Virus record (IMG/VR): IMGVR_UViG_3300030372_004350 | Location: 1-35,847 of that record | Direction: 5' to 3' (one strand) | DNA length: 35,847 nucleotides | DNA from: a virus | Lineage: Duplodnaviria; Caudoviricetes | Position numbers and translations under genes: made by a program | The notes under the pieces: generated by a model | Databases searched by the model: none | The model's input: the letters and a program-made list of their open reading frames with translations, nothing else | What the model was told of the DNA's origin: nothing | In this document: in pieces, positions 1 through 35,847 of the stretch | Layout: the number at the start of each line of letters is the position of its first letter | How positions within the stretch are numbered: the first letter of the stretch is position 1

Positions 1-1186
1 ATGTTTACTTTCGCAGCGGTGAGCGTCGCGTTGTTCTTGGTGGTAGTTATCTTTTTGAGGGGGAGTGGGTAGGCAAAACCATGCCAATCCAGTTTGTCCG
101 TTACACGCCAGTGCCAGGTCAGTTGTGGGGTATGGGCATGATTGAGCCACTGCTTGATATTCAGGACCAGTACAACCGAGTGCGTGGTCAGATTATCGAA
201 AACAGTGATCTGATCGCCAACCCGAAGTGGATGATTCCTAAGAGCGCAGGTGTTCCACCAGCAAGCATTACTCGTCGTCGGGGTGAGAAAGTTTACTACA
301 ACGACGTAGGTGGCCAGCGTCCTATCCCGGTGCAGATGCCATCTTTACCCGGTTACGTTCTTCAGCAGGTGTCGGTGCTGCACGGAGAGATGTTAGACGT
401 GGCTGGCGTCCACGCTACAAGCCTTGGTAAGCGAGCGGTAGGGGTTACCTCGAGTGTTGCTATGCAATCGCTTGCAAACAAAGATTCGCAACAGTTGATG
501 GTGACACAAGAAGACCTTGAAGAGGCTGTTGCTGATTTAGGTAAAGTAGCGCTAACGCTTATGCAAAAGTATTACACCGAGAAGCGCATGGTTCGCATGC
601 TTGATAACCTCGGCCAGGTTGTGTTCCATTCATTGGACAGCACAAGCCTTATGAAAGACCCTGAAGTCTTCATCGAGGCAGGGTCGATGTTCCGTGATGA
701 GCGCCAGGATCGCGACCAGAAAGTCCTTGAGTTAGTTCAGATGGGCATGATGCAGCCCGACGAAGCGATGAAGGAACTGACGTTTGGTGGTGGCCTAGAG
801 CAGGTGAGCGAGAAGCTGCAGGCAATGGCCCACGCACAGGATCTGCTTAACGCAGCTAAGCTTGGCGCTACGATTGAGATTTTCCCAACCGATGACCTCA
901 AGTCGTTTGGTGAAGTCTTTGGTGACTACATCCGTACTGAGGAGTACTACCAACTACCTCAAGAGCGGCAGCAGTACATCCGAGACATCTTCATTAGTGT
1001 TGAGACGTTTGGCACGCAGGCTGAGGTCCAAGCTGAGGCGCTCGCCAACCGTAAGGTGTTCCCTCGCTCTGCGCCTCCAGAGCAGCTAGATGAGATTTCA
1101 GTCACAATGGAATCGCCGACATCGGCTATTCAAGCGCAGATGGAATCAGAGCGCATGGGTGTTATGGATATGAACCGGCAAATGGT
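1..1186 (+). repeat. Imperfect direct repeat, left copy (pairs with 34662-35847)
   Basis: Collinear at offset 34661 with no indels. About 90 substitutions by manual count, mostly synonymous. Last ~80 bp identical. Confidence 0.97.
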
Positions 1187-1244
1187 TGATGAGCAGGGTC
1201 CAGAGCAGGGACTGCCGACGACTAGGATGGGAGCGCAGGGATGA
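3..1244 (+). CDS. Portal protein, C-terminal part (5' part lies at 34004-35847; full length about 633 aa)
   Basis: Frame is open from the window start. P22-like portal signature (PIQFVRY...GQLWGMGMIEPLLDIQDQYN...ANPKW). Directly upstream of adaptor and nozzle genes. Confidence 0.85.
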   Translation, partial: VYFRSGERRVVLGGSYLFEGEWVGKTMPIQFVRYTPVPGQLWGMGMIEPLLDIQDQYNRVRGQIIENSDLIANPKWMIPKSAGVPPASITRRRGEKVYYNDVGGQRPIPVQMPSLPGYVLQQVSVLHGEMLDVAGVHATSLGKRAVGVTSSVAMQSLANKDSQQLMVTQEDLEEAVADLGKVALTLMQKYYTEKRMVRMLDNLGQVVFHSLDSTSLMKDPEVFIEAGSMFRDERQDRDQKVLELVQMGMMQPDEAMKELTFGGGLEQVSEKLQAMAHAQDLLNAAKLGATIEIFPTDDLKSFGEVFGDYIRTEEYYQLPQERQQYIRDIFISVETFGTQAEVQAEALANRKVFPRSAPPEQLDEISVTMESPTSAIQAQMESERMGVMDMNRQMVDEQGPEQGLPTTRMGAQG

Positions 1245-1903
1245 ATGTAACGCAAGTCTACGACCTGTTTCGTGCGCTGATCGATGAGACCGACCAGACG
1301 TTCCTGACTGACGCTCAGGCCGAGTCGTATCTAGCTCAGGGGTATCGTGAGTTTCGGCAAAGTGTGTATTCAATTGAGCCTGACATTTACAACACGCATT
1401 ACACGTTTACCGGTACAGGTAAGATTTTTAGCTTGAATGGGTCGCTGTTAGGATCGGGCGCTACAAATCGTATGGAGCGATTTCTAAGGCTGGGTCAAAT
1501 AGACACCATAGCCAACAATGAGATCCAGTACTACCTTGAAGCGTGTCCTAGCCAAGAGCAGCTAAACCGTGAGCAGGGCGAGTACTGTCTGTCAGGGCGT
1601 AACATTGTCTTTGCCACAGACCGCACAGACTTTTTTCGGATCGAGTATGTGCCAGCAAGCACAGTGGACTGGACTAAGCATGGGGTCGGTGACAATGAGT
1701 ACATCGACGATCTACAAGACCAGCATCCATTAATCGCATTGTTAGCAGCGCAGTATTACCAAATACGAGATGGCGCAGCGAACCCCGTATTGCAAAACCA
1801 ACTAGCAGTGAAACGCCTCGACTTGGTCAACTACCTCACACAAGGCAGAAACCAAGCAGGGTCTCACTACATTTCACCTCAAGTTGAATTTTACATGGGC
1901 TGA
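1241..1903 (+). CDS. Putative head-tail adaptor (tail tubular protein A / P22 gp4-like position)
   Basis: 220 aa, ATGA overlap with portal. N-terminus (lFRALIDEtdqtFltDaqaesYLaqGyref) is typical of podovirus adaptors. Synteny supports it. Confidence 0.65.
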   Translation: MNVTQVYDLFRALIDETDQTFLTDAQAESYLAQGYREFRQSVYSIEPDIYNTHYTFTGTGKIFSLNGSLLGSGATNRMERFLRLGQIDTIANNEIQYYLEACPSQEQLNREQGEYCLSGRNIVFATDRTDFFRIEYVPASTVDWTKHGVGDNEYIDDLQDQHPLIALLAAQYYQIRDGAANPVLQNQLAVKRLDLVNYLTQGRNQAGSHYISPQVEFYMG

Positions 1904-1905
1904 CA

Positions 1906-4491
1906 ATGGCAACACCGGGTATTGATGTTGAACTGATTGCTGGTGGAACCGAGGGTCGTCCGGCGGAACGTGGTATCTGGGTACAGAACATGTGGCGACC
2001 AAAAGGCTCGCCGAACTGGCAGACGCGCCCAGGCTTTGGCCAAATGGCGCAGCTTGATACGACATTGCGTGCAGGTATCGCCACCGAATGGGGGATGTCT
2101 AAGCACCTAGGGTCACACCTTGTGCGTACGGACTGGGGCACTGAGCAGATTGTATCGGTGTTCTTAGTAAGCGCTCGAAGTGGTCAAGACTCGTTCAACT
2201 CATCCAGTAAGTGGGGGTCATATTACTCGGTAACAATCTTTGATACCAGTTCAGGCAACCATTACGAGCAGGTGCTGTTCCGCCATACGTCGCAAAATAA
2301 AACGGCTGGGTTTGGCGAGTTTAACAACCCTCGTATGTACAACTGGTACGGCAACTACGAAACAAACGAGACCTACGACAACCAATCGTTCTTGTATGGT
2401 GTTGATGAGCCATTTTATTTTACCATGTATCAGAACGAGTTGTTTTTTGGGAACCGTCTAACTGGGTTACTGTGTTACCTACCTTCTGATTTTAGGGAGT
2501 CTAGAGACCGTACAGTTGATTCAACCCAGAAGATTGCTTGGGTTAAAGGGTACAGCGAAGATTGTCTGGTGACACGAGTTGTTCCAACGGACGGTACCGC
2601 TATTGATGCTTTTGTTTATTTTGATGAGCAAAACTTTCCTGCACCCGTTGCGGTGACAACGCTAGGCGATCGGTTTGTTGCGGCGTCTGAGAATCAAATA
2701 TTCTTTAGTGATCCAAACCTGCCAAATGCGTTTATTGACGGCAATCAAGTCAATGTACCAAGCAAGAACCCTGTGGTCGCCATCGCCGAAGTAGGAATCA
2801 ACCTCATGGTGCTCACCGAAACAGAAACGTTATTGTTTCAACCAAGCCAAGGCGGTTTAGTTAACCCTGGCCGGTTTACGGTGGTTAGCCGCACCGTTGG
2901 CTGTATGTCGCCTCGCTCGCTAGTAACAGTAGGTTCGACGGTGTTCTGGGCAGATACCAACGGCATCTATGCAACTAGCAACGGCTTGAAGATTGAAGAA
3001 CTGTCGCTACCTATCAATGACTTCTTTAAAGGTGGTATAACCTGCCCGCTCAACAACTACCTTACAGCAGCGGGGGTTTCCGATCCCGCAGCAAACACAC
3101 AGCCTCGCACGCTGTATCGCCAATCAGACAGCGACGATGTAAGCATTGCGTACAGTCAAGAAAACGAAGCACTGTTTGTGTCGTACCCTGGGTCCAACGC
3201 TTTATGGTGTTACAATCAAGGTGGTTGGTCATTGTGGCCTGTAGAGTCTACCGTCAAAGAGCATGGCGGGGCTGCGGTGGTCGGAGTCCAGCAGAACATT
3301 ACTAATCCCTACGTTCTTACCGGTACAAGGGAAGTGTATTTAGTAGGATCAATTGAGACAGGAACGCTTACCAGCGCAACCACTCGGTCTGAAACAGTTT
3401 ACTCTTCAAGTTACTATCTAATGCAACTTGGCCGAGGCGGGGCTATCGACCGATCGGTTCTCAATGAAGATCAAAGGGTTGTATACGGAGAGTATAAGAA
3501 ACGATTAACAGCTAGCGGGGCGGACGACGCTCGTGCTTATTTTGCTAAGCCAATTTACGATGCTGTATCCGGCGTTTATTACATACCGCTTGAGATAGCG
3601 CCTGACTTTACATCAGCAGTTGCGCAGCCTACGGGTGTCGAGTTTGTGTTTGGGTACGACAGCACGCGATGGACGGCGGCAGCAAGCGCCGTGTTGCCAC
3701 CAGAGCGGTTCTTTCTGTCGGTTGGTGGTGTGCTCACGTACACTGTTAATGCTGGTGCTGGGACTATTACAATCACAGTAGCGTCAGCTTCAGTGCTCAA
3801 CTTTGCTCGAGGTCAACGCAACTTACTGCTGTATATCCCTATGGCACCTGCAAGCTCGGCCACTACGTTGTTGGATTATGGCTTTGACTTTACTGTAACC
3901 GGAGCAAAGGCGCAGATCACCAAGGCGGGGCCGACGACAACGTCATTATCTGTTTATGTTTGGAATCAACATTATGGCCCATTGCACACGAACAACGACG
4001 TAGCTCAACCGGTAGACTGGGCGTACAAGTCGCAACAAGTCGGGATCGATAGCGCTGACCATGTGAAAGCAAGAGGCATCTTTGCTCGCATGATTTCGCA
4101 CGGAACTGGCGCATCGCCATTGTCGCCAAACTGGCTTTGGGGTGTGTACAACACTCTACTGGGGTCGGATTGGAAAGGCTGGACGAGCCAAGTTATTGAT
4201 TTCTCAAGTGGTATTATCAAAGTGGCTGATAAGTTTACGTTACGCACCAGATACAAAGATAGCGCAACATCAACCATGCAGTACCGCAAGTTTAACGACT
4301 CGCCAAAGTATGGTGAGTACCTTATTGACGACGAAGAGCATGACACCATTGCTACTTCAGACAGTGTCAAGGGTGCTTATATTTCATACATGATGTTTGG
4401 TTTCATGCGGGACCGAGCCGAGAAGGTAGAACTAGCAAGCGCTAAAGCAGTGTTGCGCAAAGGCGGCACTCGCCGAAGGACAGGTCGATGA
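1906..4491 (+). CDS. Putative tail nozzle / tail tubular protein B (P22 gp10-like)
   Basis: 861 aa, beta-rich. Motifs 'QNM...wqtRPG', 'IFFSD', 'vGCmSPRSl...VFW.dtnGIY' are typical of nozzle beta-propellers. Follows the adaptor. Confidence 0.7.
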   Translation: MATPGIDVELIAGGTEGRPAERGIWVQNMWRPKGSPNWQTRPGFGQMAQLDTTLRAGIATEWGMSKHLGSHLVRTDWGTEQIVSVFLVSARSGQDSFNSSSKWGSYYSVTIFDTSSGNHYEQVLFRHTSQNKTAGFGEFNNPRMYNWYGNYETNETYDNQSFLYGVDEPFYFTMYQNELFFGNRLTGLLCYLPSDFRESRDRTVDSTQKIAWVKGYSEDCLVTRVVPTDGTAIDAFVYFDEQNFPAPVAVTTLGDRFVAASENQIFFSDPNLPNAFIDGNQVNVPSKNPVVAIAEVGINLMVLTETETLLFQPSQGGLVNPGRFTVVSRTVGCMSPRSLVTVGSTVFWADTNGIYATSNGLKIEELSLPINDFFKGGITCPLNNYLTAAGVSDPAANTQPRTLYRQSDSDDVSIAYSQENEALFVSYPGSNALWCYNQGGWSLWPVESTVKEHGGAAVVGVQQNITNPYVLTGTREVYLVGSIETGTLTSATTRSETVYSSSYYLMQLGRGGAIDRSVLNEDQRVVYGEYKKRLTASGADDARAYFAKPIYDAVSGVYYIPLEIAPDFTSAVAQPTGVEFVFGYDSTRWTAAASAVLPPERFFLSVGGVLTYTVNAGAGTITITVASASVLNFARGQRNLLLYIPMAPASSATTLLDYGFDFTVTGAKAQITKAGPTTTSLSVYVWNQHYGPLHTNNDVAQPVDWAYKSQQVGIDSADHVKARGIFARMISHGTGASPLSPNWLWGVYNTLLGSDWKGWTSQVIDFSSGIIKVADKFTLRTRYKDSATSTMQYRKFNDSPKYGEYLIDDEEHDTIATSDSVKGAYISYMMFGFMRDRAEKVELASAKAVLRKGGTRRRTGR

Positions 4492-5102
4492 GCACTGTTG
4501 TAGCGACACAAGTAGATGCAGATGCCGATCTGGCTGAGATCGATAAGAATGCTACGCTGAATCAAAAGACTGATATCATCAATGCCTTAGCCACTAAGAT
4601 TGTTATGCCTGGTCAGGTGTTGCAGCAGTCGTCGGTACAGGATTTTGGTGGCCTGGTAATGTCAGGGGGTCATGGTGGCTTTGAGGTAAAAGGCACACGC
4701 ACCACTGTTAACGGGATGCCAGGCACGGTCATAAAGAAACAGATTGTCGTAACAGGTACAGCGGTGCTGTCCAGCATGACTCTTATCTGCGAAGGGAACA
4801 CACCGGCTGTAGTTGTCAGGGATGGGGGCAGGGTCGCCCTAAAGAATTGCCACATTGTAAAGACCGATAACTCGCATTCGGCAGCAACTGATACTTACGT
4901 CTTAATGGAAACAGGGTCGTATGCGTCAGTTGTAAGTTGTGTGTTCTACGGCACACAGGCTAACACCGGGTCGTTAGTGCTGAATGAGGACGCAGGAAAT
5001 ACTAACCGTGGGTCTATTGTAGGTTGTATCAATCTAACCGATATTGCGGCCACGCCATTTGTCAACATTGCCGCTGGTAATATTCTAGGAGTTATACCGT
5101 GA
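4488..5102 (+). CDS. Virion protein with probable right-handed beta-helix
   Basis: 204 aa. Periodic 'lknChI / vvsCvF / ivGCi' pattern typical of pectate-lyase-like helices. Coupled to neighbouring genes. Confidence 0.5.
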   Translation: MSTVVATQVDADADLAEIDKNATLNQKTDIINALATKIVMPGQVLQQSSVQDFGGLVMSGGHGGFEVKGTRTTVNGMPGTVIKKQIVVTGTAVLSSMTLICEGNTPAVVVRDGGRVALKNCHIVKTDNSHSAATDTYVLMETGSYASVVSCVFYGTQANTGSLVLNEDAGNTNRGSIVGCINLTDIAATPFVNIAAGNILGVIP

Positions 5103-5908
5103 GCCTTAGAACAATTACGAAAGAGCAGTTCTCTGACGGTACAACGATTGACGGCAACCGCATTGAACAAGCGATGCAGGAACTTGAAGAGATTTGCGAT
5201 CAGGTTCCGGGGTACTATGTCAAACGAAGGTTTGTTCAGAACCAAATTACGGTTGGTTTCTCTCCGTTTCAGCAAGCTCCTTATAATCAACAAGTGCCAG
5301 CCTTGAGCGGTGGTGGGTTTATTACGGGTCTTACGACCAACGTGGAGCGTTGGAAGGGCTACAAGATACTTAGCCAGCCGATTGCAGACGTAGAAAAAGT
5401 TGTGTTCTGGGAAACATCATTTAACGTAGATAATCCGGCGATCGTTCATGCTTTAGATTGTATTATGATGCAGTGCACGGCCAGCCCTACACCAACGTAT
5501 CAGTTACCGGGCGGCGGGTCGGGACCGTACGTGCCTCCACTTGTCGCTGATGTTCAGTTGTTTATGGCAGTAGATGCTCCGTTTGTTAAGGAAGACCGAA
5601 GCCAGTCTGATGTACTTATCCATAAATACGGAATGGATATGCGAGCGTGGCTAATTACGCCTGATCCAAAAACCTCGTTTACAGTAGAGATGACTCCGAA
5701 CTACCCAGGGGGGGCAGAGAGTGGCTGGGCGGTTTCGCTGGATAACTTGAACTTGCCTTTACCAGCAAAGTCTCGTGTAAGAGTGGCTCTTGGTATTCCT
5801 GTGTATAAAGCTGCTACAACCGGCTTCGCATCGTGGGGTGCTAATCCATGGAACACGTTTATTCCGTCATTGACTACAACGCTTCTGGAGCCATTGTCGA
5901 ATGTCTAA
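5099..5908 (+). CDS. Putative tail/structural protein
   Basis: 269 aa, GTGA overlap. N-terminal 'FSDGTTIDGNRI' resembles fibre attachment motifs. Lies in the tail module. Confidence 0.5.
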   Translation: MSLRTITKEQFSDGTTIDGNRIEQAMQELEEICDQVPGYYVKRRFVQNQITVGFSPFQQAPYNQQVPALSGGGFITGLTTNVERWKGYKILSQPIADVEKVVFWETSFNVDNPAIVHALDCIMMQCTASPTPTYQLPGGGSGPYVPPLVADVQLFMAVDAPFVKEDRSQSDVLIHKYGMDMRAWLITPDPKTSFTVEMTPNYPGGAESGWAVSLDNLNLPLPAKSRVRVALGIPVYKAATTGFASWGANPWNTFIPSLTTTLLEPLSNV

Positions 5909-7652
5909 GATCGGATTTAAAAGGCTTAGTCGTGGCGTCAAGCTTCTTACCTCGCATATTCACACGCAGGTGCAGAGCGCTTTAACTCGAATCACGTCAA
6001 CAGGTTTTGACGCAAGCGAGCTAGAGAGCGATGCCGGCACTTTCAGAGTCAATATATCCCTAAGCAATATTACACCGAAAACATTCTTTCAGTCGGTTGA
6101 CGGTGTTAAATATATGAAGACCTGTGCAGGGTTTACATTACCTCCACCACAAGAGTCGTTTAGCTCTACTGCTGTGGTTTCGCCTACAACACCTGTGTAC
6201 ATTCTAGAAAGCATCGGCCTGTCGATAGACCAGCAAGCCACGCCATTTACCACAGTTCGCAGTGATGGCTCTCTTGCTAAAGATGAAGCAGACAAAGCAG
6301 CCTTTAATATAACCATCCAACGCAAGCCCGTGGATGTGTTTACCGGTGCAGCAATTACATCAGGAAGCTTGCCTACTGTTTCGCCGGAAATGACCAACGT
6401 TGTTTTATCTTTGGATTATCCTAACATACTCTGGAACAGCGAGTTTAATCGATTTAATCCCGGCGTTAGTGCTGACTTGGATACTGTATTCGATCCATAT
6501 TCTGCATATCTCATCTCGGTAGACTGCGGGAGTTTTGCTGAGTCAGCTACTGAACTGCGCATTGATAGTCTGTTGATAACAATGAAGTTCCGAACAAAAC
6601 TGCTTGAGAGGGACTCAGGCTCTGCGGCCGTCCAGAACATACCACAGTCACCAGAGTTGCCGGCAGCAGCACAGTACAACGCTCGGTATACAGTGCCCGA
6701 AACGATTGCTACGCCAGCAGCAAACGCAGTCATTAGAGCAGATACAGGTGGCGGCGATGATGGTGTGTCTGGGGCTCTAGCCAAGACTGATGTCAAGTTC
6801 TTGCGTGGTTTACTTGGTGGCTTGACTGACCGATCAAGACGCTGGGGTCCGAGCAACATTAAGACAGACGCAGCCTACGAAGTCATCTCAGTGCCAATGT
6901 GGGGCAATGGATGGTATTGCAAAGGTAATCAAGCATCTGCTGATACGGATGCTGTCCTGCTTGAAAAGCTGCCGTTTGTAGGGGCGTCACCATACAACCA
7001 ACTCACTATGGACAGGCGCATTATTCCGATCCGGTTTCCGTTTACTGTCCACCATGTAATTGCATTTTGTAACTACAGCGGAAAGCTTACGTCAGTCCCT
7101 GCGGACGAAGCGATTGATTACAGCACTGTAAATCAGTGGTCATCAGCAGCTTCGGCAACGCTTACTCACACAGTTGGTGTTGGTATCGGCACAGGCATTC
7201 GCAGTGACCTGACTAGCAGCCGCAACGTGGCATTAGCCTCATGGACCAGATCCACGATCGACAAATACAGAATTAGCCGACTAGAGTACCGTGATCCGAC
7301 GAACGGCAAGTCCTACTGCCAAGGTGATTTACTGAGTGTTCCACTAGTTTACCCTGCTGGTACTACCGGTGTTGGTTACAACAGTAGTGTTAATGCAGCG
7401 CTTGATAACACGGGTAAACCTATCTTTGTTGGTCAGACTAACTCTACTGACTTAGCTAGATCGCCTATGGCCGACACGCCCGGCGGAACTAATACAGTAC
7501 GGGCTCAAGACGGCTATGAACAGTTCTTAGATATTCGATGGGGAATCCAGCAAGGATCGGTAACAGGACTTAATGGAATGGATAATTCAGAAGTCATTAT
7601 CGGTCAGGGCGGATTTCAAGTATACATTATTGGCAAGAAGCATTTGTGCTAA
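5901..7652 (+). CDS. Putative tail/structural protein
   Basis: 583 aa, S/T/G-rich and beta-rich, between tail and ejection genes. Confidence 0.5.
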   Translation: MSKIGFKRLSRGVKLLTSHIHTQVQSALTRITSTGFDASELESDAGTFRVNISLSNITPKTFFQSVDGVKYMKTCAGFTLPPPQESFSSTAVVSPTTPVYILESIGLSIDQQATPFTTVRSDGSLAKDEADKAAFNITIQRKPVDVFTGAAITSGSLPTVSPEMTNVVLSLDYPNILWNSEFNRFNPGVSADLDTVFDPYSAYLISVDCGSFAESATELRIDSLLITMKFRTKLLERDSGSAAVQNIPQSPELPAAAQYNARYTVPETIATPAANAVIRADTGGGDDGVSGALAKTDVKFLRGLLGGLTDRSRRWGPSNIKTDAAYEVISVPMWGNGWYCKGNQASADTDAVLLEKLPFVGASPYNQLTMDRRIIPIRFPFTVHHVIAFCNYSGKLTSVPADEAIDYSTVNQWSSAASATLTHTVGVGIGTGIRSDLTSSRNVALASWTRSTIDKYRISRLEYRDPTNGKSYCQGDLLSVPLVYPAGTTGVGYNSSVNAALDNTGKPIFVGQTNSTDLARSPMADTPGGTNTVRAQDGYEQFLDIRWGIQQGSVTGLNGMDNSEVIIGQGGFQVYIIGKKHLC

Positions 7653-7664
7653 TTGGGGTAAGCA

Positions 7665-8399
7665 ATGAGTAATGGATCAACTAAAGCAAAAGCGCCCGGT
7701 GTTGCGGGTGGGCTAATAGCAGGCTTGAAAAGCGCTTTAGGAGCAAACACGCCAAGGAAAGATCCGTCTAAAGAATACGGATCAAGGCCCGAAGGCAGAC
7801 CCGAACGGCCTGGTATTGCAGACCCTCAAGAATTAGGTGGGGTAGGCATGTTCGATGACCTTGCTGCGTTTCAACAGCGTCAGCGCCGGCTTCGAGCAGA
7901 CGAAGGCCGTGAAATGGATCGCCTTGTCCGCATGCTTGAAGGGGCTCCTGATGAACTGCGAGATGCGCAAGGCGTTGCTACCAACGAGATGCGTCGGCAG
8001 GCTGCGTTGCGAATGGCGAGCCAGGGCGGGCGGGGTAATGTTATCGGAGCCATGTCCGCTGCTAAGGGCGTGGGGCAAGAGGCAGAGAATATAGGAACCC
8101 GATTTGGTGATCGCATCAGGGACGCAGCGCGTACCGCAGCGCAGGCTAGAATAGAACGCCAGCAACAGCGTATTGAAGGAGCCGTTAAGCCGGGTCAGGA
8201 CTACGAGCGCGTCCGAGGCGCTTTAGATGATCTGATAGCGACCTACGGCAGAGACAGCGGCCGATACAATCCACAAGGTTTTAAAGAAGATTTTATGGTT
8301 CTAAAGAACACAACTGACGACCCTGTTGCACTGGCTTTATTGCGTCGGGTGCAGCGCAACCTTGAGCAAGGTCTAGGTGCTTTAGAGGGTATTGAATAG
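7665..8399 (+). CDS. Putative internal virion / DNA ejection protein 1
   Basis: 244 aa, A/G/R/Q-rich and helical. First of three genes of increasing size, the usual podovirus ejectosome layout. Confidence 0.55.
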   Translation: MSNGSTKAKAPGVAGGLIAGLKSALGANTPRKDPSKEYGSRPEGRPERPGIADPQELGGVGMFDDLAAFQQRQRRLRADEGREMDRLVRMLEGAPDELRDAQGVATNEMRRQAALRMASQGGRGNVIGAMSAAKGVGQEAENIGTRFGDRIRDAARTAAQARIERQQQRIEGAVKPGQDYERVRGALDDLIATYGRDSGRYNPQGFKEDFMVLKNTTDDPVALALLRRVQRNLEQGLGALEGIE

Positions 8400-8408
8400 G
8401 AGTTAGGT

Positions 8409-10193
8409 ATGGGCCGGGTTTTACCATCACTTACAACTCGATCAGGGATTGTGGGGGTTGCAGACGCCATCGGGGCTAACAAAGACCAGCAGTTGCGCAA
8501 TGCGCTGCGTCGCGCTGCCTTTCAGAAAGCTGAAGAGCGCAAGACGCCTGAGGGGATGCTCAAGTTTATCGGGCAAGCGGCGCAAACAGCGGGTCAAGTT
8601 ACTGGTGCAGTAAAAGGAATTGGAGGGCTAATAGGCAGCCTCCCGCTTTCCGATGCTATGCGCAACGCTGCGGCAGCAAAGGCGTCCAAAGATATGGTGC
8701 TTCCTCAAGCCCGTAAAACTATCGAACGAGTTGCTGGCGCTACAGGGTTGGGCGAAGGTGCGCCGGTTACACCAGAGACAGCGAGAATGATTCAGCAGGC
8801 CAGCCTTGAAGGCCCGCAAGGCCGGGTTGCAGCAGGGGCGCTTGGGGCTGAAGCGGCACAAGATATTGCCATGCGTGCCGAAAGAGGCATGGAAGGCGAA
8901 GGTCTTAGCGCAGCGGCTGAGTCAGATTTAGAACAGCGCATAGAACAAGAGCGCCAAAATATAGTTCCAGGGCGTCAAGGTTACACCTCTGAGATGCTGA
9001 TGGAGGCCGCTGATCGTGAATTGAAAGCAGGGGCCAGAGATATCAACGACGCTATGGAAATAGCAAAAGACAAGCTGGCTGAGCGTGCTGCTGAAGAGTC
9101 TATGGCTACGGACGCTGCTCAACGAGCGGCGGAACAAGAGGTCGTCGGTACAACGCTTGGAGAGGTGTCACCGGTCACTAGGGCAGACGAAGGTGAAGTG
9201 CAGATCGATATGTTTGTAGAGTCGCTTGGTGACACGCCTCTTGATCGGCAAGAGAAACTGTTGAGTTTAGCTCAAGGGGCTCTGACTGCTGAAGACCAAG
9301 CAAACATCTTGCGGGCGGTTGACCGCATGGATATCGCACCCGGTCCAAATGTTTCTGATTTGTTCGATCCTAAAGGGGCTTACAAGCGCAAGCTACGAGC
9401 AGCAATGCCTAGTCTTGGAAGGCTAGAGCAAGAGCGCTTGAGGGGCGAGCGTGCGCGGTTGAAAGCAGGCGTTCAGGTTCGGGGACAAGACCTTAGAGCG
9501 GTTGCGAGCAAGGACACCACAGCGCAGAAACGTGAAAAGACTGCGTCTCAAGAGGGGATAGCAAAACAAAAGGAAGCAAGATACGCCCGTGAAATCACGG
9601 AAAAAATACGTCAGTTCAATCTTACCCACAACTACAAATGGGCTACCCTTGGTAGCCGTGAGAAAATAGAGGAAGAGCGCAATAAAGTTAGAGTGCGCAT
9701 AGCTAAGATTAAGAGCGCAACCCGGGGTAGAGGTAGAGCGCGTAAGAATCCACTTATCGCTGCGCTTGGCGCTGGTATCAAAGAGTCTAAAGAGCGTGAA
9801 GATCAGTTGCTAAAAGCATCCAAGTCTACCAATCGCGCAGTTAAGCAGTATAAAATAGCGGTGGCGAAAGAAAAATCACGCATTAAAGAACGCGTACAAG
9901 ATATTAGAAAATATTTTGGCTTTGCTGATACCTTAGACAAGGACGGTAAAACTGTTCTGCTTGTCCAATTAGAACAAAGTCTTAAGGACGCAAAAGAAAA
10001 GAAATCTAATCTTGAAGTTGTTGGTGCGCAATTGAGGCAAGCCACTCAAAAGTATAAAAAGTTAAGGGTTCGGCTCAACCAAAACCCTAACGATCCCGAT
10101 TTACTTAACGACTACGCAGCCGTTGAAAATGAATACGTTGGTTTGTTATCGACCTATCAGGATCTAATGATGGGCGTTGCTGAGGTTGATTAA
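8409..10193 (+). CDS. Putative internal virion / DNA ejection protein 2
   Basis: 594 aa, Ala-rich coiled coil, no Cys. Synteny. Confidence 0.55.
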   Translation: MGRVLPSLTTRSGIVGVADAIGANKDQQLRNALRRAAFQKAEERKTPEGMLKFIGQAAQTAGQVTGAVKGIGGLIGSLPLSDAMRNAAAAKASKDMVLPQARKTIERVAGATGLGEGAPVTPETARMIQQASLEGPQGRVAAGALGAEAAQDIAMRAERGMEGEGLSAAAESDLEQRIEQERQNIVPGRQGYTSEMLMEAADRELKAGARDINDAMEIAKDKLAERAAEESMATDAAQRAAEQEVVGTTLGEVSPVTRADEGEVQIDMFVESLGDTPLDRQEKLLSLAQGALTAEDQANILRAVDRMDIAPGPNVSDLFDPKGAYKRKLRAAMPSLGRLEQERLRGERARLKAGVQVRGQDLRAVASKDTTAQKREKTASQEGIAKQKEARYAREITEKIRQFNLTHNYKWATLGSREKIEEERNKVRVRIAKIKSATRGRGRARKNPLIAALGAGIKESKEREDQLLKASKSTNRAVKQYKIAVAKEKSRIKERVQDIRKYFGFADTLDKDGKTVLLVQLEQSLKDAKEKKSNLEVVGAQLRQATQKYKKLRVRLNQNPNDPDLLNDYAAVENEYVGLLSTYQDLMMGVAEVD

Positions 10194-13100
10194 TGGAACA
10201 GCCTAGACGAAAACGAGTAACGCTTACAGAACCGTTGGTTGTCAGCGATATTACCCCCCCTGAACCTGGCGAGGCAGAAGAGCCTTCTTACAAGCTTTCG
10301 CCGATTCCAGAACAGAAAGCTCCAGACCCTAGAATCCCTAAGCAACTGCCTGGCCCTGCGGAAACAGCAAAAGCTGTCGGTGGTTTTGTTGGTGAAACAT
10401 TTGTTAAGCCCGTTCTTCGGACTGGCCAGTTCGTCAAAGGCGCTGCTCTGGGCGTTCAAAGTATTTTCGATCACATCGTAAGCGGCTTAGCAGCTAACGA
10501 AGCCATGAACGGGTTGCTGTTACGGCTTGAAAATCCCAACCTAACTCAAGCGCAGCGTGATGCAATCATCGATCAGATGGAAGATACAGAGAACATCTTG
10601 GTCGATGAGAGCCCGCTGTATAAAGTATACAAAGAAGTTGATAACGAACTTGACACCCGTTTTAAAAACAACAGCAGTTACACAAATGCGATCAGCGATT
10701 TCGGTGAAGTAGTTAGCACCTTTCCTATGATGGTAAAGGCGTTCGTTGACGCTGCTTATGATGAAGACCCAGAAACAATGGAAAAGCTTGGGTTTATGAT
10801 GACAGGCGGCGGTGTCATCTCAACGGTTGCTACCTTGAACCCAAATAAAATAGGGCGCAATTTTGACGCTCGGCCTGCATCAGTGATCCTTGGTTTATCG
10901 CCAACGTTCGGCATTGTGGCTCGATCACCAAAAGCCCTGCAAGTTTTACGTGGTAAGTTCGGTAAACAAACGGATGTCTTACTGCGTGCTGTTGAAACGT
11001 TTGATAACACAGTCCGATCAGGCATGGCTAAAGTTGCTGAAAGTGAGTTGCCTGGAAGAGTCGTAACTGAAGTAGCCCGGCCGTTTGCAAATGTTTTAGA
11101 GGGAATACCTACCGAAGCAACACGAAGTGTAGCAGCGGGGTTGCGGGGTTTTGGCAAAACAAGTGAGGATGTTGTTCGTGTAGGCGAGGCAAAGACAGCG
11201 CAAGGCGTGCCCGGTGTACGAGGCCAAAAACCTAGAGTTACAGAGTTATTGCCCGGTCAACGATTTTTAACCCCTGGCGATATTGCAGATAGCTTTATTA
11301 GCGGCGCTAAGAAGGGGTTGTTTGCAGGTGAGTTTGTCGCCCCCGGTTTAGTGTTTGCTGCGGCTAGAGTGCTGTACCCAAACACCAGACTGACTCGTAG
11401 TATACAGGGCAAAGTAGGCCGTTTGTTGCGTCACACGTCTGCTCAAAGTGGGGCACCAGCAGAACTAGCAGTCCGTGGTTTAATGATGGCGTCTGCCGAG
11501 CAAAGGAATCGAATGCGGTCAATTGCAGATCGCATAGGCAAAGCAATTCAAGAAGAAGGTCCATGGCGTGATCTTCAAAAGGCTCAAGAACGCTACAACA
11601 AAAAGAAAACAAAAAAGAATAAAAGAGCTTTAGACAAAGCAATGCGCAACTGGGAAGCCGCAGGCAAACCAGAGCCAGCGCTATCGGCTCGTAAGGGCGA
11701 CCGACGCATGGACGTGTTCTTTGAAGGCGAGCCTTTCCAACCCGGACAGAGGCGTAAGATTGACTACGAGTTTACTGAGTCAGGCCAAGAATTTCTTGTA
11801 TCACAGGCAGAAGCAAAATCGGCTTTAAAGCAACTGGAGGAAGCCCAAGCAAGCTTACTAGAAGCCCAGCAAAAGCCGGGGTCTAAGAAGCACACAAACC
11901 AACAGATACGCAGTTTAAACGCACAGATTAAATCACTGAAAGAAGCGATCGACTCTGATGCTAAAGCGGTTTTTCCGAACCAGACCCTACGTCAGGCCGT
12001 TGATGATTTAGGTGCAGTGCTTGACGAAGCAGGTGTAGGCAGTGGTATTGAACTAGTAAAAAATCGTTTAGCTAATGTTGCCGATCGCAATGCAATCTTA
12101 TTGCAAAACGGTGATATAGCAGAACTTGTGATACGCGCTATGAAAAGGCGTTATGGAAATCGGTTGTTGCGCGCGGGTGTTACTGACTCAAAGTTGCGCA
12201 GGTTGATTTCCGACCATGCTGAAGAACCGTACTTTGGCAGTAGTCGTTTGAGTGCTACTATCGACATTGAAGGCATCGGTAGAATAAACCTCGATGATCT
12301 TACCCGCCAAGCGTTCAACTCACTAAAAGCAGACAAACAACGCGAGGTCATGGGGCAAGTAGCCTCGAACGCTGCGTTGCGTTATTCCCAGCTAGTCACT
12401 GAGGCATCAAAAGGTAGAGCGATACAGCGTGAAGCAACTAAGCTAGGGATTGGCAAAGCGCTAGAAGGCGTGCCGCTCGATAGTGTTCAACCACAAGTTT
12501 ATGCAGTCGCTTTAGCAAGAACGTTAGCCCGGAAAGACTTGACCAGAGGCGGCGTTAGTTTGCCTCAAGCTATACCAAAATCAGCGTCTGGTCCTTCTTT
12601 GGCTGCTGCGCTTCGAGATATTGCCTCAGACTCAAGACAGTTAGAAAAGATTTTGCGTGATGAGTTGGGGGGCGATTTTTCGTTTCGAGAACGCCAAAAC
12701 CTTGAGCGGGTATTAAGGCAATCAGCAGACGAGGTTATACATTATGTTTCAGACAGTCCTTATGCGCGGTCGTTTACTGACGAGTTGAAGAGGTCTATTG
12801 CGGACAACACGGCGCTGCCTGATGACGTTCGCAAGCTCGCTCGAGATGCTACCGTCGGTGAATATGCGTATTCTCCGGGGTTAGCAGGTACTTTAACTTG
12901 GTTAGATAAATACCAAGCCAAGCCAGGGTTTTGGCGTGATTTAGTGATGCTGTTCAAAGGCAACGCTACGGTTCGCAATATAACTCCGCACATCAACAAC
13001 TCTGTAGGCAACATTTCGCGTGCGATGTTAAGCGGCGACGAAGGCCCTCGTCAGTTTGTTGTCAACAGCTACCGGGACGGTTTAGTTTATTTAGATCACA

Positions 13101-14902
13101 AAGCAGGCAAGCTTGGTAACTACAGGAGGAACACGACTCCGGGCTCAGAGGAGTATTTTACCAATCGCGCAGCAGTAGCCGTTGATGAGTCGGGCGTTGG
13201 CAACACGGACTTTGTTGCAGGTGAGTTACTGCGGAGTACGCGCGCTAACTTAACTGGTCAAAACTTTGCAGGCGATATGATGCGTAAACTGCAAACTTTC
13301 GGTGATACTAAACTTGGCTACATCCCACGTAAGCTAAATGAACTTGCCAGCAAAGCATATGCAAAAGAAGATAACTTACCCAAGGTTCACATCGGCATGG
13401 ACCGAGCCCGTCAGACGTTCAGAGACTTATTTGAACTAGAACCAGGCGCTCAGATCACCATACAAACCTCACCGGTATCAACAAGAACACTGTTCAAAGA
13501 CAAAGCCGGTAATCTTCGTGAAGGCAAGCCGTCAAACCCGGGCAGGCTTCTCAGTGAAAATGACATCAATAAAATTGTTGCGGCAGATGTGCGTCGGCAT
13601 GTTCAAAAGTTTGTTGTTAGTTACGACGAGCGCAGTGGTTTGAATAGGTTTGTTGTTTCTAATCCGGCGCTTGCGCCTTTCAATCCGTTCTTTACGTTTA
13701 CTGATAAAGCAGCGGGTTTAGGCGGGCGAAAAGGCTTTGTTGAACACTTGCTGTTCCCGGAAGATGGGTTGACAAGCACGTCGCCTAAAGTGGCTTTGCG
13801 TCAAATCAAGCAACAAGCTGCGCTTGCAGCCAGAAGAGCAGTGTTGGTTAATTCTTTTCAAACGCTCGCCTCAACTCAAGAGAACCTTTTAGCTCAGGCT
13901 CTGGCGTTTGACCCAGGCGTACCAAACAAAGTTATTTTTGAAATGCTTACCGATCCTGACGCTATGATGTATCGTGATATTTCAGGTATGTCTGTGTTTG
14001 GCCCCGGAGAAGTTAAGTATCGAGCATATGCTTGGGCTATGGGCAACATGATGAAAATGTTTGGCATAGATAAGCGCAAAGATTTAACAGCAAAACAAAA
14101 GAGGTTCTTCAACAACCTAAACAATGGTGAGGTTGCAAACATCGGAACTATCGGATCGATCTTTGGTGTTGATCGAGGGCCTGGGTTATCTGCTCTCGAG
14201 ATTGTTATTAACAAAGGACGGGATCGTTACGGCGAGCCTCTTAACTTAGTTAATGAAACAATCAAAAGAGTAGCTCCGTTTGCGGTGCCTGCGCCATTAG
14301 CTGTTGCGTTGCGGGAGTTGGTCACCGCATCGGTCGATGATCTAGCCATTTTTAGTGGCAGGCAAATGGATATTGATGATGTGCAACTCAACGAAGAGCG
14401 GACGGATTATTTACTACGCAGGTTTCTTCTTCAGGGCGGCCGCAAGATTCGGTTTGCGGGCTCAACCAAGTCAGTCATGGAGCGCAAAATCAGACGCATC
14501 GAAGATCACGAACAGGTGCTTAGGAAACAACTGGAAACTCGTTTGCAGTTACTCACAAACGAAAAGCGGGAGTTAGAGCGGCAGATTAAAAAGAACAAAG
14601 AAGGAGGCAACGTCCCTGCGGGTATGCAGATTGAGGAAGAAGGCGATATAGCGGTCTTGGTCAGCGATTTAACGAAAAAACTAGAGAAGAAAAAGAAAGC
14701 TATTGAAAACACCACAAACAACATGCGCAGCGCTTACCGTCGTTTAGCTGTTGTTACAAAAGAGGAAATTATACGTCTCAAGGAAGCGTACGAACAAGTT
14801 CAGAGGATAGGTTCTTTAAGCAAGCGTTTGCGGGCTAGAATGCCTACCGAAAAAGTGCGGTCCCTTCAAGAGCGTCGTCGTATTATGAAGGAGGCGCAAT
14901 GA
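10193..14902 (+). CDS. Putative large internal virion / DNA ejection protein 3
   Basis: 1569 aa, helical, no Cys, TAATG coupling. Largest gene, at the end of the ejection cluster. Confidence 0.6.
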   Translation: MEQPRRKRVTLTEPLVVSDITPPEPGEAEEPSYKLSPIPEQKAPDPRIPKQLPGPAETAKAVGGFVGETFVKPVLRTGQFVKGAALGVQSIFDHIVSGLAANEAMNGLLLRLENPNLTQAQRDAIIDQMEDTENILVDESPLYKVYKEVDNELDTRFKNNSSYTNAISDFGEVVSTFPMMVKAFVDAAYDEDPETMEKLGFMMTGGGVISTVATLNPNKIGRNFDARPASVILGLSPTFGIVARSPKALQVLRGKFGKQTDVLLRAVETFDNTVRSGMAKVAESELPGRVVTEVARPFANVLEGIPTEATRSVAAGLRGFGKTSEDVVRVGEAKTAQGVPGVRGQKPRVTELLPGQRFLTPGDIADSFISGAKKGLFAGEFVAPGLVFAAARVLYPNTRLTRSIQGKVGRLLRHTSAQSGAPAELAVRGLMMASAEQRNRMRSIADRIGKAIQEEGPWRDLQKAQERYNKKKTKKNKRALDKAMRNWEAAGKPEPALSARKGDRRMDVFFEGEPFQPGQRRKIDYEFTESGQEFLVSQAEAKSALKQLEEAQASLLEAQQKPGSKKHTNQQIRSLNAQIKSLKEAIDSDAKAVFPNQTLRQAVDDLGAVLDEAGVGSGIELVKNRLANVADRNAILLQNGDIAELVIRAMKRRYGNRLLRAGVTDSKLRRLISDHAEEPYFGSSRLSATIDIEGIGRINLDDLTRQAFNSLKADKQREVMGQVASNAALRYSQLVTEASKGRAIQREATKLGIGKALEGVPLDSVQPQVYAVALARTLARKDLTRGGVSLPQAIPKSASGPSLAAALRDIASDSRQLEKILRDELGGDFSFRERQNLERVLRQSADEVIHYVSDSPYARSFTDELKRSIADNTALPDDVRKLARDATVGEYAYSPGLAGTLTWLDKYQAKPGFWRDLVMLFKGNATVRNITPHINNSVGNISRAMLSGDEGPRQFVVNSYRDGLVYLDHKAGKLGNYRRNTTPGSEEYFTNRAAVAVDESGVGNTDFVAGELLRSTRANLTGQNFAGDMMRKLQTFGDTKLGYIPRKLNELASKAYAKEDNLPKVHIGMDRARQTFRDLFELEPGAQITIQTSPVSTRTLFKDKAGNLREGKPSNPGRLLSENDINKIVAADVRRHVQKFVVSYDERSGLNRFVVSNPALAPFNPFFTFTDKAAGLGGRKGFVEHLLFPEDGLTSTSPKVALRQIKQQAALAARRAVLVNSFQTLASTQENLLAQALAFDPGVPNKVIFEMLTDPDAMMYRDISGMSVFGPGEVKYRAYAWAMGNMMKMFGIDKRKDLTAKQKRFFNNLNNGEVANIGTIGSIFGVDRGPGLSALEIVINKGRDRYGEPLNLVNETIKRVAPFAVPAPLAVALRELVTASVDDLAIFSGRQMDIDDVQLNEERTDYLLRRFLLQGGRKIRFAGSTKSVMERKIRRIEDHEQVLRKQLETRLQLLTNEKRELERQIKKNKEGGNVPAGMQIEEEGDIAVLVSDLTKKLEKKKKAIENTTNNMRSAYRRLAVVTKEEIIRLKEAYEQVQRIGSLSKRLRARMPTEKVRSLQERRRIMKEAQ

Positions 14903-15288
14903 GCCACGGTTACCCGCCAAACTTTAACCCGTCGGAGTTTCATTGTAAGTGCGGGACGTACTGCGATGGCCCCTCTCCGCACATGGATAAGACCCGCCAT
15001 CTTGCTTGGACGCTACAAGCGATCCGGGATGAAGTGGTAGCTCCTATAAAGATTAACAGCGGGTATCGATGCCCTAAACACAATGAAGCCATCGGTGGCG
15101 CTGAGCATTCCTACCACGTCCGAGGTATGGCAGCAGACCTAGACTGTCCTGCACTTTCTCCCGAAGAACTGGCTAATACTATTGAAGATATGATGGAACA
15201 CGGGCAAATTCCCAACGGCGGGTTAGGACGTTACAACACGTTTACGCACATCGACATCCGCCACCAGAAGGGACGGTGGTCAGGATGA
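14899..15288 (+). CDS. Peptidase M15A family zinc peptidase (probable endolysin)
   Basis: EFxCxC, 'INSGYRCPKHN..IGGA..SYH..GMAAD' and 'GLGRY..FTHIDIR' motifs of Peptidase_M15_3. Confidence 0.9.
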   Translation: MSHGYPPNFNPSEFHCKCGTYCDGPSPHMDKTRHLAWTLQAIRDEVVAPIKINSGYRCPKHNEAIGGAEHSYHVRGMAADLDCPALSPEELANTIEDMMEHGQIPNGGLGRYNTFTHIDIRHQKGRWSG

Positions 15289-15968
15289 GGCGTCATCATT
15301 ACAGAGCATACGGCGGCAGCGTTGGTCAGTTAAAACCGGCAGTGGTAACCCCTGACGCATTATTGAGGTTAGAAAACTTTTCAGGCAACGTTGCTGCCTC
15401 AAAGTGGTTTGACGTATCCAACTCCAATAACGATGGCACGCCAGCAGACGCTGATTTATTGAGCGATTATGTGTTTGATGGTGTCGTTGATTTTGTGCAA
15501 CTGGCAAGCACTGATCCTTCGGCAAGCTTTTCAGCCGATTGGACAATCACATTTTGGTACAAGCGCAACCTAAGCGTAAACAAGTCTACCATCATCGACA
15601 CTCGCGACGGCAGCAGCGGTGGGTACACCATCTTAGATAACAATGGCGCTGCAATAGGAAACTACACAGTACAATTGCGTAATCCTAATGTCGGTCTGGC
15701 AGACAGTTTCGTTGGCACTGACTCAAACTGGCATTTCGGTGCGTTGGTAAACGATTCAGGGGCTAGGATTACAAGCTACATTGATGGCGAAGTGTTTAAA
15801 ACCACAGCAACCGCACATGCTTATCAGCCAGGTATAGCCATGCTAGTAGGCAAGGGTGCAAACAACTTCTTTATTGGAGCTTGTGATACTGTCCGCAGCT
15901 ATCCAAGAATGCTGTCCGCAGATGAAATCAAACGTGATTACTATGTAGGAACCCCGGAGCACTCATGA
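15285..15968 (+). CDS. LamG / concanavalin A-like lectin domain protein (putative head or tail fibre)
   Basis: 'WFDVSNSNNDGT', 'FDGVVDFV', 'WTITFW', 'WHF', 'YIDG', 'Y.RmLSadEI...Y' LamG pattern. ATG at 15285 overlaps the upstream TGA. Confidence 0.8.
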   Translation: MRRHHYRAYGGSVGQLKPAVVTPDALLRLENFSGNVAASKWFDVSNSNNDGTPADADLLSDYVFDGVVDFVQLASTDPSASFSADWTITFWYKRNLSVNKSTIIDTRDGSSGGYTILDNNGAAIGNYTVQLRNPNVGLADSFVGTDSNWHFGALVNDSGARITSYIDGEVFKTTATAHAYQPGIAMLVGKGANNFFIGACDTVRSYPRMLSADEIKRDYYVGTPEHS

Positions 15969-16165
15969 GTAACTATGCGTTTATGACTAAAGAAAAATAC
16001 AATGAGATTGCGGAAAGTCTAGTTCACGGGGTCCGCTTTTCAGTTGATGACGAGCAAGCGGTCGCTAAACTGGCGGACGGACAAGAGCCTGAAGGTACAA
16101 CGATTCGCAACCACGAAGAGGCTTTAATAATAGTACAGTCACCACCTTGGGTGCCTGAGGAATAG
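15965..16165 (+). CDS. Small hypothetical phage protein
   Basis: 66 aa, ATGA-coupled. 'vRfSvD...vaK...nHeEal.i....W' resembles a small family often found next to LamG genes in aquatic phages (from recall, unverified). Confidence 0.6.
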   Translation: MSNYAFMTKEKYNEIAESLVHGVRFSVDDEQAVAKLADGQEPEGTTIRNHEEALIIVQSPPWVPEE

Positions 16166-16173
16166 GAGTCATC

Positions 16174-16386
16174 ATGACTAACTACATTTACTCGACGGTC
16201 GAGATTAATGGACGCCAAGTCGAGGTGCGCCGAGAGGCTCCTGCACCTGCGCCAGTGGCTGAATCTGAGATCGACTATTCAGAACTTACAAAGAAGGCGT
16301 TGATTGCTCTGGCGGAAGAACGCTCAGTTGAGGTATCGAGCCGTATGACTAAGGCTAAGATTATCGCTGCCTTGGAAGGAAACTAA
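16174..16386 (+). CDS. Small protein with C-terminal HeH/Rho-N/SAP-like domain
   Basis: 'YSELTKKALIALAEERSVEVSSRMTKAKIIAAL' helix-extension-helix pattern. AGGAG RBS. Confidence 0.7.
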   Translation: MTNYIYSTVEINGRQVEVRREAPAPAPVAESEIDYSELTKKALIALAEERSVEVSSRMTKAKIIAALEGN

Positions 16387-16387
16387 G

Positions 16388-16720
16388 ATGGCATTCATCC
16401 GTAATCCTCAAGTAGCCAATAGCCCAATGGCTAACGCTAATACACAAGGCGCTGATGTTTCAGCGATCGTGACCAAGGGCTCAACGGGCACCATCTTTGG
16501 TAGCGGTGGCTTGTACACTGAAGGGTACTACCTGATCCTTCAGAACACGGGCACGGTTAACCTTGAGGTGTTGTTCAACGCATCAGCTGACGGCATTATC
16601 CTTTACCCTGCTGCTACCTTTGAGGTGGCTGTCTCCGAAGGCACCAAAGTGTTGCTCAAGAACACGACGGCAGCAGTCGGCGGTACTGACGGGGCTGCCC
16701 AAGTCCTACTGTTTGCATAA
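16388..16720 (+). CDS. Small beta-sandwich virion protein (possible capsid spike base or decoration)
   Basis: 110 aa. 'LILQNTGTVNLEV...GIILYPAATFEV' jelly-roll-like pattern. Last gene of the late arm. Confidence 0.5.
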   Translation: MAFIRNPQVANSPMANANTQGADVSAIVTKGSTGTIFGSGGLYTEGYYLILQNTGTVNLEVLFNASADGIILYPAATFEVAVSEGTKVLLKNTTAAVGGTDGAAQVLLFA

Positions 16721-16818
16721 CACCCAGACTTCCTGTAAGGAGCACCTAAGCCTTCTCTGAAGGTTTGGGGTACCCGAAAGGGTGTGAAGGTCCGGGGTGG
16801 TTCCCGGACTTTCTTTTT
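16721..16818 (+). ncRNA. Candidate structured 3'-UTR RNA / sRNA
   Basis: Consecutive hairpins: CCTAAGCCTTC-TCT-GAAGGTTTGGG (16745-16769), TACCC-GAAA-GGGTG (16771-16784), then a terminator. G-U pairs and the GNRA loop work on the + strand. Confidence 0.4.
16788..16818 (+). terminator. Rho-independent terminator ending the late arm
   Basis: GTCCGGG-GTGGTT-CCCGGAC followed by TTTCTTTTT, at the convergence of the two arms. Confidence 0.8.
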
Positions 16819-17206
16819 AAAGCAACCCTTTCAGCGAATCAAAGATATTAGCCAGCCGATCATGCAGTGCATCAGCCCTAGCGTTAGCGTCTCTCAGTGC
16901 CTGCTCTTTCTTGCTCAGTTGCTTGACCATACCCTCGGCTGCGGCTTGCGCCTCAGCTACTCTGCGGCGGCACTCTCGCTTCTCTTGGCGCAGTTCTTTC
17001 TCAGTGTTATGGACTAACTCTCGCAGCCCTTTGAGCTTATCGTTGCGAGCATCGCATCGCTGCCTAAGAATAACCACCTTCTTACGCTCGCTTGCTAAAG
17101 CTGCCTCAAGTTTACGGATCTCAATCTTGTTGTCTTCAATCTTTTGAAGCTTGCGTCGTAGTTTAACGTTCTCGCCGACGACGCCTTCGATCAGTGTCTT
17201 ACTCAT
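16817..17206 (-). CDS. Hypothetical coiled-coil protein
   Basis: 129 aa of K/E/R/L heptads. Overlaps the ATPase stop. Confidence 0.7.
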   Translation of the reverse strand: MSKTLIEGVVGENVKLRRKLQKIEDNKIEIRKLEAALASERKKVVILRQRCDARNDKLKGLRELVHNTEKELRQEKRECRRRVAEAQAAAEGMVKQLSKKEQALRDANARADALHDRLANIFDSLKGLL

Positions 17207-17870
17207 TGTTTACTTTTCCCAATCGGCGATCTGGTCCCTTGAGCACCATCATGCCTTCAGTCATTTCAATCATTCTGCTAACGATGTGGTCACCATACAT
17301 GCGCTCTAGTTGTTCCCATGAAACGATGTTCGTGTTCATAAACGTCGGGCGATCATGGGCGTGACGCTCTTGCATGATAAATCGAATCATACTGAGTTGT
17401 GATTCAGTTGGTTTTCGCCGAGACCCACCTAGATCATCGAGCAGAAGCAAAGGCGCTTTGGCGACTCGGTCAATGTACGATGCCCTGCCAGAGTATCCAC
17501 CAGACGCAGAGCGATCAGCGTTTATAAATAGGCCAGCCTCGGTCAGCCAAATCGGCAATCGATTTTCGCCAGGACCCCCTTCTCTATAGTGTCGCGTGCG
17601 TCGAGCGCAGTAGTCATTGAACGCTGCAGTGGTCCAAGTCGTTTTACCTCGACCCACCTCACCGCTCACCAGCAACCAACCCGTATGGCGATCACCGGCT
17701 AAGCGAGCATCAATGACGCTAGCGAGATTGCAGTTGTGCTCATCTCGGAGCAGTGCCTTACGCACGTCAACGGGTGAGCTGACTTCGCTGCGCGTCCAGA
17801 GTCGGTAGGCTTTAGGTACACCGCTGCGCTTCAGGATCGTCATCAGATCCTCGAGGTCATACAGATCCAT
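17199..17870 (-). CDS. DnaC/IstB-like AAA+ ATPase (helicase loader)
   Basis: Walker A GEVGRGKT, Walker B LLLLDDLG, 'R...RPT..TN', 'SR..EM......G.D.R'. Start at 17870 is coupled (TGATG) to the MTase stop. Confidence 0.85.
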   Translation of the reverse strand: MDLYDLEDLMTILKRSGVPKAYRLWTRSEVSSPVDVRKALLRDEHNCNLASVIDARLAGDRHTGWLLVSGEVGRGKTTWTTAAFNDYCARRTRHYREGGPGENRLPIWLTEAGLFINADRSASGGYSGRASYIDRVAKAPLLLLDDLGGSRRKPTESQLSMIRFIMQERHAHDRPTFMNTNIVSWEQLERMYGDHIVSRMIEMTEGMMVLKGPDRRLGKVNNE

Positions 17871-18582
17871 CAGACACCTGCCTTTGCTCTGAGTTGATGC
17901 CATGCGAACGGCACCACGCTTGCCACTTGTCCATTGCCAAGGGCTTTAAGTCTGTCCATCCGATGGGCCAAGCCATCAACCACGCGATCCACGGCGGGTT
18001 CAGCTTGCCACCAACCTGCGCCCCCAGTGTCGGCGTGTTGCGCTGATGCTCTGAGGGGTACCCTCCCTCCTTGGCGTTGTGCGCTGTCGGTGTAGGCAAG
18101 TACCCAGAGCCTGTCCCTCTCATGAGGGGCGCCGATGGCCGAAGCGGGAAAGCAATCCCAGACCGAATCATACCCGATCTCGGCCAAGTCTCCGAGTACC
18201 TGTCCAAGGTATCCATTCCCAGCGCTAAGCAAGCCTGGGACGTTCTCCAGTAAGACAAACCTTGGTCCGACTTCGCTAACGATGCGAAGGGTTGCGGGCC
18301 ATCCGTTGCGCTCATCGTCCCCTGCTGCCTGCTTACCGGCAACACTAAAAGGTTGGCACGGGAATCCCGCAGTGACGACATCCACGATTCCAGACCAAGC
18401 GTTCCCGTCAAAAGTGTTGCAGTCGTCCCAGATTGGGAACAGGGGAAGCACACCGTCTCGCTGCCTTCGGAGGAGCACCTCTCGGCAATACGGCTCTTTC
18501 TCCACGGCGCAGACGGTTCGCCATCCGAGCAAGTGGGCGCCGAGGATACCCCCACCAGCTCCGGCAAATAATGCCAACTCAT
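17857..18582 (-). CDS. Alternative-frame polypeptide carrying C5-MTase motif IX (EcoHK31I beta-like)
   Basis: 241-codon open frame fully overlapping the MTase. Contains 'LPTPTA' and 'GKLNPPWIAWLMAWPIGWT', resembling motif IX. True start may be internal. Confidence 0.65.
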   Translation of the reverse strand: MSWHYLPELVGVSSAPTCSDGEPSAPWRKSRIAERCSSEGSETVCFPCSQSGTTATLLTGTLGLESWMSSLRDSRANLLVLPVSRQQGTMSATDGPQPFASLAKSDQGLSYWRTSQACLALGMDTLDRYSETWPRSGMIRSGIAFPLRPSAPLMRGTGSGYLPTPTAHNAKEGGYPSEHQRNTPTLGAQVGGKLNPPWIAWLMAWPIGWTDLKPLAMDKWQAWCRSHGINSEQRQVSDGSV

Positions 18583-18586
18583 TCAT
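17870..18586 (-). CDS. DNA (cytosine-5)-methyltransferase, alpha-type polypeptide (motifs I-VIII and X)
   Basis: LFAGAGG (I), GFPCQPFS (IV), ENVPGL (VI), PHERDRLW (VIII), RLKALGNG (X). No motif IX in this frame. Confidence 0.92.
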   Translation of the reverse strand: MNELALFAGAGGGILGAHLLGWRTVCAVEKEPYCREVLLRRQRDGVLPLFPIWDDCNTFDGNAWSGIVDVVTAGFPCQPFSVAGKQAAGDDERNGWPATLRIVSEVGPRFVLLENVPGLLSAGNGYLGQVLGDLAEIGYDSVWDCFPASAIGAPHERDRLWVLAYTDSAQRQGGRVPLRASAQHADTGGAGWWQAEPAVDRVVDGLAHRMDRLKALGNGQVASVVPFAWHQLRAKAGV

Positions 18587-19008
18587 AAACCCGTCCATGG
18601 ATGGAGCGTATGCAAGCAAACCCAGATACCTTCAGGCTCACCGAACTTTGCAATGACCTTGCACGATCTCTTCATGCAGATCTGCGAGTCATCTTCCATG
18701 AGATCGCAAAGCGCGTCGGTGATGCTCTTCTCGATGTTGTCTAGGTCGGGGCGTTTCGTGTGCCATCGCACAACTTGCTTGTCGTCTTTCTTTGCAGACT
18801 TTGGGCAGCGGAATCGAAAGGTCAGCTGCAACTCCAGCGGCTCGCCGGTCTTGTCCCAGCCTTGTTCCTTGGCTGCTGCAAGCGCTAACACCTGCGCATA
18901 CTTCTTAAACTCAGTTACCCGCTTGGGTTGGTACCCTCCCCTCTTACCCATGCGGAAACTTTGTTTGGCGATCGGTCGAGTATCGACGAAAAATTCAATG
19001 CGGCTCAT
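18583..19008 (-). CDS. rusA: RusA-family Holliday junction resolvase
   Basis: 'KRPDLDNIEKSITDAL...DDSQI' catalytic signature. Confidence 0.9.
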   Translation of the reverse strand: MSRIEFFVDTRPIAKQSFRMGKRGGYQPKRVTEFKKYAQVLALAAAKEQGWDKTGEPLELQLTFRFRCPKSAKKDDKQVVRWHTKRPDLDNIEKSITDALCDLMEDDSQICMKRSCKVIAKFGEPEGIWVCLHTLHPWTGL

Positions 19009-19385
19009 TCGGAACCCTCATCTGTTGAGACGGGCTCAAACTCCTGAGGTAGACCATCGGGGTGTGGTGAGTCATTCTCAAACATAATAACCCGCCCATG
19101 CTCTTGGTTCAGGTCGCCCATGATCCCCCTGATCCGCTCGAGGGCTTGTTGCGCTGCTCGAAAGTGAACCAAGTAGGACGCGTCACTGATCGAAAAGTTT
19201 TTATCGACTTCTTTGCATTCAGCGCGGAATGTTGTGATCTCGGCAAAGAGCATTTTATTGAGCGTGAGCCGTGTTTTCGTTTCGCGCCAAGTTTTGCCCT
19301 CCGCCAACAAGGCTCGCACCTCCGCATTGTATGGAGCGCGCAGCTTGTCCCAGTGCGGGTATGACATCTTCTTCTTAGGCATCAC
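19005..19385 (-). CDS. Hypothetical protein
   Basis: 126 aa, GGAGG RBS, coupled to rusA. Confidence 0.7.
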   Translation of the reverse strand: MMPKKKMSYPHWDKLRAPYNAEVRALLAEGKTWRETKTRLTLNKMLFAEITTFRAECKEVDKNFSISDASYLVHFRAAQQALERIRGIMGDLNQEHGRVIMFENDSPHPDGLPQEFEPVSTDEGSE

Positions 19386-19391
19386 CCCTCC

Positions 19392-19766
19392 CTAAAAAGG
19401 CGAGGCAGCGTCATTGTCGCCACCTTGCTGGTAATAGTTGCCGTAGTTGCCACCGCCAGTGGCAGGTGCTGCGCTCTGTTTCTTGGGGCTCAGGTACTGG
19501 ACACGGAAGACTGTAACCGACAGGCGGTTGTCTTCGCCGTAGGTATCGAGACGACCCTCGACGAATATCTGGCGACCCTTCTCGCCGTGCTTGGCTAGGC
19601 TCTCTGCTGTTTTACCAAAGGCAGTGACCCAGACCCATGTCGTTTTCTCTTCACCGTTGACCATGCTGTTCATGGCTAGCGACAGTCGGGCTCGAGGCCC
19701 GCTCTGTCCTACGTTGATCTCAGGATCGACACCCATACGACCGATTAACATTACTTTATTCACCAT
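19392..19766 (-). CDS. ssb: Single-stranded DNA-binding protein
   Basis: 'VNKVMLIGRMGVDPE', 'TTWV.V.AFGK.AE', 'KG.QIFVEGRL', G/Q-rich tail ending in PF. Confidence 0.92.
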   Translation of the reverse strand: MVNKVMLIGRMGVDPEINVGQSGPRARLSLAMNSMVNGEEKTTWVWVTAFGKTAESLAKHGEKGRQIFVEGRLDTYGEDNRLSVTVFRVQYLSPKKQSAAPATGGGNYGNYYQQGGDNDAASPF

Positions 19767-20433
19767 CAGATTGTCCCTTCAGAGCGATCATGCGCTCCGT
19801 ATAAAGCCGACGCAGCGGCGCTTTTAGTTCATTGCCCACATCAAGGGCAGCTAAGTCTTTACCTAAGTCGAGCAGCACATCGACGCTGGGCGCTGTCTCG
19901 ATGGCTTCACGCCACTCATCCATGCCAGTGTCTTGGCTAGGCTTGGTGGCAGCAGGGGCGCCATCCCTCTTGGGCAAAGCCCATGCTGGTAGTTTGGGCG
20001 GATCCCAATACGCAGGCTTGCCCGATTTTGATTTGTGGTAGATATGACCCTTGGGCTTGAGATGGCACCAGACCATCGGCAGATCGTACAAGTAACGACC
20101 GATACCCCAATGCACAGCAGCGCGCTTGAGCGCAGACGACAACCCACCTTTGACTGCTTCGATGTCGGTGTTCGGTGATCCGTCGGCCTTGGTGACCCAC
20201 TCACCATCCGGTCCTTTGCAGGACAACTCGCACACCACGCCACCATCCGGTCCTTTGACGTACTTAGTCGCCCAACCAAACGGCCCGAACACGTCATCAA
20301 GACGCTGTTGTACGGCTCGAGATGTCAGGTATGCCAAGGCACTAACCTTGTCTCCATTGCGCGTGGTTTGACCCACTCGCCACTCAATATCCTCTGGCGC
20401 AAAAGGCGCCTTTAGTTTTGCCATGATATCCAT
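19756..20433 (-). CDS. Sak / Rad52-22 family ssDNA annealing protein
   Basis: 'L.APF..EDIEWRV', 'LAY...RAVQQRLD.V.G..GW', 'KGG.S.ALKRAAV.WGIGRYLY'. GGAGG RBS before ATG 20433. Confidence 0.9.
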   Translation of the reverse strand: MDIMAKLKAPFAPEDIEWRVGQTTRNGDKVSALAYLTSRAVQQRLDDVFGPFGWATKYVKGPDGGVVCELSCKGPDGEWVTKADGSPNTDIEAVKGGLSSALKRAAVHWGIGRYLYDLPMVWCHLKPKGHIYHKSKSGKPAYWDPPKLPAWALPKRDGAPAATKPSQDTGMDEWREAIETAPSVDVLLDLGKDLAALDVGNELKAPLRRLYTERMIALKGQSDGE

Positions 20434-20441
20434 GGTACCTC

Positions 20442-21179
20442 CTACAGGTTTAGGGTTTGGTAGCCAGGCCACCGACCTGACTCAATACAATCAGCATACA
20501 CAGCAAGACCCCGCTCAAGCTTGGCGTTGCCGTTCTCAATGATCTCATCCGATGCCCAGACCAAACGAGGTAGGGCGCTGTCCTTCTCAACAAACAACCA
20601 GCCCCACTTCGGCGATACACCGTGCACAGACTCAACGGCTCGGATGTACATGGCAGCTGACAGATCGTAATCATAACGACGGATAGCCGAGTGGATACCG
20701 TAGTTGGATGCGTCGGCAGTAGTCTTGAGATCGATCATCACCGAGTGATCAGACGCTAGCCAATCGGGCTTAGCTTTGCAGTTAGCGCCAGTCGCTGGGT
20801 CAACCCAGTCAATGCGTCGCTCGACCAAAGCATCCTCGGCTAGGATCGCAGCGACATCGCTGTCAGCATAGACCCCGTCTCGCATGCGGAACATCTCATC
20901 CCAGTCATCTTGCTTGAGACCACCAGCAAACTCTTCATTGGCTAACCATTGAGTATACTTTGCCGTGCCAGGATGAGCTGGCGCAAAGCCATACTGTTGA
21001 CGGCATACCGCTTCACCTTCGAGCACCAGCGCATGAAACGCAGACCCAAAGACTAATGCACGGCTAACGGGCTCAGGTGCCGACTCAGCATAACGTTGAT
21101 AGAAGTGAGCGGGGGTTTTGTTGATGATCAACTTGACCCCACTGCTCGAGATCGAATCAATACCTCGATGATAGTTCAT
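20442..21179 (-). CDS. RecE/exonuclease VIII-like PD-(D/E)XK nuclease (DUF3799-like)
   Basis: 'ISSS.VK', 'GSAFHALVLE', 'CKAKPDW', 'IDLKTT', 'Y.LSAAMY', 'FVEK', 'WPGY'. Confidence 0.88.
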   Translation of the reverse strand: MNYHRGIDSISSSGVKLIINKTPAHFYQRYAESAPEPVSRALVFGSAFHALVLEGEAVCRQQYGFAPAHPGTAKYTQWLANEEFAGGLKQDDWDEMFRMRDGVYADSDVAAILAEDALVERRIDWVDPATGANCKAKPDWLASDHSVMIDLKTTADASNYGIHSAIRRYDYDLSAAMYIRAVESVHGVSPKWGWLFVEKDSALPRLVWASDEIIENGNAKLERGLAVYADCIESGRWPGYQTLNL

Positions 21180-21658
21180 GAGATCACCTCTCGGACAAAG
21201 CCCCGTAGTTTACGCCATGACTTGAGCACCAGCGCCCACTCTTCACGCACGCGCTCAGGCTCTTGAAAGCGCGCAGCCTCTTCTAAAATCGCAACTTCAC
21301 TGCGTACCACCAGCGCCCAGTTGCTGATGGCGTCATAGGTGTGCTTGGTGGGTTCTGCTTGGTCATCGTTGTCAATAGCGACGCTGCGATGCACCAGCAC
21401 CGAAGCCCAGCGCCCCGTTCGAGTACGACGCCGACGACCAGACGGTAGTAGTTTACCTGCTTGTTTCAACTCGGTAACACGCGCAGACCCAGTCTGATAG
21501 GCTATATCGAAGTGAACCAGCACCTCATCAGATGTGGCACCACGATCGCCTTGCAAGCGAACCCAGTTCTCGATCCTAAAGCGCAGCGCTGGAGCCATCT
21601 TAGCGATGGACTCAGCAGCTTCACGCGACTCATTGTTAAATAGATTTGAGTTAGGCAT
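21176..21658 (-). CDS. Winged helix-turn-helix DNA-binding protein
   Basis: 'GATSDEV.......QTGSARVTELKQAG....GRRR.TRTGR.A.V' pattern common in phage wHTH proteins. Start taken at ATG 21658 (GGAGG upstream). Confidence 0.7.
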   Translation of the reverse strand: MPNSNLFNNESREAAESIAKMAPALRFRIENWVRLQGDRGATSDEVLVHFDIAYQTGSARVTELKQAGKLLPSGRRRRTRTGRWASVLVHRSVAIDNDDQAEPTKHTYDAISNWALVVRSEVAILEEAARFQEPERVREEWALVLKSWRKLRGFVREVIS

Positions 21659-21905
21659 AGCAGTATCTAGCCTCCGCAACCTCTTCCCAGTAAAGCTCCA
21701 ACGCCTCACGGCAAGCGGTCTCATAATAGTTGTCAGTATATTGGACCTGTTCATCATGCATGTCTTGATCGACAGTGCCTTCCCCTTTGCAATCGGGGCA
21801 GTCCAACTCTAGCTCTCTAATATCCGCTGGATGAGTGCTTGCCTGCTCGGCTGTGTAGACTAGCCCGTACCCATCGCAAACCCGGCATTTATACTCACTC
21901 GCCAT
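21651..21905 (-). CDS. Small DnaJ-type zinc-finger protein
   Basis: Two CxxCxGxG repeats (CRVCDGYG, CPDCKGEG). GGAGG RBS before ATG 21905. Confidence 0.72.
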   Translation of the reverse strand: MASEYKCRVCDGYGLVYTAEQASTHPADIRELELDCPDCKGEGTVDQDMHDEQVQYTDNYYETACREALELYWEEVAEARYCYA

Positions 21906-22173
21906 CGTTTGATCCTCCGTCATGGTTGCTAAGCACAGGCGCGATGATCTGAACATCAACACCTGTCTTACGTTTGATAAACTCAGTGGCGCGCTCAATG
22001 ACGCTGTCAGCCGATCCAGTAAACCGAGCATCAACACCAGACACACCATCGAACAGACGAACAACGGTTGCGCCATTCTTGTCCATGGCAATGAGACACC
22101 GCGACCCTTTGCCGTCGATGTCTGCATGCCAATCGATGTACGCATCCTTGCGCTTTCCTAGTGCAAAGATCAT
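21895..22173 (-). CDS. Hypothetical protein
   Basis: 92 aa, ATGA-coupled, fills the operon. Confidence 0.6.
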   Translation of the reverse strand: MIFALGKRKDAYIDWHADIDGKGSRCLIAMDKNGATVVRLFDGVSGVDARFTGSADSVIERATEFIKRKTGVDVQIIAPVLSNHDGGSNDGE

Positions 22174-22367
22174 GCATCACCCCCTAGCAACCCTAGAGGA
22201 TCATCCGCCAAGATACGGTCTAAAGTCATAGGCTCTGACGTGCCAGGGTCTGGGCAAGTGAAACAGAGGTGCTCGACTTCAGGCTCATAGCGACGGCGAA
22301 CCGATGAGCCGATAGGAGTCTTACACACCATGCAGTGCAGTTTGTAGTGGACCCACTTGCTAGTCAT
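22170..22367 (-). CDS. Small putative zinc-binding protein
   Basis: CMVC...CFTC. GAGGAG RBS before ATG 22367. Confidence 0.6.
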   Translation of the reverse strand: MTSKWVHYKLHCMVCKTPIGSSVRRRYEPEVEHLCFTCPDPGTSEPMTLDRILADDPLGLLGGDA

Positions 22368-22662
22368 CGCTGTTCTCCTCAAAAGTTAAAGTGGATGGAT
22401 CGTAACCAACCAATGCACCAACCGCCTGTTCAAGGTCTCGCTCCGGGTGTAGTTGATCCAGAATATCAACTAGCTTTTCATTGATCCCCTCAAGAGCATC
22501 GTGAACGCGCCTTTGTTTAGGTGTATGGGGCTCGATGGTGTGCTGCGCCATAGCCAAACGAGTGATGCCTTGGTGCAGATCGTTCACCGCACAACTCACC
22601 AACTCATAAATCAATTTATCTTCTTTGGTCGCTGGCAAATTGCCTCGACGTGGATAACCCAT
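22360..22662 (-). CDS. Hypothetical protein, first gene of the middle (recombination/replication) operon
   Basis: GGAGG RBS before ATG 22662, downstream of a promoter-like site. Confidence 0.68.
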   Translation of the reverse strand: MGYPRRGNLPATKEDKLIYELVSCAVNDLHQGITRLAMAQHTIEPHTPKQRRVHDALEGINEKLVDILDQLHPERDLEQAVGALVGYDPSTLTFEENSDD

Positions 22663-22697
22663 AATGCCTCCTATGGTTTTGGGTTTGGGGTAATAGG

Positions 22698-22726
22698 TAT
22701 ATACACAGGCCAAGACCCACTTGCAA
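22698..22726 (-). promoter_or_regulatory. Sigma70-like promoter for the middle operon
   Basis: TTGCAA-17 bp-TATATA on the - strand, followed by the CCCCAAACC box and an RBS. Confidence 0.55.
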
Positions 22727-22790
22727 GCCCCATCTCAAAAATAACTCTAGAGACTTTACAAGCACTTAGGGCCCGGCCGTGTTTTTTGTT

Positions 22791-23180
22791 TTAACCGTTT
22801 TTCTTTGGGTCGATCGGCCGATACCCACTTGTTAACTGATCCCGTAGAGCGCTTTCATTCTTTGCCTGGTCGATCAATTGCATTGCGTCGCTATCGGGTA
22901 TCTCAAGCGGGAACGGTTCAACGCCAGCGCGGACCTTCTCGGTAAGCTGTCGCACGCGTCTAGGTGTGATCCCGTAGCGCTTTGCTGTGCTTGCCGTAGG
23001 AGTAGGATCAGACGCTATCACGCAGGCGCAATAGAAGCGCACCACGTCTACCGCTGGCGCTATCTGTCGACGGCTTGGCACGTAGACGCGCAATGCTCCC
23101 GCCTCGCTTGCTATCAACGGATCATTCAACAGAGCCGTTTGCGTGCTTGGTTTGAGATTTTTAAAATGTAGGTTTTTCAA
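22791..23180 (-). CDS. Mor-like transcription regulator (HTH)
   Basis: 'aGalrVYVP' plus 'tAKRYGITPRRVRQL' matches the Mor/C activator layout. TTG start with AGGGGG RBS. Confidence 0.55.
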   Translation of the reverse strand: MKNLHFKNLKPSTQTALLNDPLIASEAGALRVYVPSRRQIAPAVDVVRFYCACVIASDPTPTASTAKRYGITPRRVRQLTEKVRAGVEPFPLEIPDSDAMQLIDQAKNESALRDQLTSGYRPIDPKKNG

Positions 23181-23197
23181 GGTATTTACCCCCTAGG

Positions 23198-23230
23198 AAA
23201 AAACAGAAAAGACACGCCCGAAGGCGTGCC
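23198..23230 (-). terminator. Rho-independent terminator of the early operon
   Basis: GGCACGCC-TTCG-GGCGTGTC followed by TTTTCTGTTTTTT on the - strand. Confidence 0.88.
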
Positions 23231-23253
23231 TAGTCCGTAGGTTGTTGCGTGCG

Positions 23254-24165
23254 TTAGTGCACAGGATAGGTGATCAAAGGTTTCTCATTATGCCAGCATG
23301 ACCGACAATCGCCACAGATACCGCCGCGAGTATAAGCCGGGCATACCGCCCCAGGTGTCTCGCCTGTGCTGGATACGCTAGACGCTAAAACGTTATTGTT
23401 GCCCTTTGGCATAGGATGCACATCAACGCGCGGTGAACTGATACGCACGGTCAAGTTGAACGGTAAGGGACCATGCTCTTTAATCCATCGCTTGACGGTT
23501 GCACGTTCCTGAGTGGGTAGCCAGTGTTGCAAGTCAGGGGTTGCTTTGACTACGTCCATCAATAGGACCATATAACCATACGAAAACACGTCTCCCGCAT
23601 CATGCCAACGAAAGTAACGCGCCTTATCGTAGGCAAGCGCGGCCTTAACCCGCTTTTTTTCGATCGGTGGCAATGCGTCAAAGGTTTCTTTAGCTTGGAT
23701 AGCAGACAAACCTAATTCTCTCTGCTCTGGTGTTTCCTTAATGGGCGCGCCGCCTTTGAGAATACGCAAGCCACCAGCGCCGCACCTGAACTTAGCCGCA
23801 AGGGCCGCGTGATACAGGTTCATACTTTGCTTGTCAGGCTTGCCAAGTTTAGCGACGCGAGCGCGTGCCTTAATCAATTGACCGTTGAGATACCCGGCGA
23901 AAGTAGACACCCACTTGTCACGGTAGGTAGTCGATGCAATGGCACGCTTAACGAAAGTATAACGGAGCGCCTGCGCATTGCGCACATTAGGCATCTGATA
24001 GCGTCCTTTGAGCGCATAGCAATTCTCACATGGCGTACCAGGTACACCGGCAAGCTTTGCGCCGATAGGACAAGTCACAATAGCCGGTAGGCTGAATGAT
24101 CCACCCGGCATTTTATCCGTATACGTTAGCGAACCGCAAACGCGCTTAAATTGAACGTAGTTCAT
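23254..24165 (-). CDS. Gp88-family protein (Cys-rich, putative Fe-S / radical-SAM-like)
   Basis: 'KMP..SFSLPA..TCP...C..CYA.KG.Y', 'FRWHDAGD', 'HWLPT.E', 'NLTVRIS', C-terminal Cx8Cx2Cx2C. Confidence 0.8.
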   Translation of the reverse strand: MNYVQFKRVCGSLTYTDKMPGGSFSLPAIVTCPIGAKLAGVPGTPCENCYALKGRYQMPNVRNAQALRYTFVKRAIASTTYRDKWVSTFAGYLNGQLIKARARVAKLGKPDKQSMNLYHAALAAKFRCGAGGLRILKGGAPIKETPEQRELGLSAIQAKETFDALPPIEKKRVKAALAYDKARYFRWHDAGDVFSYGYMVLLMDVVKATPDLQHWLPTQERATVKRWIKEHGPLPFNLTVRISSPRVDVHPMPKGNNNVLASSVSSTGETPGAVCPAYTRGGICGDCRSCWHNEKPLITYPVH

Positions 24166-24193
24166 TCTAATTCTCTCAGGGTTTGGGGGTTGT

Positions 24194-24421
24194 TTATTCG
24201 GTTGTGTCTAGCGAGTTACCGAACCAGATTAGAACGTTTCCGGCATTATCTGAATTGAGCCGATCAAGTGCACGTTGTAAGCGCGCTGCGCTTAGCGAGC
24301 GCATGCCACCGCGTAAACGGATGGCGTCAACGTCGCTATGCTGGTTATCCAAAGCGAGTATTTCAAGCGCGGCTTGTGCGCGTACTAGATCTCTATGGTT
24401 GATTACTACAGGGTTTTTCAT
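24194..24421 (-). CDS. Small early hypothetical protein
   Basis: 75 aa, preceded by the repeated leader. Confidence 0.65.
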   Translation of the reverse strand: MKNPVVINHRDLVRAQAALEILALDNQHSDVDAIRLRGGMRSLSAARLQRALDRLNSDNAGNVLIWFGNSLDTTE

Positions 24422-24453
24422 GGTCTAATTCTCTCAAGGTTTGGGGGTTTAGT

Positions 24454-24642
24454 TTAGAAAGGGAAACCTTCGTTTTCGAGCTGATCGGTTGCATACTCTT
24501 TGGGCGTTAGTTCATCGCTCCACGCGTCTACGCTCATACCGTCAGATAAATCGTCAATTCCAACACCCGCGATGTTCATCACGATAGCGTCAACTTTAGC
24601 GTACCATTGCTTATAGGTGAGACCGTTAATTGTTTTATTCAT
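24454..24642 (-). CDS. Small early hypothetical protein
   Basis: 62 aa, acidic, AAGGA RBS and repeated leader. Confidence 0.7.
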   Translation of the reverse strand: MNKTINGLTYKQWYAKVDAIVMNIAGVGIDDLSDGMSVDAWSDELTPKEYATDQLENEGFPF

Positions 24643-24656
24643 GGTTTAATATCCTT

Positions 24657-24854
24657 CTAGGTTTGGGGTTTAGTGGTCTTACCCCATGAGTTGGGGTAGT
24701 TGTGAATAGTACCGTAAAAGGCCTGACGTGTATGCGCTGCTCTCTGCTCACGGTCGGCTTTAGTACTTCGCCAGAATGGTTTCATCGCTTTAGCGATTTC
24801 CTCATCGCTTTCGCCTCGCTTGAGCATCGGAAAGATTATATCCCAATTAAACAT
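24657..24854 (-). CDS. Small early hypothetical protein
   Basis: 65 aa, AAAGG RBS and repeated leader. Confidence 0.65.
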   Translation of the reverse strand: MFNWDIIFPMLKRGESDEEIAKAMKPFWRSTKADREQRAAHTRQAFYGTIHNYPNSWGKTTKPQT

Positions 24855-24884
24855 TATTTCTGCCTTTCTTTAATGGTTTGGGGT

Positions 24885-25106
24885 TTAGTTAGCGTCGCAG
24901 TAATCAGTAGCGAGATCATCAAGGTTAATGCCCTTTAACACACGAAGGACGAACTGAAGATCAGCAAGGGTCTTACGATGTTCATCGAGAATAAAGCCAC
25001 AATCATCATCGGACCAAGCGGATTTAACTTGGTCTAGTTTAATTTTCGCAAGCAATACCTCGCGTCGCAATATCGACTCGGCTTTGGATTTATCTAGGTT
25101 TTTCAT
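24885..25106 (-). CDS. Small early hypothetical protein (first early gene)
   Basis: 73 aa, AAGGAAGG RBS, downstream of a TTGACA promoter. Confidence 0.68.
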   Translation of the reverse strand: MKNLDKSKAESILRREVLLAKIKLDQVKSAWSDDDCGFILDEHRKTLADLQFVLRVLKGINLDDLATDYCDAN

Positions 25107-25153
25107 GTAGTTACCTTCCTTTAGGTGGTTTGGGGTGTCTTTCGACTGTTTAG

Positions 25154-25182
25154 GTATTAGCCCCTAGGCAAAGTATTGTCAA
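25154..25182 (-). promoter_or_regulatory. Sigma70-like early promoter
   Basis: Consensus TTGACA, 17 bp spacer, TAATAC on the - strand. Confidence 0.62.
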
Positions 25183-25322
25183 ACATATTCCGCAAACGGC
25201 TAGCCATACATGCAGGCAATGCCTGGCTTCGCGTGCGCGGGCGTACATGTGTGATGTGGTGGGTATGGGGTTGTGTGTGTTCCTTGGGTGAGTGGGTAGG
25301 GTTACCTTGCCCGTGTGCTGGC

Positions 25323-25350
25323 GAACCTAGAACCGAAGAACCTAGAACCG
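25323..25350. repeat. Tandem direct repeat GAACCTAGAACCG x2 (15 bp period)
   Basis: Seen directly in the long non-coding region. Confidence 0.8.
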
Positions 25351-25723
25351 TTGGTGGTGGTGGTGGGTGGCGGTCCTAAACTGCGCTAGTTTGAACCGTG
25401 GTTCGTGGTGCTGGTTAGTGGTTGATTTATCGCTAGCGCCCCAAAGCCCGGGTAAGCGATGTACTGGTAGGGCGATACCAAAAGCCTGAATCTGTTTCCA
25501 GTTGTTATACCCTCTTCCACCCGGAACGAGTTTTTCAACCCTCAACAAGAAGATTATATAATACTGGAGCTGACTGGCTGGTGTGTATTGCTGGCGGATC
25601 GTGCGTGCTCGAGCAATCAGGCTCAATAGCATTTAAAAGGCTACTATCTATTTACTTACCATATGAGTTTTTAGAATTGCAATAGGGTTTGTTGGGTACG
25701 AGGTTCTCGTGGGTTTCAGGTGG

Positions 25724-25774
25724 CTGCCATTCTGACAGTCCGAGTTAACCCTACAGTGACTGCCATTTTGGCAG
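25724..25774. promoter_or_regulatory. Pair of palindromic operator-like sites
   Basis: CTGCCA-TTC-TGACAG (25724-25738) and CTGCCA-TTT-TGGCAG (25760-25774). Confidence 0.45.
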
Positions 25775-25775
25775 G

Positions 25776-26006
25776 TTACTCAAAGGTAACCATGTCGATG
25801 TCGTCAAACGCGGGTTTCATGAGGTCTTGATGGGTGCGTGCTGCCCAGTCGAGTGCTTTGTTGGCGTCGTCAATGTGGGATCGGTAAATGCTAAGTTCGT
25901 TCATTTGCACATGGCTAAGCTCGCCTCTCATGGCTTGGACCATGCCTGGGCGGCCTAGTGCGATAATGCCTCGGATGACTGCGGTGGTAAGTTTGACTTT
26001 TCGCAT
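25776..26006 (-). CDS. Hypothetical protein
   Basis: 76 aa, AAGG upstream, divergent from the late arm. Confidence 0.6.
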   Translation of the reverse strand: MRKVKLTTAVIRGIIALGRPGMVQAMRGELSHVQMNELSIYRSHIDDANKALDWAARTHQDLMKPAFDDIDMVTFE

Positions 26007-26071
26007 GGGGAACCTTTCATTGGGTGTTGTTGTTGCGAAGGATACTTAACTTGCTGTAGTTAGCCTTTGTC

Positions 26072-26425
26072 ATGGATAGCAATCAAATTTTACAAATGCT
26101 GGCAGACTTTGGTGCTCTAGGCTTAGCGTCCGGTGCGATCTTCTGGCTGTATTTGAAGATGGCTAAACGGCTTGATGATCTAACGGATAACTTTCAAAAG
26201 CAGCTTCGTGAACAAATGGAAGACTGCAATCGCCGAGAAGCAGAAGTGCGAGATCGGTTTATGGAAGTCGTCAACAAGTACGACACCGAACGGCTCCAGT
26301 GGGTAACACGACTAGACGCCATCGAGAAAGAAGTGCAGGATATCGAAGGCCTTATTAAAGAAGGTCTGGGTGAAATGCGTAAACACTACGCAAAGATTAG
26401 CGCTGTAATTGGAAAGGAAGTCTGA
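26072..26425 (+). CDS. Membrane protein, one TM plus coiled coil (holin-like / BhlA-like architecture)
   Basis: 'FGALGLASGAIFWLYL' hydrophobic segment followed by heptad repeats. Confidence 0.65.
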   Translation: MDSNQILQMLADFGALGLASGAIFWLYLKMAKRLDDLTDNFQKQLREQMEDCNRREAEVRDRFMEVVNKYDTERLQWVTRLDAIEKEVQDIEGLIKEGLGEMRKHYAKISAVIGKEV

Positions 26426-26571
26426 TGCAGTTTGACTTGATGCACCTGCCTGATGATATTCCTATTGCGGTGCCGATCGAAGATGATGGTCAGATCGATT
26501 CACGCACATTGTTGATTATGCGCAATGAAGCATGGCGGTTAGTACAGTTAATTACCGGGAAGGAAGCCTGA
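26425..26571 (+). CDS. 48 aa hypothetical protein (not in the ORF track)
   Basis: MQFDLMHLPDDIPIAVPIEDDGQIDSRTLLIMRNEAWRLVQLITGKEA. TGATG-coupled on both sides, AAGGAAG RBS. Confidence 0.65.
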   Translation: MQFDLMHLPDDIPIAVPIEDDGQIDSRTLLIMRNEAWRLVQLITGKEA

Positions 26572-27425
26572 TGGCGAATTACAAATTGAATCTTCAAAGC
26601 CCAGAAATGACAACAGGGGCTGAAGGTTTTGAAACCTATGAAGAGCAGGACAAACGAAAAAAACGATTCCTGAAAGAAAGTAAGCGTAAGCAGGCAGCGG
26701 TTAGGCTGGCTAGCCAGCAACAGTCGCGCCGTGAAAATATTAAGGAAACTGCATTTTCGGTAGGACAGGCAGCGGCCGAAGAAGCCATTATGTCGATGAT
26801 CCCTGTTGCACGGATCGGCAAACTTGCAAAACTTGTGAAGGGCTTGAGCAAAGGCAGCAGCAGAAAAGAAGTTTCTAAAGCCCTGAAAGAGGGCGGTTTT
26901 GATAAACTAGCAAGCACCAAGCCGAGCCAGTCTGAACTAAACCGACAGGTTAAAGTGGCCCAGGCGCGCGAGCAGGCCGCAGATGCTACCAAGAGAGCAA
27001 AATTAGATGCTCAGGCGTCAAAGCGTGCTCGAGAGAGTGATCGCATGGAAATAGGGGAATCAAAGTCTAGAGACAAAGAACGGCGCAGCAAAGCTGTTAA
27101 ACGGGAAGTTCGAGCACAAGAAGAGCTGGATAAAGTGATCGGGCGGCCACCGGTAGAGCGTAAAGAGGCTATGCGCCAAGCAGAAAAAGAAATAGCTGAA
27201 TTCCAAAACATTATCAAAGACCCGCAAAGAGCGGAAATGGTGCAACGCAGCCCGTCGGTTGCATTGGCCAAGCGCACTATCGAAGATATTAAAAAAGCTA
27301 AAACAGCCGAAGAAATTGAAAAGAAAGTCAATCGATTAGCTGACCTTAGTGATACGATTGCTAAGAACGCTGCTAAGCGTAAAGAGGCTATGCGCAAAGC
27401 GGCTGAGGCCAAAGCGCGCAAGTAA
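26571..27425 (+). CDS. K/E/A-rich helical protein (possible internal virion protein)
   Basis: Start at 26571 (TGATG, AAGGAAG RBS). Ends in EAMRKAAEAKARK. Confidence 0.7.
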   Translation: MANYKLNLQSPEMTTGAEGFETYEEQDKRKKRFLKESKRKQAAVRLASQQQSRRENIKETAFSVGQAAAEEAIMSMIPVARIGKLAKLVKGLSKGSSRKEVSKALKEGGFDKLASTKPSQSELNRQVKVAQAREQAADATKRAKLDAQASKRARESDRMEIGESKSRDKERRSKAVKREVRAQEELDKVIGRPPVERKEAMRQAEKEIAEFQNIIKDPQRAEMVQRSPSVALAKRTIEDIKKAKTAEEIEKKVNRLADLSDTIAKNAAKRKEAMRKAAEAKARK

Positions 27426-27805
27426 TGGCTAAAACCGCAACTAAAACCGATCCCGCTAAATGGGAGCAAGCCAAACGAGACGCCAAGGCTAAGATGGGCG
27501 GTAAGCACAGCGCCCGTGCCATGCAACTTGCTACCCAGATGTACAAAAAGCGAGGCGGTGGTTACTCTGGTCCCAAGAAGGAAACCTCGCTCAGTAAGTG
27601 GACCAAGCAGGACTGGAAGTACTCAAAGAAAGACAAGCCAGGTCAAGGGGGCTCAGGTGTGTACTTGCCCAAGAACCGTATCGCTAGTCTCAAGAGTACA
27701 GCAGCTGGCAGGTTAGCACTCAAGAAGGGTGAGGCGAAAAAAGCCAAAGCAACCCGTGAAGGCAAGCAGTACGCTCAGCATGGTCTAGGTAAAGGGTTGT
27801 CATGA
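27425..27805 (+). CDS. Basic protein, DUF5872-like
   Basis: 'HSARAMQLA...YKKRGGGY', 'SLSKWTKQDW', 'YLPK' match a widespread viral basic family (from recall). Confidence 0.7.
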   Translation: MAKTATKTDPAKWEQAKRDAKAKMGGKHSARAMQLATQMYKKRGGGYSGPKKETSLSKWTKQDWKYSKKDKPGQGGSGVYLPKNRIASLKSTAAGRLALKKGEAKKAKATREGKQYAQHGLGKGLS

Positions 27806-28107
27806 GCACCGACCGCACAGAGGCAGCGCGCCGCATGATGAAGAAGTTAGGGCTCGAGGGGTTCAATAAGCCCAAACGCACTCCTAACCACCCAAAGAAG
27901 TCGCATATGGTCATGGCTAAAGAAGGCAATCAAATCAAGCTGATCCGCTATGGCGAGCAGGGGGCAAGCACAGCAGGTGCGCCTAAACCTAGCGAGTCAA
28001 GGCGCATGAAGATGAAACGTAAATCATTCAAAGCTAGGCACGCTAGAAACATCGCCAAAGGTAAAATGAGCGCAGCGTTCTGGGCTGATAAAACGAAATG
28101 GAGCTAG
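27802..28107 (+). CDS. Basic conserved phage protein
   Basis: 'NKPKRTP.HPKKSH.V.AKEG...KLIR.G.QG...RKSFKARH.....K.SAA.WA....W', a family common in aquatic phages (from recall). Confidence 0.75.
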   Translation: MSTDRTEAARRMMKKLGLEGFNKPKRTPNHPKKSHMVMAKEGNQIKLIRYGEQGASTAGAPKPSESRRMKMKRKSFKARHARNIAKGKMSAAFWADKTKWS

Positions 28108-28111
28108 CGTC

Positions 28112-28264
28112 ATGCATATGATGGACATGAAGGGCAAAGGCAAAAGCAAAGGCAAGAAAAAGCCTATGAAAGCAGCCGCAATCATTGCAATTGTGCCAGT
28201 AGCCAAGATGAAAAAAATTAAAGGCGAGATGCGTAAAGCCGCCGAAGCTAAGGCGAAAAAGTAA
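28112..28264 (+). CDS. 50 aa Lys/Met-rich protein (not in the ORF track)
   Basis: MHMMDMKGKGKSKGKKKPMKAAAIIAIVPVAKMKKIKGEMRKAAEAKAKK. TAATG-coupled to terS. Confidence 0.7.
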   Translation: MHMMDMKGKGKSKGKKKPMKAAAIIAIVPVAKMKKIKGEMRKAAEAKAKK

Positions 28265-28797
28265 TGTCTCGCAAGCCACGTATTATTCTCCCAGCAGCGG
28301 TATGGGCTAAGATCCGTGCCGAGTATGAAGCCGGTGTGCCCGTCAAGCACCTAGCGGATACCTTTAACCTGACTGAAGCAGCCGTCTATCGACGCAAGAA
28401 AAGCGAAGAGTGGTCTAGGGAGGTTTCGGTCATTAGTGACGACATGCTGTCCAAGGCACGCAAGGAAGCTGAGCAGCGCATTGTAGAGCACATCCAAGAG
28501 CGTGAAGTGGACATGAAGCAGGTCATTGACCAACACAAGTCCGTGTCGCAACAGATCATGGATCGTGCAGCAAGCCTACTCGAGGCCGTTGATAAGATCC
28601 CAGATACTGAGGTTTCTAAAAAGGCACACGCTCTGAAGACCTTGTCTGATGTCATCACCGCTCAGATCCGTAACGAGCGACGCACATGGAACATCGATGA
28701 GAAGGGTGCGGACACTTCACTCGAGGCATTGCTCGACGAACTGGATGAAGAAGACGAGAAGCGCAAAGCAACCCCCAAACCTGTGGTCGTACAGTGA
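28264..28797 (+). CDS. terS: Terminase small subunit
   Basis: N-terminal HTH 'W.KIRAEYEAG.PVK.LA..F......VYRRKK.E.W', helical body, upstream of terL. Confidence 0.75.
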   Translation: MSRKPRIILPAAVWAKIRAEYEAGVPVKHLADTFNLTEAAVYRRKKSEEWSREVSVISDDMLSKARKEAEQRIVEHIQEREVDMKQVIDQHKSVSQQIMDRAASLLEAVDKIPDTEVSKKAHALKTLSDVITAQIRNERRTWNIDEKGADTSLEALLDELDEEDEKRKATPKPVVVQ

Positions 28798-29051
28798 GTG
28801 TAGAAACCATCGAACTAATAAAGATGGTACTCAATGGCGCTGATGGAGCGCTGGTGGTTGTCCTGATCTATACGCTCAACCGAGCGCATGCGTGGACCAA
28901 GCGCGTTGAAGACGCTATTGAAAATATTGAGCGACTCAATAAGATTGTAGAAGATAACCAGTCGGACATCGCCAAGCTTAGGCGTATGTTCTTTGCCCTG
29001 AAGGATGAGTTACGACATGCCAAAAATGAGAGCCAACAACCAAGTCATTGA
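28794..29051 (+). CDS. Small membrane protein (TM plus coiled coil)
   Basis: GTGA-coupled. 'GALVVVLIYTL' followed by heptads. Confidence 0.6.
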   Translation: MSVETIELIKMVLNGADGALVVVLIYTLNRAHAWTKRVEDAIENIERLNKIVEDNQSDIAKLRRMFFALKDELRHAKNESQQPSH

Positions 29052-29442
29052 ACGTCTGTGCGTCGATTGCATGATGAGTATTAAGTACTCTCTCGATGCC
29101 TATGCCAAAGAAGATGAGAACAAGAAGATCGTAGAAACCGGACTTACCGAAGAAGAGAACTTTCTAACGACCACCATCATCACCAAGCAGCAGGCAGCCA
29201 TCACAAAGAAGGCGCTCGACATGATTGACAAGCGTCACTTTCGCCAGAAGCAAAAGATGTTTCTCATTCGCTTGCATCAGTTTGGTAAGTTTCTTGATAC
29301 CTTCGATGAAGACCTTAAAGGTAACGAGCCTGAACAAGTGCGCTTCGCACAGGGGCTAATCAAGTGGTTAGAGAACAGCCATAAGATCATGCTTGAGTCA
29401 TCGTCTCGTAAGACCCGTGAAGCTAACCTCGCATGGAACTAG
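29005..29442 (+). CDS. Hypothetical protein
   Basis: About 140 aa ORF filling the gap before terL. Start uncertain (29005, 29017 or 29026). Confidence 0.65.
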   Translation: MSYDMPKMRANNQVIERLCVDCMMSIKYSLDAYAKEDENKKIVETGLTEEENFLTTTIITKQQAAITKKALDMIDKRHFRQKQKMFLIRLHQFGKFLDTFDEDLKGNEPEQVRFAQGLIKWLENSHKIMLESSSRKTREANLAWN

Positions 29443-31016
29443 GTAAGGACAGGGTACGATCAGAACTGCTGAAGTGCCGTAAGGACTTCACGTACTTTGC
29501 GTGTCGCTACCTGAAGATTGTCAACACCAGCGGTGAGATTGTTAATCTTAACCTAAACCAACCCCAGATCGAGATCATCGAGGCGGTTGACGTTAACTTC
29601 CAGACAATGGTCCTCAAAGCCAGAAAGCTTGGGTCGTCCACCGTTATCGCTGGCTACTTCTTCTGGAAGGCTCTGTTCAACAAGAACGTCCGAGTCGCTG
29701 TCGTCGCTCACACTGACGAGGCCGCCAAAGAGTTGTTCACGATCTACCAGCACTTCTACAAGAACCTTCCTAATGAAATGCGCCCGAAGGCGATCAAGAA
29801 CAGGCACAACGAACTGAACCTCGTCACTGGTTCCAAGATTAAGATCGGTAGCGCTGACTCCGATAGTTTCCGTGGGCAGACGTATCAATATATCCATGCC
29901 TCCGAGTATGCGTTCTGGTCCAACGTTGAAAAGACCATCGCCTCATTGTTTCAAACAGCAGATGCCAATGCCAGTATTGTCTTGGAATCGACAGCTAACG
30001 GTCTTAATGGAGCCTACGACCTGTGGGTTAATGACGCAGGCTACACCAAGATTTTCTTACCGTGGATGATCGATGATCGATGTCAGATTAGCAAGCCTCG
30101 TTTCCAAGATTACACGAAACTCGAGCGGGCATACAAACAAGAACACAAACTGTCGGATCAGCAGTTTAATTGGTTGGTGTACACACTTCGAGTTAAATGC
30201 GCCAATAACTGGCGAATCTTTCATCAAGAGTTTCCGTCGTCGCCTGACGTTGCGTTCGTTACATCGGGGGATCGATTCTTTCCAGAAACGTACAGCGTCA
30301 CCACAGCCAAGCCCGGATACCACCAGTTCGAGAAACCCATGCAGTACCACATCTACTCGATGGGAGTGGACACCGCTTCTGGTTCTCCTGGCGGGGACTT
30401 TAGCACTATTAAAGTTCTGGATGTCACCGACAAAAAATCCGTTCGAGAGGTAGCAGCGTTTTACGACCGGCTCTCGCCATCAGACTTTCGTGAAGAGGTG
30501 CTCAAGATTGCTCGAGAGTATAAAGCGCTAGCAGTCATCGAAAGCAACTCATACGGGTTATCTATTGTCGAGCACATGCGTGATGAAGAGTACTTCTCCA
30601 TGTATCGTGATACCGCATACGATAAGACGAGTGGTGTATGGAAACCAAAGTGGGGCTACAACACCAACGTCAAGTCGAGAGGTTTGCTGCTCACTCGATT
30701 GTACGAACATGTAACTCGGGGATGGATCAAAATACGTGACGTAAACTTCATGCTCGAAGCCAATAGCTTGATCTACAACAACCGTGGTAAAGTAGAAGCC
30801 GCGGCTGGTAAGCATGATGATATGATCATAGCAACTGGTCTTGCGCTTATGGGGTTAGATCAGATACACGAAGTGGCCCAAGCGGTACAGACATCGGCCA
30901 AGCCAACCAATATAAGTGAAGTACTTAGGTGGGAAGCAGCAACCGGTAAGGTGTACAAAGGGCGTGCTAGCGAGGATTATTCATTGGGTGCGTCCTCGTT
31001 ACTTAACTCAATATAA
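29433..31016 (+). CDS. terL: Terminase large subunit
   Basis: 'LKARKLGSST' Walker A, 'HASEYAFW' Walker B, 'ESTANG' coupling motif, nuclease 'GVD..SG', 'IESN', 'HDD'. Confidence 0.95.
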   Translation: MELGKDRVRSELLKCRKDFTYFACRYLKIVNTSGEIVNLNLNQPQIEIIEAVDVNFQTMVLKARKLGSSTVIAGYFFWKALFNKNVRVAVVAHTDEAAKELFTIYQHFYKNLPNEMRPKAIKNRHNELNLVTGSKIKIGSADSDSFRGQTYQYIHASEYAFWSNVEKTIASLFQTADANASIVLESTANGLNGAYDLWVNDAGYTKIFLPWMIDDRCQISKPRFQDYTKLERAYKQEHKLSDQQFNWLVYTLRVKCANNWRIFHQEFPSSPDVAFVTSGDRFFPETYSVTTAKPGYHQFEKPMQYHIYSMGVDTASGSPGGDFSTIKVLDVTDKKSVREVAAFYDRLSPSDFREEVLKIAREYKALAVIESNSYGLSIVEHMRDEEYFSMYRDTAYDKTSGVWKPKWGYNTNVKSRGLLLTRLYEHVTRGWIKIRDVNFMLEANSLIYNNRGKVEAAAGKHDDMIIATGLALMGLDQIHEVAQAVQTSAKPTNISEVLRWEAATGKVYKGRASEDYSLGASSLLNSI

Positions 31017-31069
31017 CCCAATGTAACTACGTTGCGCGAGCGTTATTCGCGTAGGAAAGGCGTTAAATT

Positions 31070-31894
31070 ATGTTGTCAGATGAACAACAAAACGAGTTAG
31101 CCGCCGCACTCGAAGGACTCAATCTTGGTGAGGAACCCGCTGCTCAAGCACCTGAGCCAGAACCGGTAGAGGTTCAGGAAGAAGTTAGCGAGCCCGTACA
31201 TGAGTCGGAAGCACCAGAAGAGGTAGCGCTCGAAGATAGTGGTGATAATGAAGAGGTCGAAGAGACAGGTCACAACGTACCGTACTCTCGGTTTTCAAAA
31301 GTTATCGCTGCTAAGAACCAATACGCTGACGAAGCGGATACACTCCGGCAGGAAGTGGAACGCCTTAAAGCAAAGGAGCAGGAACTAGAAACCCTGCGAC
31401 GCTACAACATCCAGCAACCGCAACAGCAGTATCAAGAGGAAGAGTCATACAACTATGACGATACCGATCCTTACGATCAGCGTTTGCAGATGCTGGAAGG
31501 CCGGTTGGCTGAAAACGAGCGTGAAGCAAAGATTAGGGAGCACATGAATGAGATGGAGCAACAGATTGCTGTCATCCAACAAGAGCACCCTAACGTCGAT
31601 CCGATTGCGTTGTTACAGCATGTACAGCACAACCCGGATGCAGACTTGATGGAACTGGCAACCTCCGAGGCAGCTCGTGCTGCTGAGATGCGAGAGTCCG
31701 TCATTGCTGAGTACCTTGAAGCGAACCCACACCTGCAAACGCAGGCTCCTGCTACACCTCCAGACGTACCCCCAGAAGTAAGTAATAAATCAAACACTGG
31801 ATCTCGCGGTTTTGCTGGGGCTCAAAAGCCATCGACATGGGAAGATGCTCATGCACAGGCTCGGAAAGCTATCGAAGCAGCATGGACCGGGTGA
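31070..31894 (+). CDS. Putative capsid scaffolding protein
   Basis: Very acidic N-terminus, 'VPYSRF..V' motif, coiled coil, directly before the MCP. Confidence 0.75.
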   Translation: MLSDEQQNELAAALEGLNLGEEPAAQAPEPEPVEVQEEVSEPVHESEAPEEVALEDSGDNEEVEETGHNVPYSRFSKVIAAKNQYADEADTLRQEVERLKAKEQELETLRRYNIQQPQQQYQEEESYNYDDTDPYDQRLQMLEGRLAENEREAKIREHMNEMEQQIAVIQQEHPNVDPIALLQHVQHNPDADLMELATSEAARAAEMRESVIAEYLEANPHLQTQAPATPPDVPPEVSNKSNTGSRGFAGAQKPSTWEDAHAQARKAIEAAWTG

Positions 31895-31918
31895 TCCTAA
31901 CTATTAAGGAATAGTAAA

Positions 31919-33181
31919 ATGGCTGCTACTTTAACTACGTTAAGCGCAGTGATGAAACAGTTCTACTTGGGGCCTTTGCAGGACCAGTTGAACAATGAAA
32001 TCATGGCGTTTGATCTCTTTCAAAAAGAAAAAGTCGATTGGGTTGGTCGTGAAGCGATTATCCCTGTCCGCACGGCTCGCAACAGCCAGACGGCATTTAG
32101 TGCTACTGCTGCGCTGCCTATCGCAGGCCAGCAAACGTACGCTTCGCTGACGGTGTCGGCCAAGTACTTGTACGGTCGCATGGAAATCCAAGGCCCGGCA
32201 ATTGCTCAGGCTAAAGCCAGCGTTGGTGCGTTCATCAACGGCCTTCAGGTTGAGCTTGATGGTGCAATGGAAACCGTCAAGAACAGTGCTGATCAAGCAA
32301 TGTTTACCGGCGGTGGTGCTGTTGGTTTCCTCAACGAGCGTGAAAACTTTGCTCTTAACACCAATATCGAATTTTCAGGTAACATTGATTTGATTCCTGA
32401 AGGTGCTGGCTCTAAAGTTGCGGGTACGCTTGTTCGACTCGACACCTACAAGTCGATTGGTGTCACGATGTATCGTGACGCAGGCGCAAAGCAACACATC
32501 AAGTTTGATGCTGGTGTTGACACGCGTGACATTGATGGTTCGGGAACTGCTCCTGCGGGCACTGCTCACCTTGTTATCATTGGTGGCAAGACTGCTGAGT
32601 CCATGGGTATCTATGGTAACCTTGGTGAGAAGACGCACTTCGGTGTTGATCGAAGTACGGGCACTGACGTTGTGCTGCAAAGCATTGTTCGTGCGGCTAA
32701 CACAGCCGGTACGGGTGATCGTGTTGATCTAAACACAGGTCGTATGCAAGCAATCCTTGATGACATTGCTACCGACTCAGGCACCACGCCTGACTGCATG
32801 ATTGCGCACTATGTGTTCCGTCAGCAGTACGTCGGTCAGTTGTCGTTCGTAAGCCCTGCCGGTGGTTCCGAAGCCACTAGCCGTACCAAGTCTGTGGACA
32901 ACGGTGATGCTGGGTTCGACATGGGGCGCTTGGCCTTCAACGGTATTCCGCTCAAGGTCAGCCGTCACTGCGGTAAGGGTCTGTTGATCTTCCTCCACAC
33001 CAAGTCTTGGTCGTTGGTGCAGATCGAAGATCCGAACTTGGCTGACTTGGATGGTAACGTCCTTAGCCGAGTTACGGGTAGCGACTCGTACGAAGCCTAC
33101 GTCCGGTACTACTACAACTTGGTTTGCAAGCAGCCTAATCGCAATGCGATCTTGGTCGGCTTGAACTTCCCGGCAGCGTAG
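31919..33181 (+). CDS. Major capsid protein (HK97 fold)
   Basis: 420 aa, strong TAAGGA RBS. 'mKq.Y.gpl.dQLN', 'KYLYG...I.G.AI', 'fnGIPl......C', 'Y.nl.C..PNrna.l' pattern. Confidence 0.85.
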   Translation: MAATLTTLSAVMKQFYLGPLQDQLNNEIMAFDLFQKEKVDWVGREAIIPVRTARNSQTAFSATAALPIAGQQTYASLTVSAKYLYGRMEIQGPAIAQAKASVGAFINGLQVELDGAMETVKNSADQAMFTGGGAVGFLNERENFALNTNIEFSGNIDLIPEGAGSKVAGTLVRLDTYKSIGVTMYRDAGAKQHIKFDAGVDTRDIDGSGTAPAGTAHLVIIGGKTAESMGIYGNLGEKTHFGVDRSTGTDVVLQSIVRAANTAGTGDRVDLNTGRMQAILDDIATDSGTTPDCMIAHYVFRQQYVGQLSFVSPAGGSEATSRTKSVDNGDAGFDMGRLAFNGIPLKVSRHCGKGLLIFLHTKSWSLVQIEDPNLADLDGNVLSRVTGSDSYEAYVRYYYNLVCKQPNRNAILVGLNFPAA

Positions 33182-33188
33182 TACTCAC

Positions 33189-33335
33189 GTGGAGTGGATT
33201 GCTCTCTCACTGGATCTGGCTCAGACCGCGTTGGTGTTTATCATCTGGCGTGATGTTCGGAACTGGTGGGGGAGTGATCCCTCTGAGGACGTTAACAAAC
33301 CTTTCTCGCCTCAAGATATTCTTGGGGAACCATAG
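33189..33335 (+). CDS. 48 aa putative membrane peptide (not in the ORF track)
   Basis: GTG start, MEWIALSLDLAQTALVFIIWRDVRNWWGSDPSEDVNKPFSPQDILGEP. Fills the gap after the MCP. Confidence 0.5.
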   Translation: MEWIALSLDLAQTALVFIIWRDVRNWWGSDPSEDVNKPFSPQDILGEP

Positions 33336-33343
33336 GTGGTCAA

Positions 33344-33580
33344 ATGAAGAATGGCGGAACTGGTTGGCGTAAGATTGTTATGGGGATCGCAGCAGCGCTG
33401 TTGCCGTTGGTCCTTCGTGCTATCAATCCTGAAATGCCGGTCGAAGAAATCGTTGTGAGTGTTATGGGCTTGCTTGGTGCAATCCTAGGTGTCGCTTGGC
33501 AGGATGCTGCTAAAGAAAAGCGAGCGGCCTTGGAGAGCGTCAATAACCCCCCGGCACCATCCCCAGAAACCCAGGGATAA
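33344..33580 (+). CDS. Two-TM holin-like protein
   Basis: 'WRK' then two hydrophobic helices, 'G.AWQD', charged tail. AGGTGG RBS. Confidence 0.7.
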   Translation: MKNGGTGWRKIVMGIAAALLPLVLRAINPEMPVEEIVVSVMGLLGAILGVAWQDAAKEKRAALESVNNPPAPSPETQG

Positions 33581-33774
33581 AGAATCTTGATCCGAAGGAT
33601 TCTGGGGGCCTCGATCTCAACCTTGGCAGCAACGACGATCTTTGGTTTGTCCGTGGGGATCTTACTCATCGTGTCAGCAAGCAATTTGAAGTCGGGATGA
33701 CAGGCGAGATTAAATCAGACTGGGGCGGTGATCCTGAATGGGCTGTCGGCGCTGGTCTCAAATGGAGATGGTAA
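33547..33774 (+). CDS. Start-less ORF in the -1 frame encoding four amphipathic beta-strands (candidate frameshift extension of the holin-like gene)
   Basis: 75 open codons ending ...EWAVGAGLKWRW. No ATG/GTG/TTG until the last third. Fills the gap to the next gene exactly. Confidence 0.55.
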   Translation, partial: PPGTIPRNPGIKNLDPKDSGGLDLNLGSNDDLWFVRGDLTHRVSKQFEVGMTGEIKSDWGGDPEWAVGAGLKWRW

Positions 33775-33775
33775 C

Positions 33776-33994
33776 ATGGCCTATGTAGGCTTCAAGAAGT
33801 TACAAGGTAAACTCGAGGCTCAGGGTAAAAGCCCTAAAGCTGCTGGTGCTATTGCTGCCTCAATCGGCCGCAAGAAGTACGGTAAGAAGAAGTTCAATAA
33901 AGCAGCGGCTGAAGGTAAGTCCTTGCGTGGTGCCGCAGCGAAGCGCATCAAGAGTAAGATGGACTACTCCAAACAAAATGTTAGTTATTCGTAA
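33776..33994 (+). CDS. Small basic conserved phage protein
   Basis: GGAG RBS before ATG 33776. 'GFKKL...AIAASIGRKKYGKKKF' motif. Confidence 0.72.
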   Translation: MAYVGFKKLQGKLEAQGKSPKAAGAIAASIGRKKYGKKKFNKAAAEGKSLRGAAAKRIKSKMDYSKQNVSYS

Positions 33995-34003
33995 GGTAGA
34001 GAC

Positions 34004-35847
34004 ATGAAGATTCCTGACGCAGGTAAACTCTCGGATCAGATTGCAAAGTGTAGAAGTGATCGGCAGAAGTTTGCTCGTGCTTGGGATCTTTGCTTGTTGT
34101 TTCTTCAGGGTAAGCAGCACGTTAAATACGACAGGGTAAAGCAAACCTTCGTGCGCACGGGCGCTGACGAGATGCAGGTAACCATTAACCTGATCGTCAA
34201 TATCTACCGCAACGTTCAGGCTCGCCTAACACTGGCTTACCCATCAGCCACCGTGTTGCCCGCCAGCGAATCAAACGAAGACATTATCAAAGCAAAGAGC
34301 TGCGAGTACGCACTCAAGTATTACTGGAACAGTGACAAGCTTAAGCGCAAGATGGTGGACGCTATCCGGTGGTTGCTGACTTGTGGCAACGTGGGAATGC
34401 ACACCAAGTACAACGGCGAGAAAGTAACCACTGAGGTTATTAGTCCTTACGATTTGTACTTTGAGCCTGGTCTTGATGACCCTGAGCAGTGCAACTGGAT
34501 TGCGTACGCTAAGCTTGTCAATCGTGAAGAACTTGAGGAAGCGTACCCAAATAAGAAAGACGTAATTAAGAACGCTGCTGATGCGACGAACGCTACTCCG
34601 GGTGCTTCATGGTTCAGGCTTCGTCAAACGTCGGTACCGAAAGATAGGGTTGAGATTTATGATGTTTACTTTCGCAGCGGTGAGCGTCGGGTTGTTCTTG
34701 GTGGTAGTTATCTTTTTGAGGGGGAGTGGGTAGGTAAAACCATGCCGATCCAGTTTATCCGTTACACACCAGTACCGGGTCAGCTGTGGGGTATGGGCAT
34801 GATTGAGCCGTTGCTCGATATTCAGGACCAGTACAACCGAGTGCGTGGTCAGATTATCGAGAACAGTGATCTGATCGCCAACCCGAAGTGGATGATCCCA
34901 AAGAGCGCAGGTGTTCCACCAGCAAGTATTACTCGTCGGCGTGGTGAGAAAGTCTACTACAACGACGTAGGTGGCCAGCGGCCTATTCCGGTTCAGATGC
35001 CGTCTTTACCTGGTTACGTTCTTCAGCAGGTGTCAGTACTGCACGGAGAGATGCTAGACGTGGCTGGCGTCCACGCTACAAGCCTTGGCAAGCGAGCGGT
35101 AGGGGTTACCTCCAGTGTTGCTATGCAGTCGCTTGCAAACAAAGACTCGCAACAGTTGATGGTGACACAAGAAGACTTAGAAGAAGCTGTAGTCGATCTA
35201 AGCAAGGTCGTGCTGACGCTTATGCAAAAGTATTACACCGAGAAGCGTATGGTTCGCATGCTCGACAATCTCGGCCAAGTTGTGTTCCAGTCACTAGACA
35301 GCACAAGCTTAATGAAAGATCCTGAAGTCTTCATTGAAGCAGGTTCGATGTTCCGTGATGAGCGTAAAGATCGCGATCAAAAGGTTCTTGAGTTAGTTCA
35401 GATGGGCATGATGCAACCCGACGAAGCGATGAAGGAACTGACGTTTGGTAACGGGCTTGAGCAGGTCAGTGAGAAACTTCAATCTATGGCGCATGCTCAG
35501 GATCTGCTTAACGCTGCGAAAGTTGGCGCTACGATTGAGATCTTCCCAACCGATGACCTAAAGTCGTTTGGTGAAGTCTTTGGTGACTATATCCGTACTG
35601 AGGAATACTACCAACTACCTCAAGAGCGGCAGCAGTACATCCGAGACATCTTCATTAGTGTTGAGACGTTCGGCACGCAGGCTGAGGTCCAAGCTGAGGC
35701 GCTCGCCAACCGCAAGGTGTTCCCTCGCTCTGCGCCTCCAGAGCAGCTAGATGAGATTTCAGTCACCATGGAATCGCCGACATCGGCTATTCAAGCGCAG
35801 ATGGAATCAGAGCGCATGGGTGTTATGGATATGAACCGGCAAATGGT
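34004..35847 (+). CDS. Portal protein (3'-truncated by the window end; not in the ORF track)
   Basis: ATG at 34004 with TAAGG RBS (MKIPDAGKL...). In frame with ATG 34742, which equals position 81 of the left copy. Confidence 0.87.
   Translation, partial: MKIPDAGKLSDQIAKCRSDRQKFARAWDLCLLFLQGKQHVKYDRVKQTFVRTGADEMQVTINLIVNIYRNVQARLTLAYPSATVLPASESNEDIIKAKSCEYALKYYWNSDKLKRKMVDAIRWLLTCGNVGMHTKYNGEKVTTEVISPYDLYFEPGLDDPEQCNWIAYAKLVNREELEEAYPNKKDVIKNAADATNATPGASWFRLRQTSVPKDRVEIYDVYFRSGERRVVLGGSYLFEGEWVGKTMPIQFIRYTPVPGQLWGMGMIEPLLDIQDQYNRVRGQIIENSDLIANPKWMIPKSAGVPPASITRRRGEKVYYNDVGGQRPIPVQMPSLPGYVLQQVSVLHGEMLDVAGVHATSLGKRAVGVTSSVAMQSLANKDSQQLMVTQEDLEEAVVDLSKVVLTLMQKYYTEKRMVRMLDNLGQVVFQSLDSTSLMKDPEVFIEAGSMFRDERKDRDQKVLELVQMGMMQPDEAMKELTFGNGLEQVSEKLQSMAHAQDLLNAAKVGATIEIFPTDDLKSFGEVFGDYIRTEEYYQLPQERQQYIRDIFISVETFGTQAEVQAEALANRKVFPRSAPPEQLDEISVTMESPTSAIQAQMESERMGVMDMNRQM
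34662..35847 (+). repeat. Imperfect direct repeat, right copy (pairs with 1-1186)
   Basis: Same alignment as the left copy. Confidence 0.97.

Follow-up and report, generated by a model that had tools for sequence, protein, structure and literature searches.

A structured element at the junction of two convergent operons

The 35,847-nt stretch of viral DNA analysed here (the window) carries, where two converging operons meet, a short structured segment that is antisense to the leaders of several genes transcribed from the opposite strand. This raises the question of whether the segment encodes a regulatory RNA and, if so, which transcripts it would act on and when it would be made. The window represents the nearly complete genome, about 34.7 kb long, of a tailed phage, and its ends overlap by 1186 nt; since this overlap (1-1186 versus 34662-35847) is just 92% identical, it suggests that two strains were merged at the assembly ends. 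The late region lies on the + strand, encodes terminase, capsid, portal and endolysin, and ends at 16720. The early/middle region lies on the − strand, encodes GP88-like, exonuclease, Sak/Rad52-like, SSB, RusA, methylase and DnaC-like proteins, and ends at 16817; the labels early, middle and late were assigned from gene content. Marine and seawater metagenome runs contain this DNA, and the 24 runs listed included no RNA run. GTDB scans returned no relative of the capsid, and the endolysin matches found there were unrelated. Neither a tRNA search of the window nor blastn against cultured phages found anything, and no integrase or repressor was recognised among the 50 proteins scanned.

Three further features of the genome were noted. 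A long stable hairpin region lies 3′ of the major capsid gene on the + strand (33182-33340, −64 kcal/mol over 158 nt). A 117-aa gene (26072-26425) is 89% identical in the relative G001, whose capsid is 53% identical, which suggests recent exchange. The C5 DNA methylase gene (17870-18582) is missing between rusA and the DnaC-like gene in the relatives G024, G025, L009 and L024.

The junction is flanked upstream by the last late-operon gene (16388..16720, + strand, 110 aa) and downstream by the last gene of the convergent middle operon (16817..17206, − strand), whose stop codon overlaps the U-tract of a terminator. An earlier note on this DNA described 16721-16818 on the + strand as an 11-bp hairpin, a GAAA-tetraloop hairpin and a terminator, and our folding reproduced all three, the GAAA hairpin in the centroid structure. 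The + strand folds at −46 kcal/mol (z −3.55, 0/200 shuffles as good), the − strand more weakly at −36.5 kcal/mol (z −2.31). The 11-bp hairpin, with two G-U pairs, spans 16745..16769, the GNRA-tetraloop hairpin 16771..16784, and the intrinsic terminator, common to the predicted small RNA (sRNA) and the late operon, 16786..16818; the first small hairpin of the 98-nt fold consists of the spacer and −10 of the promoter-like site described below. Rfam gave 0 matches in the window at the gathering score, and relaxing the E-value brought up sub-threshold, unrelated matches only. Ribozyme and CsrA-site readings were tried and dropped; the GGA-like hairpin falls within the promoter spacer.

The element mirrors a box repeated in early and middle leaders

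The 9-nt box CCCCAAACC has eight exact copies in the window, at 16762, 22682, 24180, 24438, 24660, 24875 and 25127 on the − strand and at 28773 on the + strand. With at most one mismatch there are 16 matches against 6.8 expected, a count reached by 0/100 shuffles. Six exact copies and the variant CCCTAAACC sit before a Shine-Dalgarno (SD) sequence and a start codon on the − strand. As candidate targets, judged by the exact copy and the pairing rank given below, these are the boxes at 25127..25135 in the leader of the first early gene (start 25106), at 24875..24883 (gene starting at 24854) and at 24660..24668 (gene starting at 24642). Two more are supported by extended matches as well as by rank: 24438..24446, in the leader of the gene starting at 24421, which is the best-pairing target, and 24180..24188, in the leader of the GP88-like gene starting at 24165. 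At 22675..22690 a box and a variant together precede the gene starting at 22662, at the predicted 5′ end of the middle transcript, and at 20447..20455 the variant box lies in the leader of the Sak/Rad52-like gene, inside the 3′ end of the exonuclease gene. The predicted targets therefore comprise Sak, the gene that heads the middle operon and five early genes with separate initiation; the majority belong to no known family, and none to an antirepressor family. A k-mer screen over all leaders was too noisy for use.

The remaining − strand copy is that of the junction. The earlier note had matched 16753-16770 to 24429-24446 and 24171-24188, and both alignments were recovered, at 94% (17/18) and 89% (16/18) respectively, as were the exact copies that make the 9-nt core complementary to the leaders at 25127, 24875, 24660 and 22682. 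The pairing across the box stands; the account needed correction in its reach, because the SD sequences of all seven leaders are covered too. The segment 16750-16770 holds complements of the SD and of the box, CCCYAAACC, in the correct order. Its anti-SD part (16750..16758, + strand) forms the 5′ arm and loop of the seed hairpin and is invariant in the window, L024 and G024. Its anti-box part (16762..16770, + strand) reads GGUUUGGGG, the last four G of which are unpaired in the fold of the predicted 71-nt RNA and would serve as a toehold.

Two sites fared differently. The copy at 28773, previously counted as a target leader, lies within terS codons ahead of an overlapping start, is not accompanied by an SD, and has disappeared from both of the more diverged relatives examined, G024 and G025; it is probably a coding coincidence and not a target. 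At Sak, 20447-20455 does read CCCTAAACC as reported, while its G-U wobble, read there as what RNA-RNA recognition would lead one to expect, may have another origin: the variant falls within the final codons of the exonuclease gene, and codon constraint rather than selection for a wobble may account for its T.

Pairing with the box leaders stands out in the genome

With opening energies included, the 71-nt RNA ranks the seven box leaders 1-7 of 44 start regions (−12.1 to −19.8 kcal/mol, the next at −8.5), and the 98-nt form likewise ranks them 1-7 of 44. Duplexes formed by 16750-16770 cover box and SD in 7/7 leaders at −25.2 to −29.4 kcal/mol, compared to −21.8 for the best other start region. 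Simple cofold energies do not separate the two groups (box leaders −7.2 to −13.5, non-box up to −10.8). In a genome-wide scan of 21-nt windows (step 3, G+T at least 12), the seed came 2nd among 8094 scored windows with overlaps collapsed, the others in the top eight being the leaders' own opposite strands. The best window scored −25.5 versus a shuffled mean of −12.8 and minimum of −17.6 (60 shuffles), and the observed junction values were each reached by 0/60 shuffled junctions. The proposal that one seed pairs with the early/middle leader set is supported by these ranks, by G-U pairs that exist on the + strand only, and by the matched change in a distant phage described below. A conserved, accessible seed complementary to several translation-initiation regions, as predicted here, is characteristic of trans-acting base-pairing sRNAs.

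A promoter-like site precedes the seed

The earlier note took the RNA to be late and derived from a 3′ UTR. A promoter-like site of the early class directly before the seed, placing the predicted 5′ end at 16748, argues against this. The site follows a sigma70-like pattern, TTGCAT-17-TAAGGA, with the predicted −35 at 16713..16718 (+ strand), over the final codons of the late operon's last gene, the predicted −10 at 16736..16741 (+ strand), and +1 at A16748. The predicted 71-nt transcript (16748..16818, + strand) folds at −35.1 kcal/mol (z −4.30, 0/200 shuffles) in the order seed, GNRA hairpin, terminator. The early and middle promoters of the window have the form TTG[AC][AC]A-17-TA....-6 nt-purine, followed immediately by a 5′ hairpin or box; they are the predicted early promoter TTGACA-17-TAATAC (25147..25182, − strand, +1 at 25147) and the predicted middle promoter TTGCAA-17-TATATA (22691..22726, − strand, +1 at 22691, right before the box).

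A looser scan 5′ of the seed gave one match per junction in four junctions, with +1 at the seed each time. The tightened pattern occurs once in each of 6/6 junctions from four lineages (the window, L024, G024, G002, G016 and G001, at capsid identities of about 49% or more), and +1 falls at the seed in the first five of these. In more distant relatives it was present in 0/11 junctions, which had been guessed by a crude ORF caller. The −35 is TTGCAT in G024, L024 and G001, TTGACA in G002 and TTGACG in G016, always 17 nt before the TA. The sixth position of the pattern was widened after the sRNA sites had been seen, and TTGCAT overlaps codons; the TTGACA of G002 fits the strict pattern and sits in non-coding DNA. 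Genome-wide, the tightened pattern has four matches in the window (sRNA, early, middle and one other) and three in G002, including its early and middle promoters. The fourth match in the window, at 21787 on the + strand, is antisense within middle genes and may be due to chance or an antisense promoter.

At all three promoter-like sites of the window (22691-22726, 25147-25182 and 16713-16748) the −10 lacks the T at −7, and a generic promoter scanner misses all of these promoters because it demands that base. Promoters with a −10 lacking the −7 T are typical of the CarD-dependent promoters of alphaproteobacteria, and the missing T is a possible clue to the host. In addition, a divergent DNA contig matches the window from 16750 on only (16750-16818, with 8 differences), which fits a 5′ end at 16748. 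The unit is probably the 71-nt RNA 16748-16818 and not a processed late UTR; its own promoter, its intrinsic terminator and the lack of a conserved ORF, as expected for an sRNA gene, are seen at the level of sequence patterns.

The choice of 5′ end bears on the caveat, raised previously, that the seed is sequestered in its own stem. The seed is indeed masked, and more weakly so from +1, where the stem has 8 bp, costs about 8.7 kcal/mol to open and leaves four G free. The 11-bp hairpin reaches its full length in read-through late mRNA only, where 15-17 kcal/mol would be needed to open the seed, leaving a net binding of −4 to −13. The strongest alternative retains the same pairing and has the RNA made late, by read-through or processing of the 3′ end of the late mRNA, with the promoter-like site weak or unused. 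The position of the element at the end of the late operon, the shared terminator and the poor match of the −10 hexamers to TATAAT all suit this alternative, as do the longer wobble stems (11 bp in the window, 13 bp in G002), which exist in read-through RNA only and look selected. The high cost of opening the seed in that RNA argues against it, as does the recurrence of the promoter pattern, with the same spacing and a purine at +1, in 6/6 junctions, including the perfect non-coding TTGACA in G002. We consider late production unlikely as the source of the RNA; the two sources are not mutually exclusive.

The seed is conserved in close relatives

Three distinct versions of the junction were compared, those of the window, L024 and G024. 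The RNA is 97/98 identical between the window and L024, versus 77% for the upstream gene, and the 27-nt seed hairpin is identical between the window and G024, versus 88% and 65% for the flanking genes. Over four helices, 96/96 cells pair on the + strand, with two double-sided and two wobble changes; in G024 the GNRA hairpin has GAAA replaced by GCAA and an A-U pair by G-C, and the terminator has one double-sided and one wobble change. Structure covariation among these three sequences is not significant (61/500 shuffles). The G024 seed ranks 4th among 7961 windows at −26.1, with an unrelated window (the end of ssb with a G-rich SD) close by at −25.2.

The CCCHAAACC box is repeated in leaders of the close clade only. 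Early genes turn over between close relatives, and each relative keeps the box. One relative, L003/G025, carries CCCTAAACC at all seven leader sites, and the seed of the window would pair with the six scored sites at −20.6 to −25.6. Its record ends in the DnaC-like gene, short of the junction, and no contig identifiable as belonging to it was found in 8 DNA runs.

Seed and box change together in a distant phage

The capsid alignment comprised 77 loci, of which 23 records were read whole or in part, and then some more. G002 (capsid 49%, complete) has a different box, CCCACAACC, before GAGGAG at two leaders and in looser form at two others. Its late/middle junction, the counterpart of that in the window, holds a copy matching CCCACAACC that is antisense on the late strand. 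Seed and leader have thus changed together, the covariation among relatives that the earlier note had proposed as a check; it amounts to one switch between two lineages. The G002 seed ranks 4th of 7886 windows at −28.8, with the next non-leader window at −21.8, and no other non-leader window scores as high as the opposite strands of the leaders themselves; this seed pairs over 16-17 bp with two leaders. Each seed favours its own leaders, with mean energies of −26.2 and −28.5 versus −19.1 and −20.4 when the seeds of the window and G002 are crossed. With opening costs included, the best two G002 box leaders rank 1-2 of 47 and the looser two 3rd and 5th, with a non-box leader 4th; just two box leaders of this phage are strong, and two to three are weaker. 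Its read-through RNA forms a 13-bp hairpin with four G-U pairs, analogous to the 11-bp hairpin of the window. The stem formed from +1 has 8 bp in the window and 5-7 bp in G002 and G016.

The G016 junction (22905-23000, L137) has a promoter, an anti-SD hairpin, a G/U-rich stretch and a terminator. Its seed predicts a third type of leader; none of that type was found before a family gene, the early region lying off the contig. In G001 (1835-1967, − strand, L108; early region missing from the record) the promoter and terminator are kept, and the RNA body differs, with two hairpins bearing UUCCA loops. The antisense copy is absent from G007, G008, G012 and G013 (capsid 35-39%) despite repeated leaders of their own, indicating that leader repeats do not need the RNA. 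By analogy with the GcvB targets described in PMC3879156, such repeats are probably unstructured C/A-rich ribosome-loading stretches.

As a separate observation, G002 (19080-20930) and G012 (20300-26700) share a repeated early-leader hairpin with an internal loop, placed before a C/A-rich spacer and the SD; G012 has about 13 leaders of the AACGGAGA type. These hairpins are possibly processing or stabilising stems.

Readings that place the function on the other strand or in the DNA

The junction yielded no terminator for the − strand; middle transcripts may therefore continue across it and titrate the RNA. The same fact admits an alternative in which the functional copy is on the − strand: the 3′ end of the middle transcript would display the box as a decoy, protein site or sponge, and the + strand structures would serve termination only. 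The box is unpaired on that strand, an SD mimic is hidden there in a 5-bp hairpin in G024 and G002, and distant relatives have leader repeats without the antisense RNA. However, the G-U pairs of the extended helix become A-C mismatches on the − strand (2/11 in the window, 4/13 in G002), it is the + strand that carries the GNRA loop, the U-tract and the promoter, and no candidate binding protein was identified among the proteins of the window that were scanned. This makes a − strand function rather improbable, a little more so than late production.

Alternatively, the junction copy might be the relic or active leader of a − strand gene, either one left behind by an early cassette where the middle operon ends or that of a small antisense ORF. 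A GTG does lie at a usable distance after the SD-like AGAGAAGG in the window and L024, and early cassettes turn over between relatives with the box kept. The GTG is, however, GCA in G024, the downstream frames vary (29, 45 and 13 aa), conservation of the seed exceeds that of the flanking genes, and G002 has a different box in this place, all of which largely refutes this explanation and leaves it with little probability. Least probable of all is a DNA-level site (operator or phage promoter) of which the junction copy would be one more instance: an asymmetric 9-mer repeated before co-regulated genes would suit it, but the boxes lie downstream of the predicted +1 and abut the SD, and the junction copy mirrors the SD too, within + strand-specific RNA helices.

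Proposed mechanism

The complementarity and its conservation, the parallel change in G002, and a junction that also holds a promoter-like site and a terminator come together in the reading that we prefer, at a probability of roughly 70%: the junction is a stand-alone gene for a 71-base sRNA that would pair, through its complementary seed, with box and ribosome site in seven early/middle leaders and block their translation. Antisense pairing as such, whatever its timing, we regard as very likely. Under this model, host RNA polymerase would begin to transcribe the sRNA at infection and continue thereafter, using a −10 that departs more from consensus than the −10s of the early promoters do; such a promoter, early in class yet poor at its −10, suggests that the RNA builds up gradually and shuts off its targets with a delay. 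The free GGGG would dock on the unstructured C/A-rich box, and strand displacement would then open the 8-bp stem that hides the anti-SD part, such that box-bearing leaders alone are bound. The stem would act as a specificity gate, since anti-SD pairing by itself could not pay the opening cost. The accumulating sRNA would shut off translation of the five early genes, the middle head gene and Sak, acting as a delay timer, while in read-through late mRNA the longer wobble stem would mask the seed.

A broader and much more tentative idea, which we hold to be doubtful, is that the system forms an RNA address code. Each independently translated early gene would carry a lineage-specific C/A-rich tag read by one toehold-gated sRNA, which would time the early-to-late transition without a protein repressor. 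Once enough of it had built up, it would also silence a second incoming phage with the same tag, a c4-like exclusion in an apparently lytic phage, and tag and seed would consequently diversify together.

Relation to known systems

The c4 RNA of P1/P7 (Rfam C4) is described as a phage-encoded RNA of about 77 nt in which one element occludes the RBS and a second, upstream, gives specificity, the latter differing between related phages (PMC5320573, PMC12197685). The RNA of the window resembles it in bipartite pairing, with box and SD covered in 7/7 leaders, and in a specificity element that changes with its targets between related phages, here in one switch between the window and G002. It lacks other features of c4, namely a three-stem fold, RNase P processing and control of an antirepressor operon in lysogeny. 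It has instead a fold with a 5′ seed and a terminator, at least seven dispersed predicted early-gene targets and no Rfam match.

GcvB, as presented in PMC3879156, represses multiple targets through a G/U-rich seed that binds C/A-rich, translation-enhancing sequences just 5′ of the SD, and the RNA of the window likewise would pair a G/U seed with C/A-rich leaders of several genes. GcvB is a chromosomal sRNA of enteric bacteria with amino-acid transport targets and Hfq dependence, whereas the RNA considered here is phage-encoded, has phage-gene targets, covers the SD too, has a stem-masked seed and gave no match to the Rfam GcvB family. Our best reading is that it works like P1 c4 and GcvB and belongs to neither family.

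Other phage-encoded base-pairing RNAs that tune phage development, VpdS, PreS and 24B_1, differ in what they target: as described in PMC12197685, they act on host mRNAs, by Hfq competition or on a single phage gene, and not through an address shared by early leaders. An sRNA directed at the phage's own early leaders was not found in the literature searched, which includes most of that review. The seed motifs were absent from the six supplementary files of PMC10690425 that were searched, and the catalogue as a whole may still hold the RNA.

Repeated motifs over early-gene starts are common in phages, and their partner is an acknowledged open question, as for the SAS of Cluster K (PMC3203893). 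In the window a candidate partner is visible in the same genome, changing with the motif. If confirmed, a single sRNA, rather than a protein, would switch off the early regulon of the phage that encodes it, and the lineages would provide seed/address pairs that are naturally orthogonal and already gated by a toehold. Given its small size, the system could be tested with the 71-nt RNA and a leader reporter.

A further parallel comes from those mycobacteriophages. According to PMC3203893, the SAS/ESAS is an asymmetric motif repeated over the RBS of many non-structural genes, K1 phages have one reversed SAS copy away from any gene start, and the authors regard the partner, an RNA or a protein, as undetermined. 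The likeness is that of a repeated RBS motif with a single reversed copy; the phages and motif are unrelated to those studied here. No reversed SAS copy was found in Pixie, 25-61 kb. In Anaya (JF704106, L324:34871-34883, between genes 96 and 97) the single reversed SAS, which PMC3203893 notes and leaves unexplained, forms the apical loop of a long hairpin. There a terminator-like hairpin with UUUU follows on the sense-reading strand, the opposite of the arrangement in the window; this suggests a small decoy RNA, and on the other strand the loop would read as anti-SAS.

Follow-up and report, generated by a model that had tools for sequence, protein, structure and literature searches.

A holin-like phage gene with a probable −1 frameshift extension into a predicted outer-membrane-like β-strand domain

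Introduction

Among 677 phages that infect Gram-negative bacteria, 91 had no recognisable spanin (PMC6139136, in part), which raises the question of how such phages cross the outer membrane. The window analysed here, the whole of a 35,847-nt stretch from a Caudoviricetes record (IMG/VR IMGVR_UViG_3300030372_004350), contains a locus that is a concrete candidate for spanin-less outer-membrane crossing. A gene for a small, holin-like membrane protein ends within an open −1 frame (the tail), which gene callers overlook because it has no start codon. How is this frame read, what does it encode, and could its product act in lysis?

Genome and position of the locus

The virus record is rated 100% complete by CheckV. 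Its terminal redundancy of 1186 nt lies inside the portal gene; the two copies, 1-1186 and 34661-35847, share 92% nucleotide and 98% protein identity, and the two genome ends derive from different phage strains. The stretch occurs in marine metagenomes (20 runs, 13 studies; one run, X1, is a possible source), with no RNA dataset among those listed. The late strand carries, in order, the small and large terminase subunits, a probable scaffold, the major capsid protein, the locus, a basic ORF of 72 aa and a P22-like portal. Two genes outside the locus recur below:

31919-33181, late strand: major capsid protein
14899-15288, + strand: peptidase M15 endolysin, the presumed partner of the locus, 18 kb off here and adjacent in some relatives

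Several smaller ORFs accompany these genes. A 48-aa ORF (33189-33335) separates the capsid gene from the locus. Its N-terminal part is hydrophobic, and it is kept in the relatives L007, L010 and L036; the L036 copy has no family match. An 85-aa ORF (28794-29051) combines an N-terminal hydrophobic stretch with a coiled coil, as does a gene found upstream of the locus in clades D and E of the relatives; on this resemblance in build it is a candidate second holin or i-spanin-like protein. Small, very basic late ORFs are present at 33776-33994, 27802-28107 and 28112-28264, and similar ORFs flank the locus in many relatives. The endolysin gene is followed directly by a gene with a LamG/concanavalin-like domain (15276-15968); L037-L040 likewise have a long gene there. 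A promoter-like site scored no better than chance.

The two-helix reading frame

33334-33339, + strand: AGGTGG, Shine-Dalgarno-like sequence of the two-helix ORF
33344-33580, + strand: two-helix, holin-like membrane protein of 78 aa (frame 0), predicted N-in/C-in

The ORF has the coordinates originally given, with 78 residues and an end of CAG GGA TAA (33580). Hydropathy places TM1 at residues 11-27 and TM2 at residues 36-52, with a KD value of 2.34 each; TM2 is strong here and weak only in clades D and E (0.97-1.86). The charges of the N-terminus (+3/0), the loop (0/−3) and the C-terminus (+3/−3) favour an N-in/C-in arrangement. The tail is therefore expected to begin on the cytoplasmic side, and the caveat of the original prediction, that a simple topology puts the C-terminus in the cytoplasm, stands by the charge rule.

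Judged by hydropathy and charges, the 78-aa ORF has the form of a class II holin: small, with two helices and both ends inside. It has no significant match in Pfam or PHROG, holin families included; the corresponding ORF of the relative L037 matches holin phrog_9987 weakly (E 0.017). Neither the ORF nor the tail contains a cysteine, so there is no lipobox in either. The short form is probably an inner-membrane, holin-type lysis protein.

The −1 frame and its slip site

33544-33546, + strand: stop codon of the −1 frame (TAA), 5′ of which the shift cannot lie; 7 of 16 clade-A sequences have TAA or TAG at this position
33547-33553, + strand: slip site C_CCC_CCG; C_CCC is invariant in 16 of 16 clade-A sequences
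33547-33774, + strand: −1 frame, encoding a linker and four amphipathic β-strands

The −1 frame is open over 33547-33774, as claimed earlier, and ends in TAA (33772-33774) 1 nt before the ATG at 33776. It has no usable start, the first ATG, GTG or TTG coming not before residue 51. The stretch first quoted from this frame is real but incomplete, as nine further residues precede it and are under selection. The long product would comprise 69 + 74 = 143 residues, in agreement with the fusion of about 143 aa that had been proposed.

Two slip sites had been put forward, G_GGA_UAA and C_CCC_CCG, and substitutions among 16 sequences of clade A, to which this phage belongs, distinguish them. Of the 11 distinct substitutions between 33547 and the stop, 7 leave the −1 product unchanged and 3 the frame-0 product. 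The segment directly 5′, taken as a control, has 1 of 27 synonymous in the −1 frame and 21 of 27 in frame 0; downstream the counts are 40 of 67 and 16 of 67. The synonymous counts flip between the frames at 33547, and selection therefore changes frame at the C run. This switch, and the −1 stop just 5′, support slippage at C_CCC_CCG, a non-canonical bacterial site. The G_GGA_UAA site is eliminated because the GGA codon before the stop is GAA, GAT or GGC in 15 of the 16 sequences; an ATA at 33577 is likewise eliminated as a start of the −1 frame, being TTA or CTA in 7 of them. A 1-nt assembly error in the C run, raised earlier as a caveat, is contradicted by contigs of three metagenome runs (X1, X3, X10), which differ by substitutions and have no indel; a fourth run, X9, yielded no contig.

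In this clade the same products could instead arise by RNA-polymerase slippage on the run of five to six C residues. The site is a C run, the C_CCC_CAG that replaces C_CCC_CCG in three clade-A loci breaks tandem re-pairing, and context-dependent slippage at T5C5 exists (PMC5009743, in part). Against this, the in-register X_XXY_YYZ heptamers of relatives are not homopolymers and a stem lies 3′ of the site at the spacing of a stimulator (see below); we consider polymerase slippage very improbable. For the C_CCC_CAG loci, what is described of Z_ZZN-type sites (PMC5009743, in part) suggests a single slippage.

Conservation of the −1 overlap among relatives

Relatives were gathered by scanning viral and metagenome contigs, genomes and the record itself, which gave 157 loci. 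A profile of the tail matches 150 of these; the other seven (L073, L075, L088, L090, L094, L104 and L156), chance motifs or partial loci, were dropped. Merging of duplicates left 63 distinct loci, one identical to this stretch, and the 60 with upstream DNA were counted, the remaining three being cut by contig ends. Selection of loci relied on the tail, or on just its last strand, and took no account of the slip site, of the ORF upstream or of the nested segment described below.

A hydrophobic ORF ending in a −1 overlap is found in 60 of 60 distinct loci, and an in-frame fusion of ORF and tail in none. An in-register X_XXY_YYZ heptamer is present in 57 loci, so that both the offset and the slip site, which were to be looked for in relatives, are conserved. 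The heptamers are of eight kinds: A_AAA_AAG (15 loci), C_CCC_CCG (14), G_GGA_AAG (14), G_GGA_AAC (4), C_CCU_UUG (4), A_AAC_CCY (3), A_AAA_AAC (2) and C_CCU_UUA (1). The three loci that have no full heptamer still keep C_CCC. The heptamer lies 71-84 codons before the end of the frame and 0-33 nt before the stop; in the ordinary genes of the window such heptamers occupy 17 of 6991 in-frame positions. On a tree of 50 clearly homologous tails, built from few columns and with many weak forks, the heptamer label changes nine times, which indicates that the slippery property is maintained while the letters turn over.

These data also bear on whether the −1 frame could be an independently started gene, a damaged gene or a product of misassembly. 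Early starts do occur in the −1 frame of some relatives (ATG in four of 60 loci, all of clade D, and GTG or TTG in eight), and gene callers list two HMM-found tail fragments, P0019 and P0025, as proteins. All 12 start-bearing loci also carry the heptamer, however, and in 48 of 60, including 17 of 17 in clade A, there is no ATG, GTG or TTG for the tail. Given in addition the onset of selection at the C run and the absence of indels in three runs, a separate or damaged gene is scarcely credible.

The ten loci of clades D and E have the same architecture and last strand, with little other sequence in common with clade A. Profile comparison with this clade gives a probability of 95 with the last strand and 0.19 without it, and 4.3 for the two-helix ORFs. 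Since sharing is limited to architecture and last strand, their loci are only probably homologous to that of this phage.

A profile search of 1.84 billion representative proteins with the narrow alignment A1 returned seven matches, three of them relatives. One protein, P0022 (91 aa), has helix 1 in frame with a tail and contains neither TM2 nor the linker. It comes from a single 550-nt contig and is a natural deletion or a misassembly; it was rejected as proof of a natural fusion, as the closest locus (L123:2270-2689, 85% identical) is split and carries A_AAA_AAG. Longer fused forms were not found among proteins of 148-2000 aa, a range that lies above the 143-aa fusion. No relatives were found in cultured phages or in GTDB genomes, apart from one 11-residue chance match in the latter, and a word-based protein search with the tail gave no useful match.

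Taken together, these comparisons make it highly probable that a programmed −1 ribosomal frameshift makes the tail-bearing form, in a conserved gene architecture.

RNA structures downstream of the slip site

33560-33608, + strand: stem-loop, predicted frameshift stimulator, starting 6 nt 3′ of the heptamer; MFE −22.6
33611-33695, + strand: second predicted RNA stem, in clade A, competing with the nested ORF to explain low synonymous change

The stem-loop has z scores of −1.7 to −1.9 and is kept in clade A with one-sided changes, two-sided compensation being absent among ten sequences. The region 33561-33640 folds at −25.9 kcal/mol, with a longer stem. An 8-bp hairpin at 33581-33603, noted in the original prediction, is present where it was placed, but its role as a stimulator does not hold up: alone it amounts to −7.7 kcal/mol, it is displaced by the longer stem and it is altered in relatives. 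A possible pseudoknot, in which 33571-76 would pair with 33621-26, was spotted by eye.

Stable stems (z ≤ −1.5) follow the site in 18 of 24 loci with C_CCC_CCG, C_CCC_CAG, G_GGA_AAC or A_AAC_CCY and in just 3 of 29 with A_AAA_AAG or G_GGA_AAG, a trend that rests on about three independent lineages. The last two heptamers are highly shift-prone in E. coli (PMC5009743, in part). The loci L148, L149 and L150, with A_AAC_CCY, form a second lineage with proline codons at the site; L148 and L150 have the strongest downstream stems of the whole set (z about −4).

A nested hydrophobic segment in frame 0

33581-33700, + strand: nested frame-0 hydrophobic segment of 39 codons with one predicted TM helix; candidate start TTG at 33587, no ATG

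This segment, which begins directly after the frame-0 stop, was overlooked in the earlier work on this DNA. Frame 0 is hydrophobic after the stop (KD19 ≥ 1.7) in all 60 loci, compared with 6 of 105 control windows. Relative to synonymous recoding of the same tail, the hydrophobicity has P ≤ 0.02 in 50 of 60 loci, which as kin are not independent, and in 4 of 105 controls. Synonymous change in the −1 frame over the nested stretch is 0.12 in clade A, 0.11 in clade B and 0.13 in clade D, against 0.30-0.56 on either side; clade E is mixed, with suppression in one of three pairs.

How the segment might be translated appears to differ between clades. It has an ATG in 21 of 60 loci, and a good Shine-Dalgarno sequence precedes the ATG in the nine D/E loci tested. 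In clade A, the TTG at 33587 is TTA in 7 of 17 loci. Readthrough of the stop was discarded as a general route, since extra stops precede the ATG in ten loci; it may still operate in clade A, that of this phage. On sequence evidence, a one-helix microprotein from the nested frame is likely in clades D and E, and for this phage it is uncertain.

Predicted fold of the tail

~33604-33630, 33640-33672, 33685-33720 and 33736-33765, + strand: the four β-strands of the AlphaFold model
33748-33771, + strand: C-terminal, β-signal-like octapeptide; Gly, aromatic and terminal aromatic residues present, first residue Gly and not polar

The reading of the −1 frame as four strands is upheld by AlphaFold, which models this tail as four antiparallel strands (E20-28, E32-42, E47-58 and E64-73) with a mean pLDDT of 76. 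In the long product the strands are preceded by the two helices and a linker of about 36 residues. They are amphipathic, with one hydrophobic face that has Trp at the strand ends and one charged face. The clade-E model features an extra helix ahead of the strands, which is absent from the model for this phage.

The consensus β-signal is polar-x-G-x-x-aromatic-x-aromatic (PMC10945584, in part). Its core is found in 23 of 23 aligned rows and the full motif with a polar first residue in 18, this phage not among them, counts that are partly circular because many loci were retrieved by that motif. The Gly at −6, the terminal aromatic and the Trp residues at strand ends are kept, also in the HMM-found P0019 and P0025.

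The nearest folds are membrane anchors. Against the PDB, the top Foldseek matches are the trimeric-autotransporter anchors of AtaA (E 0.05), Hia (0.12) and YadA (0.45), interleaved with methyltransferase sheets; against viral models they are phage YadA-like trimeric-autotransporter anchors (E 5.8e-3). VIA gave Z values of up to 7.4, for porins and RNA-phage coat sheets alike. A fold search with the clade-E model found the strands of EspP at E 0.07. None of these matches is significant, all falling short of Z 8 and of E 0.001. In the Atlas, the tail of a relative has features that resemble autotransporter-like clusters (0.97). Pfam gave no families for 12 of 12 and 3 of 3 tails, and PDB sequences gave no match at E 10. 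An identity with Phage_OMP (PF24653), an Atlas lead at 0.90, was rejected for want of an HMM match.

The suggested autotransporter-like, outer-membrane-like character of the tail is thus borne out by the nearest folds and by the β-signal core, and stops short of a significant match. The tail is predicted, with somewhat better than even confidence, to be a subunit of an oligomeric membrane β-barrel. Giant viruses and cyanophages encode separate proteins of 68-120 aa that are similar to the tail (Atlas, BFVD), which may point to a broader class of mini-barrels among viruses.

Genomic neighbourhood and a possible role in lysis

The flanking DNA available per locus ranges from about 0.1 to 3.4 kb. 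Within it, an M15 endolysin is present at 25 of 60 loci, its frame beginning less than 100 nt downstream in eight, and the tightest linkage is seen in clades D and E, where a gene for a helix and a coiled coil precedes the locus. Another 27 loci, including this one, have a capsid or portal gene as neighbour and lack an endolysin in the available flanks; eight have neither type of neighbour and none has both, which suggests that the locus moves as a unit. In two clade-B loci (L037:4083-4457 and L039:3687-4058), a gene for a helix and a coiled coil lies 0.5-0.9 kb downstream of the locus; we take it to be BhlA-type holin-like.

The placement between or beside the major capsid and portal genes, as here, would fit a role in the virion or in its morphogenesis, such as that of a membrane tether or of part of a DNA-entry channel, with the frameshift setting a copy ratio as in tail chaperones. 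The 25 loci that lie near an endolysin instead, with none near both, argue against such a role, as does the rarity of membrane proteins with two helices among tailed virions; it is improbable.

For lipoprotein spanins in this phage, scans for a lipobox, which were ad hoc heuristics without a positive control, gave no candidate in strict form and 4 of 297 ORFs in lenient form, all of them overlapping other frames or antisense and none a plausible lipoprotein. The reading to which we tentatively lean is that the locus could be a lysis module, in which a minor frameshift product gives an outer-membrane barrel that replaces the lipoprotein spanin.

In this scheme, two proteins would be made, the holin-like form of 78 aa and a minor form of 143 aa, in a ratio fixed by the frameshift; ribosomes would shift by −1, probably when tRNA-Pro slips on C_CCC, just 5′ of the stem-loop. 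The tail would oligomerise into an outer-membrane barrel. Being made on the cytoplasmic side, it would reach the outer membrane only after the formation of holin holes and removal of the wall by the M15 endolysin; alternatively, where TM2 is weak, translocation of TM2 might carry the tail across. Still anchored in the inner membrane, the tail would then insert, whether helped by BAM or unaided, and perforate or join the membranes. A third, one-helix product would come from the nested frame. The transit of the tail from the cytoplasm to the outer membrane is the weakest step: with the predicted cytoplasmic ends, it must cross holin holes or follow a translocated TM2, on a linker of about 36 residues. 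A bolder version of this scheme is more doubtful: a new class of phage lysis module, in which 430 nt would encode a holin, a holin-barrel chain that bridges or perforates both membranes with a β-barrel in place of a lipid anchor, and a one-helix partner from the nested frame, and would take the place of spanins across a widespread marine phage group.

That transit would be dispensed with if the tail stayed inside and the long form were a cytoplasm-facing regulator of the holin, an antiholin or an oligomerising cap, the frameshift ratio setting the time of lysis. Lambda S, through its dual start (S105/S107), fixes a holin-to-regulator ratio. The predicted C-in topology and the endolysin linkage in 25 of 60 loci agree with such a regulator, and in lambda G/GT the ratio of the products is set by a frameshift (PMC5009743, in part). 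A tail that remained cytoplasmic is harder to reconcile with the retention of the Gly at −6, the terminal aromatic and the strand-end Trp residues, in P0019 and P0025 as well, and with closest folds that are outer-membrane anchors; we consider this reading fairly unlikely.

The same β-signal, and the phage-borne YadA-like anchors as nearest viral folds, would also suit a non-lytic outer-membrane protein, which might form a small pore, block superinfection or jam BAM as a β-signal decoy, with the helices as an export signal or tether. P0022, which joins helix 1 straight to the tail, resembles a signal followed by a barrel, but it is the single short contig whose closest locus, L123, is split with A_AAA_AAG. 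The gene is placed in late operons and TM2 should halt export here, and a non-lytic role is unlikely.

Comparison with known systems

The slip site of lambda G/GT is G_GGA_AAG, and its heptamer and that of E. coli dnaX are also found in 29 of 60 loci. Like the present locus, G/GT and dnaX (A_AAA_AAG) have a start-less, overlapping −1 frame, a heptamer shortly before the stop, and a short and a long product that share their N-terminus (PMC5009743, in part). Unlike them, the gene here encodes a two-helix membrane protein, uses C_CCC_CCG and contains a third, nested frame-0 segment. Even if the lysis role fails, the locus offers a probable phage frameshift that is conserved and concerns neither tail nor capsid genes. 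Its slip sites, of at least eight kinds, are interchangeable, the weaker ones are accompanied by stems, and one DNA stretch is used three times over.

Class II holins and pinholins likewise have 70-80 aa, two helices, a basic N-terminus and a charged C-terminal tail, and an endolysin is near many of the relatives; as a sequence link to holins there is the weak PHROG match in one relative. The disruptin gp28 of phage phiKT likewise disrupts the outer membrane in a spanin-less phage; this cationic peptide of 56 aa, which has been compared to LL-37, reaches both membranes without a holin (10.1101/515445, in part) and is therefore not an example of passage by way of holin holes.

Among titles and abstract openings of a mostly open literature, there was no report of a holin lengthened by a frameshift, nor of a holin-like gene continued in this way into a barrel, and the architecture is apparently unpublished. 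In the accessible part of PMC12596118 the words 'frameshift' and 'barrel' do not occur. Lcc6 has been described as an extra membrane lysis factor of 65 aa (10.1101/2024.01.23.576932, in part).

With the spanins (lambda Rz/Rz1, T1 gp11) the locus has in common that overlapping frames at one place supply both an anchor in the inner membrane and a part directed to the outer membrane; T1 gp11 consists of a single chain with β structure (PMC6139136, in part). The locus differs from spanins in that it has no lipobox, its long form would be made by frameshift and is predicted C-in, and its putative outer-membrane end is a C-terminal barrel, the reverse of gp11.

The trimeric autotransporter anchors (YadA, Hia, AtaA; type Vc), obligate trimers with a barrel of 12 strands, share four C-terminal strands and a terminal aromatic residue with the tail and head its Foldseek matches, and the clade-E model, with its helix before the strands, resembles them further. 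The lumen of an autotransporter barrel is filled by a helix; compared with this, the presumed lumen-facing side of the tail is large and charged. Trimeric autotransporters are defined by a cleaved Sec signal and an exported passenger (PMC7247746, in part), whereas the tail has no cleavable signal or passenger and no sequence match in Pfam or the PDB. A four-strand barrel subunit carried on an inner-membrane protein would probe how BAM handles tethered substrates.
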